Shown: piece after piece, positions 1 through 64,000 of the stretch | How the letters are laid out: the number at the start of each line of letters is the position of its first letter | How positions within the stretch are numbered: position 1 is the stretch's first letter | Source of the DNA: Syntrophales bacterium | GTDB taxonomy: Bacteria; Desulfobacterota; Syntrophia; Syntrophales; UBA2210 | Assembly (NCBI GenBank): GCA_963662405.2 | Contig: CAXXKT010000002.1 | Coordinates: forward strand, 64,001 to 128,000 | Direction: 5' to 3' | Length of the DNA: 64,000 bases | Translations under genes and position numbers: made by a program | Notes under the pieces: generated by a model | Seen by the model: only the letters and a program-made list of their open reading frames with translations | Database searches by the model: none | Told to the model about the DNA's origin: nothing

Positions 1-4
1 CGAG

Positions 5-874
5 GTGCGAGGAGGAGGAGGAGAAGACCAGGGTGACTGCGAACGGCAGTTTACCTTCGCGGAGAGCCTCTTCAACGAAGCCGATTATTTTCGGGCGATT
101 GGAGAATACAAGCGATTCATATTTCTCTGCCCAGGCTCAACGCAGCTCTGTGAAAAGGCATATTTCAAGATTGGTCTGAGTTATTTCAGGGCAAATCAAT
201 GGCAGGGGGCACGGGAGGCGTTCGGTACCTTTCTGATCACGTTCCCTGACAGCATACAGAAGCCGGATGCACTCTATTTGAAAGGAATGAGCGAGAAGCA
301 TCTTTCGCTCCATCACGAGGCCATTGCCACCTTTGCTCGGCTCATAGAGACAGACAGGAACGAATATCAAGCGAAAGCGATATATCAAAGTGCGCTGATC
401 TTCGTCGATCGTGAAGAATGGAAAAGGGCAGGGGAGATGTTTGCCCGTATCCCCGAGGGGAACAGCCTGTACGATTCCGCCCGGGTCTTTTCAGCAGGCA
501 TTGACCGAATTGACAATCTCCCCTCCAAATCACTCCCTCTCGCCGGAACGCTTGCCGCCGTCCTTCCCGGTGCCGGGCACCTGTATACAGAGAGACCGAA
601 AGATGCCCTTGTTGCCTTTCTCCTGAACGGTTTTTTCATATGGAGCGCCATCGAGCTATTCAAAGATGACAAATATGTCACCGGCGGGATCGTGTCGTTC
701 TTCGAATTCGGGTGGTATACCGGCAACATTTACAGTGCCATCGGCAGCGCACACAAATTCAACAAAAGGACAAGAGAGGATTTTATCAACGGACTGAAAA
801 CCCGGGTCACCGTCTCGTATCTCCATGGTTCAGACCGTGCGTATAACGGTCTTATGTTGAGCATGAGTTTTTAA
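5..874 (+). CDS. TPR-repeat (BamD/YfiO-like) protein with hydrophobic C-terminal domain; probably 5'-truncated by the window edge
   Basis: TPR-like helices (AYFKIGLSYF, ALYLKGMSE, AIYQSALIF); C-terminal AVLPGAGHLY motif followed by hydrophobic segments. Confidence 0.7.
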   Translation: MRGGGGEDQGDCERQFTFAESLFNEADYFRAIGEYKRFIFLCPGSTQLCEKAYFKIGLSYFRANQWQGAREAFGTFLITFPDSIQKPDALYLKGMSEKHLSLHHEAIATFARLIETDRNEYQAKAIYQSALIFVDREEWKRAGEMFARIPEGNSLYDSARVFSAGIDRIDNLPSKSLPLAGTLAAVLPGAGHLYTERPKDALVAFLLNGFFIWSAIELFKDDKYVTGGIVSFFEFGWYTGNIYSAIGSAHKFNKRTREDFINGLKTRVTVSYLHGSDRAYNGLMLSMSF

Positions 875-881
875 CCTTAAA

Positions 882-1331
882 ATGTCGAACCATAAAATTT
901 ATATTTTACTTGTTCTGGTGTGGATCATCCTACCGGCCACCGCCGGATGGTCGCGTTCAAGTGCTTTTACCCCCTGGAGATTCAGTGATCGGGCTGCCGA
1001 TCAGGTCCATGCATCATCCCCGGGAGACAAGAGAGCCCCTTCTTTACCTGCGCGATTGGCACTCTCAGGACTGCGAGTCTTCTCCGAATGCATATCCAGG
1101 GTGGATGGGGATCGCTGTCCCATGTATCCGACCTGTGCCTCCTATAGCCGCCAGGCTTTTAAGAAGCACGGTTTTTTTATTGGGTTTGCGATGACCGCCG
1201 ATAGGTTGATACATGAATCAAGCGAGGTAGACTATGCCCCCCGCGTACGAGTGTATGGGCGAATGCGATACTACGATCCGGTCAGTTGGAATGATTCTTG
1301 GTGGTATCATCCCGAGGGTCTTGACAAATAG
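882..1331 (+). CDS. YidD/haemolytic-domain family protein with N-terminal signal-like segment
   Basis: RCPMYPTCASYSRQAFKKHG resembles the YidD CxxxPTCSxY motif; hydrophobic N-terminus. Confidence 0.75.
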   Translation: MSNHKIYILLVLVWIILPATAGWSRSSAFTPWRFSDRAADQVHASSPGDKRAPSLPARLALSGLRVFSECISRVDGDRCPMYPTCASYSRQAFKKHGFFIGFAMTADRLIHESSEVDYAPRVRVYGRMRYYDPVSWNDSWWYHPEGLDK

Positions 1332-1348
1332 CAGGGAAGTAATAGATT
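1321..1348 (+). promoter_or_regulatory. Putative sigma70 promoter for the J-domain gene
   Basis: TTGACA (1321-1326), 16 nt spacer, TAGATT (1343-1348). Confidence 0.4.
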
Positions 1349-1357
1349 AGAGGCATT

Positions 1358-2290
1358 ATGGCGGAAGACTATTATCAGATACTCGGTATCGACAAGAAGG
1401 CATCGCAAGACGATATAAAGAAGGCATACCGTAAACTTGCGCTCGAATACCACCCCGATAGAAATCAGGGGAATGCATCAGCCGAAGAGCGATTCAAAAA
1501 GATCAGCGAGGCATACGCCGTCCTGGGTGATGTGGAGAAACGGAAACAGTACGACAGCTTCGGGTCCCAGGAGGCATTCAATCGAAGTTTTTCCCAGGAG
1601 GATATATTCAGAGGGTTCGATCTCAACGACATACTGAGAGACCTCGGTGGGTTTGGTAGTGCGGGCAGGATGCGGGGACAAAACCGTGGCTATGGAACGG
1701 ACGATCTTTTTTCACAACTTTTCCGGGGACAACAACAGCAGTATCGACAGCAACCGGTCCCCCGAAAGGGCCAGGACCTTGAGTACAACCTCTCCATCAG
1801 TATCGAAGATGCCTATTCCGGATCGGAGAAACGAATCACATTCAAGAAGGATGATGGCGGCTTGACCGAAATGACCGTGAAGGTTCCGAAGGGTATCGAT
1901 ACCGGTAAAAAAATGAGACTTGCCGGAAAAGGACTTCCCGGCTCAGGCGGTGGTCCTCCCGGCGATATGTTCATTAACGTCAAGATCGCCCCTCATCAGT
2001 TCTTCACACGGGAGGGGGATGACATTTTTATCCACAAGTCTATCACCTTTCCTCAGGCCGCCCTGGGTACCTCCGTCGACATCCGGATGCCGGATGGTGA
2101 AACAAAGCGGATCAAGGTGCCGCCGGGGACGCAGGCAAACACCAAGATCAGAATGAAGGGCTTCGGCTTTCCCAAGTTCAGGGGGACCGGCAGAGGAGAC
2201 GGTTATGTGCGTTTTTCTATCGAGGTGCCCAAAAAACTAACCAAAAAGCAATCTCAATTGATTAAAGCCCTTGTTGAAGAAGGACTCTAA
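1358..2290 (+). CDS. DnaJ-class co-chaperone without zinc finger (CbpA-like)
   Basis: J domain with HPD motif, G/F-rich linker, DnaJ C-terminal domains, no CxxCxGxG repeats. Confidence 0.9.
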   Translation: MAEDYYQILGIDKKASQDDIKKAYRKLALEYHPDRNQGNASAEERFKKISEAYAVLGDVEKRKQYDSFGSQEAFNRSFSQEDIFRGFDLNDILRDLGGFGSAGRMRGQNRGYGTDDLFSQLFRGQQQQYRQQPVPRKGQDLEYNLSISIEDAYSGSEKRITFKKDDGGLTEMTVKVPKGIDTGKKMRLAGKGLPGSGGGPPGDMFINVKIAPHQFFTREGDDIFIHKSITFPQAALGTSVDIRMPDGETKRIKVPPGTQANTKIRMKGFGFPKFRGTGRGDGYVRFSIEVPKKLTKKQSQLIKALVEEGL

Positions 2291-2389
2291 TCACTTTTAC
2301 GTTCCGTATTAACACGACCTCGATGCGGATACAGTATCCCTCCGGGTCTTCTGTTAAGATCGATTATTTTGCAAGGAAAGAGGACGTGC

Positions 2390-3841
2390 GTGAAAAAGGA
2401 TGGGATAAACGAACTCGATTGCATATTCAAACCACGCTCCATCGCCGTTATCGGGGCATCCGACACCTTTCGGAAGTGGGGAACCCTTATGGTGGAGCGA
2501 CCACTCACAACCGGTTATCACGGTGCTATATATCCCATTAATCCCCACAAGAAACGAATACTGGGGCTTCCCGCCTATCCCCGGGTGGGCGATGTTCCCG
2601 GTAATATCGATCTCGCCGTTATCACCACACCTTCAGCTACTATTCCGAATATCCTGCGCGAGTGCGCTGAGAAGGGTATCAGGGGAGCAGTCATCATTAC
2701 GGCCGGTTTCGCCGAAGTAGGGGAAGAGGGGAGACACCTCGAAGAGGAGATGGTCGCCGCTGCCCGTGAGGGTGGAATCAGGTTTGTGGGTCCGAACGGG
2801 ATGGGGATATGGAGCGCCGCGGCCCACCTCAGCCTGTGCTTTCACCAGGCTCCCAAATCGGGACCCATGGCGTTCGTTTCCCAGAGCGGGACCTTCGGTG
2901 TCGCCATGGCCCGGGTAGCGAATCAGAAAGGACACGGTCTCAGCAAATTCATCAGTATCGGTAACCAGGCGGACCTCGAAGCCGCCGATTACCTCGAATA
3001 TCTGGCCGGTGACGAAGAAACGAAGGTCATCCTACTCTACCTCGAGGGCCTGAAGGATGGGAGGCGTTTCTTTGAGGTCGCAAAGAGGGTGATACGCGAA
3101 AAACCGCTGGTCGTCTATAAGGCAGGACGCTCAAAGGCGGGTGCTCGGGCGACCATGTCACATACCGCGTCGATCGCCGGATCGGAAAAGGTCTTTGACG
3201 GGATGTGCCGACAGGTCGGAATCATCCAGGTTCGGGAGGCCTTTCACCTCTTCGAGGTGGCCGAAGCCCTGGCGCAGCTTCCCCTGCCTTCGGGAAACCG
3301 GGTTGCCATCCTGGGGAGCGGCGGACAGGGGGTCGTGGGGAGCGATGCCTGCTCGGCCTTCGGACTCGAACTCCCCGAACTGGACCCCGATATGGCCCGA
3401 ACGATCACGGCACTTCTCCCCGCCCACGCGCCGCCGGCGACAAACCCCATCGATTTCGCCGGAAGCAGACGGACCGCCATTCAGGAGGCGGAAATTATCG
3501 AAAAACTCCTCAAACTGCATTATATCGACGGCGTTATCAGCAACGTACCCGTCAGCCCGCAGATATGGGATCCTTCACTGGAGATCATTGATATCAAGGG
3601 CGATTCCCTTTCAGAACCCGTCAAGACCGCCGTCGACGGCGCCAGATTGTATGCCTCGCTACCCGAAAAATACGGCAAACCGATCATCTGTCTCCGGTTC
3701 GGCCGCATCGAGAAGGATATCATGGAGGGCATCCTAGGGGAGGGGGGAATACCGGTATACGATACCCCGGAACAGTGCGCCCGCGCGATGTCGGCCCTCT
3801 TTCGATACGGCTCCACCCGTAGAAGAATAAACGGCAGCTAA
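2390..3841 (+). CDS. NDP-forming acyl-CoA synthetase, alpha-type subunit (CoA-binding plus ligase domains)
   Basis: PRSIAVIGAS, GPNGMG, SQSGT, SIGNQAD, SHTASIAGS (phospho-His), NPIDF; GTG start at 2390 chosen (ORF track starts 2369). Confidence 0.85.
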   Translation: MKKDGINELDCIFKPRSIAVIGASDTFRKWGTLMVERPLTTGYHGAIYPINPHKKRILGLPAYPRVGDVPGNIDLAVITTPSATIPNILRECAEKGIRGAVIITAGFAEVGEEGRHLEEEMVAAAREGGIRFVGPNGMGIWSAAAHLSLCFHQAPKSGPMAFVSQSGTFGVAMARVANQKGHGLSKFISIGNQADLEAADYLEYLAGDEETKVILLYLEGLKDGRRFFEVAKRVIREKPLVVYKAGRSKAGARATMSHTASIAGSEKVFDGMCRQVGIIQVREAFHLFEVAEALAQLPLPSGNRVAILGSGGQGVVGSDACSAFGLELPELDPDMARTITALLPAHAPPATNPIDFAGSRRTAIQEAEIIEKLLKLHYIDGVISNVPVSPQIWDPSLEIIDIKGDSLSEPVKTAVDGARLYASLPEKYGKPIICLRFGRIEKDIMEGILGEGGIPVYDTPEQCARAMSALFRYGSTRRRINGS

Positions 3842-4049
3842 TCGTACCGATAGAATCTCTTCGATTTCGAAGACGAATTATCATAGCTACCCGTTGAAAG
3901 GTCAAATCAGTTTGACCCGATTGCACCTGGAAGATAAAAATGATATTGGGCAACCCTTTCGGAAGCAATGTCAATTTCTCCGAGTTCAAGTTTTCACGTT
4001 CGCGAGGACGTGGCGTTTATACAAACATACAGAGAGGAGTCGTCAAGGT

Positions 4050-4907
4050 ATGTCATTGAAAAAAGTAGGGGTTATTGGTGCGGGGATGATGGGTGCAGAG
4101 ATCTCTCTTTGCTTTGCCAATGGGGGATACGATGTGGTGATGAGTGATGCTACCAGGGATTTGGCATTGAATGGTAAAACCCGGCAAGAAACGATTCTTG
4201 ATAAGAGCATTAAAAAGGGAAAGATAGATGCTTCTGACAAGGAAGCGATCCTAAGTCGTATTGTTGCAACGGATCAGATTGAAGCGATGGATGATGCCGA
4301 TCTCGTTATCGAGGCGGTGGTAGAGAATTTCGAACTCAAAAAGGGAATTTTTGAAAGGCTTGACGCCGTATGCAAAAAAGAGTGTGTGATAGCGAGTAAC
4401 ACATCGAGTATTCCCATCACTAAACTGGCGACGACTGTAACAAGAGAAAGGGCCGAAAGGTTTCTCGGCATCCACTTTTTTTCTCCGGCCTTTATCATGA
4501 AGCTGGTCGAGATTATCCCCGGCTATCTCTGTCAGAGAGAGGCGGTCGAATGTGCCAAAGCGGCTGCCCAGTCGATCGGCAAAACCCCGGTCGAGGTCAA
4601 GGATGTCGCCGGGTTTGCCGTTAACAGGTTGCTGAATATCTTCTTCATCGAGGCGATAAAGCTTCTGGAGGAAGGGGTGGCAACGGTGGAGGATATTGAC
4701 ACGGCATGCAAGCTGGGTCTGGGTCACCCGGTGGGCCCGTTTGAACTGTTGGATCTGACGGGACTTGATCTGAACTTGAGTGTCCATGAGGTGCTTTTTA
4801 ACGAGTACGGCGAAAGGTTTCGGCCGCGCCCGCTGCTCAGAAAAATGGTTACCTCTGGCTTGTACGGAAGGAAGTCGGGAGAGGGCTTCCACAACTATAA
4901 CAAGTAG
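4050..4907 (+). CDS. hbd: 3-hydroxyacyl(butyryl)-CoA dehydrogenase, copy 1
   Basis: GAGMMG Rossmann motif, EAVVE, SNTSS, GIHFF, GFAVNRL, GHPVGP; ATG at 4050 after GAGGAG. Confidence 0.9.
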   Translation: MSLKKVGVIGAGMMGAEISLCFANGGYDVVMSDATRDLALNGKTRQETILDKSIKKGKIDASDKEAILSRIVATDQIEAMDDADLVIEAVVENFELKKGIFERLDAVCKKECVIASNTSSIPITKLATTVTRERAERFLGIHFFSPAFIMKLVEIIPGYLCQREAVECAKAAAQSIGKTPVEVKDVAGFAVNRLLNIFFIEAIKLLEEGVATVEDIDTACKLGLGHPVGPFELLDLTGLDLNLSVHEVLFNEYGERFRPRPLLRKMVTSGLYGRKSGEGFHNYNK

Positions 4908-4970
4908 GAAAAACGCTTTCGATCGTGCTTGGTCTTCTGGAATATAACCGGATGAAATTAATCAGATTTA

Positions 4971-5003
4971 CCTGCAGGGGAGGGCACCACTCTCTCCTGC
5001 AGG
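4971..5003. terminator. 14-bp GC-rich hairpin between convergent genes (second copy in repeat B)
   Basis: CCTGCAGGGGAGGG-CACCA-CTCTCTCCTGCAGG; the only difference between the two copies falls in the loop; no clear U-tract. Confidence 0.5.
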
Positions 5004-5225
5004 GGGTAACCCTTTGAAAAGGCGAGCGTACCACCCCCTCATTCTCTGCAAGTTTTGTTTTCCCACGGAAAGACTCGATTCATTATACAAATTCAATCGA
5101 AATATCGGGGAACTCTTTTCAAATTCACGCTTCAGATCTCTCATGAGTGATGACGTGAGAGGTGGTCCGGTTTCTTTGGACAGGTAACAGGGATTTATAA
5201 GTGGGAAGTTGCCCTGGGTTTGTGT

Positions 5226-6056
5226 TCATGCCGCAGCCTGTCCCTGTGGTAGTGATTCAAAATAAACCATAGCCGGTGTCTTTCTGTCAAAAGTATTGTG
5301 CCACCGTTTCTCGTTGTAGAACTGAAAATAGTCGGTAAGCCCCTTCTTCAACTCTTTCATTGAACCGTATGCCTTCAGATAGATATCTTCGTACTTGACG
5401 CTCTTCCAGAGCCGTTCGATGAAGACATTGTCCATCCATCGCCCCTGACCGTCCATGCTGATAGAGATATCATGAGAGCGAAGGACATCGATGAATGCCT
5501 GTGAGGTAAACTGACTGCCCTGATCGGTATTGAAGATAGCCGGGCGCCCATACGTGGTGAGTGCTTCTTCAAGCGCATCCACACAAAACGCACTGTCCAA
5601 CGTATTCGACAACCGCCAGGAGAGGACCATCCGACTCGCCCAGTCCATAACGGCTACCAGATAACAGAACCCTCGTTCCATGGGAATATACGTGATATCG
5701 GCAGACCATACGTGGTTGGGACGGATGATATCAAGTCCCCGTAACAGATACGGATATATCGGGTGCTGGGGATGCTTTATCGATAATCTCGGCTTGATGT
5801 ACAACGCCTCGATCCCCATGCGACGCATCAACCGACGTACCTTATCACGTCCGATATCATACCCTCTCTGCCACAGCTCATTGCGAATCTTCCGACTCCC
5901 ATAGAAGGGATACTGAAGATGAATCTCATCAATCTGACGCATCAGCTCCAGATCCTTCGCGCTGACCGGAACCGGAGAGTAATAAACACTCGATCGGGAC
6001 AGCTCCAAGAGTTCGCATTGACGGGTTATGGGCACACTCTTTTCTCTCTTGATCAT
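5226..6056 (-). CDS. IS3-family transposase OrfB (DDE/rve domain)
   Basis: WSADITY, FNTDQGSQF and NVFIERLWKSVK supply the D-D-E triad; YGSRKI HTH-like segment. Confidence 0.95.
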   Translation of the reverse strand: MIKREKSVPITRQCELLELSRSSVYYSPVPVSAKDLELMRQIDEIHLQYPFYGSRKIRNELWQRGYDIGRDKVRRLMRRMGIEALYIKPRLSIKHPQHPIYPYLLRGLDIIRPNHVWSADITYIPMERGFCYLVAVMDWASRMVLSWRLSNTLDSAFCVDALEEALTTYGRPAIFNTDQGSQFTSQAFIDVLRSHDISISMDGQGRWMDNVFIERLWKSVKYEDIYLKAYGSMKELKKGLTDYFQFYNEKRWHNTFDRKTPAMVYFESLPQGQAAA

Positions 6057-6355
6057 CGCTTTGCGCTCGTTCCGTTGATGCGACCGAGCGCATGTGATAA
6101 AAAATCATTCTCCATCGATAACTGTCCGATCTTGGCGTGAAGTTCTTTTACATCCGGACCCTGGTTGTCCTTATGACCCTTGCCAAATACGTCCGATGCG
6201 TGATCCATCAACTGCTTCTTCCATGTGGTGATCTGGTTCGGGTGTACCTGATACCGCTCGGCAAGCTCAACGATCGTCTGGTCCCCTTTCAGTGCCTCCA
6301 ATGCCACCTTCGCCTTGAAGGACGGTGCATGGTTCCTCCGCGGTCTCTTGCTCAT
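6053..6355 (-). CDS. IS3-family transposase OrfA (HTH)
   Basis: FKAKVALEAL...LAERYQVHPNQITTWKKQL; AAGGAGG RBS before ATG 6355; T-TTT-TTA slippery site at 6098-6104 with the -1 frame open into OrfB; ATGA overlap. Confidence 0.93.
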   Translation of the reverse strand: MSKRPRRNHAPSFKAKVALEALKGDQTIVELAERYQVHPNQITTWKKQLMDHASDVFGKGHKDNQGPDVKELHAKIGQLSMENDFLSHALGRINGTSAKR

Positions 6356-7000
6356 ATCTCTTTCCTCCTTACGTCCACTATAGAGCAACTTTCCCACTTA
6401 TGCACCTGTCCAAATTTGCCCGACCAGCTCTGTGATCGCCAGGGCGATCGCACGGCAGGTGAAGCAACCCGGGAAGTGATCCGTAAAATCGGTAAAAAGA
6501 TACATTTCCCGTTCCATCTCATTGTACCGGACCCGGGTTATGACTCCCAACCTGTCCAGTGAAAGCCCGCGTTCCGGGTCTTTGATCCGTGCGAGGATCG
6601 CATCGATCTTCCGTATCATTTCCGGATTCATTATATCGTTCTATACCCGGCAGTAGAAATACAGGTCTGCAATTTGAGCTATTGCCAGAGGCCACCGATA
6701 TCTCCGAAAAATATGTGAGCGAAAACACTTGGTAAAGGAGACGACGCGATGGCCCGGAAGTATAATGCCGCTCTTGACGTGACCTGAGCACCTCCAAGTC
6801 CTTCTCCCGTCATCTCTCATTTTTTGGTATGTCCATCATCACCTTGGGGGAACTTCAACTCACTATTTATCCAATCGCATCAGAAAGCAAAGGTGATTCT
6901 TGACGGGTCATTGGAAAGCGATGTTTGTGCCATATTTCCCGCGTAAGTTAAAAAGATATCCCAGAAAATAAAAGCTTACCAAAACGCATATATTTTTTTC

Positions 7001-7029
7001 TTGACAGCCTATGAGCAAGTGTATATAGC
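7001..7029 (+). promoter_or_regulatory. Putative sigma70 promoter of the tetR-liv operon
   Basis: TTGACA (7001-7006), 17 nt spacer, TATAGC (7024-7029); AT-rich upstream. Confidence 0.6.
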
Positions 7030-7039
7030 CTTTGCACAG

Positions 7040-7115
7040 GTTAATGACGTTAATTAAAGTTAATGACGTTAATTAAAGTTAATGACGTTAATTAAGGTTA
7101 ATGACGTTAATTAAG
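7040..7115. repeat. Four tandem 19-bp units GTTAATGACGTTAATTAAR; candidate TetR operator array
   Basis: Units start at 7040, 7059, 7078 and 7097; last base A,A,G,G; core TTAATG-A-CGTTAA is a one-mismatch palindrome. Confidence 0.95.
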
Positions 7116-7190
7116 GTAAACGGCATTGATTGACAAGGACGCGTGTGTCGACTTCTGGTTTAAGAACGAATCATAAAAGAGGGGGGAGTC

Positions 7191-7805
7191 ATGATGATGG
7201 GAAAAAGTGCTGGCAATCCGATACGGAAGAAGATCCTCACCAGGGCAAGGAGCTTGTTTGGTCGAAAAGGATATTCCGAGACAACCATCAAAGATATTGC
7301 TGTCGCATATGGCTGTGAACCTGCCAATATTTACAACTATTTTGAGAGTAAAGAAGAAATCTTGTACGAGGTCTTATATGAGGAGACTCAAAGTCTGGTT
7401 TCGAAAATTAGGTTCCTGACTAAGGGTGACAAAGCCCAACCCGCCGAACAAATCAAAACGATATTTAGAGTTCATGGGGAAGTTGCATTGGGTGCAATGA
7501 AACCCGGAAAGCTCATGTATGATACCGAACTGAGAAGATTATCAAAAGAACATCAAAAGAAGATCATTGAATTGCGAGATGAATACGATGAAATTCTCCG
7601 ATCAATTATCCGCCGAGGTATCGATCTGGGTATATTTAAACCTGTCAACGTGCAGCTGGCCGCATATGCGATAGCTTCCACCCTTATGAGATTGAGAGTC
7701 TGGTATCACCCCAAGGGTTCGCTAGGCAAAAATGAAATAATCACGATTTTATGGGAATATGCGCTAAATGCATTAGGATATGAAGAAACATCCGAAGTGG
7801 TTTAG
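7191..7805 (+). CDS. TetR/AcrR-family transcriptional regulator
   Basis: N-terminal HTH (LFGRKGYSETTIKDIA...IYNYFESKEEIL); C-terminal WYHPKG resembles KstR2-like acyl-CoA-sensing TetRs. Confidence 0.92.
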   Translation: MMMGKSAGNPIRKKILTRARSLFGRKGYSETTIKDIAVAYGCEPANIYNYFESKEEILYEVLYEETQSLVSKIRFLTKGDKAQPAEQIKTIFRVHGEVALGAMKPGKLMYDTELRRLSKEHQKKIIELRDEYDEILRSIIRRGIDLGIFKPVNVQLAAYAIASTLMRLRVWYHPKGSLGKNEIITILWEYALNALGYEETSEVV

Positions 7806-7944
7806 CTTCCCTAACAAATACTATGTACGTTCCCCATGAGTAGTATGACCAATACCCCTCCAGGAATTATTCTCTGGCTTAAATGAGCCATATGGCGGGA
7901 TTGGCAATTCAAAGAAAAATAAAATAAGGAGGAGTGATTGTTCA

Positions 7945-8820
7945 ATGTTTATCGATATTCTAGTAAACGGCTTAGCAACCAGTGGTATGTATGGCCTATT
8001 GGCCGTTGGGTTCGCGCTTATTTTCAGTGTAGCGCGAATACTCAATATGGCACACACAGCCTTCTACATGATCGCAGCCTTTTTATTTTACGTGGCGGTA
8101 TCGGAATACCAAATGGGGGTTTTGCCCGCGATGACTGTCTCTGTCCTCGCAACAGTCATTCTGGGAGTCATTTGTTACAAACTTTTCTTTGAGAGGGTGA
8201 AGGAGCATGAGCAAACCGTCATGATCGTTTCCGTTGCCCTTGCGATGCTCGCTCAGGAAATATTTGTTTTGATTTTCGGTGGAACCTACCGTGGTATTGA
8301 TCCTGTTATCAAGGGATTTTACGAACTGAGTGGCGGGACCCGTATTTCGGGTCAGCATATATTCGCGGTTTTATCCACCAGTTTTATCCTTCTAGGCATC
8401 TGGCTCTGGTTATCGAAAACCAGGCTTGGTAACGCTATCCGTGCGGTCGCCCAAGATGCGGAGGTCGCAAATCTCATGGGCATTGATGACAGGAAGATGT
8501 GTGTTATCGTCATGAGTGTGTCCGTCTTGCTGGCGGGGATATCAGGTGTTGTGATGGCTCCAATCGGCATGGTCCATCCGTTGATGTGGGCTCAGCCGAT
8601 TGTCATAGTGCTGGCTGCCGTAATACTGGGTGGGATGGGAAGTATTGGCGGTGCGCTTATTGGCGCGGTGATTTTGGGTTATGTGGAAACTGCGGTTACT
8701 TTTTTGGTTCCTGGAGGTTCATTCCTGGGTGCTTCTGTTGCCTTGTTAATCATGGTGCTGGTGCTGATGATCAGGCCGGAAGGTTTGTTCGGAGTCTTTT
8801 TTGAGGAGGAAAGGTTATGA
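7945..8820 (+). CDS. livH: Branched-chain amino acid (Liv/HAAT)-type ABC permease, LivH-like
   Basis: GFALIFSVARILNMAH, TRLGNAIRAVAQD, ILGGMGSIGGA. Confidence 0.88.
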   Translation: MFIDILVNGLATSGMYGLLAVGFALIFSVARILNMAHTAFYMIAAFLFYVAVSEYQMGVLPAMTVSVLATVILGVICYKLFFERVKEHEQTVMIVSVALAMLAQEIFVLIFGGTYRGIDPVIKGFYELSGGTRISGQHIFAVLSTSFILLGIWLWLSKTRLGNAIRAVAQDAEVANLMGIDDRKMCVIVMSVSVLLAGISGVVMAPIGMVHPLMWAQPIVIVLAAVILGGMGSIGGALIGAVILGYVETAVTFLVPGGSFLGASVALLIMVLVLMIRPEGLFGVFFEEERL

Positions 8821-9884
8821 TGGGTTATTTACAGTTGGCATACGGGTGGGTTCGACAGGAAATATTTGCTCAACCGGGAAGAATTATAGCGCTCGTTTTT
8901 TTTACCCTGTTGTTGTCCGCGCCTCTTATTACTCAGGAAGCGCAGTACTTAACCATCATAACTATGGCCACCATTTTTGCCATATTTGCAATGAGTTGGG
9001 ACCTTATTTCCGGAGTGACCGGTCAGCTATCCCTCGGTCATGGTCTTTTTTTCGGGACAGCTGCCTATGCTGCTGCCCTCTTAAATTTACATTTGGGCTG
9101 GCAGCCATGGTTAACCATTCCGGCTGGTGCCATTATGGCATCCTGCTTTGGCGCACTGGTTGCAATTCCGGCATTGCGATTGAGGGGGATATATTTGGGT
9201 CTGGTTACCATGACCTTGCCTTTGATCATGACGGGAATCATCTTTTTGTTCCCCGATTTCACGGGGGGTGAGTTAGGCCTCTACGGTATCCAGAATCTCA
9301 GCGCGTCTCAGAATACCAGTTACTACATTGTAGTGATTGTCTTTTGTGTCGCGGCATTCGTTCTCTACAAATTGAGTGATCCCGAAAGTAAATTCATCAG
9401 AATCGGGATTATTCTGAATGCCATACGAGAGGATGAGATTGCTGCTCGAACCTCTGGAATCGACACGGTCAAATATAAAATTCTCGCTTTTGTTATCAGT
9501 GGTTTCTTTGCCGGCATTGCCGGAGGTCTATACTGCCACTATATCAGACTCGCTGGCCCATCAAATCTGGAATTATTCTTTTCATTTCAAGTCGTTCTCT
9601 GGTCGATATTCGGAAGCGCAGGGACTATCTACGGGGCAGTCGTGGGTGTTTTTGTCCTCTACCCTCTGACCGAGGTGTTGTCGCTCTTTGAACTGGGGGA
9701 CAAAATGCGCTTTATCGTTTTCGACGTTATTCTTATTGTCGCGCTTCTTTTCATGCCTGAAGGGATCAGTATATGGATTCTTGATAAACTCGAAGAGAAG
9801 TGTCCCCGCTGCAAAATCGTCAACGCGTTCTTCCGAAAGAAATGCAGGGCTTGTCGTGCCGTATTGAGGCCGGACCAACAATAA
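8817..9884 (+). CDS. livM: Liv-type ABC permease, LivM-like, with C-terminal Cys4 tail
   Basis: GQLSLGHGLFFG, LRLRGIYLGLVT, AIREDEIAA; C-terminal CPRC-x10-CRAC. Confidence 0.88.
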   Translation: MMGYLQLAYGWVRQEIFAQPGRIIALVFFTLLLSAPLITQEAQYLTIITMATIFAIFAMSWDLISGVTGQLSLGHGLFFGTAAYAAALLNLHLGWQPWLTIPAGAIMASCFGALVAIPALRLRGIYLGLVTMTLPLIMTGIIFLFPDFTGGELGLYGIQNLSASQNTSYYIVVIVFCVAAFVLYKLSDPESKFIRIGIILNAIREDEIAARTSGIDTVKYKILAFVISGFFAGIAGGLYCHYIRLAGPSNLELFFSFQVVLWSIFGSAGTIYGAVVGVFVLYPLTEVLSLFELGDKMRFIVFDVILIVALLFMPEGISIWILDKLEEKCPRCKIVNAFFRKKCRACRAVLRPDQQ

Positions 9885-9902
9885 TGCAAAGGAGGAGAAA
9901 AA

Positions 9903-11600
9903 ATGGCAGGAATATATGAAGAAAGAGTATGGCTAGGGTCTTACAATTCTGGTGTTCCCTCAGATGTTGAAGTTCCCGAGAATGAGTCATTGATTGACCT
10001 GTTCGATAAAGCAACCACTACGTGGGCAAAGAAAACAGCCGTCATCTTTTACGGCAATAAAATAACATTCTCAGAGTTGAGAGACAAGGTTGACCGATTA
10101 GCAAATGCGCTCACCGATATGGGGGTCAAGAAGGGGGATCGCATTGCGATGCTCCTTCTCAATTCTCCAGAATTTATCATCTGTAACTTCGCGGCTTTCA
10201 AAATCGGAGCCGTGCAGACACACATCAGTCCGGTCTACGTATCGGAAGAGATCAGGCATCAGCTTGCTGATAGCGGGGCGGAAACAATTATATGTCAGGA
10301 TATCCTGTACGAAGCCGTCGAGAAAACGGGGATAAAGTTTAAAAATGTTATATTGACTAATATATCGGAATCTTTACCAAAGCTGAAAAAGATGGTGGGA
10401 ACCACCATTCTCAGGGGGGTATATCAGAAAATGGCCGCCCCTTCTCCTGAGATTTACAAAAAAGAAGGGGTGCAGCAGCTCCAGGATCTTTTGGCCAAGT
10501 ATCAGCCGAATCCTCCCAAGGTAACGATCCATACAAAAGAAGATGTGGCCTTGCTCCCCTATACCGGCGGTACAACCGGTGCCCCCAAAGGGGTTATGCT
10601 GACTCATTACAACATAATATCGAATTATTATCAAAACAAGGCAGCCCTCAAGGAGCTTGAGAGTGGAAAAGAAACGGTCGTAGGGTTCATGCCTTTCTAT
10701 CACGCAGCCGGTTCGGCCGTTGTCAACCTTTCCGTATTTAGCGGCTTTAACCTGGTCACCATAACGACCCCCGATATTGACGATATCATTCAGTATCTTG
10801 TCAAATATGGCGCATCGTATTTTATGGCCGCGCCAACCATGTATGAGATGCTGAAGGACCATGAGAAGACGGATCGAGTGAACTGGAAGAAAATGAAAAT
10901 AATCGAATCGGGTGCCGATTCGCTCCACGAGAATACAGCGAGAGACTGGGAAGAGCGAACTGGAACGCAGATCATAGAGGCTTACGGTATGACCGAAACG
11001 GTAGCGCTCGCGCACATTAATCCGAAAGGGAAACAAAAGTACGGTTCCATAGGAGTCCCTGCCCCCAGCACCTATGCTGCAATTCTGGATCCGGATGAAG
11101 ACAAGTTTCTTCCTATCGGAGAAACCGGAGAGTTGGCGATCAGTGGTCCGCAAGTTACCATCGGATATTGGAACAATCCTGAAGTCACAAAGAGTTGTGA
11201 AGCGATCATGGACGGGAGGAGATATTGGCGGACCGGTGATCTTGGAAACATGGATGAAGAGGGTTTTTTCTATATATACGACCGCAAGAGAGATCTGATC
11301 AAATACAAAGGGCTGCGTATCTTTGCCCGTGAAGTCGAGGAAGTTTTAAAGAATCATCCCAGCATCAAGGAGGCGGGCGTCGTGGGAGTAAGCGACCCTG
11401 TGGTAGGCCAAAATGTCAGGGCCGTCATCGTTTTAGAGAGCGATGCAAGGGGGCGGATCACGGAGCAGGAGATCACGGAATATTGTAAAGACAAACTTGC
11501 TCACTACAAGATTCCACGGATCATAGACTTCGTGGGCGAGATTCCGAAAACAGATGTCGGTAAAGTCTCTCGAAGGGAAATCAGAACGGAGGATGAATAG
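9903..11600 (+). CDS. AMP-forming long-chain-fatty-acid/acyl-CoA ligase (FadD-like)
   Basis: YTGGTTGAPKG, AYGMTE, RTGDLG, PKTDVGK. Confidence 0.92.
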   Translation: MAGIYEERVWLGSYNSGVPSDVEVPENESLIDLFDKATTTWAKKTAVIFYGNKITFSELRDKVDRLANALTDMGVKKGDRIAMLLLNSPEFIICNFAAFKIGAVQTHISPVYVSEEIRHQLADSGAETIICQDILYEAVEKTGIKFKNVILTNISESLPKLKKMVGTTILRGVYQKMAAPSPEIYKKEGVQQLQDLLAKYQPNPPKVTIHTKEDVALLPYTGGTTGAPKGVMLTHYNIISNYYQNKAALKELESGKETVVGFMPFYHAAGSAVVNLSVFSGFNLVTITTPDIDDIIQYLVKYGASYFMAAPTMYEMLKDHEKTDRVNWKKMKIIESGADSLHENTARDWEERTGTQIIEAYGMTETVALAHINPKGKQKYGSIGVPAPSTYAAILDPDEDKFLPIGETGELAISGPQVTIGYWNNPEVTKSCEAIMDGRRYWRTGDLGNMDEEGFFYIYDRKRDLIKYKGLRIFAREVEEVLKNHPSIKEAGVVGVSDPVVGQNVRAVIVLESDARGRITEQEITEYCKDKLAHYKIPRIIDFVGEIPKTDVGKVSRREIRTEDE

Positions 11601-11601
11601 G

Positions 11602-12381
11602 ATGGGAACACCCTTCTTGGAAGTAAAGAATGTAACGAAACATTTCGGTGGTATACGGGCACTGGAACAGGTCAGCTTTACAGTCGGCCGCGATGAGATA
11701 GTCGGTCTCATAGGCCCCAACGGTGCGGGTAAATCGACCTGCATCAGAAATATCATGGGTATCTATAAACCCACCTCCGGGACCGTCTCTTTCAAAGGGA
11801 AAAATATAACCGGTCAGATGATCACAAAGACGGTCAATATGGGTATGGCGTGCACCTTTCAGATAGTAAAGCCCTTTCGACATCTTCCCGTGATTTCCAA
11901 TGTCATGGTGTCTTGTCTTTGCGGTCGATCAAAACGAAAAGGGGAATGGGTTAAAACGGTCGAAAGCCGGGCCCATGACGCATTGGAGTTTTGTGGAATC
12001 GCGGATCAGGCTCTTGAATTGGCATCAGTGCTCTCACATGGTGACCTCAAAAGGCTGGAGCTTGCCAGGGCTATTGCCACGGAACCGGAGATTCTCCTTC
12101 TGGATGAACCGTTCGGTGGCCTGAACCCCGCTGAGACAAGATTGGTGGCGGATTCATTGAAACGACTGCACAAGGGAGGGCGCTTTGGTCGTTTGCACAG
12201 TGAAGGTCCAGCCATGCTCATTGTCGAGCATAAACTTTCAGAATTGATGAGAATTGTGGATAGAATTGTTGTCATCAATTTTGGAAAGGTTATTGCAGAG
12301 GGGACTCCTCAAGAGATCGTTAAGAACAAAGAGGTTATAGAAGCTTATATCGGAAAGGAGGTGGCAAAACTTGTATCTTGA
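11602..12381 (+). CDS. livG: Liv-type ABC ATPase, LivG-like
   Basis: GPNGAGKST, LLLDEP, IVEH; GGAGG RBS before ATG 11602. Confidence 0.88.
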   Translation: MGTPFLEVKNVTKHFGGIRALEQVSFTVGRDEIVGLIGPNGAGKSTCIRNIMGIYKPTSGTVSFKGKNITGQMITKTVNMGMACTFQIVKPFRHLPVISNVMVSCLCGRSKRKGEWVKTVESRAHDALEFCGIADQALELASVLSHGDLKRLELARAIATEPEILLLDEPFGGLNPAETRLVADSLKRLHKGGRFGRLHSEGPAMLIVEHKLSELMRIVDRIVVINFGKVIAEGTPQEIVKNKEVIEAYIGKEVAKLVS

Positions 12382-13120
12382 AGTCAAGGATCTCACTGTC
12401 TTGTACGATCGAGCTATGGTTTTGAACAAGGCAAACCTTCGCATTAATGAAGGAGAATTGGTCAGTTTGGTTGGTCCGAATGGAGCGGGAAAGACAACAC
12501 TCCTGCGCGCCATCTCGGGCTTGGTGAAGTGGGAGAAAGAGTCGTTAAAGGGAACCGTATTGGGGAAGATAACCATCGGGGGGAGCGTCATGTTCAACGG
12601 TGAAGAACTGATTCATCTTCCCGCTTCAAAAATAATTCAAAAGGGACTTGTTCTTACCCCGGAGAGAGGCAGACCCTTTAAAGAAATGACCGTCAAGGAG
12701 AATCTGCTTGCCGGTGCTTATTTGATCAAAGACAAAAAACTCATCAAGGAGACGTTGGAACAGGTCTATGAGTTATTCCCGATCTTGCATCAACGGGGGA
12801 ATCAGGTTTCGGGCACGATTTCGGGCGGTGAGCGAACCATGTTGGCCATAGGCAGATCCCTCATGTCTCAAGCGAAGTGTCTCCTTATCGATGAACCATC
12901 GGTTGGGCTCGCGCCTAAGGTAAAAGAAGACATGTTTCAAAGGATAGGAGCCGTTCATGGTCTGGGTATCACGATACTGATGACGGAACAAGACATCAGT
13001 TTCGCTTTTGAACTGTCTGAAAGGAACTACGTCATTTCACAGGGGCAAATCCTGGCGGAGGGGAACCCAGACGAATTACTTGCCGATGAATTGATCAGAA
13101 AGAATTATCTGGGACTATAA
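12371..13120 (+). CDS. livF: Liv-type ABC ATPase, LivF-like
   Basis: GPNGAGKTT, ISGGE, LIDEPSVGLAP, ends YLGL. Confidence 0.88.
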   Translation: MYLEVKDLTVLYDRAMVLNKANLRINEGELVSLVGPNGAGKTTLLRAISGLVKWEKESLKGTVLGKITIGGSVMFNGEELIHLPASKIIQKGLVLTPERGRPFKEMTVKENLLAGAYLIKDKKLIKETLEQVYELFPILHQRGNQVSGTISGGERTMLAIGRSLMSQAKCLLIDEPSVGLAPKVKEDMFQRIGAVHGLGITILMTEQDISFAFELSERNYVISQGQILAEGNPDELLADELIRKNYLGL

Positions 13121-13234
13121 GGGAAGTGGAACGTTTCTTTCATTAATATAGTTGAAGGATAATGAAAAGCGATTCTGTTGAGCATGTCAAATAATTATGC
13201 ATGCGGTGTTAACCCTAAATTATTAAGGAGGAGC

Positions 13235-14593
13235 ATGATGGAAAAGGGAAAATCGTTTTTAAAGCAATGGATGTTTGGGGCGGTAATGTTGGCAGTTTTG
13301 GTGTTTGTGGGGGCCTACAATTCTCAGGCGGAAGAAATTAAGGTCGGTATCATTGGCCCCATGAAGTTTTCTCTCGGAGATCACTCATGGAAGGGGGCAA
13401 CTCTTGCCGCAGACGAAGTAAACGCTGCCGGGGGGATCAAACTGAATGGTAAATCGTATCAGGTAAAACTGGTCCAGGCAGATGATGATTGCATCACCAG
13501 TATTCCCAACGCGGTCAGTGCGATGAAACGACTTGTGAACGTATCGAAGGTCGATTTCATCGTCGGTGGATTCAGATCGGAAGCGGTCCTCGCTCAGCAG
13601 GAGGTGATGGCGGATAACAAGATCATGTACCTCGGTACCGGCGCATCTTCTCCGGCTCTGAATGAGCGACTCAGCAAAGATTTTGATAGATACAAATACT
13701 GGTTCCGAATCGGTAATGGTAATGCGAAAGTAGGCATACCTGGGTGGTTTGGAATGATAGAACCGGTTTTGAGGGCTGTAAGAACGGAACTGGGTATCGA
13801 AAAACCTCGGGTTGCTTTGCTGGTTGATAAATCAAAGTGGGCAGAACCTATTGCCAAGATTGGCGTCGAATTATTTAAAGAAATGGGTTGCGAGGTAGTT
13901 GGTGTCTGGCGACCGAGTGCGACGGCCACAAACGTAAGCGCCGAATTGTCAGCCATCAAATCTGCAAACACACATGTAATTTTTACGCAACTTGCAGGAC
14001 CCTCAGGAAACGCCTTTTCAAGACAGTGGGGTGACCTGAAGATTCCCGCAGCAATGGCCGGAGTGAATCTGGAGGCCGTTAAAGAAGTGGCATGGAAGGC
14101 CACGGGCGGACGGTGCAATTATTTGCTCGTATCCGATGTGGTTGCCACGTCTTCGGAAAAGACAGCCCTTACGAAGCCCTTTTTGGATAAGTTCAAAGAG
14201 AAATTCGGCGAAAGGCCTTTGTATACGGGAAGCGGTGGGTATGATTCTATTTATCTTCTGAAGAAGCTCGTCGAGCAGGCACAATCATTGGATAGTGCGG
14301 TTCTCGTCCCGGCGCTTGAGAAAATGGTCTTTGTCGGTTCGATGGGGACCCTTCAGTTCACGCCTCGTGATATGGTTAACCCTCATGATTTAGTATGGGG
14401 GCCTGGTTACTATTGGGGTGGCATTCAGTGGATCGACGGCACACGGTACGATGTGTGGCCCGATGGACACGAGATACATACTGCCCTCCAGAAACTTGGT
14501 GCTCCCAAGGGATGGGACAAAATAAGGCCTCAGGGAACGAGAGATTACGTTCTGCCTCCTTGGGTGGTGGAATATTGGAAAGACAAAAAATGA
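13235..14593 (+). CDS. Liv-type periplasmic substrate-binding protein
   Basis: Signal peptide, IKVGIIGP, AADEVNAAGGI, GGFRSE; AAGGAGG RBS. Confidence 0.85.
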   Translation: MMEKGKSFLKQWMFGAVMLAVLVFVGAYNSQAEEIKVGIIGPMKFSLGDHSWKGATLAADEVNAAGGIKLNGKSYQVKLVQADDDCITSIPNAVSAMKRLVNVSKVDFIVGGFRSEAVLAQQEVMADNKIMYLGTGASSPALNERLSKDFDRYKYWFRIGNGNAKVGIPGWFGMIEPVLRAVRTELGIEKPRVALLVDKSKWAEPIAKIGVELFKEMGCEVVGVWRPSATATNVSAELSAIKSANTHVIFTQLAGPSGNAFSRQWGDLKIPAAMAGVNLEAVKEVAWKATGGRCNYLLVSDVVATSSEKTALTKPFLDKFKEKFGERPLYTGSGGYDSIYLLKKLVEQAQSLDSAVLVPALEKMVFVGSMGTLQFTPRDMVNPHDLVWGPGYYWGGIQWIDGTRYDVWPDGHEIHTALQKLGAPKGWDKIRPQGTRDYVLPPWVVEYWKDKK

Positions 14594-14613
14594 TTGGGTG
14601 ATATAAATGGTCA

Positions 14614-14656
14614 GCCGAGCGCGCGGTCCTCATGCACGAGGATCTCGCGCTCCGGC
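14614..14656 (+). other. GC-rich intergenic hairpin after the binding-protein gene (mRNA stabiliser or attenuator candidate)
   Basis: GAGCGCG/CGCGCTC and GTCCTC/GAGGAT arms around loop ATGCAC. Confidence 0.55.
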
Positions 14657-14712
14657 AAAGCAGCCGGGTAAAAGATCATATACTCATATTATTATATTGC
14701 GAGAAGGATTAG

Positions 14713-15150
14713 GTGATGGATCAGTTAGACTATAATGCCCAAGCCAAAGACTGGCAGACGCTGAAGCAGGGAGATATTGTATCTTCTTTAACATACCGCG
14801 TGCCTCATGTTGATGTACTGACTTACGAAACCGAAGCAATGGAGGCTTCAGATCCCTGGTATCTGCACGATTCTCCGTACGGCGGGCCTATCGTTCCCCC
14901 GGGGTATTTCTATGGCGAATATCTACGGTTACTGACCGCGGTCAATTTTCCCATGGGGGCCCTGAATGCCAAGCTGTCTTTCCAATCCAAAGGGCACATA
15001 TTGCATGGTGAGCAGGTAACGGTTGTTGGAATCGTTGACAAATTTTACGAGAAGCGTGAGCGGCCATATATGGACTTGGAGGTGATCGTAAAGAATGAGA
15101 AGAACGAAGAAGTCGTAAAGGGATTAGTTACATTGCTTTTGAAAATATGA
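14713..15150 (+). CDS. Hot-dog fold (MaoC N-terminal/FAS1-dehydratase-like) protein
   Basis: DPWYLHDSPYGGPIVPPG motif; beta-rich C-terminal half. Confidence 0.7.
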   Translation: MMDQLDYNAQAKDWQTLKQGDIVSSLTYRVPHVDVLTYETEAMEASDPWYLHDSPYGGPIVPPGYFYGEYLRLLTAVNFPMGALNAKLSFQSKGHILHGEQVTVVGIVDKFYEKRERPYMDLEVIVKNEKNEEVVKGLVTLLLKI

Positions 15151-15169
15151 GGAGGATAGTGGACGTACT

Positions 15170-15586
15170 ATGGATTCCAAGATAACGGGGATAGGATATG
15201 AACTGCCGCCTGTCGTAAAGGAAGTGACCGATGAAACGATATACAATTATTCCATGCGGTACAGTGGCACCTATGTAAAGATGATCCATGTGGACAAGGC
15301 ATCCGCTCAAAGATCCGGATTCGATGGTTTGGTACTGCAAGCTTCGCAAACGCTCGACTTCGCCAACGAGATGCTGTTCAAGGTATATCGCAAGGGAGTA
15401 ATCGATAATTCCAGCATCAAAGCGGTTTTTATAAAACCGGTCTTGTCCGGAGATACGTTAACCATCCAAGGGAAGGTGAAGGACAATAAGACTGAAGGAC
15501 CATACCCTTGTGTCACAGTGGACATATGGGCTGATAATAAATCCAATGAAAAAGTTATGATCGGTGAGGCCGTCATAGCGATCTGA
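15170..15586 (+). CDS. MaoC-family hot-dog fold hydratase-like protein
   Basis: IHVDKASAQRSGFDG, FIKPVLSGDTL. Confidence 0.8.
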   Translation: MDSKITGIGYELPPVVKEVTDETIYNYSMRYSGTYVKMIHVDKASAQRSGFDGLVLQASQTLDFANEMLFKVYRKGVIDNSSIKAVFIKPVLSGDTLTIQGKVKDNKTEGPYPCVTVDIWADNKSNEKVMIGEAVIAI

Positions 15587-15805
15587 GACCAGTTGCAAAT
15601 CATGTAGGGGCTACGCAGTGCTCCTGATGGAGCAGGTTTTTCCTCGTTCCCATTTGTGCACGGGGAAAGTATATAAAAGGCATTTCGGTTGTACCTGGAC
15701 GGCGATTATTGATAATAGTTAATATATTGATGTGGTTACGGGGCAACAGAATGCGCGAAACCACGGTTAGATGCCCCGAGAAGGGTGCCCAAAAGGAGAG
15801 TTTTA

Positions 15806-17662
15806 ATGAGTAACTTATTGGTGAACACAAAGGATCAAGAATTCCTTTTGTACGAACAGTTCGGGATCGAAAAACTTTTTGGTTTTGAAAAATATGCTGA
15901 CTATTCAAAAGATGTCACCAGTATGGTCATGTCGGAGGCGGAAAAGATGGCCGTCGAGGTAATCGCCCCCACGCTGGAAGAAGGTGACAAGGTCGGCGCT
16001 CAGTTCAAGGACGGAAAGGCGTATGCACCAGAGTGCTTTCGGATACCCTATAAGCTTTTTGCCGAAGCGGGATGGAATTGCGCTACGAAGGGCCCGGAAG
16101 TAGGGGGACAGAATATGCCTTCATGTCTCTATACCGCTTGCTGGGAACTATTTGCTGCTGCCAATATGGCCTTTACCATGTATTCCACGCTCACAACCGG
16201 TGCGGCGGGACTGATAGAAAATTTCGGTACCCAGGAACAAAAGAAAAAGTATCTGGCGAAGATGTATTCCGGCCAGTGGAGCGGGACGATGTGTCTTACA
16301 GAACCGGGAGCCGGCAGCGATGTGGGCGCTCTGAGGACAACCGCAAAGAGACTGCCTGATGGCACCTTCGGTATTACGGGGACCAAGTGCTTCATCTCCT
16401 CAGGCGATCACGATTTGTCGGAAAACATCGTTCATCCGGTTCTGGCGAGGATAGAAGGTGACCCGGAGGGTACCAGAGGGATTTCCATCTTTATTGTTCC
16501 TAAATTTCGCATTAACGCCGACGGATCCATGGGTGATTTGAATGATGTTAATACGGGCAACCTGGAGCACAAAATGGGGATTAGGGCGTCGGCCACGGCG
16601 ACACTCAATTTTGGTGAAGACGACCAGTGTATTGGTGAGCTTCTCGGTAATGAGCGTGAAGGTATGATGATCATGTTCCAGATGATGAACGAAGCCCGCT
16701 TGGATGTCGGAGTTCTCGCGCAAAGCGCTTCTTCGGCCGCTTATGAACATGCCGTACAGTATGCCAAGGAAAGGGTCCAAGGCAAGTCGGCCTTGGCCGG
16801 GAAGGATGGACCGATTATTCCCATCATCAAGCATGCACCGGTGAGGCGGAATCTGATGTGGATGAAGGCATATCTCGAGGGGATCAGAGCGCTGAATTAC
16901 TTTACGGCTTTCTGTATTGATGTCTCCGAAGCTTCGGACTCGGAAGAAGAACGGGAACGGTATCATGACTATGCAGATCTCCTGACTCCTATCTGTAAGG
17001 CCTTTTCATCAGACAGGGGTGTCGAGATCTGCTCGAAGGCGATCGACGTGTATGGTGGATATGGGTACTGCCAGGAGTATCCTGTAGAGCAGTATTTGAG
17101 AGATTGTAAAATTACCCAGATTTACGAGGGTACAAACCAAATCCAGGCATTGGATCTTCTGAGCAGAAAACTTGAACAGAACAAAGGTAGAAATTTTGAG
17201 AATCTATTAAAAGATATTAGTTCCACAATCCAAAAGCTTCAAAATATTGAAGAATTGAAGACTGCCAGCGCAAAACTCAAAGAGGCCATGGAAGCTTTGG
17301 GACGCATGCCCTCGATTTTTCGAGAATACTTTGGGACTGGGAACCGAGCGGTGCCGATCCAGAATGCCGAACCCTTCTTGGGGATTATGGGAGATGTCAT
17401 GTGTGGATGGCTCTTGCTTCAGGGTGCAGAAATCGCACTGAAAAAGTTGGATACCCTGTACAAGGTATCCGGATCCGATACGGCTGAAAAACAGGAAAGC
17501 CTGACAGCCACCAATGCCGAAGTTGCCTTCTATCAAGGCAAGGTTGCATCAGCGAAGTTCTTTGCTTTTGAAATCCTTTCCACGATCAAGGTCAGATGCG
17601 ACATCATTCAAGAAGGTGAATTGATACCGGTACAAATTGCGGATCAATCCTTTGCCGTTTGA
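15806..17662 (+). CDS. Acyl-CoA dehydrogenase (~600-aa class)
   Basis: GTMCLTEPGAGSD, GTKCFISSG, EHKMGIRAS, MMNEARL, YGGYGY, IYEGTN. Confidence 0.93.
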   Translation: MSNLLVNTKDQEFLLYEQFGIEKLFGFEKYADYSKDVTSMVMSEAEKMAVEVIAPTLEEGDKVGAQFKDGKAYAPECFRIPYKLFAEAGWNCATKGPEVGGQNMPSCLYTACWELFAAANMAFTMYSTLTTGAAGLIENFGTQEQKKKYLAKMYSGQWSGTMCLTEPGAGSDVGALRTTAKRLPDGTFGITGTKCFISSGDHDLSENIVHPVLARIEGDPEGTRGISIFIVPKFRINADGSMGDLNDVNTGNLEHKMGIRASATATLNFGEDDQCIGELLGNEREGMMIMFQMMNEARLDVGVLAQSASSAAYEHAVQYAKERVQGKSALAGKDGPIIPIIKHAPVRRNLMWMKAYLEGIRALNYFTAFCIDVSEASDSEEERERYHDYADLLTPICKAFSSDRGVEICSKAIDVYGGYGYCQEYPVEQYLRDCKITQIYEGTNQIQALDLLSRKLEQNKGRNFENLLKDISSTIQKLQNIEELKTASAKLKEAMEALGRMPSIFREYFGTGNRAVPIQNAEPFLGIMGDVMCGWLLLQGAEIALKKLDTLYKVSGSDTAEKQESLTATNAEVAFYQGKVASAKFFAFEILSTIKVRCDIIQEGELIPVQIADQSFAV

Positions 17663-17861
17663 TTGCATCGTATCCGGTGGGCTACGCGGTTTCTTGGTCT
17701 TCAGGTGAGAGTTCCTGCGGATAAGGGGGCTCGACAGGACGTGAAACCGTGAGCAACGGTAGCCCTGGTCTTCCGGAAGAAGATGACGGCCCTCGCGTAT
17801 TGGAGAAATAGTAATTTTATAGAATTGTTAATAGAATAGCACTCAGTTAAGGAGATTAGCC

Positions 17862-19118
17862 ATGAAAGAAGTAGTTATTGCCTCGGCATGTCGAACAGCA
17901 GTAGGGTCATTCGGCGGATCCTTGAGAGATGTCATTGCTCCCCAGATCGCCAGTGCTTCGATGAGAGAAGCCATCAAGCGAGCAGGGATTTCTGGTGATA
18001 TGATAGATGATGTCCGCTTTGGCTGCTGTTATGATCCCATAGATTCACTAAATGTGGCGCGTGTAAGCGCATTGCTGGCCGGGGTCCCGGATACGGTTCC
18101 GGCCGTGACAATCAACAGGGTCTGCATCTCAGGGATGGAAGCGGTCATCAGCGGGGCGGCCATGATAAAGGCTGGCGATGCCGACATTATCCTTGCAGGC
18201 GGTGTGGAACATATGTCAGGTGTTCCTTTCTTATTGCAGGGCGCCCGATGGGGAGGGCTTCGGTTCCAAGACAAATCTCTCGATGATGCTTTGGTACATG
18301 GCCTCTACAATGGTTCACGGATTCTTCCACACCCGGAGGAGGGTCCGGTAAAAAGCGGGATGCCTCTCGATCTTTACAGGGGTAAACCCTACTTGATGGG
18401 GCATACGGCGGAATTTATTGCTCAGCTTCACAATATCAGTCGTGAGGAGATGGATGTCCTTGCCCTCCGGAGCCATAACAATACTGAACGTGCGACGAAA
18501 GAAGGCGATTTCAAGGAAGAGATCGTGCCGGTTGAGGTTCCTCAAAAGAAAGGGAAACCTCCGGTTATTTTTGATAAGGATGAACACTTTAGACCTGGGA
18601 TTACCTTGGATGACCTTCGGAAGCTGCCGCCTGCATTTGTTCCCGAGATCGGTAAAGTGACTGCCGCAAATTCATCAGGCATCAACGACGGATCGTCCGC
18701 CATGGTCATCATGTCGGCGGACAAAGCAAAGGAATTGGGCATTACACCTCTTGCAAAGATCAAGGCAACCGGGTACGGCGCATGCCATCCTTCGGTAATG
18801 GGTCTGAGCCCTGTACCATCTGTGCGAAATCTGTTTAAGAAGTTTCCACAATATAATATCGACTCCTTCGATTTGATCGAGCTTAATGAAGCCTTCGCGG
18901 CCCAGTATCTGGGGTGCGAAAAGGAACTTGGCATAAATCGTGACATTACGAATGTCAACGGCTCAGGCATCGGTATGGGGCATCCGGTTGGATCTTCGGG
19001 GTGTCGGGTTATGGTAACACTTATCTATGCCATGAAGAAACGCGGGAAATCCCTTGGATTGGCAACGCTTTGCGGTGGTGGCGGAATTTCAATGGCTACC
19101 GTCCTAGAAATGGTCTAG
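17862..19118 (+). CDS. Acetyl-CoA acyltransferase (thiolase)
   Basis: NRVCISG, NEAFA, GHPVG and LCGGGG catalytic motifs. Confidence 0.95.
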   Translation: MKEVVIASACRTAVGSFGGSLRDVIAPQIASASMREAIKRAGISGDMIDDVRFGCCYDPIDSLNVARVSALLAGVPDTVPAVTINRVCISGMEAVISGAAMIKAGDADIILAGGVEHMSGVPFLLQGARWGGLRFQDKSLDDALVHGLYNGSRILPHPEEGPVKSGMPLDLYRGKPYLMGHTAEFIAQLHNISREEMDVLALRSHNNTERATKEGDFKEEIVPVEVPQKKGKPPVIFDKDEHFRPGITLDDLRKLPPAFVPEIGKVTAANSSGINDGSSAMVIMSADKAKELGITPLAKIKATGYGACHPSVMGLSPVPSVRNLFKKFPQYNIDSFDLIELNEAFAAQYLGCEKELGINRDITNVNGSGIGMGHPVGSSGCRVMVTLIYAMKKRGKSLGLATLCGGGGISMATVLEMV

Positions 19119-19127
19119 ATCAGAAGG

Positions 19128-19149
19128 GCCACGCCGGCTAGCGCGTGGC
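19128..19149 (+). other. Short intergenic hairpin between thiolase and hbd copy 2
   Basis: GCCACGC-CGGCTAGC-GCGTGGC. Confidence 0.45.
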
Positions 19150-19182
19150 ACCTCATAATAAACAGAAAGGAATGTGAACGGT

Positions 19183-20040
19183 ATGGTCCTGAAAAAAATA
19201 GGAGTTGTTGGTGCAGGTATGATGGGTGCAGAGATCTCTCTTTGCTTTGCCAATGGGGGATACGATGTGGTGATGGCTGATGCCACCACGGATTTGGCAT
19301 TGAGCGGTAAAACCCGTCAGGAAAAGATTCTCGATAAAAGCATTCAAAAGGGGAAGATAACCGCTTCTCAGAAAGAAGAGATATTAGACCGAATCGTTGC
19401 AACGGATCAGCTTAAAACCATGGCTGACGCCGATCTCGTCATCGAGGCGGTGGTGGAGAATTTTGAAACCAAGAAGAAGATTTTTGAGACGCTTGATGCC
19501 GTGTGTAAGAAAGGTTGTCTCATAGCAAGCAATACATCGAGCATCCCCATCACTAAACTGGCGACGACGGTCAGTAGAGAGCGGGCCAAGAATTTTCTTG
19601 GGATCCACTTTTTTTCTCCGGCCTTTATCATGAGGCTGGTCGAGATTATTCCCGGCTACCTTTGTCAAGAGGAAGCCGTCAAATGTGCGAAAGAGGCGGT
19701 CCAATCCATCAATAAGACGCCGATTGAAGTCAAAGATGTTGCCGGTTTTGCCGTCAATAGATTATTGAACCTTTTCTTCATTGAAGCGATAAAGCTTTTG
19801 GAGGAAGGGGTGGCAACGGTGGAAGACATTGATACGGCATGCAAGTTGGGTTTGGGCCACCCGGTTGGGCCCTTCGCGTTGATGGATCTGACAGGACTTG
19901 ATCTGAATATCATGGTACATGAAGTTCTCTTCAATGAATACGGTGAGAGATATAGACCTCGTCCACTACTTAAAAAAATGGTTACCTCCGGCTTGTACGG
20001 CAGAAAGTCGGGAGAGGGTTTTTATAAATACGACAAGTAA
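19183..20040 (+). CDS. hbd: 3-hydroxyacyl(butyryl)-CoA dehydrogenase, copy 2
   Basis: Same motifs as, and closely similar sequence to, 4050-4907. Confidence 0.9.
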
Positions 20041-20087
20041 GAAAAATGCGGTCGTAAACAGACGGTAAGCGCAACCCATAAACAGAT

Positions 20088-20193
20088 AAACCCGACGGTG
20101 GTATAACGCAGGGATAGTGTGTATCTACCCCCCCCACTCAGTGGCTACTGCTCCTGCTGCAGTGGAATCGGTCCACGTACCACCGTCGGGTTT
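20088..20193. repeat. 106-bp element bounded by perfect 16-bp inverted repeats
   Basis: AAACCCGACGGTGGTA (20088-20103) and TACCACCGTCGGGTTT (20178-20193). Confidence 0.85.
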
Positions 20194-20250
20194 CAATTTG
20201 TGATCATCATTCCACAGGGGGGAGTACGAGATACTTAACTCCTTGAGGAA

Positions 20251-20742
20251 ACGGAAGGAAGTCGGGAGAGGGCTTCCACAACTATAACAAGTTGGAAAAA
20301 CGCTTTCGATCGTACTTGGTCTTCTGGAATATAACCGGATGAAATTAATCAGATTTACCTGCAGGGGAGGGCACGACTCTCTCCTGCAGGGGGTAACCCT
20401 TTGAAAAGGCGAGCGTACCACCCCCTCATTCTCTGCAAGTTTTGTTTTCCCACGGAAAGACTCGATTCATTATACAAATTCAATCGAAATATCGGGGAAC
20501 TCTTTTTCAAATTCACGCTTCAGATCTCTCATGAGTGATGACGTGATCGCCAGTGCGATCGCACGGCAGGTGAAGCAACCCGGGAAGTGATCCGTAAAAT
20601 CGGTAAAAAGATACATTTCCCGTTTCATCTCATTGTACCGGACCCGTGTTACGACTCCCAACCTGTCCAGCGAAAGCCCGCTTTCCGGGTCTTTGATCCG
20701 TGCGAGGATCGCATCGATCTTCCGTATCATTTCCGGATTCAT
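20251..20742. repeat. Direct repeat copy B (492 bp), uninterrupted
   Basis: Begins with the last codons of hbd copy 1 (ACGGAAGGAAGTCGGGAGAGGGC...) and carries the intact small gene. Confidence 0.95.
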
Positions 20743-20745
20743 CAT
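20470..20745 (-). CDS. Small DUF59-like (metal-sulfur cluster assembly) protein with CxxC
   Basis: IKDPESGLSLDRLGVV resembles the DUF59 VxDPE...LG motif; PGCFTC. Confidence 0.6.
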   Translation of the reverse strand: MMNPEMIRKIDAILARIKDPESGLSLDRLGVVTRVRYNEMKREMYLFTDFTDHFPGCFTCRAIALAITSSLMRDLKREFEKEFPDISIEFV

Positions 20746-20843
20746 ATGACCCTATACCTCCCTGCATATAATTAAGTAATCCATTGACAAAATGGCAATG
20801 TGACAAGTAAAGAATATGAGCAGATACAGGGTGGAGGATTGTT

Positions 20844-21509
20844 ATGGAACTCAAGGAAGCCATCAGAAATCGTCGTAGTATCAGATCGTTTTTGGACAAA
20901 CCTGTCGATAGGGAAATCATTGAGGCGTTGATTTCAGATGCTCGGTGGTCTCCCTCATGGGGAAACACACAGCCTTGGGAGGTTACCGTGGTGACGGGTG
21001 ATATTCTCGAGACATTCAAAGAAGAGAACCGTAAGGCAGTTATGGGCGGCGATCAGGCCAATGCCGATATCCCCATGCCCATTGAATGGCCGGCAATCAA
21101 TAAAAATAGATATCGCGACGTAGGGAGGCACATCCTGACGGCGCTCTCAATACGACGTGAGGATACCGCGGCACGAATGAATTACTACCATACTATGTTT
21201 GGAATCTTCGACGCTCCCGCACTCATCCTCATAACCGTTGATAAGGCGCTTTCACTGGAATACGTTATGCTCGACGTAGGTCTCTTCGCTCAAACCTTCT
21301 GCCTTCTTTCCCATGAGAGGGGCCTCGGGACCTGCATTTTGGCTTCATGCGTGAGCTATCCCGATAAAATTCACGCGCACTGCGCCATACCCGATACCAA
21401 ACGTATCGTTATTGGGATGGCTCTTGGTTGGCCGAATATGAAGAACCCGGTCAATACCTTTGCGAGGACGAGGGGGGAGTTGGATGAATTTCTCCGCTGG
21501 GTGGGATGA
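20844..21509 (+). CDS. Nitroreductase-family flavoprotein
   Basis: RRSIRSF, SPSWGNTQPW, GLGTCI; TTGACA at 20784-20789 upstream. Confidence 0.9.
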   Translation: MELKEAIRNRRSIRSFLDKPVDREIIEALISDARWSPSWGNTQPWEVTVVTGDILETFKEENRKAVMGGDQANADIPMPIEWPAINKNRYRDVGRHILTALSIRREDTAARMNYYHTMFGIFDAPALILITVDKALSLEYVMLDVGLFAQTFCLLSHERGLGTCILASCVSYPDKIHAHCAIPDTKRIVIGMALGWPNMKNPVNTFARTRGELDEFLRWVG

Positions 21510-21606
21510 GCGGATGATGGCATCATGATGTTCATTGCCACCCGTTAACGTCCGATAAGATATGTTATGTAAACTTAGCCGGTGAAATTCTCAGGTCCGC
21601 CTTGAG

Positions 21607-22560
21607 TCATTCCAGAATATCCCTTAAAAGAGAAAGGCTCATATCAAAGGCATGTCTCCCCTCGCGAATCGTCTCATCGGCCCGGTTATATTCCAGAAGA
21701 CCAATGTGAGCAAGACGAGGAGAGATTAACAAATCAGGAGGATCACCGGCAAGCCTCTGTCGTGTAATCCGGTCCTGCATGATGTTTGTCGCCGTCGTCA
21801 TTACCTCAAAGAGTGACGGATCGCGATCCGCACTCCCCAGTCCCAACCATGCCGGAATCAGTGCTTTCCCACGCCTGACCGTATTGTCCAGATAGAGAGA
21901 AAGCTGCTCATGCAATCTCCCCGATGTGTGTTTTTCTTTTGGGGGTGGCCCATCTTTCGGTTGCGGCTTTTGTATCCGTCGTTTCCCTATGAGGTCGGCG
22001 TTGAGATTGACTGCTATCACGATATCCGCACCCATCGCTCGGCACACTGATACAGGGACAGGATTCACAATACCGCCGTCAACCAGCCATTGATCACCTT
22101 TTTTAAAAGGTACGAAGATGCCCGGCAATGATATGCTTGCGCGGACGGCGTCCATCACCGACCCCTCTCGGATCCATATTTCTTGGCCCGACATGAGGTC
22201 GGTAGCTACTGCCGCAAAAGGGATGTGGAGATCTTCTATGTTGGGGTCAGAAAAATTCTTTCTGAAGAATCGTATTATCTTATCTCCCTCGATGAGACCC
22301 GACCGAGGAAACATGACATCCATAAATCCGATAATATCGGACCACGAGAGTTCCCGGACCCACTCATCCAGTTGATCAAGTGCCCCGGCGGCCAAGGCGC
22401 CGCCTACAATGGCCCCGATCGATGTCCCGCACACCATATCGATTCGAATCCCTGCCTCCTGGAGACCCTGTATGACCCCGATATGAGACCATCCCCGTGC
22501 GGAACCACTGCCTAATGCCAAGCCGATTTTTCGTGGCTTTGTCGTTATTGTCCCTCCCAT
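21607..22560 (-). CDS. Patatin-like phospholipase (RssA/NTE family)
   Basis: LGSGSARG, GTSIG, DGG motifs. Confidence 0.9.
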   Translation of the reverse strand: MGGTITTKPRKIGLALGSGSARGWSHIGVIQGLQEAGIRIDMVCGTSIGAIVGGALAAGALDQLDEWVRELSWSDIIGFMDVMFPRSGLIEGDKIIRFFRKNFSDPNIEDLHIPFAAVATDLMSGQEIWIREGSVMDAVRASISLPGIFVPFKKGDQWLVDGGIVNPVPVSVCRAMGADIVIAVNLNADLIGKRRIQKPQPKDGPPPKEKHTSGRLHEQLSLYLDNTVRRGKALIPAWLGLGSADRDPSLFEVMTTATNIMQDRITRQRLAGDPPDLLISPRLAHIGLLEYNRADETIREGRHAFDMSLSLLRDILE

Positions 22561-22569
22561 AACTCTCTC

Positions 22570-23295
22570 CTATACCAGTTCCATATCGCCCTGCATACCG
22601 AGTTTATCCCCCATAATAATCAGGACGCTTTGCACTCCTTCTATACCCATTCCATAATCAAGTGCTCTTGTTATATCCCCTTCCCCCTTTAATCGGTTTC
22701 CGATCGACGTTGCCGCGGCATCGGCCAGGGTTGAAGACTCGGAGCTTACGCACACCGCATCCGCCCTCCCGAAACTTGTCGAGTGCCCGATTGTTCCCGA
22801 GGAAGTGCAGATGCCCAAGGTATTTCCACCTGTCTTCATCTTCAGGGAAACCTTATAACTGAGGGGGGAATCGCCTGCAAAGATCCCAACGGTAATGTCC
22901 CTCCCATCCTTGAATCTCATGAATATGTCCCCGCCGTTTTCGATGATAATATTTCCTGAATATTCCAAAAGATCGAGGCCAACGTACCGCGCGATCGCCC
23001 CGGCAACGGAGGCCATCGGACCGACCCCGCAGCGGGCTCCCGCCTCGATCATCTCCCGCACGATTGCAGGCGCAAAGGGGTCTTGTACCACCGGAGTCAT
23101 AGAATCTGAAAAGTTCGGATGCTGAATGATATATTCCTCAATGAACCCCCTGTATTTGTGCACCGATTTGAGAGCCGCACTGGTACAATCGGTCTCTGCG
23201 CATATATAGAGATCCGTCTCTTTTACCGTCGTCTGAAATGAGACAAGCGAACCCGTGGAGATTCGGTCTCTATACGTTCGCTTACGATATTTCAT
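22570..23295 (-). CDS. UPF0280 family (ApbE-like) protein
   Basis: VGPMASVAGA, IENGGDI, GICTSSGTIGHSTSFGRADA. Confidence 0.85.
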   Translation of the reverse strand: MKYRKRTYRDRISTGSLVSFQTTVKETDLYICAETDCTSAALKSVHKYRGFIEEYIIQHPNFSDSMTPVVQDPFAPAIVREMIEAGARCGVGPMASVAGAIARYVGLDLLEYSGNIIIENGGDIFMRFKDGRDITVGIFAGDSPLSYKVSLKMKTGGNTLGICTSSGTIGHSTSFGRADAVCVSSESSTLADAAATSIGNRLKGEGDITRALDYGMGIEGVQSVLIIMGDKLGMQGDMELV

Positions 23296-23359
23296 TGAAG
23301 TATACGGTTATGGTTGGAAAGTGGTAGTTCATGAACGTCGGGACCCGGATCTGTTCTTG

Positions 23360-26300
23360 TCACATAAAACAGGTCGCACCCGGCCCTAAGAGTTTATCCC
23401 CCTCTCTTCTGATGTCTTCCGAAATCTCAGCCCTTGTTGCGTCGCCGAGCGAGAGGATAGTCTCAGCATTACTCTTTGAAACTAAGTGTATATATACCGG
23501 ATAATTACCTCTCCTTCTTTCAATGACATCATTAAGGTCTTCAATGGTTCCACCCGTCGATTTGTCCGCGTCAAGCATAAAGTGAACGGAAGAAAAGGGT
23601 GTCTTCAATGCATCTTCAACGGTGTTGATTTCAGACGCTACAATCTTGGCTCCTTCTTCTCCGATATCAAGTCGCCCCTTGATGTGGAGGGGAGCCTCGC
23701 TGTGAATGAGAGACATGTGGTCCCGGTAGAGTTCAGCGAACACAAGAATTGTCATGAATCCTTTGAGATCCTCGATAGTTACATATGCCATCTTGTCTTT
23801 TTTCTTTGTGGTCACTTCGCGCACGTTACTCACGACACCGGCCACCGAAACGGTGGTCCCATCCCTTTTTGACATCAATGTCTGGGAATTACCGTCCACG
23901 ATCGTCTCGATCCTATCGGCAAATTGCAAGAGCGGGTGACCGGTAATATAAAAACCGAGCATGTCCTTCTCATAGGAAAGCAGAATATCATGATCCCATT
24001 CAGGGACATCTGGAAGATCCGGCAGGGACGCATCAAGCATCTTCGGCTGATCGAAGAGATTGCCTTGGCCGTTCATGCGGTCCCGATGCATTCTTTGAGC
24101 GACGGTAGCAATATCATCATAGCCTTCCATAAGCCGGCAGCGGTTCTTCTCCAGCGAGTCGAAGGCTCCGCACTTGATCAAACTTTCTATGACCTTTTTG
24201 TTGATCTTATGGAGATCAACCCGATTGCAAAAATCTTGAAAAGATGAGAATCTTCCGCCCGATTCCCGTGAAGCTATGATGGAGTCCACGGCCCCCGCAC
24301 CGACGTTCTTCACCGCGGACAGCCCAAAGCGAATGTTTCCTCCCACGACGCTGAAGTCGGTAAATGATTCATTGATATCCGGAGGCAGGACGGGAATATC
24401 CATGTCACGACAACTGGCAATATACTTGATGATATTGTCCCGGTTGTTTTTCTCGCTGGTGAGCAGGGCCGTCATGAACTCCACCGGGTAGTGAGCCTTC
24501 AGATAGGCTGTCTGGAAAGAGATCATCGTGTAGGCGGTGCTGTGGGACTTGTTGAAACCGTAACCGGCGAAGGTCTCCATCTGTTCCCATATCTTCTTTG
24601 CGGCGGTTTCCGCTATCTTGTTCTTCTTGGCACCGGCGACAAACTTGGGGCTCTCCTTTTCCATGGCCGAAACTTTTTTCTTGCTCATCGCCCGCCGCAG
24701 GTTGTCCGCATCCGCCATGCTGTAACCACCGACCACACCGGCAATCTGCATTACCTGCTCCTGGTAAAGGATAATGCCATAGGTCTCCTTCAGGATATCC
24801 TCGAGGCGTGGATCTTCGTAGACGATCTTCTGCCGGCCCTGTTTTCGTGCAATAAAGTCGGGAACCATGCTCATCGGACCCGGACGATACAGGGAGATCA
24901 GGGCAATAATATCCTCGATACAATCAGGTTTCATGTTGACGAGAATATCCTTCATCCCGGCACTTTCAAGTTGAAAGACGCCGTCCGTCTGTCCCTTCAT
25001 GAGGAGGTCATAGGTTGTCTTGTCGTCGAGGGGGATCGTATCGATCGAAAAATCCTTCTCTCCCTTCCCCTCTCTGATGAATCGCAGGGCATCCCTGATG
25101 ACGGTCAGTGTCCGAAGGCCCAGGAAATCGAATTTCGTCAGCCCCACTTCCTGCAGGTCGTTCATCGAGTACTGGGTGACGATATCATCGCTTGTCGGGC
25201 TCTTATAGAGGGGAACCCGTTCCACCAGGGGGACATCGGATATCACCACCCCGGCGGCGTGGGTTGATGCGTGGCGATTCAGACCTTCGAGCGACTGGGA
25301 GAGGGAAAGGAGTCTCTTGACTTTCTCGTTCTTCCTCTGTTCCTCCGCCAAGCGGGGTTCATCCTTGAGTGCCTGTTTCAGGGTAATGCCAAGGGTATTG
25401 GGGATCATCTTCGCGATCGTATCTACTTCGCCGTACGGCATATTGAGGGCCCTGCCGACATCTCTGACGACCCCCTTCGCCTGCATCTTGCCGAAGGTGA
25501 TAATTTGAGACACCTGATCGCTTCCATACTTTTCAGTGACATAACGGATGATCTCGTCGCGTCCCTCCATACAAAAATCGGTATCGATGTCGGGCATACT
25601 TCTCCTGCTCGGATTCAGAAACCGTTCAAAGAAAAGTCCATAACGGATGGGGTCTATATTGGTGATGCTCAGGGCATAGGCCACAAGACTCCCGGCAGCG
25701 GATCCCCTCCCCGGCCCCACCGGGATATTCTTTTTCTTCGCATAGTTGATGAAATCGGACACAATAAGAAAATAACCTGGGAATTCCATGGAGTTGATAA
25801 TCTCAAGCTCCATCTCCAATCGCTTCTGATATTGTTTTATGATCTCCTCAACTTCTGCTTCTTTTACCCCTGCGGTTATGGTCGGTATCAATCGTTCCAA
25901 GCCTTCCCGCGCCAGCTTGGCGAGGTGGTCTTCCTGTGATAGACCCGCATCGGTTTCGTAATGGGGAAGGAAAAACTGGAGTCCCAGATCAAGACGTAAG
26001 TTGCATTTATTAGCTATTTCAATTGTATTTGTAATTGCTTCAGGGCAGTAGCTAAAGCTCTCCTTCATCTCTTCGGGGGACTTCAGATAAAACTCCTCGG
26101 AGCTGAACCGCATCCTCCTGTCGTCTTCCATGGTCGTCCCTGTCTGTATGCACAGGAGAACCTCGTGCGCCTCGGCGTCTTCGCGGTTCAGGTAGTGACA
26201 GTCATTGGTCGCGACCAGGGGGATGGAAAGCATTTTCCCCAGCTCGATAAGTCCCTCATTGGCCCTTTTCTGCTCTTCGAGGCCGTTTTCCATGATTTCG

Positions 26301-26812
26301 AGGTAGAAGTTACCCTCTCCGAAGATCTCACGGTACTCTTCGGCCACACTCTTTGCACCCTCCCGGTCTCCTTTCAGGAGAAGGTGGGCTATCTCGCCGT
26401 TGAGACACGCGCTCGTGCAGATCAGACCCTCGCTATGGCGGGCCAGCAATTCCTTATCAACGCGAGGCTTGTAATAAAAACCCTCCAGATACCCAGCGGA
26501 GGTCAGCTTCATGAGATTCCGGTACCCATGGGTATCCTTCGCAAGGATGACCAGGTGGCGGTGCCCTTCGTTACGCTCAAAACGGCTTCCGGGAGCCACG
26601 TACAATTCGCATCCGATAATGGGTTTTATACCTGCCGCGTAGGCCTTCTGATAAAAATCGACGGCACCGAACATGTTGCCGTGATCGGTCATGGCGATGG
26701 CGGGCATCTGATACTGTTTCGCCTTCGCGAGGAGATCATCAAGGCGGATCGCACCATCCAGGAGGCTGTATTGTGTGTGCACGTGCAAATGCACGAAATC
26801 GGAGTAGTTCAT
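23360..26812 (-). CDS. dnaE: DNA polymerase III alpha subunit
   Basis: HLHVHTQYSLLDG PHP domain, GPGRGSAAGS, PDIDTDF, YGFNKSH; 1150 aa. Confidence 0.97.
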   Translation of the reverse strand: MNYSDFVHLHVHTQYSLLDGAIRLDDLLAKAKQYQMPAIAMTDHGNMFGAVDFYQKAYAAGIKPIIGCELYVAPGSRFERNEGHRHLVILAKDTHGYRNLMKLTSAGYLEGFYYKPRVDKELLARHSEGLICTSACLNGEIAHLLLKGDREGAKSVAEEYREIFGEGNFYLEIMENGLEEQKRANEGLIELGKMLSIPLVATNDCHYLNREDAEAHEVLLCIQTGTTMEDDRRMRFSSEEFYLKSPEEMKESFSYCPEAITNTIEIANKCNLRLDLGLQFFLPHYETDAGLSQEDHLAKLAREGLERLIPTITAGVKEAEVEEIIKQYQKRLEMELEIINSMEFPGYFLIVSDFINYAKKKNIPVGPGRGSAAGSLVAYALSITNIDPIRYGLFFERFLNPSRRSMPDIDTDFCMEGRDEIIRYVTEKYGSDQVSQIITFGKMQAKGVVRDVGRALNMPYGEVDTIAKMIPNTLGITLKQALKDEPRLAEEQRKNEKVKRLLSLSQSLEGLNRHASTHAAGVVISDVPLVERVPLYKSPTSDDIVTQYSMNDLQEVGLTKFDFLGLRTLTVIRDALRFIREGKGEKDFSIDTIPLDDKTTYDLLMKGQTDGVFQLESAGMKDILVNMKPDCIEDIIALISLYRPGPMSMVPDFIARKQGRQKIVYEDPRLEDILKETYGIILYQEQVMQIAGVVGGYSMADADNLRRAMSKKKVSAMEKESPKFVAGAKKNKIAETAAKKIWEQMETFAGYGFNKSHSTAYTMISFQTAYLKAHYPVEFMTALLTSEKNNRDNIIKYIASCRDMDIPVLPPDINESFTDFSVVGGNIRFGLSAVKNVGAGAVDSIIASRESGGRFSSFQDFCNRVDLHKINKKVIESLIKCGAFDSLEKNRCRLMEGYDDIATVAQRMHRDRMNGQGNLFDQPKMLDASLPDLPDVPEWDHDILLSYEKDMLGFYITGHPLLQFADRIETIVDGNSQTLMSKRDGTTVSVAGVVSNVREVTTKKKDKMAYVTIEDLKGFMTILVFAELYRDHMSLIHSEAPLHIKGRLDIGEEGAKIVASEINTVEDALKTPFSSVHFMLDADKSTGGTIEDLNDVIERRRGNYPVYIHLVSKSNAETILSLGDATRAEISEDIRREGDKLLGPGATCFM

Positions 26813-26862
26813 ATATCTCTTGTCTCCACAGTTGCTTCAATCCCGCGCAGGAGGTTGCCCTT

Positions 26863-28813
<1,951 letters not shown>

Positions 28814-28828
28814 TACCTGCTCATTTTA

Positions 28829-29272
28829 TTATACACTCTCGAGAATCATGGTCACCGGGCCGTTGTTGACGAGGGACACCTTCATCATGGTGCGAAAGCG
28901 CCCGGTTGCCACCTTTTTGATTGAACGTTGCGTCTTTTGTACAAAATACTCGTAGAGTTCGTCCGCCTCTTCAGGCCCGGCGGCCCCGGTAAAAGAAGGG
29001 CGCCGCCCCTTCCGGCAGTCGGCAAGGAGGGTAAACTGCGATACCACCAGCATTTCCCCCTCAATGTCCAAGAGGGAAAGATTCATCTTGCCGTCCGGAT
29101 CTTCAAATATCCGGAGGTTGACAATCTTATCAGAAAGATAATCGGCATCCCGCTCAGTGTCTCCCCTTGCGACCCCGATGAGCACCATGACCCCCTCCCC
29201 TATCCGGCCGACCGTGTGCCCGTCAACATTTACTTCCGCGGAACTGACCCTCTGAACTACAGCCTTCACCAT
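28829..29272 (-). CDS. dtd: D-aminoacyl-tRNA deacylase
   Basis: VVQRV, SQFTL, NNGPVT. Confidence 0.95.
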
Positions 29273-29301
29273 ACCTCCATTATCGGCAATTTGAGATAGT
29301 G

Positions 29302-30621
29302 TTAAGCCATCACTATCTTGTCCCCCGCACCAGTGATTCCTTTTGTCGCATTTCGCGTATCGATTACGAGGCGGGAGTGCCTGACAATCTGTTCAAAATC
29401 GTAGGCCGAGTGGTCCGTGATGATGATAACCGCATCCGCCTCACCGAGGGTCTCCGGGTTGATGGGGATCGATTTCATACGAAAGTCATACTTGCGTGTC
29501 GGTCGGAGCTGTGAGATCCATGGGTCGTTATAGGATACCACGGCACCCCGCTCCAAAAGCATCTTCATCACCATATAACTCGGTGATTCCCTTTCATCAT
29601 CAACATCCTTCTTATACGCCACCCCCAAGACCATGATGTGGCTCCCATTCATGCTTTTCCTCTCCCGGTTCAGGGCCTCAACGGTCTTCTCGATGACATA
29701 CGAGGGCATGGAGACGTTGATCTCTCCTGCAAGATGGATAAAACGAGTCGTAAAATCGTATTCCTTGGCCTTCCAGGAAAGATAAAAGGGATCGATCGGT
29801 ATGCAGTGGCCGCCGAGACCGGGACCCGGGTAGAAGGCGGAATAGCCGAAAGGCTTGGTGGCGGCGGCATCAATAACCTCAAATATGTCAATCCCCATCT
29901 TGTGGGCGAGGACTTTGAGTTCGTTTACAAGTGCGATATTGACCGAACGGTACGTATTTTCAAGTATCTTGACTAATTCGGCGGCTCGGGCCGATGATAC
30001 CGGCACAGAGTGCGTGATGCTGTCATACAACTTCTGCGCGACTTCCCTGCAGGAAGGGGTGACTCCTCCCACGACCTTGGGTGTATTCGAGGCACTGAAG
30101 CTCTTGTTCCCGGGATCTTCCCTCTCCGGCGAGTAGGCAAGAAAGAAATCAGTGCCGACCGCCAATCCGCCTTCTTGCAGGCGGGGAAGGATCATCTCCT
30201 CGGTGGTGCCGGGATAAGTCGTGCTTTCCAGGACAACCAGTTGTCCCGCGTGGAGACGTGTCGCTATGGTTTCCGTTGTTTCGACCAGATACGTGAGATC
30301 AGGTTCCATCTTGTCGGTCAAGGGTGTCGGTACGCAAATGAGGATGCAGTCCGCTTCGCTGAGACGATCGAAATCAACCGTGGCATCAAAACATTTTTTC
30401 TCGATCATCTCCGTTACCGGCTCTATTGGGACATGTTTTATGTATGATTCCCCCTTAAGAAGTCTTTCTATCTTGTTAATATCTAGATCGAAACCGATAA
30501 CACGAAAACCTTTTTTCCCGAAGTGGATGGCAAGGGGGAGACCCACATATCCCAATCCGATAATCCCTACCGTTGCCGTCCGGTTTTCTATCATCTTGAC
30601 GAGTGCCGCTTTCCTGTCCAT
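29302..30621 (-). CDS. UDP-N-acetyl-hexosamine 6-dehydrogenase (WbpA-like nucleotide-sugar dehydrogenase)
   Basis: [38 protein letters not shown]. Confidence 0.9.
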
Positions 30622-30630
30622 CCATTCCCC

Positions 30631-31506
30631 CTATCCTATGCCGTTCAATTCTCTGAGTGCGCGTATCAGTGCCTGTGTTCCCAGTCTGCCGTGTCCCTGG
30701 CCCTTCACGGCGATATACAGCTGCCGAACCAACGAGAGACCGGGAAGTGCGAGATCGGATGCCGCCGCCTCTTCCAGGGCAATCCCCATATCCTTAATAA
30801 AATGTTCTACATAAAACCCGGGGGCGTAGTCCCCGCGTACAATCTTCGGTCCAAGATTGTTGATGAGCCAGGAGCTTGCAGCCCCCGTGCCGATGATCTC
30901 GATAACCGCCTCTTCGTCAAGTCCCTGCCTTGCCGCATAAAGAAGGCTTTCGCACACACCGATCATCGTTCCGGCGACAAGGATCTGATTGCACATTTTT
31001 GTATGCTGACCAGCACCGGGGCCTCCCATGAGAGACACTTTTTCCCCTATCAGTCCGAAGAGGGGAAGCACCTGCTCAAAGGCCGTCTTATCTCCCCCGA
31101 CCATGATGGCGAGGGAGGCCTCCTGGGCACCGAGATCACCGCCCGATACGGGGGCATCAAGACTGGCGATCCCCACCTCTGCGGCTTCCTCAGCGATCCT
31201 TACGGCCAAGCGAGGGCTGCTCGTGGTCATATCAACCACCGTGCGACAGGCGCCTCCGGCGGAAATGATCCCTCCCTCGCCGAGGTACACTTCCTCAACA
31301 TCCCGGGGATGGCCCACAATGGTGAAGACAAAATCCGTTTTACGGGCAACTTCGGCGGGCGTAGCACACCACTGCCCTCCCCTCTCAATAAGCCCTTGAG
31401 ACTTTTCTTTTGTCCGGTTGTAGAGAAAAAGATCGTGCCCGGCATCACGGATATGACCCGCCATTAAACTGCCCATGACGCCTGTACCTATCCATCCGAT
31501 TTTCAT
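30631..31506 (-). CDS. NAD(P)-dependent beta-hydroxyacid dehydrogenase (GarR/MmsB family)
   Basis: GWIGTGVMG, LDAPVSGG, KMCNQ, KDMGIAL. Confidence 0.88.
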   Translation of the reverse strand: MKIGWIGTGVMGSLMAGHIRDAGHDLFLYNRTKEKSQGLIERGGQWCATPAEVARKTDFVFTIVGHPRDVEEVYLGEGGIISAGGACRTVVDMTTSSPRLAVRIAEEAAEVGIASLDAPVSGGDLGAQEASLAIMVGGDKTAFEQVLPLFGLIGEKVSLMGGPGAGQHTKMCNQILVAGTMIGVCESLLYAARQGLDEEAVIEIIGTGAASSWLINNLGPKIVRGDYAPGFYVEHFIKDMGIALEEAAASDLALPGLSLVRQLYIAVKGQGHGRLGTQALIRALRELNGIG

Positions 31507-31641
31507 GGTATTACGTTCCTCTGATATGGGAAGTACCCGCTCTGAAATTGATCCCACCATGTATCAGATGCAGTAAAAAACATCAATCTATTTTAAGATC
31601 GTCTTGCTTTTGCTCGGGGTTTCGGCTACGCAACAACGGTT

Positions 31642-32994
31642 ATGAACAAAAGGATTCTCCTCATCAATCCCTGGATACATGATTTCGCGGCCTACGACCT
31701 CTGGGCGACGCCGCTGGGTCTCCTCTCGCTTGCCTCAACATTAAAGAGAAACGGGTATGAGACGACATTGATCGACTGTCTGCGTCCCCTGCACCCCTCC
31801 CTTTACCATCGAATGGGAATCCGCCTACCGAAGCGGTTTTCCAGCGGAAGGGGAAATTTTCTCAAAGAAGAGATCCCGAAACCGGAGACGTTGAAGGATA
31901 TTCCGAGGAGATACAGCCGTTACGGGATACCTCCCGCCCTTTTCGAGGGAAATCTTCGCGCCATACCGCGACCGGATGCCGTCTTTGTCACATCGATGAT
32001 GACCTACTGGTACCCGGGCGTGGTTGAGACGATATCGGCGGTCCGCCGTGTTCTTCACGATATCCCCGTCGTCCTGGGAGGAATCTATGCCAGCCTCTGC
32101 ACCACGCATGCCGAGCGGCATTCCGGCGCGGATATCGTCATTGCAGGAGAAGGTGAAACGTATCTCCCTCAAATACTGCACGATATTTTCAACGACGCAC
32201 CTCTCTTTGTCCCGGACAGGGGTGATCTTGAGTCATACCCCTTCCCCGCCTTTGAACTCCTGCCCGCAAGAGGACATGTCTCCATCATAACATCAAGGGG
32301 GTGCCCTTTCAGATGCACCTACTGTGCTACCCATGCATTGAATGGGGATTTCAGGGTCAGGGCTCCCTTGGCGGTCGTCGATGAGATTACCTTCTGGAAA
32401 AACAAATTCGGGATCACCAACTTTTCCTTTTACGATGACGCCCTCCTCGTTGGATCAAAGGAACGCGCCGTTCCGATGTTGGAAGAGATTTTGGACAGAG
32501 GTCTTTCTTGTAGCTTCCACTGTCCCAACGGTCTCCACCTCAGAGAGATGGACGGACAGCTGGCATCTCTGATGCTCAGGGCGGGCTTCAAAACAATCCG
32601 TTTCGGATTCGAGACGGCACGAACCAGCCGCCAAATCGCAACAGGGGGTAAGATAACCAATGAGGAGACAAAGGATGCAGTCGCTGCTCTATTAGAAGCG
32701 GGTTACAATGGACACGATATCGGGCTGTACATCTTGTGCGGACTTCCGGGGCAGGACCCTGACGAGATACGTGAGAGCATCTCCTTTGCCCGATCATGCG
32801 GGGGCAAGCCCGTGATTACGGAATTCTCGCCCATACCGGGGACGCCGATATGGAAAGAGGCGGTGGAGACATCCCCCTACGATATAGAGAACGAACCCCT
32901 CTATCACAACAACACCCTCCTCCCCTGTCGCGGGAAGGACTTCTCTTATGGCATGTATGAGGAATTGAAAAATCTTACGAGGGGATCGAACTGA
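31642..32994 (+). CDS. B12-binding-domain radical SAM protein
   Basis: ILLINPW, VVLGGIYASL, SRGCPFRCTYC (CxxxCxxC). Confidence 0.88.
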   Translation: MNKRILLINPWIHDFAAYDLWATPLGLLSLASTLKRNGYETTLIDCLRPLHPSLYHRMGIRLPKRFSSGRGNFLKEEIPKPETLKDIPRRYSRYGIPPALFEGNLRAIPRPDAVFVTSMMTYWYPGVVETISAVRRVLHDIPVVLGGIYASLCTTHAERHSGADIVIAGEGETYLPQILHDIFNDAPLFVPDRGDLESYPFPAFELLPARGHVSIITSRGCPFRCTYCATHALNGDFRVRAPLAVVDEITFWKNKFGITNFSFYDDALLVGSKERAVPMLEEILDRGLSCSFHCPNGLHLREMDGQLASLMLRAGFKTIRFGFETARTSRQIATGGKITNEETKDAVAALLEAGYNGHDIGLYILCGLPGQDPDEIRESISFARSCGGKPVITEFSPIPGTPIWKEAVETSPYDIENEPLYHNNTLLPCRGKDFSYGMYEELKNLTRGSN

Positions 32995-33031
32995 TATCCT
33001 TCTCACTTTTCCCATGCATCGTCGGTTACTG

Positions 33032-34168
33032 TCAAAGCATTTCAAGATAGGCCTCAATACGCACCCGGAGTTGCTCGGTATCGCTTTCCGCATAATCGGT
33101 TTCGAGATGGAGGGTGGGAAGATCGGTCTTCTCCTGGACAAACTCGGCTATCTGATAGGCCTCCACATTATAGGTATGACAGGCCTGCCACGTCAGATCA
33201 ATAACGCCGTCGACCGAGAACTCCCGGATCATCTCGTACAACAGATCGAGACGACCGGTGTTGGGGGTCATCACCGAACAGGGTGTTGAGAGATACTGGT
33301 CCGCCAGGGCATCCATGGGATCATTCTCTTCATTTACGGAAAAGGTCTGCTTATAGCCGGAGCAATTTTCGAAGGTGACAACATCCGCCCCGGCCTGTTC
33401 CACTATCTTCACGACCTTGTCGCTCCCGATTCCGACGGGGACGCCGCTCAGGAGAATACGCTTGCGCGCCACCGGTGTATCTTTCCTCTCGAAGGAAGCG
33501 TTTTTGATATCGGCCGTTATTGTCTCCATGAGATGGATCCCCTTCTCCTTGTCCGCGAGAAAACCCACTCTGAAGAGAATTTCGAGGAGGAGAGACCCAC
33601 TCATCAACGCAGGAGTGGCTTTGTTCAGATCCATGAGAACTTTTTTTGCCCTCCGCTCCCGATTCATGAGGTGAATGGCGTCACGCAAACGTGTCTCGGT
33701 AATTTCAATTCCGGTCACGGTCTCGACAACCCCCTTGAAACGCACGAGCTCTCTGCGCCAAGGCTCCAGGGCCGTTGCATGATCCTGACACTGGGGAAGT
33801 TGGAGGACATGGGTCGGTTTGTAACGTGCGAGTAACTCAAACATCTTCTTTTTTCCGTCACAGGTTGTGTCTCCTATGACTATGTCGGAAAACCAGAAGT
33901 AAGGGCAGGTATCAGTCAAGGCAGAACCGAAACTGCTCTTAATTAAGTGACAGAGGTTCCGCGGCAATATCTCCTCTGCTGCCGCGATCGGATCATTCCT
34001 TGTCCCGCACAGTGAAAACGGCATTGCCCCGGCTGCCACGGCAATCTCACGCGGTGAATACAGACAGTAAAAACCAATGGCCGCACGACCATCGGCCTTT
34101 GCCTGCCGTATGTCGTCCAGATTCTCTTCACTAACGCGCTGAATTCTTTCGATTATAGCATGTATCAT
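33032..34168 (-). CDS. Double-cubane cluster protein / 2-hydroxyacyl-CoA dehydratase-like reductase, short (YjiM-like) form
   Basis: FYCLYSP, LCGT, LPRNLC, TCPY, TTCDGKKK, ENCSG, PCSVMTPN, ACHTY, LETDY. Confidence 0.85.
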   Translation of the reverse strand: MIHAIIERIQRVSEENLDDIRQAKADGRAAIGFYCLYSPREIAVAAGAMPFSLCGTRNDPIAAAEEILPRNLCHLIKSSFGSALTDTCPYFWFSDIVIGDTTCDGKKKMFELLARYKPTHVLQLPQCQDHATALEPWRRELVRFKGVVETVTGIEITETRLRDAIHLMNRERRAKKVLMDLNKATPALMSGSLLLEILFRVGFLADKEKGIHLMETITADIKNASFERKDTPVARKRILLSGVPVGIGSDKVVKIVEQAGADVVTFENCSGYKQTFSVNEENDPMDALADQYLSTPCSVMTPNTGRLDLLYEMIREFSVDGVIDLTWQACHTYNVEAYQIAEFVQEKTDLPTLHLETDYAESDTEQLRVRIEAYLEML

Positions 34169-34177
34169 GACACCCTT

Positions 34178-34822
34178 TCAATTGCTGGTTGATGAATTTG
34201 TATATGTATCGGCACTTGTATTGCTGGTTCCTCCGGTCGTTTCGCCACGTATCAACTGTTTCATCCCCTTGAGTGCGGTGATGGTCTTTTCCGGTTTCAG
34301 AAGATATCCGTCAGTCAATTCGAGACCTGCCATACCACCGCCAATCATCTCGAAGAATATCCGCTGCGCGCCAATGGAAAAATCTCGGTATCCGGGACTG
34401 TATCGCCGTGTCGCGCACAGTCCACGAGATTTGCAGTCATTGGTGATCCGCTTATCCATTTTTTTGATCACGTCTTCAATCAAAAAACTCCCTATCCTGT
34501 CCAAGATAAACCCGCGGAAAGTCTGGTGCTGTTTCAGGTACTCCCGCGAGCGTCTCTCCAAGTCCCCTCCCAGTGAGGTAGCAAAAAGCCATACCTGTCG
34601 AGTATCCGACAGGAGGCGTACGAGTGTCTTGCTTTCTTTGGCATACGGATCAAATTGGGCATAGAACTCTTCAATATATAATCTTTTTTCCCATGTTGTC
34701 ACCGAAATGAGCGTAAGGGCTTCCCGCCAGAGTTTCTCTGCCTCTTCACGCGTCCGGGAATTTTCCTCCACCTGCAGGTATCGCGAGACGTGTCTGTCAA
34801 ATATGAGATGTTTTTTCTCCAA
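34178..34822 (-). CDS. Stand-alone B12-dependent methionine synthase activation-domain-like protein
   Basis: FATSLG, ILDRIGS, RRYSPGYRDF, LKPEKTITA; TTG start. Confidence 0.75.
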   Translation of the reverse strand: MEKKHLIFDRHVSRYLQVEENSRTREEAEKLWREALTLISVTTWEKRLYIEEFYAQFDPYAKESKTLVRLLSDTRQVWLFATSLGGDLERRSREYLKQHQTFRGFILDRIGSFLIEDVIKKMDKRITNDCKSRGLCATRRYSPGYRDFSIGAQRIFFEMIGGGMAGLELTDGYLLKPEKTITALKGMKQLIRGETTGGTSNTSADTYTNSSTSN

Positions 34823-34831
34823 GGAAGCACC

Positions 34832-36439
34832 TCATCGGGGGTAAGCGGACCGGAGCAAGGCCTTCTGCACCAATCTCAAGGCCGCAATGGCATCTCTGCC
34901 ATACCCCTGGGCACGTATATCCGTTGCGATGTGCTGGTTGGCGGCAGCACCACCGATAAAGACGGAAACATCCTCAAACCCGGATGATCGTAATTGTTCA
35001 ATTACTTCCGCCAGCTGCCTTCGGGCGGAGGTAATAAATGCCGATAGGCAGACCACGGATACCTGTTGAGAGGCAACCACTTCCAAAAATTGCTCCGCGC
35101 TGACATCGACCCCCATGTCTACGACATTGATATTATGAGACTCTAATATAATTCTTACCAGGTCTTTCCCGATTTCATGAAAGTCACCCCTGACCGTGCC
35201 AAGGGCGACTTGCGGCGATGAGGACTCTTTTGGAGCGGCGACGCAGGTCTCCAAGGCCTTGAAACCGCTATAGAACGCATCCGTAACCATCAGCATTTCA
35301 GGAAGGTAACAGAGCTTGGACTCATACCTTCCGCTCGCCTTGCGGACCGCCCGCATGAGTCCCGCATTGACCAGAATAAGTGGATCGGCTCCTTTTTGAA
35401 GGGCATGATCGACCAATTCCGGGACCCGTTTCTCCTGTCCCGTGTGGACTTCCTCACCCAACATCCGGAGCACACCCGCATGGAATCCTATCTCGGTGAG
35501 GCAACGCCGTCCCGATTCCACAAAATCGACTATATTCTCAATCGGCGTTGCGGGAGGAAGAGCACAGCCGGTACTCAGTGTAAAGTTTGTTCGGACTCCC
35601 GCAGTTTCGACAAGATCCTTGACGGCTGCAGTCACCCTTTGAGATGAACCCATCTCAACTATCTCCGGGTCCACATTTCCGATGATCTGGACTGACTCAG
35701 GGAACAAATCTTCAACAACCAAGAGGTTCATGCACTGGTCAAGACTGATTCCGTCCGCACCGGTCGCTATCATCTGATCGATAACCGGCGTCGTATCACC
35801 GCATACGTGGAGAAATTTCGCCACGGAAGGAGAGGTGTCAAAAACCGCGCGAAGGAATTCTCCTGCAAAACGCTCAAAATCATCGGGGGGCAGGAGAGAA
35901 GCCAGCGGATCCGATATCCAGAGCAGATTCGCACCCGAATCCAAGAGATAGCGGCTATATTCCTGTGCAGAGCAGGTTATCCGTACAAGGAGATCGCGGA
36001 TTTCTTCCGGTCGCGCAATTACGCCGCGGAGGATCTCTTTTTCTCCTATCAGCTGGCCTGCCACGGTAAACGGCCCATGCGTGAGGGCGGCTATATGTTT
36101 GTGGGGGAACACCCTGTTCATATAACGAACAACTTCACCATTGATGCGCATTCTTTCAACATCGTTCGGTCTTTTGGGTGATGCAATACACCGGGCAGGC
36201 TCCGCGACGGAGGGCATTGCATCGGGACAGTAGCTCACCCGGGCTCCCAGCACCTCCGCTTGAATCGTGACATCACCGAAAAAAAACAGGAGGTCCGCAT
36301 CAATCCGCTCATAATACCGTAAAACCGCCTCGCTCTTGATCGCTGCATCCCAGCTGATGCGATCAATACCCTCCGATACACATTGGGCTGATGGCAGGGC
36401 ATTGATGGGAAACACCCAATCGTGAAACCTGTTTTTCAT
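34832..36439 (-). CDS. MtaA/CmuA-type (URO-D fold) methyltransferase fused to a cobalamin-binding module
   Basis: GPFTVA, HVCG and STGC Zn-ligand motifs, GNVDP; C-terminal helical cap plus GDFHEIGK (DxHxxG), LSAFIT, IGGA. Confidence 0.85.
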   Translation of the reverse strand: MKNRFHDWVFPINALPSAQCVSEGIDRISWDAAIKSEAVLRYYERIDADLLFFFGDVTIQAEVLGARVSYCPDAMPSVAEPARCIASPKRPNDVERMRINGEVVRYMNRVFPHKHIAALTHGPFTVAGQLIGEKEILRGVIARPEEIRDLLVRITCSAQEYSRYLLDSGANLLWISDPLASLLPPDDFERFAGEFLRAVFDTSPSVAKFLHVCGDTTPVIDQMIATGADGISLDQCMNLLVVEDLFPESVQIIGNVDPEIVEMGSSQRVTAAVKDLVETAGVRTNFTLSTGCALPPATPIENIVDFVESGRRCLTEIGFHAGVLRMLGEEVHTGQEKRVPELVDHALQKGADPLILVNAGLMRAVRKASGRYESKLCYLPEMLMVTDAFYSGFKALETCVAAPKESSSPQVALGTVRGDFHEIGKDLVRIILESHNINVVDMGVDVSAEQFLEVVASQQVSVVCLSAFITSARRQLAEVIEQLRSSGFEDVSVFIGGAAANQHIATDIRAQGYGRDAIAALRLVQKALLRSAYPR

Positions 36440-36454
36440 GAATCGACCCCCTTC

Positions 36455-37186
36455 TCAGCTGAGCGTTCGAGTTATCAGGAGTAGTGCCAGGATAAAAAGA
36501 AAGCCGTTGGCGATCCCTTTGAATCTTCCGTCTGACACATTTTGACACACCATTGCACCGCACCACACCCCCAGTAAAACAAAAGGGGCCATGCAGATAT
36601 TCAGACGGAGGAGAGTCCAGGAAAAGAGTCCCATTGCCTGATACGCCAGGAGCAGGCATAAATTGGCAATAAGGAAAAATGCTTGCAGATCCGCCTTAAA
36701 CCCATAGCGATCTGAATGGATTACCGTGTTCAAGACGATCACCGGCGGACCGGGCATATAGACGGCACCCCCCAATATACCGGAGAGTCCCCCCGCCGTA
36801 ACGCCCCACCCCCAATGGACCCGTCGTTTCTGCAGGATTGAACTCCCTTTTGTGATGGACCACAGGGCGAATCCACAGAGGGTAACCCCGATAATAAGCT
36901 TGAGCACCGCATCCGGGAATCGGGACAGGGCAGCCAGCCCCAGAGAGACACTCGGGACAAATCCCCCAAGCTGCGGCCAGATCCGACGGAGTCGGATGTG
37001 TGAACGCAACTGTATGAGCAGAATGATGTTGATCATCACGGTATACACGAACAAAAGAGGGATAATCTGCCGGATAGGCCATATAAATGACAACAACGGG
37101 ATGGCCACCATGGTAAAGCCAAAACCAAAGAGCCCCATCAGGATACTGGCAAGAAAAAGAGTAATGATCACAACCGCAAGATCCAT
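36455..37186 (-). CDS. TauE/SafE-family (sulfite exporter-like) membrane protein
   Basis: GLFGFG, GILGG...GPP, about eight hydrophobic segments. Confidence 0.8.
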   Translation of the reverse strand: MDLAVVIITLFLASILMGLFGFGFTMVAIPLLSFIWPIRQIIPLLFVYTVMINIILLIQLRSHIRLRRIWPQLGGFVPSVSLGLAALSRFPDAVLKLIIGVTLCGFALWSITKGSSILQKRRVHWGWGVTAGGLSGILGGAVYMPGPPVIVLNTVIHSDRYGFKADLQAFFLIANLCLLLAYQAMGLFSWTLLRLNICMAPFVLLGVWCGAMVCQNVSDGRFKGIANGFLFILALLLITRTLS

Positions 37187-37933
37187 TCAGCTCACGCCCT
37201 CCAGAAGCACATGGATCCGATCGCACAGCTCCAGAAAAGCCGGGGAGTTCTTCTCACGCGGTCGCGGTAGTGTACACTCCAGTATCGCCTGGATACGGCC
37301 GGGCAGTCCCTGCATAACCACCACCCGATCGGCAAGCAGAACCGCCTCCGTGATATCGTGAGTTACGAAGATAATCGTTTTCCGGTCAGTCTTCCATACA
37401 CGCACCAACTCCTGCTGCAGCGCAAAACGGGTCTGGGCATCCAGGGCACCAAAGGGTTCGTCCATGAGCAGCACCTCGGGTCTGGCGGCCAAGGCACGGG
37501 CCACAGCAACCCTCTGTTGCATACCGCCGGATAATTCTGCGGGGTAAGTATCCTCATGATCGGCAAGTCCCACCAGTGAGAGATAATACCGGGCCTTTTT
37601 TTTCCGTTCGGCTTTTCCAATCCCCTGTACCTCCAGGCCAAAGGCCACATTCGCCAGTGCTGTACGCCACGGGAAAAGCGTGTAACGCTGGAATACCACA
37701 CACCGGTCCGACGATGGTCCGTTAACCGGCCGTCCGTGGAGCGTGATACGGCCGGCAGTAGCCTTCTCCAGACCGGCAATAAGGCGCAAAGCGGTGGTCT
37801 TACCGCAACCGGAACGTCCGACGATGCAGACGAACTCGTTTTCCCCGATAGTCATCGAGATGCCGCCCACAGCCTGGATATCATGACCGTTGGTGGTTGA
37901 ATAGACCTTTGTAACATTGTCCAGTTCGAGCAT
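37187..37933 (-). CDS. ABC transporter ATPase, SsuB/TauB/NrtD-like
   Basis: GRSGCGKTT, LFPWRT, LSGGMQQR, MDEPFGALD, VTHD. Confidence 0.92.
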   Translation of the reverse strand: MLELDNVTKVYSTTNGHDIQAVGGISMTIGENEFVCIVGRSGCGKTTALRLIAGLEKATAGRITLHGRPVNGPSSDRCVVFQRYTLFPWRTALANVAFGLEVQGIGKAERKKKARYYLSLVGLADHEDTYPAELSGGMQQRVAVARALAARPEVLLMDEPFGALDAQTRFALQQELVRVWKTDRKTIIFVTHDITEAVLLADRVVVMQGLPGRIQAILECTLPRPREKNSPAFLELCDRIHVLLEGVS

Positions 37934-37936
37934 ACG

Positions 37937-38770
37937 TTATCCCATTCTTCTCCAAGTCAATTGCGTCTCCAGTCGGCGAAATCCATGATCCATGGCAAAA
38001 CCGATAATGCCGATGGTCACCATCCCGGCGACGATGATGTCGGCACGCATGAGCTCGTACGCGTACCAGATCAGATACCCAAGACCGGAACTGCTGCCCG
38101 GCATCATTTCAGCCGCAACCAGGCACATCCACCCGATACCCAAGCCGACACGAAGACCGGTAACCACCAGGGGCAGGCTGGAAGGGATAAGGACCTTCAT
38201 CAGCAGTGACCATCTGCGAGCTCCCAAGGTACGTGCCGACTCGATGTACTCTGGCGGAATCTGCTGCACCCCTTGGATCGTATTGAGGAGAATCGGGAAG
38301 AAGGCCCCGATGAAGATGATGATCAGGGTGGAAAACTGAATCCCGGACCAGATCGGGCTGGTAATCAAGAAAGGAAACCAGTCCGCGATGCTGTGGATAC
38401 CCAGCCAGGCAAGGATCAGCGGTACCCAGGCCAGGGGGGGGATAGGCCGTATTATCTCAATCGTGGAGCCCATGAACTGATTGAACGGTCTGTAATACCC
38501 CATGGCCAACCCCATGGGTACCGCGGTGATCACGGCCAGCGAAAAACCGAGCACGACTCGGATAAGACTGACAGCCATATTTTCAAAGAGACTGCCGGTA
38601 ATGAGAATCTTTGTTGCGGGATGCAGAAGGAGCACCGCCACGTCATCGAGCCGGGGAAGAATCGTCTGTTTGTTCAGCCATAGCGCCAATATCTGCCACA
38701 AGGCCGCCAGCGCCAGTGGAAGCAAGACGTGATTCGAGTGACGGAGGATGCGTTGTCTCAAGTTAATCAA
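37937..38770 (-). CDS. ABC transporter permease, SsuC/TauC/NrtB-like
   Basis: RPIPPLAWVP, ESARTLGA, WMCLVAAE. Confidence 0.9.
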   Translation of the reverse strand: MINLRQRILRHSNHVLLPLALAALWQILALWLNKQTILPRLDDVAVLLLHPATKILITGSLFENMAVSLIRVVLGFSLAVITAVPMGLAMGYYRPFNQFMGSTIEIIRPIPPLAWVPLILAWLGIHSIADWFPFLITSPIWSGIQFSTLIIIFIGAFFPILLNTIQGVQQIPPEYIESARTLGARRWSLLMKVLIPSSLPLVVTGLRVGLGIGWMCLVAAEMMPGSSSGLGYLIWYAYELMRADIIVAGMVTIGIIGFAMDHGFRRLETQLTWRRMG

Positions 38771-39942
38771 AGAATAATACCCCTTGCCTCCAGTTGCTTG
38801 CGGGCTTTTTTCATCAATCCGAAATCAAAGCTTTTCTCCTCCATGGTCTCCCCGTGGAGGCCCTTCAGCTTCCCTTCGAATATCCCCATCTTGTCCATGG
38901 TCTGTGCAAACACATCCACACTCTGCCGCCATGTCTCGCTGGGAATCGTGGTGTAACTCATACTTTGCATGGCCACCGTCTCCACCGATACCGGTACCCC
39001 CAACCAGGACGAACAAGCCTGTGCGGTAAGATCCTTGCGTGTGTTGCTCATCTTGACCCCCAGTGCCATAAGGGAAAGGACCCGAACGACCAGTTCGGGA
39101 TCACGGGCCATGAAGGATCCGGTCGCCTCAAGCGAACAACAGGCATGTCCCTGCCAGCGGCTGAGCGGCGGCACATCCTGCAGATTCAGGATCAATCGCC
39201 CTACACCCCGGTCAATGGTGACGGCGGGGAAAGGCTGAGCACCGATAATCGCTTCGGTAATGCCGTTGCTGAGAGCAGCCACGAGGTTGCCGTGCCCCTT
39301 CATATTGATAAAAAGAATATCGGCCTTCCTGTTCGATGAATCCTCGGTATAGGAAATCCCCTCATGATCCAGCGCCGAGCGGAAGATGATGGCAGATACC
39401 GTGTGAGGCCCCGGCATGCCGATCTTGAATTGCCGCCCCTGGTTTTTCACAGAGGATACGAAGGATTCCCAGTCTTGTATGGGTTGCTCCTTATTGACGA
39501 CGAAGACATTTCCGGCGGTCTGGAGGGGAGAAATGATCTTCGTGTCGACTCCTTTATCTACCGACATCAGAATGGCCTGCGTACCGCTGATGGCCATATC
39601 GACACTCCCCTGTGCCACCAATTTTTCCACATCAGACCCCTTTTTCGCGGGGACCATCTGTACGCGTGCAAGGACGCTTCCGTTGTCGCAAAGCTCATAA
39701 AACTTGGTATCGGTGAGCGGTTTCAACCACATCTTGTACTCCTGTTCAAAAAGCTCACCGTGCATGCCGGCAACCATGAGAGGAGCATGGTGGTCGGAGA
39801 GAATGTAGCCCAGACGAATAGTGGGGACGCTGGACCATGCCCTCTTGGCATTGAACAGGCCAACTCCCAAGGGGGTGGCCGCTGCACCCACGGCGATTGA
39901 TCCGGCGGTCTTTATAAAACTCCGACGCGTGATTTTTTTCAT
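38767..39942 (-). CDS. ABC substrate-binding protein, SsuA/NrtA-like, with Tat signal
   Basis: MKKITRRSFIK twin-arginine motif; GYILSDHHAP; QPFP; HACC. Confidence 0.85.
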   Translation of the reverse strand: MKKITRRSFIKTAGSIAVGAAATPLGVGLFNAKRAWSSVPTIRLGYILSDHHAPLMVAGMHGELFEQEYKMWLKPLTDTKFYELCDNGSVLARVQMVPAKKGSDVEKLVAQGSVDMAISGTQAILMSVDKGVDTKIISPLQTAGNVFVVNKEQPIQDWESFVSSVKNQGRQFKIGMPGPHTVSAIIFRSALDHEGISYTEDSSNRKADILFINMKGHGNLVAALSNGITEAIIGAQPFPAVTIDRGVGRLILNLQDVPPLSRWQGHACCSLEATGSFMARDPELVVRVLSLMALGVKMSNTRKDLTAQACSSWLGVPVSVETVAMQSMSYTTIPSETWRQSVDVFAQTMDKMGIFEGKLKGLHGETMEEKSFDFGLMKKARKQLEARGIIL

Positions 39943-40067
39943 TGGGCAACTCCTTTCTGAATCTTTTTGCTCTTTATAGCGTATTCGGAATACGAATGAA
40001 TCATGGGACATACATATGGGAGTGGACTGACCATCAGTTCAAACAAATCAATAATGAGGTATGATGC

Positions 40068-40820
40068 TCAGACCAGTTCCGATGCCAGGAGAGCCGCACC
40101 CAAGGCTCCAACCAACTGAGGGTCTTCGGGAACAAGAATGTTCCGTTTCAACTTTTCCTGAAGCAGTGCACACATGCAGGGGTTCCTGGCAACGCCACCG
40201 GTAAAGACGATAGCTCCTTCCGACGAGACGCGATTGATCATACTCCCCGCCCGCCGAATCACGCTGCTGTGCAATCCGAGGGCGATTTCACGCCTGTCTT
40301 GCCCTTTTGCGATCAGGGAGGTGACCTCGGACTCAGCGAATACCGTGCACATGCTGGAGATATTGAGTCCCTCCTCCGCCATGAGCGCTTCCCGGCCAAA
40401 AAGCGTGAGGTCATAGCCAAGGGTCTTGGCCATGACCTCCAGGAACTTCCCGGTGCCGGCGGCACAGCGATCATTCATCTCGAACTTCTTTATCTTCCCG
40501 TTTTCCTGCATGGCTATGGCCTTACTGTCTTGCCCTCCGATATCGAGAACCGTCAAGGCGTCGGGGAAAAAGGCACGTGCCCCCCTGGCATGGGCCTTGA
40601 TCTCCGTGACCGTTGGCATATCAAAGAAGGTCTCGCACAGGTTTCGGCCGTAGCCTGTGGCCATGATGCGATCGTACTCAACCCCGTCAAGCATCTTTTG
40701 GGCCTCCTCCACGGGATCGAAGCCGGTGTCTGCCTGGAGGCTGAGAGTAATTTTCCCTTCTTTATCCACGACAACCAACTCTATCGTCCGTGAGCCGATG
40801 TCAATTCCCGCAAAGCGCAT
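40068..40820 (-). CDS. ATP-dependent [4Fe-4S] activator (HgdC/BadF/DCCP-reductase-like ASKHA ATPase)
   Basis: GIDIGS, ATGYGR, DIGGQD, MNDRCAAGTG, SSMCTVFAESE, TGGVA. Confidence 0.92.
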   Translation of the reverse strand: MRFAGIDIGSRTIELVVVDKEGKITLSLQADTGFDPVEEAQKMLDGVEYDRIMATGYGRNLCETFFDMPTVTEIKAHARGARAFFPDALTVLDIGGQDSKAIAMQENGKIKKFEMNDRCAAGTGKFLEVMAKTLGYDLTLFGREALMAEEGLNISSMCTVFAESEVTSLIAKGQDRREIALGLHSSVIRRAGSMINRVSSEGAIVFTGGVARNPCMCALLQEKLKRNILVPEDPQLVGALGAALLASELV

Positions 40821-40843
40821 ACTGAAACAACCTTTCCCGCAAT

Positions 40844-42121
40844 TTAACGTAACTGCTCTATAAAGGCCTCTATTCTGGTCTTCAACTGGCCGGCATCCTC
40901 CATACTATAGTCGGTCTCGATACGCAGGCAGGGGATATCAGCCGCTTCGAGAGCATTCTCGACCGGTATAGATTCCATGAGATAGGGCTGACAGAACTGC
41001 AGACCATAGTGGATCACCCCATCCGCCTTATATGTGTCAACCATCTCCTGGATATGCCTCAGGCGGTCGGGATTGGGGGTAAAGATTGCGCAATCGACCC
41101 TGAAATAACGGTCAACGATGGCGTCAATCATCTCGTCGATGTCTGTTCCCGATTCATCCGTTAAGTTGCGGCATCCACGCTCTCCCACGCAAGACTCCTC
41201 GCCCACGATCACCGCACCTGATGACTCAACAATGGTGGGAAGTTTCCAGTTTGGAACCGCCTGAGGACATCCTGAGATGATGATACGTGGTGTCTTTTCC
41301 GAGAAGACGCCTTTTTTATCATTGATTCTCCGTTCCAATGCATCACAGATCTTGTTTAGCGATTCTGTGAAGCGAGCGGGGTTGTCATAAAAGGAGACCT
41401 GATTGGCCAAGAGGGCGTCCAGACCCGATATTGGTGCCGGATTTGCCGTGCGAAGGGAGGCGAGTCGGTGGAGGGCCGCCCGTTTTGCGTTGACTGCCCG
41501 GATCCCCTGCCCCAATGATTCAGGGGTGATAGCAGTGCCGGTCAGGGTTTCAAGGGCTTTCATGAAACGGTTGTATTCGGCCTTCAGAAGCTCCCGCCCC
41601 TGCTCGGATTTTACCTGTGGAAGATCCATGACATAGAGCCCATTCACCAAGTCCCCCAAGGATTCATATGCCTTCTTTTTCCCATCGCAGGTATTCTCGC
41701 CGACAATCATGTCAGCACATTCCAGATAGGGACAGACCCTGCCGAGTTTAAACCCGAACGATGACTTGATCAGGGCACAGGTATTGCGGGGCAGGAGTCT
41801 TTCCACATCCTCCATGGCAAAATCGGCTCCCGAACAGAGTCCCACTAACGTGGCATGAGCGGCAAGGACAATCTCCTCGGGCACAAAGACACAGTATGAA
41901 CCGACAATTTTACGCCCCCCCTTCTTCTCATCCAGCAATTCTTTGATCCTCAGGCCATGGATCTCACTCATGACAAAATCGAAATAGGCCATCTCTTCCG
42001 GACGATCTTTCTGCGACAGGAAAATATCCTGATAGGCGTTATTCAAAACGCCCAGCAGGGCATCATGGCCATCGAGGTCAAGTCCGAGCGCCGACCACAT
42101 GGAACGGTAATCTTCATTCAT
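40844..42121 (-). CDS. Double-cubane cluster protein / 2-hydroxyacyl-CoA dehydratase-like reductase, long form
   Basis: SYCVFVPEE, GLCSG, LPRNTC, VCPY, NTCDGKKK, EESCVG, DCAIFTPN, QFCQPY, IETDY; AAGGAGG RBS. Confidence 0.88.
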   Translation of the reverse strand: MNEDYRSMWSALGLDLDGHDALLGVLNNAYQDIFLSQKDRPEEMAYFDFVMSEIHGLRIKELLDEKKGGRKIVGSYCVFVPEEIVLAAHATLVGLCSGADFAMEDVERLLPRNTCALIKSSFGFKLGRVCPYLECADMIVGENTCDGKKKAYESLGDLVNGLYVMDLPQVKSEQGRELLKAEYNRFMKALETLTGTAITPESLGQGIRAVNAKRAALHRLASLRTANPAPISGLDALLANQVSFYDNPARFTESLNKICDALERRINDKKGVFSEKTPRIIISGCPQAVPNWKLPTIVESSGAVIVGEESCVGERGCRNLTDESGTDIDEMIDAIVDRYFRVDCAIFTPNPDRLRHIQEMVDTYKADGVIHYGLQFCQPYLMESIPVENALEAADIPCLRIETDYSMEDAGQLKTRIEAFIEQLR

Positions 42122-42351
42122 GCTATCTCCTCCTTATGATTGTTTCTTTCGATTTCCCTTTATCTTTCCGTCCGTCACTCCGGATGCACGGCATAGAAGA
42201 TACAAGAGGTGCATTGAACAACGCCATTCCGGGTCTCTCCATCTTCCACACCTCATGCGGATTATTGTGTGTGAAGAATGGGTCGTATTTCTTAAAACTG
42301 CAGGAGATCCTCGACATGGTGTATTACGTAACTCTGCAGTTATGCAACGCC

Positions 42352-42404
42352 TCTTATATTCTTATATTTAATATGTTAAATTCTTAAATTCTTAAATTCT
42401 ATAT
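42352..42404. repeat. AT-rich degenerate 8-bp tandem repeat upstream of the DCCP operon
   Basis: TCTTATAT x2, TTAATA, TGTTAAAT, TCTTAAAT x2, TCTATAT. Confidence 0.7.
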
Positions 42405-42630
42405 CACTTCTTTGTGCCATCGGGTTTTGGCATAGATTCACACCGGGCAATGCAACGGAGATACCGCCTTTCTCTGCCTCTCAAGCATCCGTCACGTTTT
42501 CCCCCTTGCCTTCGATTGGTAGTTATGTCAGTATCATCAATCGTGAGAAGGTATCGGGCAGCGAATGCTCCCACTCCATAACGAATCAAGATACGTAATA
42601 CTGATTGCCGCAGGTTCGAGGTTATCGTAT

Positions 42631-42858
42631 ATGGGTGCTCTCTTCTGGTGGGTATCGAAAGTTTTTATCGGACTGGTTTCCCTCTTTTTCTTTGTCCGGG
42701 GAGTCTCGGTGCTCATAGACTCCTATACCCTTACCAACCCCCTTGAGTTTATCATGTATTTCTTTTCATCAAGCATGCTCATCCTGATAAGTCTGGTGGG
42801 TATTATCTATTCATTCTTCAGAATCCTGAAAAGGGTCAAGGGGGAAGCTGTTCGATGA
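42631..42858 (+). CDS. Small two-helix membrane protein
   Basis: Two hydrophobic segments; GAGG RBS; ATGA overlap with the next gene. Confidence 0.65.
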   Translation: MGALFWWVSKVFIGLVSLFFFVRGVSVLIDSYTLTNPLEFIMYFFSSSMLILISLVGIIYSFFRILKRVKGEAVR

Positions 42859-44378
42859 TTTCCCGAGGTATTTTTGCAAGAAGCTTCATGAAGGCCACCG
42901 TTGTTACATTCGCCACCACACTCCTTTTATTGTCGTTTTTTCTCACACCCTGCAACGCCTATGATCTATCCGAGAAGGTCAGGGAGTGTACCCTCGAAAA
43001 CGGGGTCAGGGTCCTGATCGTCGAACGACACGCCGGCCCGACCGTCGCCCTGTACATCAGTCACCCCACCGGAGCCATAGACGACCAAACAGGCTGCACG
43101 GGGACCGCCCACTTCCTCGAACACCTGCGCTTCAAGGGAACAGAGACCATCGGTACACGGGACTTTGATGCGGAGAAGGTGATCCTCGGGAAGATATACG
43201 AGACGGGGGATGCCCTCGACGCTGAAGAGGCAAAAGACAAGGCCGCCGACCCACAAAAGGTGCTGGCGCTTCGTGAGCGTCTTGAGGGTCTGCAGAAAGA
43301 TGCGCTGAAATTCACCATCCCTGGGGAACTGGATCGCCTCTACACGGAAAACGGCGGGGGGGCTCTCAATGCCTTTACAGGTCAGGACCTGACCACCTAT
43401 CACGTGAGCCTGCCTGCAAACAGGATAGCACTGTGGGCGAGGATAGAGTCGGACCGGCTGGCCAATCCCGTTTTCCGTGAATTTTATTCGGAACGCGACG
43501 TGATACTGGAGGAACGGAACCAGCGGGTTGCCTCCAACCCCGACGGGAAGCTCATGGAACAATTTATGGCCGCTGCCTTTGTGGCTCATCCCTATCGAAG
43601 ACCCGTCCTGGGGTGGAAATCGGACATGCGCTTTCTGAATATGAATTGCATATCTGCCTTTTTCAAGAACTATTATACTCCCGATAACACCATCATCACG
43701 ATCGTGGGAGATGTCTCCCCGGAAAAAACGATGGAGATTGTTCGGCGTTATTTTGGTTCGCTCCCCAGTCGCACCGTACCGCCGCGTTATGTGACTCAAG
43801 AGCCTCCACAGGCGGGAGAGAGACGCGTGGAGGTGACCTTCGACGCCGCCCCCCGTCTCATCATCGGTTATCACAAACCCACCCTCCCCTCTTACGACGA
43901 CTGTGTCTTCGATGCGATCGACACGATCCTGTCCGAAGGGAGAACCTCGAGGTTTTATAGGGTGCTGGTGGAAGAGCACGGCATCGCCGCCTCAGTGAAG
44001 ACGGCGAACGGCTATCCGGGTGCCGGTTATCCGAACCTCTTCGTCGTTTTCGCTGAACCCATGACCCCTCACACCACCCGTGAGTTGGAGGATGCTATCT
44101 ACGGGGAACTGGACCGCTTAAAACGGGAGCCCGTGAATCCAAAAGAGCTTGAAAAAGCAAAGAATATCCTCAAGACAGATCTCCTGCGGGGCATGGCCAC
44201 CAATACCGGTCTTGCCGGAATGCTTTCCTATTATGAGACAGTGGCGGGAGACTGGCGGTACATCATGACGTTCCTTGATCTTCTGGAAAAGATTACCCCG
44301 GAAGATATCATGAGGACCGCGCAACAATATCTGGCCCGGGATAACAGAACGGTCGCCACACTGGTGAAAGACGAATGA
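42855..44378 (+). CDS. M16-family zinc peptidase, active subunit
   Basis: HFLEH (HxxEH), NAFT, EERNQR, HPY; N-terminal signal. Confidence 0.9.
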   Translation: MISRGIFARSFMKATVVTFATTLLLLSFFLTPCNAYDLSEKVRECTLENGVRVLIVERHAGPTVALYISHPTGAIDDQTGCTGTAHFLEHLRFKGTETIGTRDFDAEKVILGKIYETGDALDAEEAKDKAADPQKVLALRERLEGLQKDALKFTIPGELDRLYTENGGGALNAFTGQDLTTYHVSLPANRIALWARIESDRLANPVFREFYSERDVILEERNQRVASNPDGKLMEQFMAAAFVAHPYRRPVLGWKSDMRFLNMNCISAFFKNYYTPDNTIITIVGDVSPEKTMEIVRRYFGSLPSRTVPPRYVTQEPPQAGERRVEVTFDAAPRLIIGYHKPTLPSYDDCVFDAIDTILSEGRTSRFYRVLVEEHGIAASVKTANGYPGAGYPNLFVVFAEPMTPHTTRELEDAIYGELDRLKREPVNPKELEKAKNILKTDLLRGMATNTGLAGMLSYYETVAGDWRYIMTFLDLLEKITPEDIMRTAQQYLARDNRTVATLVKDE

Positions 44379-45787
44379 AAAGAATCTCAATATATATGTT
44401 GTTCCTTCTTCTATGCCTCTCTTCGTGTGCGTGGCAGGGCACGGTACCGATTGATCCCGACGAGATTACCTATCCGCCCCTCCGGTTCGAACCCCCGCAG
44501 ACACAGAGAACAGAACTTGCAAACGGAATAGTCCTGTACCTCCTGGAGGATCACGAACTGCCTTTCGTGAACCTGTCGGCAGTGGTGAGGATGGGATCAT
44601 ACTACGATCCGACGGGCAAGGAGGGACTGGCGGATCTGACGGGGACCGTTATGCGTACCGGCGGGACCCGGTCGATGACGGGCGATGAACTTGATGATGC
44701 ACTGGATCTGATTGCTGCGGAGGTGAGCATTGCAGTGGGGACCGAGTCGTGCACCGTTTCACTCTCCGTTCTCAGGGAGAACCTCGACAAGGGGCTTGAG
44801 CTCCTCTCGGACATATTGATGAATCCGGTCTTCGAAGAAGAAAAAGTTGTACTGGCCAAGTCTCTCGAGACGGAGGATCTCCGAAGGATTCGTGACAACC
44901 CCCAGCGGAGCGCCTTCAGGAAATTCCGCCGTCTCATCTACGAGGGAGATTCCCGGGGAAGGGTCCCCACCATCTCATCGATTGAAAAGATCCAGCGGGA
45001 GGATATGGTTGCATTTCACCGGCGGTTCTTTCACCCCACCAACACCATGATAGCGGTATCGGGTGATATAGAAAAAGATGCACTCCTTGAGAAGATACCG
45101 TCATGTCTGGGGGGATGGGTCGGCACCCTGCACGCCGATGGGACCGCTCCCGCACCGGCGCCGGCACGCGCGTCTCTCGATTATTTCTACAAGGACACGC
45201 CTCAGTCAGTGATCCTCCTGGGGTACCCGGCCCCCGGGAAAGAAAACCCTGACTATTACACCTTCGAGGTGCTTGATTTCATCATCGGGAGTGGTGGGTT
45301 TCGTTCCCGTATCTTCGGCGAGGTTCGAAACCGCCTGGGACTCGCTTACAGTGCCGGCAGTTTCTACTCTCCCCGTACCCGCTTCGGCATTTTCGGTACC
45401 TACGCAATGGTCAAGGGGGCATCAACCCTGGATGCCCTCGGCGCCGTCGTGAGGATTCTGAATGAAATCAAAGCCGAGGGTGTGCATCCGGAAGAGCTTG
45501 CCTGGGCTAAGGAATCCCTTATAAACGGTTTTGTCTTTTCCTTTGCCACATCGGACCGGATCGTTACGGGTCAGATGATGCTGGAATATGAGGGGCTTTC
45601 CGATAAATTCTTGACAAGATATAAAAATAATATAGAAAAAGTAACGTTAACCGATATAACGGATGTCGCATCGCGATATCTCTCGGATGATAACAGGATT
45701 GTACTCGTCCTCGGCGACCGAAAACGATTTGCCAGGCCCCTTTCCTCATTTGGCGACTTTCGGGTAACCGAGGTAGAAAAACAGTGA
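44375..45787 (+). CDS. M16-family peptidase partner subunit (no HxxEH), probable lipoprotein
   Basis: EDHELP, RNRLGLAYS; lipobox-like LSSC; ATGA coupling. Confidence 0.85.
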   Translation: MKRISIYMLFLLLCLSSCAWQGTVPIDPDEITYPPLRFEPPQTQRTELANGIVLYLLEDHELPFVNLSAVVRMGSYYDPTGKEGLADLTGTVMRTGGTRSMTGDELDDALDLIAAEVSIAVGTESCTVSLSVLRENLDKGLELLSDILMNPVFEEEKVVLAKSLETEDLRRIRDNPQRSAFRKFRRLIYEGDSRGRVPTISSIEKIQREDMVAFHRRFFHPTNTMIAVSGDIEKDALLEKIPSCLGGWVGTLHADGTAPAPAPARASLDYFYKDTPQSVILLGYPAPGKENPDYYTFEVLDFIIGSGGFRSRIFGEVRNRLGLAYSAGSFYSPRTRFGIFGTYAMVKGASTLDALGAVVRILNEIKAEGVHPEELAWAKESLINGFVFSFATSDRIVTGQMMLEYEGLSDKFLTRYKNNIEKVTLTDITDVASRYLSDDNRIVLVLGDRKRFARPLSSFGDFRVTEVEKQ

Positions 45788-45809
45788 TACGGAGCAAGAG
45801 GGATGAATC

Positions 45810-47054
45810 GTGGTTGACCGGGAGTTCTTTGATCGAATCAGCACGCGAATCGATTCGTACGCCGACGGGATGATAGCGCTGCAAACCGCCTTGACGGCCA
45901 TACCGGCGCTGGCGCCCGAAAGCGGAGGAAACGGTGAATACCGGAAGTCACGCTACCTCATGGAGCATCTCGCCGAGATGGGGTTTGACGATATTACCTC
46001 TTTCGATGCCCCCGACAGCCGGGTGGTCTCGGGATGTCGTCCGAACATTACCGTTACTCTCCCCGGGAGCAACCACCAAAAGACGGTGTGGATCCTGACG
46101 CACATGGATGTGGTCCCCCCCGGTGAGTTGGCGTTATGGGATCACGACCCCTATCAGGCATATGTAAAGGACGGAAGGATATACGGGAGAGGAACGGAGG
46201 ACAATCAACAGGACCTCGTCGCCTCCATCTTCGCGGCCAGGGCCTTTCTTGACGAGGGTATCCAACCCGGATTCTCGGTGGGTCTTGCGTTTGTTGCAGA
46301 TGAGGAGACATCAAGCCAAAAGGGGTTGGCCTATCTTCTCGGGCTGAAAAAAAAGATCTTTAAAAAGAATGATCTGATCGTCGTCCCCGATTTCGGGAAC
46401 GACGATGGATCCATGATCGAGGTAGCGGAAAAGAGCATCCTATGGCTGCGCGTGAGAACAAGCGGGGTGCAGTGTCACGCGAGCAGGCCTGAGGTGGGGA
46501 AAAACGCCTTTGCCGCCGCGTCGCACCTAGTCGCAACGTTGAGTGATCTGTATCGGATATTCGATCGGAGCGATCCATTATACACGCCCCCGACAAGTAC
46601 CTTCGAACCGACGAAGAAAGAGGCGAATGTCCCCAACATCAACACCATACCGGGAGATGATGTTTTTTACCTCGACTGCCGTATCCTCCCCGATCACAGC
46701 CTGGTCGAGGTGATGACGGAGATCCGGGCAAGGGCGGATCGGGTGGAAGAGAGATTCGATGTAACCATAGACATCGTCCCGGTTCAGATTGTAGAGGCAC
46801 CTGCCCCCACGGACAGAAATGCCCCTGTGGTAGCGGCCCTTTCGAAGGCAATACGGGACGTCTACGGTGTAAAGGCTCTCCCCGGCGGGGTCGGGGGCGG
46901 TACCGTAGCGGCCCACCTGAGGGAGCACGGGTACCCGGTCGCGGTATGGAGCAAACTGGAAGGAATGGCGCACCAGCCGAACGAGTCCTGCTCCATCGCC
47001 AACATGATAGGGAACGCCAAGGTGTTCGCCCATCTTTTCCTGGGCGATGGGTGA
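45810..47054 (+). CDS. M20 metallo-hydrolase (DapE/ArgE-like)
   Basis: THMDVVP, GRGTEDN, DEE, GVQCHAS, AHQPNE. Confidence 0.88.
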   Translation: MVDREFFDRISTRIDSYADGMIALQTALTAIPALAPESGGNGEYRKSRYLMEHLAEMGFDDITSFDAPDSRVVSGCRPNITVTLPGSNHQKTVWILTHMDVVPPGELALWDHDPYQAYVKDGRIYGRGTEDNQQDLVASIFAARAFLDEGIQPGFSVGLAFVADEETSSQKGLAYLLGLKKKIFKKNDLIVVPDFGNDDGSMIEVAEKSILWLRVRTSGVQCHASRPEVGKNAFAAASHLVATLSDLYRIFDRSDPLYTPPTSTFEPTKKEANVPNINTIPGDDVFYLDCRILPDHSLVEVMTEIRARADRVEERFDVTIDIVPVQIVEAPAPTDRNAPVVAALSKAIRDVYGVKALPGGVGGGTVAAHLREHGYPVAVWSKLEGMAHQPNESCSIANMIGNAKVFAHLFLGDG

Positions 47055-47083
47055 TACATGACTTGATGGATAAGGAGGCACGA

Positions 47084-47590
47084 ATGAAACAACCGAATGC
47101 TTCAGGAGGTAGAAAAAGCGTTGTCATCATCGAAAAGGACGGCCAGTGCCTGATGGATATCAGGACGGTCCTGACGGACGATCCCGATGTGACGATTGTC
47201 GGTGAATGCGCAGATCTCCCTGCGGCCACAACCCTTTTTATGGAAAAGATGGACGCGATACCTGACGTCATTATCACCTGCCTTGAGATTTTGAAGGAGG
47301 CGGTGGCGAGTGATGCCGGGGCTCTGATGGATTTGAAGGAACGGATGACGGGCGCCAAACTGATCGTCACGAGTGACCGATTTGCTGATGAAGAGATTTT
47401 TCGTATGGTAAACGAGGGGGTACGAGGATTCTTCCTCAAAGGGACACCCCCAAATCTCATCAAACGATGTATTGAGGTGGTGTCATCCGGCGGCATATGG
47501 ATGGACAATTCGTTTATCGCCAGGGTTTTCGAAGAGGTCGCACGCTGCAATGTGGCAGCGGGACCGCAAGACAGCTTATCGGGGAATTGA
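47084..47590 (+). CDS. Receiver-domain-only protein (atypical, NarL-like)
   Basis: AAGGAGG RBS; PDVIITCL (no phospho-Asp), GFFLKG; paralogous to the next gene's N-terminus. Confidence 0.75.
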   Translation: MKQPNASGGRKSVVIIEKDGQCLMDIRTVLTDDPDVTIVGECADLPAATTLFMEKMDAIPDVIITCLEILKEAVASDAGALMDLKERMTGAKLIVTSDRFADEEIFRMVNEGVRGFFLKGTPPNLIKRCIEVVSSGGIWMDNSFIARVFEEVARCNVAAGPQDSLSGN

Positions 47591-47600
47591 GGAGGTCCTG

Positions 47601-48338
47601 ATGGAAACCGAACGAAGAGACACGATACGGGTCGTCATCTTTGATGAAGACAACACCTTCCTTGATGCTCTGGGGGAAACGATCGCAACCGCGCCAGACA
47701 TAGAGATTGTTGACACACGCGGGACATTGGAGAGCGCCAAGGAATTCATCATTGGGGTCCGGGAACACCTCGATCTGATCCTCGTCAGCTTCAATATGCT
47801 CAAGGAGGTAGTGGCCTCGGACATGGAAACGCTGATGAGCCTGAAGGCAAATTTTCCCGGTACCCGGGTCGTTGTCATGGGAGAACGATACGCCGAGGAA
47901 GAAATATTTCGCATGGTTCAGGAGGGGATTAAGGGCTTCTTCGTCAAGGGAGATATCTCATCCGACTTTATCATCAAGTGTATCCGCGTCGTTTCAGAGG
48001 GACAGGTTTGGATGGATGCAAAACTCGTGAGCCGGGTCTTTGAAGAATTCTCACGTTACTACAGTCATGAGGAGGGAGAAATCAGATCGCCATCCCCCCA
48101 GGAAACGGATCGTCTGGCGCTTCTCACAAAGAGAGAGATGGAATTGCTGGAACTTGTGTCCATGAGTCTCAAAAACGATGAAATAGCAGATCGACTATTC
48201 ATAAGCACCAAGACGGTCAAGACTCACATACGAAATATCTTTGAGAAGCTGGGCTCCCGGAACAGGGTAGACGCTACCCTCCTCTATATCGGGGCCTCGA
48301 AGCGACGTTCACAAGTCGCGCAACATATTGAGCATTGA
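47601..48338 (+). CDS. NarL/LuxR-family response regulator with atypical receiver
   Basis: LTKREMELLELV...NDEIADRLFISTKTVKTHIRNIFEKL LuxR HTH; GGAGG RBS. Confidence 0.9.
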   Translation: METERRDTIRVVIFDEDNTFLDALGETIATAPDIEIVDTRGTLESAKEFIIGVREHLDLILVSFNMLKEVVASDMETLMSLKANFPGTRVVVMGERYAEEEIFRMVQEGIKGFFVKGDISSDFIIKCIRVVSEGQVWMDAKLVSRVFEEFSRYYSHEEGEIRSPSPQETDRLALLTKREMELLELVSMSLKNDEIADRLFISTKTVKTHIRNIFEKLGSRNRVDATLLYIGASKRRSQVAQHIEH

Positions 48339-48375
48339 AGGGTTCCGGGATCGATTTTCGGAGAAAATGATACTA

Positions 48376-49224
48376 TCATTCTGATTCTGTCATCCGGACA
48401 ATAGCCTCCGACAGGCGGCCGAACTCTTCGACCGTAAGGGTTTCGCCTCTCCTCCCGCCGTCAATGCCCGCGCCGGCAAGGAGCGAGGGAATATCCGTTC
48501 CTGCCCTGCGGATACACGCCATGCCCTTCAGGTTATTCGTCAGTGTTTTTCTCCGCTGTGCAAAAGCCGCTTTTACCGTCTCGATAAATACCTCGTGTTT
48601 TCCGATGGGATGGAGGGGGACGTCACGCATCTCCAGTTTCACTACGGCGGAGTCCACTTTTGGTACCGGGTAGAAACAGGTGGCCGGAACCGTCATCAGC
48701 CGTGAGACCGCCGCATACATCGAGATGATGACGGAGGGAATTCCGTACTCCTTCGTCGAGGGGAGAGCCGTAATGCGCTCCGCAACCTCTTTTTGAACCA
48801 TCAGGGTCACCGAGGAAATGTGTTGTCTGAATTCGAGCAGACGAAAGAGGATCTGCGATGAAATGTTATATGGAATGTTACCGATGACCTTGATCTTCCC
48901 CCTGCCTTCGAGGGGAAATGAAAAGTCATACCTCAGGACATCGACATGGTGAATCTCGACATTGGGAATCCCGCTCAGTTCGCTCCTCAGGACCGCTATC
49001 AGTGCCGGGTCCACCTCGATGGCCATGACTTTCCGCACCATCGGTGCGATCAGGGCCGTCATAACACCCAGACCCGCCCCGATCTCGACGACGGTGTCTT
49101 CCTCCTCGACCCCCGAAGATTCCGCGATCATGGCGGTAATATTGTTGTCCACAAGAAAGGATTGCCCGAGGCGCTTTGCCGGATGGATCCGGTATTTTCT
49201 GAGGATTGCACGTGGCGATTTCAT
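48376..49224 (-). CDS. rsmA: 16S rRNA adenine dimethyltransferase
   Basis: KRLGQSFL, EIGAGLG, GNIPYNI, PKVDSAV, QRRKTL. Confidence 0.95.
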   Translation of the reverse strand: MKSPRAILRKYRIHPAKRLGQSFLVDNNITAMIAESSGVEEEDTVVEIGAGLGVMTALIAPMVRKVMAIEVDPALIAVLRSELSGIPNVEIHHVDVLRYDFSFPLEGRGKIKVIGNIPYNISSQILFRLLEFRQHISSVTLMVQKEVAERITALPSTKEYGIPSVIISMYAAVSRLMTVPATCFYPVPKVDSAVVKLEMRDVPLHPIGKHEVFIETVKAAFAQRRKTLTNNLKGMACIRRAGTDIPSLLAGAGIDGGRRGETLTVEEFGRLSEAIVRMTESE

Positions 49225-49285
49225 TGATTGCATCGGGATACGGCTTTCCCTGATTCGGTATCTTGTCCAATGGCTATTCGGGCGG

Positions 49286-50284
49286 TCAATCGAGCGGCCA
49301 CCGCGATACCGCGTTGAGCCCGAGATCGGACCTCTTCCCTTTGCTTAAGAGGCTGTCGCCGACGACGGCAATCATGGCGGCATTGTCGGTACACAGGACA
49401 GGGGGTGGGACAAACACCTCGACCCCTTTTTTTGACCCGTCATCCCGAAAGCGCTGGCGTAGCCGTCCGTTCGAGGCCACGCCACCGCACACAACAACCC
49501 GCGGGACATCGGCATCTGCTGCGGCCTTCAAGGTCTTTTCCACGAGGACATCGACGATGGCCTCTTGATAACTTGCCGCAATATCGGGCACCTCTGTATC
49601 GGATATGGGTTTTCCCCTGCCCTTGATATAGCTTAAAAGAGATGTCTTCAGGCCACTGAAACTGAATTCAACACTCCCCTTCATCGCGCGGGGAAACGAA
49701 ATAGCCCCGGGGTTCCCGTCCCTCGCGATCCGGTCAATCACCACTCCTCCGGGGTAACCGAGATCCAACATCCGGGCGGCCTTGTCGAAGGCCTCCCCCG
49801 CCGCGTCATCCCTCGTCTGTCCGAGTATCTGGAAATCGCCGAAGTCCTTGGCAAGATAGATATGCGTGTGTCCCCCGGAAACCACCAGAGCGACGAAGGG
49901 AAACTCAGGTTTCCGGTCGGCAAGAAAGATGGCACCGATATGCCCCTCTATGTGATTGACCCCTACAAAGGGGATTCCCGCGGCACAGGCCATTGCCTTG
50001 GCTACCGAGAGGCCGACGAGGAGAGAGCCGACGAGCCCGGGCCCTCTCGTCGCGGCGATCCCTTCGATATCGGTTATTGATATGCCCGCATTGTCCAGTG
50101 CCTGTCTCACCACCGGGACAATCGATTCGATATGCTTCCGGGAAGCGATCTCCGGAACGACCCCTCCGTATCTGCTGTGGATATCGATCTGTGATGCAAT
50201 AACGTTAGAGAGTGCCTCGGAACCGTCTGAAACCACCGCAGCTGAGGTTTCATCACATGATGATTCTATACCGAGTATCAGCAT
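49286..50284 (-). CDS. tsaD: tRNA N6-adenosine threonylcarbamoyltransferase
   Basis: GIESSCDET, HIEGH, VSGGHT, DDAAGEAFDK, CTDNAAMI. Confidence 0.96.
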   Translation of the reverse strand: MLILGIESSCDETSAAVVSDGSEALSNVIASQIDIHSRYGGVVPEIASRKHIESIVPVVRQALDNAGISITDIEGIAATRGPGLVGSLLVGLSVAKAMACAAGIPFVGVNHIEGHIGAIFLADRKPEFPFVALVVSGGHTHIYLAKDFGDFQILGQTRDDAAGEAFDKAARMLDLGYPGGVVIDRIARDGNPGAISFPRAMKGSVEFSFSGLKTSLLSYIKGRGKPISDTEVPDIAASYQEAIVDVLVEKTLKAAADADVPRVVVCGGVASNGRLRQRFRDDGSKKGVEVFVPPPVLCTDNAAMIAVVGDSLLSKGKRSDLGLNAVSRWPLD

Positions 50285-50402
50285 TTCCCCTCCGGGGATC
50301 CGTGTCCCCTCTGATTGGCCGACACTTTGAGCTTGAAAGTTGACCTGGATGGGGTATATAGGAAAGCCGGTTGTTTGTAAATATAAAACAAGGATTTTAC
50401 AG

Positions 50403-52016
50403 ATGGAGAAAGTCTACGATTTCCTGGTTCTGGGCAGCGGTATTGCCGGCCTTTCATTTGCCATCAAGGCTGCGGATCTGGGAAGCGTCGCCGTGGTCAC
50501 GAAAAAAAGCAAGGTCGAATCGAACACCAACTATGCCCAGGGTGGAATCGCCGCCGTCACCGACAACAATGACAGCTTCGAATCACATATACAAGATACC
50601 CTGAAGAGCGGAGCGGGACTGTGTAAGGAGGATGTGGTACGAGTTGTGGTCAGTGAAGGCCCCGAGCGGATAAGAGAGCTTATTGAGTGGGGGGTGCACT
50701 TCACAAAAGCGGAGAGCAACGGTGCGGATACCTATGACCTGGGGCGCGAGGGTGGACACAGTCGCAGGAGGGTCCTCCATGCGGACGACCTGACCGGCCG
50801 AGAGATCGAGAGAGCCCTCATCGAAAAGGCGGCTTCAAAGAAAGATATCACGATCTATGAAAATTATTTCTCCATCGACCTGATCAGTAAATCAAAGATC
50901 ACCGGCAGGGAAGAGAAAAACGATCGCTGTCTTGGCGCCTATGTCTTTGATGTCGAAAACAATACCGTCCACACCTTCAGGGCAAAATTCGTCCTTCTCG
51001 CCACCGGTGGGTCGGGCAAGGTCTACCTGATCACCACAAACCCCGATATAGCCACCGGTGACGGAGTCGCCATGGCCTATCGGGCGGGTGCCCGGATCGC
51101 CAATATGGGATTCATCCAGTTTCATCCCACCTGTCTCTACCACCCCGAGGCAAAATCATTTCTCATAAGCGAGGCCGTCCGGGGGGAAGGCGGGGTGCTG
51201 CGGCTCAAGAGCGGCGCCACCTTCATGGAGAGATATCATTCGATGGCATCCCTGGCCCCGCGGGACGTCGTCGCCCAGGCGATAGACACGGAACTGAAGA
51301 AATCGGGGGACGAGTATGTCCTCCTCGATATTACACACAAAGACAAAGGATTTCTCCTGAAGAGATTTCCGTACATCTATAACCGTTGCCTCGATTTCGG
51401 GATCGACATGGCCGTTGACCCCATCCCGGTGGTCCCGGCGGCCCACTACCAGTGCGGCGGTGTCCTGGTCAATCCCTCCGCGGAAACCTCCATGGCAGGA
51501 CTTTTCGCGTGCGGAGAGGTGGCCTGCACCGGCCTTCACGGTGCCAACCGCCTCGCGAGCAACTCCCTCCTGGAGGCCCTTGTCTTCGCACATCGAGCCT
51601 TCAAGCGAGTCAAAGATCTCTTTCCGACCGTAGAGAACGATACTATTCCCATTCCCCCGTGGGACCCGAAGGATGCAACCGAAAGTGATGAGTCGATCGT
51701 CGTTTCGAACAACTGGGAAGAGATTCGCATGTGCATGTGGAATTACGTGGGAATCGTACGATCCGACAAAAGGCTGGAACGGGCGAAGCGGCGAATCGAT
51801 ATGATTATAGCGGAGATAGAAGAATACTATCATAATTTTACCATAACTGCTAATCTACTTGAACTGCGGAACATCGCCACCGTTGCCAGTGTCATTATCG
51901 AGTGCTCACGTTCAAGGAAAGAGAGCCGCGGACTCCATTACAATCTTGACTATCCCGACAGAGATGATATCAACTGGGCAAGGGATACGATCGTACAGAA
52001 GAATTCAACAAGGTAG
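50403..52016 (+). CDS. nadB: L-aspartate oxidase
   Basis: GSGIAG, YAQGGIA, EGGHSRRR, QFHPT, GLHGANRLASNSL, ESRGLH. Confidence 0.95.
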   Translation: MEKVYDFLVLGSGIAGLSFAIKAADLGSVAVVTKKSKVESNTNYAQGGIAAVTDNNDSFESHIQDTLKSGAGLCKEDVVRVVVSEGPERIRELIEWGVHFTKAESNGADTYDLGREGGHSRRRVLHADDLTGREIERALIEKAASKKDITIYENYFSIDLISKSKITGREEKNDRCLGAYVFDVENNTVHTFRAKFVLLATGGSGKVYLITTNPDIATGDGVAMAYRAGARIANMGFIQFHPTCLYHPEAKSFLISEAVRGEGGVLRLKSGATFMERYHSMASLAPRDVVAQAIDTELKKSGDEYVLLDITHKDKGFLLKRFPYIYNRCLDFGIDMAVDPIPVVPAAHYQCGGVLVNPSAETSMAGLFACGEVACTGLHGANRLASNSLLEALVFAHRAFKRVKDLFPTVENDTIPIPPWDPKDATESDESIVVSNNWEEIRMCMWNYVGIVRSDKRLERAKRRIDMIIAEIEEYYHNFTITANLLELRNIATVASVIIECSRSRKESRGLHYNLDYPDRDDINWARDTIVQKNSTR

Positions 52017-52069
52017 TTCACACATCGATCCAAATCAAAGGGGGGGCGTGAATCATCAACGAACGCAAC

Positions 52070-53329
52070 GTGAAGAGGACACCCTTGCATCGCTGGCATC
52101 GGGAGCAGGGTGCGAAGATGGCCCTGTTCGGTGGATACGAGATGCCCCTGTGGTATCCCTCCGGGATAAAGCGTGAGCATCTCGCGGTCCTGACGGGTGC
52201 CGGTCTGTTCGACACAAGCCACATGGCCGTCGTTACGGTCGAAGGGGACGGTGCGCATTCACTCCTCCAATACTGTTTTACCAAAGACCTGAATGCCTGT
52301 ATCGGGAAGAGCAGGACCCCCCTGGTCCCGGGAAGAGCCATATACGGCCTCTTCCTCAACGAGGCCGGTCATGTCATTGATGATGCCATCGTCTCGCAAA
52401 TCACACCACAACTGTACATGATCGTCGTGAACGCCGGCATGGGAGAAACTGTCGCCCGGCATCTGGAAAACCACACAGGCACAAGGGATGTACATATTCG
52501 AGACCTTACGGACGGGATCGGCAAGATGGATATCCAGGGTCCCCTGTCCGCCAGGATCCTTGCGAAGATGATCAGGGAACCGGAGCGGGTTTTCGAGAGA
52601 CTCCCCTACTTCTCTTTCAAAGGGTTCTTTGATGGATCAGTCTCCCCTCTCGGTGATGTTCGTCTCCTCAATGATAAGCCTATTATGTTGTCCCGCACCG
52701 GATATACCGGGGAATTCGGTTTCGAACTCTACATGAATGCGGCGAATATCGAAGCCGCTTGGCAGATGGCACTGGATGTCGGGGCGGAATTCGACCTCAC
52801 GATCTGCGGACTTGCCGCACGTGATTCCCTGAGGGCAGGAGCGGTTCTCCCCCTTTCCCATCAGGATATCGGCACCTGGCCCTTTCGCAATAACCCCTGG
52901 TCCTTTGCCTTGTCAACCAAAAATGATAACACCTTTTCCAAACGGTTTTTCGGCGATACGGCCCTTGAAAAGGAAGCTGATTTTGAGTATACCTACCCCT
53001 TCGTCGGGTTTGATCTGCGAAAGGTTTCACCCGGGAGTTCAACGATGGTCGCCGACGCGAGTGGTGCCCCTATCGGCACGGTTATGACCTGTGTGACGGA
53101 TATGGGAATCGATCGCGTCGGGGGGAAGATATACAGCATTGCCAGTCCGGACAGACCGGAGGGGTTTCGTCCACGGGGTCTTTCCTGTGGTTTCGTGAAG
53201 GTCACGAAGGCGTTGGCTAGGGGGGATGCCATATTTTTAAAGGACGATCGACGTTCGATACAGGTCCTCATCAGCGATGATATTCGGCCCCACCGGAGCG
53301 CACGCAGGGCTCTCAAGGACATGCTGTAA
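52070..53329 (+). CDS. gcvT: Glycine cleavage T protein (aminomethyltransferase)
   Basis: RTPLH, LFDTSHM, SRTGYTGEFGFE, GLAARDSLR; first gene of the gcv cluster. Confidence 0.88.
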   Translation: MKRTPLHRWHREQGAKMALFGGYEMPLWYPSGIKREHLAVLTGAGLFDTSHMAVVTVEGDGAHSLLQYCFTKDLNACIGKSRTPLVPGRAIYGLFLNEAGHVIDDAIVSQITPQLYMIVVNAGMGETVARHLENHTGTRDVHIRDLTDGIGKMDIQGPLSARILAKMIREPERVFERLPYFSFKGFFDGSVSPLGDVRLLNDKPIMLSRTGYTGEFGFELYMNAANIEAAWQMALDVGAEFDLTICGLAARDSLRAGAVLPLSHQDIGTWPFRNNPWSFALSTKNDNTFSKRFFGDTALEKEADFEYTYPFVGFDLRKVSPGSSTMVADASGAPIGTVMTCVTDMGIDRVGGKIYSIASPDRPEGFRPRGLSCGFVKVTKALARGDAIFLKDDRRSIQVLISDDIRPHRSARRALKDML

Positions 53330-53468
53330 CACCTGAGCAGTTAACACATTAAACTTTTGAGATTCTTTATCGCCTCTTTGCTGTGCGAGGGATGGGGCTG
53401 CCTGCTTCCACGTGTAAAAGCGAGAAGGGTTTCTTGCAAAATTATCAGATAAGAGGAGGGGATAACCT

Positions 53469-53873
53469 ATGAAGGAAATCGAAGAGCTGTTCTTGCCGGA
53501 TGATGTACGGTATGCAGAGACGCATGAGTGGGCCAGGGAGGAAGAAGATACCGTCATTGCAGGGATCAATGATTATGCTCAGGATCAATTAGGGGATATT
53601 GTTTTTGTCGAGCTTCCCGATCTTGGCGATACCTTTGAAAAAGGCGAGGAATTCGGGACATTGGAGTCGGTGAAGGCAGTCTCGGAGATTTTCATGCCGG
53701 TATCGGGAAAGATCGTGGCCGTGAACGATGCGCTATCGGAAGAGCCGGAATTAATCAACCAGGAACCGTACAACAGCGGTTGGCTGGTGGAGATAGAACC
53801 GGATGATCCCGACGAGATGCATTCCCTCATGACCAGCACCGAATACCTGGAGATGTTGAAAGGAGCCGAATAG
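53469..53873 (+). CDS. gcvH: Glycine cleavage H protein
   Basis: THEW, AQDQLGDIVFV, ESVKAVSE (lipoyl Lys). Confidence 0.96.
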   Translation: MKEIEELFLPDDVRYAETHEWAREEEDTVIAGINDYAQDQLGDIVFVELPDLGDTFEKGEEFGTLESVKAVSEIFMPVSGKIVAVNDALSEEPELINQEPYNSGWLVEIEPDDPDEMHSLMTSTEYLEMLKGAE

Positions 53874-55205
53874 ATGCGCTATCTGCCCCACACCGAAGAA
53901 GACATTGCATCCATGCTGCGGTCGGTCGGTGTGGAGCGTATCGATGATCTTTTCTCGGGCATACCGCCGGGTTGCAGGATAGAAAATCCCCTGAACCTGC
54001 CCGAAGCTCTGACGGAGTGGGAGCTGAACACCCTCATGGACGGCCTTGCCGGTACGATGGCAATCCCACCGGGATACAGAATCTTTATGGGTGCGGGGAG
54101 CTACGATCATCACATCCCCGAAACGGTTGCGTATCTCCTCGGCAGATCCGAGTTTTCGACGGCCTACACCCCTTACCAGCCTGAGATTAGCCAGGGAACA
54201 CTCCAGGGCATATACGAATACCAAACCCTGATCGGCCGTCTGCTGGGCATGGAGGTGGCGAATGCCTCACTGTATGACGGCGCATCGGCCCTTGCCGAGG
54301 CCCTTCTGATGGCCATTCGTATCACAAAGCGGAGGAAAGTGGCCGTCTCTGGCCTTATCCATCCCCATTACCGTGCCGTCGCGCGGACCTACTTACAGCC
54401 GGGAGGGTACGAGATAATCGAACTCCCCGGTCTGAAGAACGGCCGGACAGACACCTCGGGGCTCACCGATATGAATGATCTCGCTGCGGTTGCCATCCAG
54501 TCACCTAACTTCTTCGGGTGCATCGAGGATCTTCAACAAGCCGCCGAGAGGGTACATGAGACAGGTGCCCTCTTCATCGCATCCTTCACGGAACCGCTGA
54601 CCTACGGCCTCTACAAAAACCCGGGAAGCCAGGGAGCCGACATCGTCTGCGGCGAAGGACGGAGCCTCGGAATCCCCCAGTCATTCGGGGGCCCCGGACT
54701 GGGAATCTTTACCGGTCGGATGAAGCATGTCCGCAACATGCCGGGACGCCTCGTGGGCAAGACCGTCGATCGAGAGGGGAGGCCCGGGTTCGTCCTGACC
54801 CTTGCTACTCGGGAACAACACATACGCCGAGAGAAGGCAAATTCCAATATCTGCACCAACAACAGCCTCTGCGCCCTGGCATCGGCGATGTATCTGGCAT
54901 CCGTCGGCGGAACGGGGATTCGCGAGCTGGCTTCACTGAATTACGACAAGACGGAATACCTCAAACGGGGTCTCAGGGAGGCGGGCTGCAAGATCCCCTT
55001 TGATACCCCCACCTTCAATGAGTTCGTCGTCGCCTTTCCAAATGGATTTACGGACACCTCGGCGAGATTGCTCAAAAAGCACATCGTGGCGGGGGTGCCG
55101 ATTGGGCGATGGTATCCGGAACTGACCGGTCATGTCCTCCTGTGCGCCACGGAGACGGCAGGTAAGGACGACATGGATGCCCTGATTCGGGAGGTGCAAT
55201 CATGA
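53874..55205 (+). CDS. gcvPA: Glycine dehydrogenase subunit 1
   Basis: MRYLPHT, YTPYQPEISQG, NASLYDG, TREQHIRREKANSNICT. Confidence 0.95.
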   Translation: MRYLPHTEEDIASMLRSVGVERIDDLFSGIPPGCRIENPLNLPEALTEWELNTLMDGLAGTMAIPPGYRIFMGAGSYDHHIPETVAYLLGRSEFSTAYTPYQPEISQGTLQGIYEYQTLIGRLLGMEVANASLYDGASALAEALLMAIRITKRRKVAVSGLIHPHYRAVARTYLQPGGYEIIELPGLKNGRTDTSGLTDMNDLAAVAIQSPNFFGCIEDLQQAAERVHETGALFIASFTEPLTYGLYKNPGSQGADIVCGEGRSLGIPQSFGGPGLGIFTGRMKHVRNMPGRLVGKTVDREGRPGFVLTLATREQHIRREKANSNICTNNSLCALASAMYLASVGGTGIRELASLNYDKTEYLKRGLREAGCKIPFDTPTFNEFVVAFPNGFTDTSARLLKKHIVAGVPIGRWYPELTGHVLLCATETAGKDDMDALIREVQS

Positions 55206-56650
55206 AAGAGCGGCAAGGGACTTCCGGCCTGATATGCAACGAGCCCCTCCTGTGGGAAAAGGGCAAATCGGGGAGAAGCGGCTTCTCCATGCCCCGGAGA
55301 GACATTGTCCCCTCCCCTCTCGACAAAAACCTCGTGGGTGACGGACCCGATCTTCCCGATCTCTCCGAGGTGGATGTCGTTCGTCACTACACCCGTCTCT
55401 CCCAGTGGAATTTCGGGGTTGATACGGGGATGTACCCCCTCGGCTCCTGTACGATGAAGTACAATCCCAAGATCAATGAACGACAGGCCGCACTGGCCGG
55501 ATTTGCCAACGCGCATCCCCTCCTTCCGGCAGAGCTGTCACAGGGTGTTCTTGAGCTGATGTATCGCCTGGAACAATGCCTCGCCGAGATAACGGGGATG
55601 GATGCCGTCACGCTCCAGCCGGCTGCGGGCGCGCACGGGGAACTGACCGGGATGTTTCTCATACATGCCTACCACGGGAGCAGGGGTTCGCGCCGGACAA
55701 AGATGATCGTCCCGGATACCGCGCATGGGACCAACCCCGCGAGCGCGGCCTTCTGCGGCCTTTCCGCCGTACCGGTACCATCGAACGAAAAGGGGATCGT
55801 ATCTCCCGAGGCCGTCGCCGCAGTCATGGATGAGGAGACGGCGGGGATCATGATAACCAATCCGAATACGCTGGGACTCTTCGAGGAGGATATCCGCAAG
55901 ATAGCGGATATCGTGCATGCAAAGGGAGGACTCGTTTACGGCGACGGTGCCAACATGAATGCGGTCATGGGGATCGTCCAGCCGGGGAAGATCGGATTCG
56001 ACGTGATGCACCTGAATCTCCACAAGACCTTCTCGACGCCTCACGGTGGTGGTGGACCCGGCTCGGGCCCGGTCTGTGTCAAGGCATTCCTGGAGCCGTT
56101 TCTTCCCGTTCCGCGGGTGGTGTTCAACAACGGACAATACCTGTTATCGGAGGATTCTCCCGAATCAATTGGAAGGATGCACTCGTTTCATGGAAACGTC
56201 GGCGTCATGATCAAGGCCTTCTCGTACATCATGTCTCTGGGTGGGGGTGGGCTGAAAGAAGCCAGCCGTCTTGCCGTCCTCAACGCCAATTATATAAAGG
56301 AGAACCTTAAGGATGTATTGCATCTTGCTTATGATAGAGAATGTATGCACGAGTGCGTGTTCTCCGACAAATTTCAGGAAGACAACAAGGTCACCACGCT
56401 GGACATGGCGAAACGGCTCATGGACTACGGATTTCACCCCCCGACGATCTATTTCCCTCTCGTCGTCCACGGTGCTATGATGATCGAACCGACGGAAACC
56501 GAATCGAAGGAGGATATCGATCGTTTTATTGAGGCTCTCAGGGCCATCGCCGCCGAAGATCCCGACCTGATCAGGTCCGCCCCCCGCCGTCCCAAGCTGG
56601 GCAGACTGGATGAGACCTTGGCCGCCCGAAAGCCCTGCCTCGCGGGATAA
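55202..56650 (+). CDS. gcvPB: Glycine dehydrogenase subunit 2
   Basis: YPLGSCTMKYNP, QPAAGAHGE, HLNLHKTFSTPHGGGGPG, EPTETE. Confidence 0.95.
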   Translation: MKERQGTSGLICNEPLLWEKGKSGRSGFSMPRRDIVPSPLDKNLVGDGPDLPDLSEVDVVRHYTRLSQWNFGVDTGMYPLGSCTMKYNPKINERQAALAGFANAHPLLPAELSQGVLELMYRLEQCLAEITGMDAVTLQPAAGAHGELTGMFLIHAYHGSRGSRRTKMIVPDTAHGTNPASAAFCGLSAVPVPSNEKGIVSPEAVAAVMDEETAGIMITNPNTLGLFEEDIRKIADIVHAKGGLVYGDGANMNAVMGIVQPGKIGFDVMHLNLHKTFSTPHGGGGPGSGPVCVKAFLEPFLPVPRVVFNNGQYLLSEDSPESIGRMHSFHGNVGVMIKAFSYIMSLGGGGLKEASRLAVLNANYIKENLKDVLHLAYDRECMHECVFSDKFQEDNKVTTLDMAKRLMDYGFHPPTIYFPLVVHGAMMIEPTETESKEDIDRFIEALRAIAAEDPDLIRSAPRRPKLGRLDETLAARKPCLAG

Positions 56651-56654
56651 TTTC

Positions 56655-57536
56655 ATGGACTCTCTAAGGCAGGCACCGATGAGGAAACCTCCGTGGCTCA
56701 AGAAAAATCTCCCCCGCGGGGCGGCGTACCAGCCGGTCAGGCAACTCCTCAGAGAAAACCGGTTACATACCGTCTGTGAAGAGGCCCTGTGTCCCAATCT
56801 CTGGGAGTGTTTTTCCCGGGGGACGGCGACGTTCCTTATCATGGGACCTGCCTGTACCCGAGATTGCCGTTTCTGTGCCATATCTCCCGGGAGACCCGGT
56901 CCGCCCGACCCGGAGGAGCCCTCCCGAATCGCTGACGCGGTAGGGACCATGAGGCTTCGGTACGCCGTCGTTACCTCCGTGACGCGAGACGACCTCCCCG
57001 ACGGAGGGGCGTCCTTCTTCGTCGAGACGATCACCACAATACGAGAAGCCCACCCGGAAGCCAGTGTGGAGGTCCTCATACCCGATTTCAGGGGAGATCC
57101 CCTGGCGCTCTCCTCCGTCATCGAGGCTCACCCCGATGTCCTCAACCACAACATTGAAACGGTCCCCCGACTCTATCCCGTTGCACGCCCTCAGGCGTCA
57201 TACCGGCGCTCCCTCGGTCTCCTGCAACGGACGAAACAAACCCATTCAGGAATACCGGTCAAATCAGGGATGATGCTGGGCCTCGGGGAGACCGCATCGG
57301 AGATCGAACAGGCCCTCCGTGACCTGGCAGGTACCGGGTGCGATATCCTGACCCTGGGGCAATATCTCCAGCCCTCCAAAGGGCACCTTCCGGTGGAGCG
57401 ATTCGTCCACCCCGATGAATTTGATGCATGGCGCGAGGTTGCCCTCGGGATGGGATTCGCGGCTGTCGTCAGCGGTCCCCTCGTGAGGAGTTCATACCGT
57501 GCCGGAGAACTCTACGGCATGATAAAAAAGAGATAA
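56655..57536 (+). CDS. lipA: Lipoyl synthase
   Basis: CEEALCPNLWEC, CTRDCRFC, NHNIETV, RSSY. Confidence 0.96.
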   Translation: MDSLRQAPMRKPPWLKKNLPRGAAYQPVRQLLRENRLHTVCEEALCPNLWECFSRGTATFLIMGPACTRDCRFCAISPGRPGPPDPEEPSRIADAVGTMRLRYAVVTSVTRDDLPDGGASFFVETITTIREAHPEASVEVLIPDFRGDPLALSSVIEAHPDVLNHNIETVPRLYPVARPQASYRRSLGLLQRTKQTHSGIPVKSGMMLGLGETASEIEQALRDLAGTGCDILTLGQYLQPSKGHLPVERFVHPDEFDAWREVALGMGFAAVVSGPLVRSSYRAGELYGMIKKR

Positions 57537-57557
57537 GGAGCAGGAATACCGACCACC

Positions 57558-57764
57558 ATGATTGAATGTAAAAAGGAAGAAAATCGGGATCGATGTAATT
57601 GTACCTACGAACCGTGCAGCCGCAAGGGGACCTGTTGCGACTGCCTGCAGTATCACCTGCGGATGCGGGAGCTCCCGGCCTGCTGCTTCGACAGCGACGC
57701 GGAGCGTACCTACGACCGTTCCTTCGAGCACTTCGCCCGTCTGGTAACGGAAAGGAAATTATAA
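57558..57764 (+). CDS. Small Cys-rich protein (DUF6485-like)
   Basis: [17 protein letters not shown]...ELPACCF...TYDRS; AAGGAG upstream. Confidence 0.7.
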
Positions 57765-59156
57765 AGTACTCCAACCGGGATCAACCATGCGCATCAGTTC
57801 CATGATCCCTTCGGACAGGGTCGGGTGCGCATGGATCATCCGCGCAATATCACCGGGGCAAAGTCCGGCCGCCCTGGCCAGAAGGATCTCGTGGATCAGT
57901 TCGGTGGCGTTGTGCCCCACGATATGAGCCCCCAGGATCTCCTCTGTATCCGGATCGTACAGTACCTTGAACATTCCTTCGGTCATTCCTTCGGCGACCG
58001 CTTTCCCTGTTGATCGGTACGGGAGCATCGCCTTCTTATAGGAAATGCCTTCTCCCTTTGCCTGCTGTTCACGGAGGCCGAAGCCCGCCACCTGCGGTTC
58101 ACAGTACACGGCGGAGGGTATGAGGTTGAGATCGATCCGGGGCGTTGTTGCGCGGCCCGCGATATGCTCGGCGGCAATCTCTCCTTCCCGCGCCGCCACA
58201 TGCGCCAGGAGGGGGGTCTTGACCACATCGCCGACGGCGTAGACCCCGCTTACTTTTGTCTGATTGTAATCCCCCACGGGGATAAACCCTTCGTCGGTAG
58301 CCACACCGATATTATCCAGACCGATCGAATCCGTGTTCGGCGTCCGTCCGAAGGCGCACAGGACCTTCCGGGCCTCGATCCGTTTTTTTATGTCACCCTT
58401 TTCCGATACCGTCACCATGACCGCGCGAGGTGATTTTTCCAGGGATTCCGCACGCGTGCCGGTCATCACTTCAATGCCACTCTTCTTGAAAGAACGCTCC
58501 AGAATGAGAGCGGCCCGTGCGTCCTCGCCGGGGAGGATCTGGCTTTCCATCTCAACGAGTGACACCCGCACACCGAACCGATTCATGATGTAGGCAAATT
58601 CGCACCCGATGGCCCCCGCGCCCAGGATAACCAGGCTTTCCGGCAACTCTCTCAGGGAGAGGATCCCCCTCGACGAGAGGACCTGGTTTCCATCAAACTC
58701 AAATCCACTGACCTGACGGGGTCGTGAGCCCGTTGCAATAATGATCTGTTTCCCTGTAATTTCAGAAGAATCATCGAGCACTACGGTGTTTCTTGAAACG
58801 ATTTTCGCCGTTCCCCAGATGCAGACGGCCCTGGCTGCCTTCAGGAAACGCTCGACACTCGTGACGAGGGTTTGTACCGCCTCTCTGGATTGATCATGGA
58901 CATATCCGTAATCGAACCGCGTGGTATCGACGTCTCCCCCCATCGCCTCCAATGCAAGACGGGCATGGAAGATACCGGCCTGGTGAATGAGATTCTTTGT
59001 CGGGACACAGCCCCAGTTCAGACAGACGCCGCCCGGGGTGTCCTGTTCTATGACGCAGGTTTTGAGTCCCAGCCGGCCGGCCCGGCCGGCGGCGCTGTAT
59101 CCACCGGGACCTGCCCCTACCACGATCACGTCATATCGATCCTCCGGTTTCCTCAT
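57759..59156 (-). CDS. lpdA: Dihydrolipoyl dehydrogenase
   Basis: [31 protein letters not shown]. Confidence 0.95.
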
Positions 59157-59183
59157 TGCGCCACTCCGCTCCGATCCAGCGTG

Positions 59184-60098
59184 TTATATGAAGAGAGAGC
59201 CGATCAGCTCATTGATATCGTAGATGTCTTTTTTCGCGAGGTACTGTTCGATACCACCCACGATATCCGATGCCACCGAGGGATCGATAAAGTTGGCCGT
59301 TCCGATCTGGACGGCCCGCGCACCCGCAATCAAGAATTCGAGGGCGTCGGATGCATTCATGATTCCTCCGACACCGATAACGGGGATAGAGACCGCTTTG
59401 GCCGTCTCCCACACCATCCGCAGGGCAACCGGCTTTATCGCCGGACCGGACAGACCACCAGTGATATTCTTGAGATGCGGGATCCTCTTTTCTATGTCGA
59501 TCGACATGCCGGTCAGGGTGTTAATGAGGGAGACAGCGTCGGCCCCCGCAGCCTCGACGCTTCGGGCAATCTCGGTTATGTCGGTCACGTTCGGTGTCAG
59601 TTTCACGATGACGGGGAGACGAGATACTTTTTTGACTTCTCGCGTCACCTCACCGGCGAGAATGGGATCGGACCCGAAGGTGACCCCCCCCTTCTTGACA
59701 TTGGGACAGGATATGTTGATCTCCAGTGCATCCACTCCGTCTGCATCGTTCAGGTTCTGGGCAACGCTGACGTACTCGTCCACCCGCTCTCCGAATATAT
59801 TCGCAATGACCACCGAATCGATCTCCCGAAGAACGGGCAGTTTGTCTTTGATAAACGCCCGAACACCCACGTTCTGGAGACCGACCGCATTGAGCATACC
59901 GGAGGCGGTCTCCATAATCCGCGGGGGTGGATTCCCCAACCGCGGTTCCAGCGACAGACCTTTAACGATAATCCCCCCGAGGCGACCGAGTTCGAGGTAA
60001 TCGGCATATTCCTCACCGTAACCGAAGGTCCCTGACGCGGTCATGACCGGATTTTTCAGTTTTAGCCCCCCGATAGTGACACCCATCTGTACGTTCAC
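59184..60098 (-). CDS. pyrD: Dihydroorotate dehydrogenase B, catalytic subunit
   Basis: KNPVMTASGT, NISCPN, KLTPN, GGLSGPAIKP; start uncertain (60098 GTG or 60086 ATG). Confidence 0.93.
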   Translation of the reverse strand: MNVQMGVTIGGLKLKNPVMTASGTFGYGEEYADYLELGRLGGIIVKGLSLEPRLGNPPPRIMETASGMLNAVGLQNVGVRAFIKDKLPVLREIDSVVIANIFGERVDEYVSVAQNLNDADGVDALEINISCPNVKKGGVTFGSDPILAGEVTREVKKVSRLPVIVKLTPNVTDITEIARSVEAAGADAVSLINTLTGMSIDIEKRIPHLKNITGGLSGPAIKPVALRMVWETAKAVSIPVIGVGGIMNASDALEFLIAGARAVQIGTANFIDPSVASDIVGGIEQYLAKKDIYDINELIGSLFI

Positions 60099-60129
60099 GG
60101 TACCGTTACCCCCGGATAACTCCCTAAGC

Positions 60130-60942
60130 TTACGCTTCGAATATAACACGCTTGATATCAAAGACCGGCCCCTCGGTACAGGCCCTGACCAGTTTTTCTT
60201 CTCCGTCGTCTCCCCGTGTCCTGACCACACACCCGAGACAGGCGCCGATGCCACAGGCCATCCGTTCCTCCAGAGAGACCTGGCAGGCAATGGGTTGGTC
60301 TTGTAACAATGTCTGCAGGCTCCTGAGCATGGACCGCGGGCCGCAGGAGTAGATCCGCACGTCATCGCCGTTATAGCAACCCAGGTCTTGCCGAAACAAC
60401 TCGGTTACCGTCCCGTGATATCCCCTGCTTCCGTCATCGGTGCTTATTTTTACCTCCGAGCAGACCTGTTCTAGCCGCTCCAGTCCCGGAATCACCCCCG
60501 CCTCCCCCGCGCCAAGGTAGCAGATGATATCCGGATCGGGAAACCGCTCTCGACATCGCTGTGCGAGAAAGGCAAGGGGGACCACCCCGATCCCGCCGGC
60601 GATCAGGATAATCTTTCTAGATGAAGGCGAAAGATCAAAGCCCTTGCCCAAAGGTCCCGCAGCGCGGAGAGCGGTTCCCTCCTTCAGCCGCGAGAACAGC
60701 TTCGTCCCCTTACCGACAACCTTATATAAGAGTTCCATAAAGGTTTCATTGCCTTTGGAGTAGACTGAGGAGATGCTTAAGGGGCGTGAGAGAAAGGGCC
60801 CGTGATCCGATTCCATTCGAATCATAACGAACTGCCCCGGGAGCGATTTCCTGAAGGATATCGGCACCTGCAGGGTCATCAAAAAATGTCCCCTGATCAT
60901 CTCTCTCTGTGAAAATATTATCGCCACGGTATCGGGATTCAT
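60130..60942 (-). CDS. pyrK: Dihydroorotate dehydrogenase electron transfer subunit
   Basis: PGQFV, RPLSIS, AGGIG, EERMACGIGACLGC...CTEGPVF. Confidence 0.93.
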   Translation of the reverse strand: MNPDTVAIIFSQREMIRGHFLMTLQVPISFRKSLPGQFVMIRMESDHGPFLSRPLSISSVYSKGNETFMELLYKVVGKGTKLFSRLKEGTALRAAGPLGKGFDLSPSSRKIILIAGGIGVVPLAFLAQRCRERFPDPDIICYLGAGEAGVIPGLERLEQVCSEVKISTDDGSRGYHGTVTELFRQDLGCYNGDDVRIYSCGPRSMLRSLQTLLQDQPIACQVSLEERMACGIGACLGCVVRTRGDDGEEKLVRACTEGPVFDIKRVIFEA

Positions 60943-60951
60943 AACACCTTC

Positions 60952-61407
60952 TCACACATCAGCCCACATAATCAGGGCATCTTCACCCGTCTCCTGGTAG
61001 TAGGATGGCCTCACCCCTTCTACCACAAAGCCGAATCGTTTGTATAATGCCAATGCAGCCCTGTTCGACTCCCGGACTTCCAGGGTTACCCGTTTGACGC
61101 CCAGGGCGGAGATAGTCACTATCATCTGCGAGAGAAGTCCCGAGGCAACACCCAGCCGTTGCCAATCCTTGTGAACCGCCACGTTTCTGAGATGGGCCTC
61201 GTCACAGACCACGGCAAAACTGATATACCCCACCAGGATCTCTCCTATCACGGCCACGAGATCGTGACAAAAAGGATAGGCGATCTCTTCCAGAAACATC
61301 TCCCGAGACCAGGGAATGGAAAATGAGACATGCTCGATTACAAGGACATCATCCATGTCGCCGGCCGTCATCTCCCGCGTTCTGATCTCTGCATGTCTCC
61401 TCACCAT
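60952..61407 (-). CDS. rimI: Ribosomal protein S18 alanine N-acetyltransferase
   Basis: IEHVSFSIPWS, LEVRESN, YYQETGEDA. Confidence 0.88.
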   Translation of the reverse strand: MVRRHAEIRTREMTAGDMDDVLVIEHVSFSIPWSREMFLEEIAYPFCHDLVAVIGEILVGYISFAVVCDEAHLRNVAVHKDWQRLGVASGLLSQMIVTISALGVKRVTLEVRESNRAALALYKRFGFVVEGVRPSYYQETGEDALIMWADV

Positions 61408-61423
61408 ATCGGCACGTTACCCG

Positions 61424-62110
61424 CTATAAAATCTTCATCAACATCGCTGTGATGAGGAAGATGCCTGCAAAGAGAGGAACGGCGCCCCGCAGTTTGATCG
61501 TGCTCAGGGCGACGGCGACACCGACGAGAGGGATAACGGAGTAGGTATAGACGAGCGCCCTCAACATTTTCTCCGAAAGAAGCGGAAAGACCCACTCAAG
61601 AAACGCGACACCCGGTATCAGACAAAGAAGAATGACGGTGAAGGAACCCGCAAAAGTCTTCAGAAACCCGTATCTGTGCTCCTTGGCAATTCCCTGCATG
61701 TCTCCCCGGCGGGCATACTCCGCCGCCTTTCGGGAGAGCCTCGCATTTGTCTTTGCGATCCATATATCGACCTGACGGGCAAGAATAGCCGAGGGGAGAA
61801 ACAGAAGTATGGCAAGGGTCATCAGTTCCCGGGACACAGAATCCAGTTCTCTCCCCGCCAGTATCGCACCCGCCGTTGCCAGGACAGCGGCAATCGAGTC
61901 GTTGGGGGTGATATAGCCCCCCATCGGCAGCCGATCAATCCACAAGAGTTCGATAAAGGCCCCGATGATCAACCCGGTGAGGGGTTCCGAAAGCAGCACG
62001 CCGATGATGGGTCCAGCGACGATCGGCCGGGATATCATAACCTGCAGAAACACACGGTCCAAAGAGATAACGCCACCCACAAGGGCCACCTCAAGAAGAT
62101 TCAACCACAT
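61424..62110 (-). CDS. Mannose-class PTS IIC-like membrane subunit
   Basis: LDR...QVMISRPIVAG, IELLW...PMGG. Confidence 0.8.
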   Translation of the reverse strand: MWLNLLEVALVGGVISLDRVFLQVMISRPIVAGPIIGVLLSEPLTGLIIGAFIELLWIDRLPMGGYITPNDSIAAVLATAGAILAGRELDSVSRELMTLAILLFLPSAILARQVDIWIAKTNARLSRKAAEYARRGDMQGIAKEHRYGFLKTFAGSFTVILLCLIPGVAFLEWVFPLLSEKMLRALVYTYSVIPLVGVAVALSTIKLRGAVPLFAGIFLITAMLMKIL

Positions 62111-62173
62111 GATACGCCTTCAGAATAAGGGAAAACTCCGTCGTTCATACACATATCGTGTCTCCCGCCGGTC

Positions 62174-62677
62174 TTATGCTCCGGGATGAACCGCGTGAAA
62201 CTTCTTTGAAGCCCTTAAGAAATCAATGGGCCTGTCTCGCGGGACGCACCGCAGTTCTATCTTGATCCCTTCATCGGCAAGCCACAATAACCCATTCACG
62301 CTATCTTCGTTCAATGATATGGAGGGTGTGGGATGATAGATGCTATTACTCGCATGCACATTACCGATATTGAGGCTTTTGATCTTGAGCCCCAGCCGGT
62401 AGGCCTTCAAAAGATCATCGATGTTTTCAAAGAGAATGATACTTTTCTGTTTCAGATACGTTTTATAGGTGTGTTCCTGTGAAAATTCCTGGACATTGTA
62501 CATGTGTGTCTTGATCTGCTGGGGCACCGCCATCCGGATAACCGTTTCCCTGAACAGATCATCCACAATTTCATCATTGACCACAACGATATGTGACGCG
62601 CCGACAAAGGGAATCCATGCCTCCAATATTTGGCCGTGAACCAATCGGTTATCTATACGTATCAGTGAAGAGTTCAT
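62174..62677 (-). CDS. Mannose-class PTS IIB
   Basis: RIDNRLVHGQ (phospho-His), LNIGN; alternative start 62704. Confidence 0.88.
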   Translation of the reverse strand: MNSSLIRIDNRLVHGQILEAWIPFVGASHIVVVNDEIVDDLFRETVIRMAVPQQIKTHMYNVQEFSQEHTYKTYLKQKSIILFENIDDLLKAYRLGLKIKSLNIGNVHASNSIYHPTPSISLNEDSVNGLLWLADEGIKIELRCVPRDRPIDFLRASKKFHAVHPGA

Positions 62678-62696
62678 CGATGGGGGGCGTCGCAGA

Positions 62697-63110
62697 TCAG
62701 TCATCCGCTTTTCGGTTTAATATCTCACTTGCAAGATAGATGTTTTTTCTTCCGTACACCTTCACGAGGTTGGCAAATTCAGGAAGTTCTTTCTGGTCGT
62801 CACGTATGTCCGATATCTTGAGGAGCATGGGAAGATTGACACCGGTCACCACCTCCACCCTCTTCTCATTCAGGAACGAGAGTGAGATGTTTGAGGGGGT
62901 TCCTCCGAAGAGGTCCGTCATGATGAGGACACCTTCTCCTAGATCGGCCTTCTTGATGGCAGCGGTAATCTCCTTTTTAATATCTTCCACGCCGGTTTTG
63001 GCATCCAGGGAGACGGGTATAATCCCGCGCATGTCTCCCTTTATCATTTCGGCGGCCTTCAAAAGCTCATATCCGAGGTTACCGTGAGTTATAATCAGTA
63101 CACCTATCAT
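62697..63110 (-). CDS. Mannose-class PTS IIA
   Basis: ITHG, TDLFGGTPSN, GVNLPML. Confidence 0.9.
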   Translation of the reverse strand: MIGVLIITHGNLGYELLKAAEMIKGDMRGIIPVSLDAKTGVEDIKKEITAAIKKADLGEGVLIMTDLFGGTPSNISLSFLNEKRVEVVTGVNLPMLLKISDIRDDQKELPEFANLVKVYGRKNIYLASEILNRKADD

Positions 63111-63161
63111 TTCTCCTCCCAAAGCATCTTATTTTTGGATGGAACGGCCCCGTGCTGCTGG

Positions 63162-63231
63162 ACAGTAAATAAATAACCCCCGCATGTCAAGGAAATCTGT
63201 CCTTGACATCGGAGACGCTTCACTTTATATT
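63162..63231. promoter_or_regulatory. Back-to-back sigma70 promoters for the PTS operon (-) and the NUDIX gene (+)
   Basis: Plus strand: TTGACA 63203-63208, N17, TATATT 63226-63231. Minus strand: TTGACA 63190-63185, N17, TACTGT 63167-63162. Confidence 0.7.
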
Positions 63232-63260
63232 TCTAAAAATCACTGACAAATAGAGGGCTT

Positions 63261-63716
63261 ATGAGCCGAAAAATAGTAAAAACCTGTCCGCGTTGCGGAG
63301 AGCAGATGGAATGCTACCATAACCCGATCCCCACGGTCGATATCATTATCGCCATCGAAGGGAAAGGTATCGTTCTGATCCTGAGAAGGAATAATCCCGT
63401 CGGCTGGGCAATCCCCGGCGGTTTTGTCGATTACGGGGAATCACTGGAGGATGCCGCCGTCAGGGAAGCGAAGGAAGAAACCTCTCTCGATGTGGCGCTT
63501 GACGGTCAGCTGCACACCTACTCACGGCCCGACAGGGACCCGCGCCAGCACACCATAACCACGGTTTTTATGGCCAGAGGGACGGGAACGCCTGAGGCTG
63601 CGGATGATGCCGCCGACATAGGAATCTTTACGGAGAGCAACCTTCCCACACCCCTGATGTTCGATCATCGTGAGATACTTGCGGACTACTTCCGGGCGAT
63701 CAAGGGGGAGGAGTGA
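63261..63716 (+). CDS. NUDIX hydrolase with N-terminal CxxC
   Basis: [25 protein letters not shown]udix box; RDPR, FDH. Confidence 0.92.
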
Positions 63717-63746
63717 TTGGTACCCTCCCGATCACTCCTCCCCTTT
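63702..63746. terminator. 19-bp stem hairpin formed from the 3' ends of two convergent genes
   Basis: AAGGGGGAGGAGTGATTGG-TACCCTC-CCGATCACTCCTCCCCTTT. Confidence 0.65.
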
Positions 63747-63998
63747 CCATACATCCCGCCACACATGCAGCATCATTTCGTAGGTCAGCTCTTCCTTATC
63801 AGTGATACCGATCACAATCGGGATCTCAAGGAAAAAGAGGCCGGGATCAATCTGGGCGCATGAGAGGACAAAGTGATCATAATCATCGTAGTCCTCCTTG
63901 TAATAACTCTCTTCGTATTCAACCGCACAGGCAGGATCAACGGAAAAAACATGGTAGTTGATCCCGTCATCGAGACATCCGTATATCGTCTCGCCCAC
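63732..63998 (-). CDS. Hypothetical acidic protein, probably 5'-truncated by the window edge
   Basis: Open frame running to the window end; no recognised motif. Confidence 0.55.
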   Translation of the reverse strand: MGETIYGCLDDGINYHVFSVDPACAVEYEESYYKEDYDDYDHFVLSCAQIDPGLFFLEIPIVIGITDKEELTYEMMLHVWRDVWKGEE

Positions 63999-64000
63999 CT

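Follow-up and report, generated by a model that had tools for sequence, protein, structure and literature searches.

A nine-gene cluster in the genome of a Syntrophales bacterium, located at 33032..42121 of the window (the whole 64,000 nt stretch of DNA analysed here), brings together two double-cubane cluster proteins (DCCPs), an importer and a methyltransferase fused to a corrinoid domain. We found clusters of this type scattered among anaerobic bacteria, and tentatively read them as a modular cassette that would take up a methyl-selenium compound, reduce it and remove its methyl group on a corrinoid, so as to supply selenide; we give this reading slightly less than an even chance. A bolder version, in which the DCCPs are selenium-mobilising reductases and the cassette is a complete organoselenium uptake route (zinc-site selenium importer, [Fe8S9] reduction and SAM-reactivated fused corrinoid demethylation), is somewhat doubtful.

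If the proposal is correct, it would provide the first natural role and substrate for DCCPs and the first dedicated selenium transporter, which according to a 2024 study is known in no organism (PMC11097638). With DCCPs, an S/Se-type methyltransferase and an orphan binding protein with a predicted zinc site in one place, the cassette would also bear on the anaerobic recycling of methylated selenium. Both the tie between DCCPs and selenium and the use of methyl-selenium by MtaA-like clusters have been published already; the cassette architecture is new.

Organisation of the nine-gene cluster

All nine open reading frames were found on the minus strand, in the order long DCCP, activator, binding protein, permease, ATPase, TauE/SafE protein, methyltransferase-corrinoid fusion, methionine-synthase activation domain and short DCCP. 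Domain and profile searches agreed with the order and families given in an earlier note on this DNA, which had described nine co-oriented, closely packed genes. The intergenic gaps, from the long to the short DCCP gene, measure 23, 125, -4, 3, 0, 15, 9 and 9 nt, the second of which could leave room for a promoter. No CoA-transferase or CoA ligase was found within the nine-gene cluster, as the note had also stated. Two relatives from the same family lack the entire block at the corresponding position; compared with these genomes, it represents either an insertion or a loss.

Double-cubane reductases and their activator

The long, class I-like reductase (40844..42121, 425 aa) and the short, class II/YjiM-like reductase (33032..34168, 378 aa) are both HGD-D proteins and pass the NF040772 cut-off of 350 with 470.5 and 475.4 bits, respectively. 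Seven cysteines of each protein (77, 96, 115, 145, 311, 344 and 377 in the long copy; 35, 54, 73, 103, 269, 297 and 330 in the short copy) all align with PDB 6ENO and are present in 77 of the 80 rows of the DCCP alignment and tree set; the spacing between the fifth and sixth is five residues shorter in the short copy. Neither protein matched the published DCCP cysteine motif when it was applied as a strict pattern. The long DCCP aligns with 6ENO across residues 4-423 (459 bits), while the alignment of the short DCCP begins only at 6ENO residue 60, indicating that it has no N-terminal extension. Identity as a 2-hydroxyacyl-CoA dehydratase or class I benzoyl-CoA reductase was rejected, with scores of 99 and 107 against a cut-off of 700 for HadC, 90 and 89 against 454 for BzdN, and 36 against 750 for HadB. 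A separate dehydratase-type pair in the genome (G000:C1:1985013-1987415) has 22-28% identity to the cluster reductases. By these sequence criteria both reductases are true DCCPs and not acyl-CoA dehydratases, which bears out the earlier assignment and the argument against a dehydratase.

The ASKHA-type ATP-dependent activator (DCCP-R-like; 40068..40820, 250 aa) scored 222 bits with TIGR00241 (cut-off 125.4), and its Cys119 and Cys158, kept in 14/14 matches, are likely [4Fe-4S] ligands. The cluster thus resembles the DCCP/DCCP-R pair of Carboxydothermus hydrogenoformans (6ENO, 7YYL) in family score, seven cysteines and adjoining ASKHA activator, as well as in the channel-closing N-terminal extension of its long copy. 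It differs in pairing two copies, one class I-like and the other class II-like, with a single activator, and in having an importer and a corrinoid methyltransferase alongside. The natural substrate of DCCPs is still termed unknown in the literature (PMC7317905, PMC11971306). Another partial likeness is to the methylthio-alkane reductase MarHDK, which shares ATP-driven low-potential reduction at a complex Fe/S cluster and a proposed role in chalcogen scavenging, as predicted for the cassette, but has a nitrogenase-like fold in place of the ASKHA plus FldB/C fold found here; no domains of nitrogenase-like H, D or K subunits were detected among the nine cluster genes. The suggestion of a Mar-like reductive C-S cleavage gained no evidence in this analysis, either for C-S or for C-Se cleavage by a DCCP.

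A candidate zinc-site importer

The binding protein (38767..39942, 391 aa; NMT1-like, PF13379, NitT/TauT fold) has a twin-arginine signal in which R6, R7, F9 and K11 are invariant in 14/14 homologues, and it most likely starts at 39942. Its His51 occurs in 128 of 130 homologues and its Cys268 and Cys269 in 124 (the remaining six are gapped), and these three residues form a predicted zinc site. The top Foldseek match was the zinc-bound PDB 3UN6 (E 3e-20; VIA Z 33.1, rmsd 2.3, 290 aligned residues), with whose motif the His and Cys-Cys align. By structure 3UN6, CmpC and NrtA (Z 31.8-33.6) rank above SsuA and TauA (Z 27.6-28.2), and with 52 bits against the TIGR01728 cut-off of 163.5 an identity as SsuA/TauA sulfonate binding protein was rejected. 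The importer had been called Ssu/Tau-type; because the SsuA cut-off is missed, the term is valid for the fold class and not for the family. Staphylococcus aureus 3UN6 and the clade B CODH-associated binding proteins (PMC13592312) share the fold and the His/Cys-Cys motif, and are likewise orphan binding proteins beside an orphan metalloenzyme. At 17% identity, the protein described here differs in carrying a twin-arginine signal for export, insertions and an additional D-H-H, and in having a DCCP and a methyltransferase as partners.

The permease (37937..38770, 277 aa; PF00528) has SaoP as its best NCBIfam match, below the cut-off (176 against 295); the ATPase (37187..37933, 248 aa; PF00005) scored below the SaoA cut-off (253 against 360) and the binding protein below that of SaoX (22 against 300). 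Permease Cys216 is conserved in every cassette homologue listed and lies three residues ahead of the Cys/Sec column of a true SaoP (L070); no in-frame TGA was found at the cassette Cys positions in the homologues compared. The cassette shares with the SAO system (Haft and Gwadz, 10.1101/2022.07.06.499078) a NitT/TauT-class importer, a Cys-Cys binding protein, a Cys-bearing permease, neighbouring DCCPs and a selenium context. It differs in the three missed cut-offs, the lack of selenocysteine, the displaced permease Cys and the absence of SaoB/C/D/E/L/T, and SAO itself has no corrinoid enzyme.

A fused corrinoid methyltransferase with a MetH-type partner

The fusion (34832..36439, 535 aa; PF01208, PF02607, PF02310) joins an MT2 (UroD-fold) methyltransferase to a C-terminal corrinoid domain. 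In CmuA, too, an MT2 domain and a corrinoid domain lie within one chain. The zinc triad His211/Cys213/Cys292 aligns to that of MtaA (4AY7) and is kept in 105, 105 and 106 of 107 homologues, respectively, the others being gapped; there is an additional conserved Cys236, and the corrinoid residues are Asp419 and His421. These homologues, 107 clusters with identities of 41-60% (the query itself apart), make up a discrete family in which no named, characterised member was found, and the fusion scored 103 with TIGR01463 (MtaA/CmuA) against a cut-off of 235.4. No other UroD-domain protein in the genome matched at E 1e-6, and the 8000 candidates included no stand-alone Mlp at E 1e-40. Since the fusion keeps the His-Cys-Cys triad, a mark of S/Se methyltransferases that does not distinguish S from Se, a methylated chalcogen substrate is plausible.

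The stand-alone methionine-synthase activation (SAM-binding) domain (34178..34822, 214 aa) gave a weak Pfam match (E 4.5e-4), and its family profile matches only PDB 1J6R (E 3.8e-17). In methionine synthase this domain moves a methyl group from SAM to cobalt. Of 33 scorable loci, 27 have it next to the fusion, and its predicted complex with the corrinoid domain is weak. RACo/RamA (PF14574) had 0 matches in the 100%-complete genome, the control being positive in Methanosarcina.

With MT2 and corrinoid domains in a single chain, in principle able to perform both half-reactions at one site, the fusion resembles MtsD, MtsF and MtsH of Methanosarcina acetivorans, whose fused architecture serves methanethiol and DMS (10.1101/548461), and MtsA/MtsB. 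It differs from them in its separate family, its score below the TIGR01463 cut-off, its lack of a coenzyme M context and its MetH-type reactivation partner. The type 1 mlp clusters of non-methanogens (Kountz and Balskus, PMC10418091) and Methanococcus SdmABC similarly pair a corrinoid with an MtaA-like enzyme that has a His-Cys-Cys zinc site; methyl-selenium use has been proposed for them, and DCCP genes have been reported in many such clusters. Here one UroD-fold domain fused to a corrinoid domain stands in place of two or three separate Mlps, a MetH-type activation domain in place of Ram/RACE, and the core gene neighbours include a DCCP and a dedicated importer. With fewer than two Mlps and no Ram/RACE activase, classification as a type 1 mlp cluster was rejected despite the zinc site, and by analogy the cassette appears to work like these clusters while lying outside their definition.

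Distribution of the cassette and its selenium context

The neighbourhood survey was based on 24 distinct loci with a window-type binding protein. A short DCCP is present in 22 of these, the fusion in 21 and all nine genes in four; L011 is a cultured strain with all nine genes, and the L002 and L008 records are also from cultured strains. The TauE/SafE-family membrane protein (36455..37186, 243 aa; PF01925, E 1e-27) is an optional member (13/24). The fusion is accompanied by four importer types, and 7 of 28 scorable loci have no DCCP within 8 kb of it. Close homologues of the long DCCP occur in 89 of 301 phylum genomes, and all 40 sampled loci with a long DCCP had no cassette alongside. In the tree of DCCPs, long copies from cassette loci are scattered over several branches, which suggests repeated joining of the cassette with a selenium-linked module. 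The window's short DCCP is not of the subtype usually encoded ahead of the binding protein and clusters with short DCCPs of the selenium-gene loci L121, L122, L139 and L006. Linkage of DCCP, importer and methyltransferase is thus conserved, but modular, and the idea of one fixed pathway does not survive the four importer types, the seven loci without a nearby DCCP and the patchy TauE.

Selenium genes (SelB, SelD, YedE, YedF, DUF3343 and HesB-Se) lie in the flanks of 8 of the 24 loci, as counted with a marker set picked after the neighbours had been seen and with several queries taken from these same loci, which are kin; as background, 2.0% of the window's genome (one genome only) lies within 10 kb of a selenium gene. 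YedF or HesB-Se is directly upstream in L009 and L011, and a long DCCP alone has adjoining selenium genes in 17 of the 40 sampled loci (13 by a stricter reading). The link is uneven and depends mainly, perhaps entirely, on the long DCCP: selenium neighbours occur in 7 of 10 cassette loci that have a long DCCP and 1 of 14 that have none, in 0 of 7 loci that combine the methyltransferase with a different importer and in 0 of 9 with distant binding-protein homologues. Within 12-16 kb of the window's binding protein there is no selenium gene. The window's genome has SelA, SelB, SelD, tRNA-Sec, YedE and YedF, a co-occurrence that is uninformative at genome level because SelA is found in 177 of 189 phylum genomes. 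Previously, 955 of 970 high-scoring DCCPs were placed in SelD-bearing assemblies (Haft and Gwadz, 10.1101/2022.07.06.499078), ClMlp2, a distant relative of the fusion, was found to methylate selenide faster than sulfide (PMC10418091), and corrinoid systems of Methanococcus were found to mobilise dimethylselenide (PMC11097638). Where the earlier note had left organosulfur and organoselenium side by side, context favours selenium over sulfur.

Alternative explanations

An unlikely alternative is that the substrate shared by importer and methyltransferase is a thiol or a methyl-thioether (methanethiol, methylmercaptopropionate or S-methyl amino acids), the selenium neighbours coming with the long DCCP only. 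The low counts at loci without a long DCCP (1/14) or with other importers (0/7) would fit, as would the Mts-like architecture, the sulfite/sulfonate exporters of the TauE family and an alternative importer of branched-chain amino acid type. However, L038 has the importer and methyltransferase beside SelB and HesB-Se with no DCCP, and the scattered long DCCPs suggest repeated association with the selenium module. Sulfur-assimilation, methyl-THF transferase and Mar genes were not recurrent among the cassette neighbours scanned, and high-affinity sulfur uptake would be of little value in sulfide-rich habitats.

It is quite improbable that the block is a mobile mosaic with no common pathway, made up of importer plus short-DCCP, methyltransferase and selenium-linked long-DCCP modules, with a ligand that is perhaps a metal, organo-arsenic or organo-mercury. 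Cys-Cys binding proteins beside DCCPs have been read as organometallic transport (Haft and Gwadz, 10.1101/2022.07.06.499078), every module is also found alone, importers are swapped across the methyltransferase tree, and the block was inserted or lost relative to two relatives. Against this, the methyltransferase and window-type importer are adjacent in 21/24 loci, in several gene orders and with gaps of a few bases, and in the phylum sample the fusion occurs in just 5 of 400 genomes, yet in all 4 with a close binding protein.

The reverse direction, in which SAM, the MetH-type domain and the corrinoid would methylate selenide or another metalloid and TauE would export the product for detoxification or homeostasis, is very improbable. 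The activation domain's SAM-to-cobalt transfer would suit it, and the cassette has no recurrent methyl acceptor enzyme. Methylcobalamin:selenide transfer by ClMlp2 has also been observed in vitro (PMC10418091). On the other hand, the methyltransferase is nearly always beside a binding-protein-dependent importer, which fits acquisition and not disposal, TauE is present at only 13 of the 24 loci, and SAM turnover in every cycle would need an electron each time, at considerable cost. That the DCCP/activator pair is a low-potential electron source that takes over corrinoid reactivation from a RACE/Ram enzyme is highly improbable: despite the unmatched RACo/RamA, the electron transfer and storage that are the only service of the BzdN double cubane (PMC11971306), and the proximity of the window's short DCCP subtype to methyltransferase genes both here and in L033 and L006, the idea is weakened because the MetH activation domain is the steadier neighbour of the fusion (27/33, with 7/28 lacking a DCCP within 8 kb), L109, L112, L114 and L115 have a short DCCP and importer without the fusion, and the sampled long DCCPs stand without a cassette.

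Proposed pathway

If the cassette does draw selenide from a methyl-selenium compound, import would begin at the His/Cys/Cys zinc site of the binding protein, where a soft selenium anion (for instance methylselenolate or methylseleninate) would be bound and then brought in by the permease and ATPase. The DCCPs, driven by the activator, would reduce oxidised forms with Se-O, Se-Se or Se-S bonds, yielding selenol or selenide. By analogy with MtsA acting on methyl sulfides, the fusion could next take the methyl group off selenium onto its cobalt and pass it to a thiol or sulfide within one active site, and the freed selenide would enter SelD and selenoprotein synthesis. Cobalt that becomes oxidised would be restored by the MetH-type domain, using SAM. 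In the weakest step TauE, which is dispensable, might export the methyl-sulfur by-product or an excess.

Genomic setting of the cassette

Nine open reading frames occupy the minus strand at 33032-42121 of the window, in the order given by the earlier note: a long double-cubane cluster protein (DCCP), an activator, a binding protein, a permease, an ATPase, TauE, a fusion of an MT2 (UroD-fold) methyltransferase with a C-terminal corrinoid domain, a MetH domain and a short DCCP. Pfam and NCBIfam confirmed the family assignments made there for the cassette genes. The cassette is real, conserved and rare, and represents a variant of selenium-linked corrinoid and DCCP clusters with a newly described architecture; what was directly observed here is which genes are present, their families and ligand residues, how far they are conserved and what lies around them. 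It works like the type 1 mlp clusters and resembles the SAO system, but falls outside the definition of each. No published description of this architecture was found in a search that reached few subscription journals, and literature queries combining double cubane, corrinoid and methyltransferase returned nothing; such loci may be listed in the supplements of PMC10418091, which cover 367 clusters, or in those of the Haft preprint.

Intergenic gaps along the cassette measure 23, 125, -4, 3, 0, 15, 9 and 9 nt, and the genes are presumably co-transcribed. An Rfam scan of the window at the gathering score gave 0 matches, so no cobalamin or SAM riboswitch was found; promoter (9 versus 8.9) and terminator (9 versus 9.2) scans were at chance level and no motif was common to 18 upstream stretches except among close kin. 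The block is bounded on one side by a convergent B12-binding radical SAM gene (31642-32994 of the window, plus strand) and on the other by a small, divergently oriented membrane gene together with two M16 peptidases. Both flanks are contiguous, with no genes in between, in two of the four relatives fetched (genomes G020 and G014), the stretches fetched from the other two being without the right flank. The radical SAM gene was found in four of five relatives; it is ancestral at the site and lies outside the cassette. The host genome (G000, in which the window is C2:64001-128000; 3.8 Mb, 100% complete) contains no paralogue of the binding protein or of TauE at E 1e-6, and a search with the window's fusion found no orthologue in 40 relatives at the levels of genus, family and order (22-36% identity in the best matches). 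The fusion is carried by 5 of 400 phylum genomes, after removal of one split false match, and by 6 of 351 genomes of one order. The cassette is rare and patchy, a distribution that fits horizontal movement or repeated loss; its cultured carriers include Desulfatitalea alkaliphila, Desulfosarcina variabilis and Desulfatibacillum alkenivorans.

Modular conservation

The locus sets pooled for comparison included 13 loci and 29 loci (20 with a true fusion), and duplicates were removed. A close binding protein marks 24 distinct loci, several of them on contigs that stop early; at these we found the permease in 24, the short DCCP in 22, the fusion in 21, the MetH domain in 15, TauE in 13, the activator in 11 and the long DCCP in 10, with the complete nine-gene set in four (the window and loci L011, L013 and L029). 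Across 35 distinct fusion loci, a MetH domain adjoins the fusion in 27 of 33 that could be scored, and a DCCP lies within 8 kb in 21 of 28. The fusion is also paired with three other importers, namely a second NMT1-type with three conserved cysteines, one of phosphonate type and one of the type for branched-chain amino acids, and the fusions with these alternative importers are dispersed across the fusion tree. Distant binding-protein homologues accompany a short DCCP and no fusion at three of nine long-flank loci (L109, L112 and L114). The linkage proposed in the earlier note therefore does recur in other genomes, but as three modules, which are the conserved unit, and not as one fixed operon.

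The second NMT1-type binding protein (L006:14855-15943; homologues in L007, L027, L032, L040-L042, L066 and L067) is 21% identical and stands beside the fusion in place of, or alongside, the Cys-Cys importer. Two genomes have a second fusion copy (loci L063 and L065) situated upstream of an ABC importer of the branched-chain amino acid type, with neither MetH domain nor DCCP; its substrate could possibly be an amino acid, e.g. a Se- or S-methyl amino acid.

Double-cubane reductases

Both reductases score above the NF040772 cut-off of 350 (long, 470.5; short, 475.4), align all seven cysteines of 6ENO and fall well below the dehydratase and benzoyl-CoA reductase cut-offs. On these grounds a dehydratase identity was rejected, and the NF040772 scores and the DCCP cysteine set bear out the original reading of the pair as DCCP-like. 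An N-terminal extension is a feature of class I and is absent from class II YjiM (PMC7317905); the long reductase has the extension, like class I, whereas the short one lacks it, like YjiM. PMC11971306 still terms DCCP function unknown, and the cassette is valuable because it renders the DCCP substrate question testable.

The host genome also has, at a separate site (G000:C1:1985013-1988209), a distant HgdAB/Bcr-like pair accompanied by its own activator. In the beta-type subunit of this pair, Cys occupies six of the seven DCCP columns, so that it may bind a double cubane as BzdN does.

Selenium context and proposed function

Selenium genes near the cassette were assigned by NCBIfam and Pfam, the markers being SelB, SelD, YedE, YedF, DUF3343 and HesB-Se within the fetched flanks. 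A marker was present at 8 of 24 cassette loci (L034 included and the 2.7-kb L010 excluded), against a background in which 2.0% of G000 lies within 10 kb of one; the markers were picked after the neighbours had been seen, and related loci are not independent. Markers accompany 7 of 10 cassette loci with a long DCCP versus 1 of 14 without, none of seven fusion loci with other importers and none of nine distant binding-protein loci; the flanks of the window's own cassette contain none. As a control, the long DCCP searched alone was found in 89 of 301 phylum genomes. Among 40 of its loci, hand-picked down the ranking in favour of long contigs, 17 had a selenium gene nearby (13 by a stricter reading) and none had the cassette. 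Long DCCPs from cassette loci fall in several tree branches, which suggests that they joined the cassette repeatedly, and the window's short DCCP clusters with those of three selenium-gene loci having other importers or none. Haft and Gwadz (10.1101/2022.07.06.499078) report that, of 970 DCCPs, 955 come from assemblies bearing SelD, and PMC5322559 counts dehydratase-like and activase genes of this sort with the selenium genes of Slackia. The selenium link is strong for the DCCP and only moderate for the importer and methyltransferase, where it derives from repeated co-location and from locus L038. Genome-level correlation with selenium use is uninformative, since 177 of the 189 phylum genomes have SelA, as do all five fusion-bearing genomes checked. 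No selenocysteine was seen at Cys positions of the cassette genes among the homologues examined.

We tentatively favour selenium scavenging, at somewhat under an even chance, as the reading that employs all the parts. The importer would bring in methylated or oxidised selenium species, the DCCP would reduce them in an ATP-driven step, and the corrinoid would demethylate them, passing the methyl group to a thiol or sulfide; corrinoid reactivation would be SAM-dependent and export an optional last step. All substrates, the direction of the reaction and the role of TauE are what we infer. MtsA and MtsD/F/H (10.1101/548461), Methanococcus SdmABC (PMC11097638) and ClMlp2 (PMC10418091) offer precedents for one-site methyl exchange, for dimethylselenide and for selenide methylation, respectively. 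The same scheme operating on sulfur is unlikely.

Loci L121, L122 and L139 combine a long DCCP with the window's short DCCP subtype beside selenium genes, with an FmdE-domain gene, a ModA-like binding protein or an ABC importer of the sugar type as partner. YedE and DUF3343 are repeatedly accompanied by a gene resembling carbohydrate kinases (weak PF01256; L008:15170-16081 and G000:C3:555549-556445; also L029, L031, L126, L139, L154 and L155), which may act in selenium metabolism and has no name as yet.

The importer

The binding protein carries a twin-arginine signal; its family is broad and lacks characterised members (67 representatives with E no higher than 1e-30), and homologues outside this phylum occur in Moorella and Tindallia. 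His51 is conserved in 128 of 130 homologues and Cys268/Cys269 in 124, the remaining six being gapped there. A model built on 38 sequences (pLDDT 92) superseded one built on 14 close sequences (pLDDT 69). With the 38-sequence model, Foldseek placed zinc-bound 3UN6 first (E 3e-20), and VIA-align tied 3UN6 (Z 33.1) with the CmpC regulatory domain (Z 33.6), with SsuA and TauA below both. A narrow binding-protein profile gave no PDB match and a broad one did; in the profile alignment the His and Cys-Cys match those of 3UN6. According to PMC13592312, related proteins coordinate zinc by two Cys together with one or two His, and their ligand is unknown. The predicted zinc site would suit a soft S or Se anion. 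The alternative of a mosaic, or of a metal ligand, is improbable.

Methylating export would reverse the direction of the favoured scheme; we hold it to be quite improbable, TauE being present at only 13 of the 24 loci.

The importer falls short of the Sao family cut-offs. A conserved Cys of the permease was rejected as the SaoP gate residue, lying three residues from the gate column. Six members of the Cys-Cys family (P0119, P0137, P0141, P0151, P0161 and P0165) look like circular permutations, their C-terminal half aligning to the first half of the binding-protein profile, and distant homologues in L110, L113 and L116-L119 have no adjoining permease or ATPase.

Methyltransferase fusion and corrinoid reactivation

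The fusion conserves the MtaA His-Cys-Cys triad and the corrinoid Asp/His. It constitutes a discrete family of 107 clusters, and forms one clade in a 42-row tree (34 family rows and 8 outgroup rows). The small gene downstream encodes a MetH activation domain and G000 has no RACo/RamA match, so the corrinoid is likely reactivated with SAM; the proposal that the DCCP instead serves as corrinoid reactivator is very doubtful. A predicted complex of the corrinoid domain with the MetH-type domain scored 0.51 versus 0.00 for the best control, with agreement in at least 79% of contacts between runs and partner pLDDT of at least 87. The mark used is reached by 116 of 157 solved pairs and 2 of 215 mismatched pairs, and just 18 of the solved pairs, plus both mismatched ones, reach it at 0.60 or under. 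The prediction weakly supports such a complex, and we give it little weight as the score may reflect resemblance to methionine synthase.

Elsewhere in the host genome, G000:C1:2111075-2118616 holds a trimethylamine-methyltransferase-like region, a corrinoid gene and a further stand-alone MetH activation domain; given the lack of a RACo match, G000 seems dependent on MetH-type reactivation. At L005:13518-15960 the fusion is broken some 90 residues in by a corrinoid and a UroD-like gene paired on the opposite strand, and a full-length homologue (P0016) is on record from a contig of equal length.
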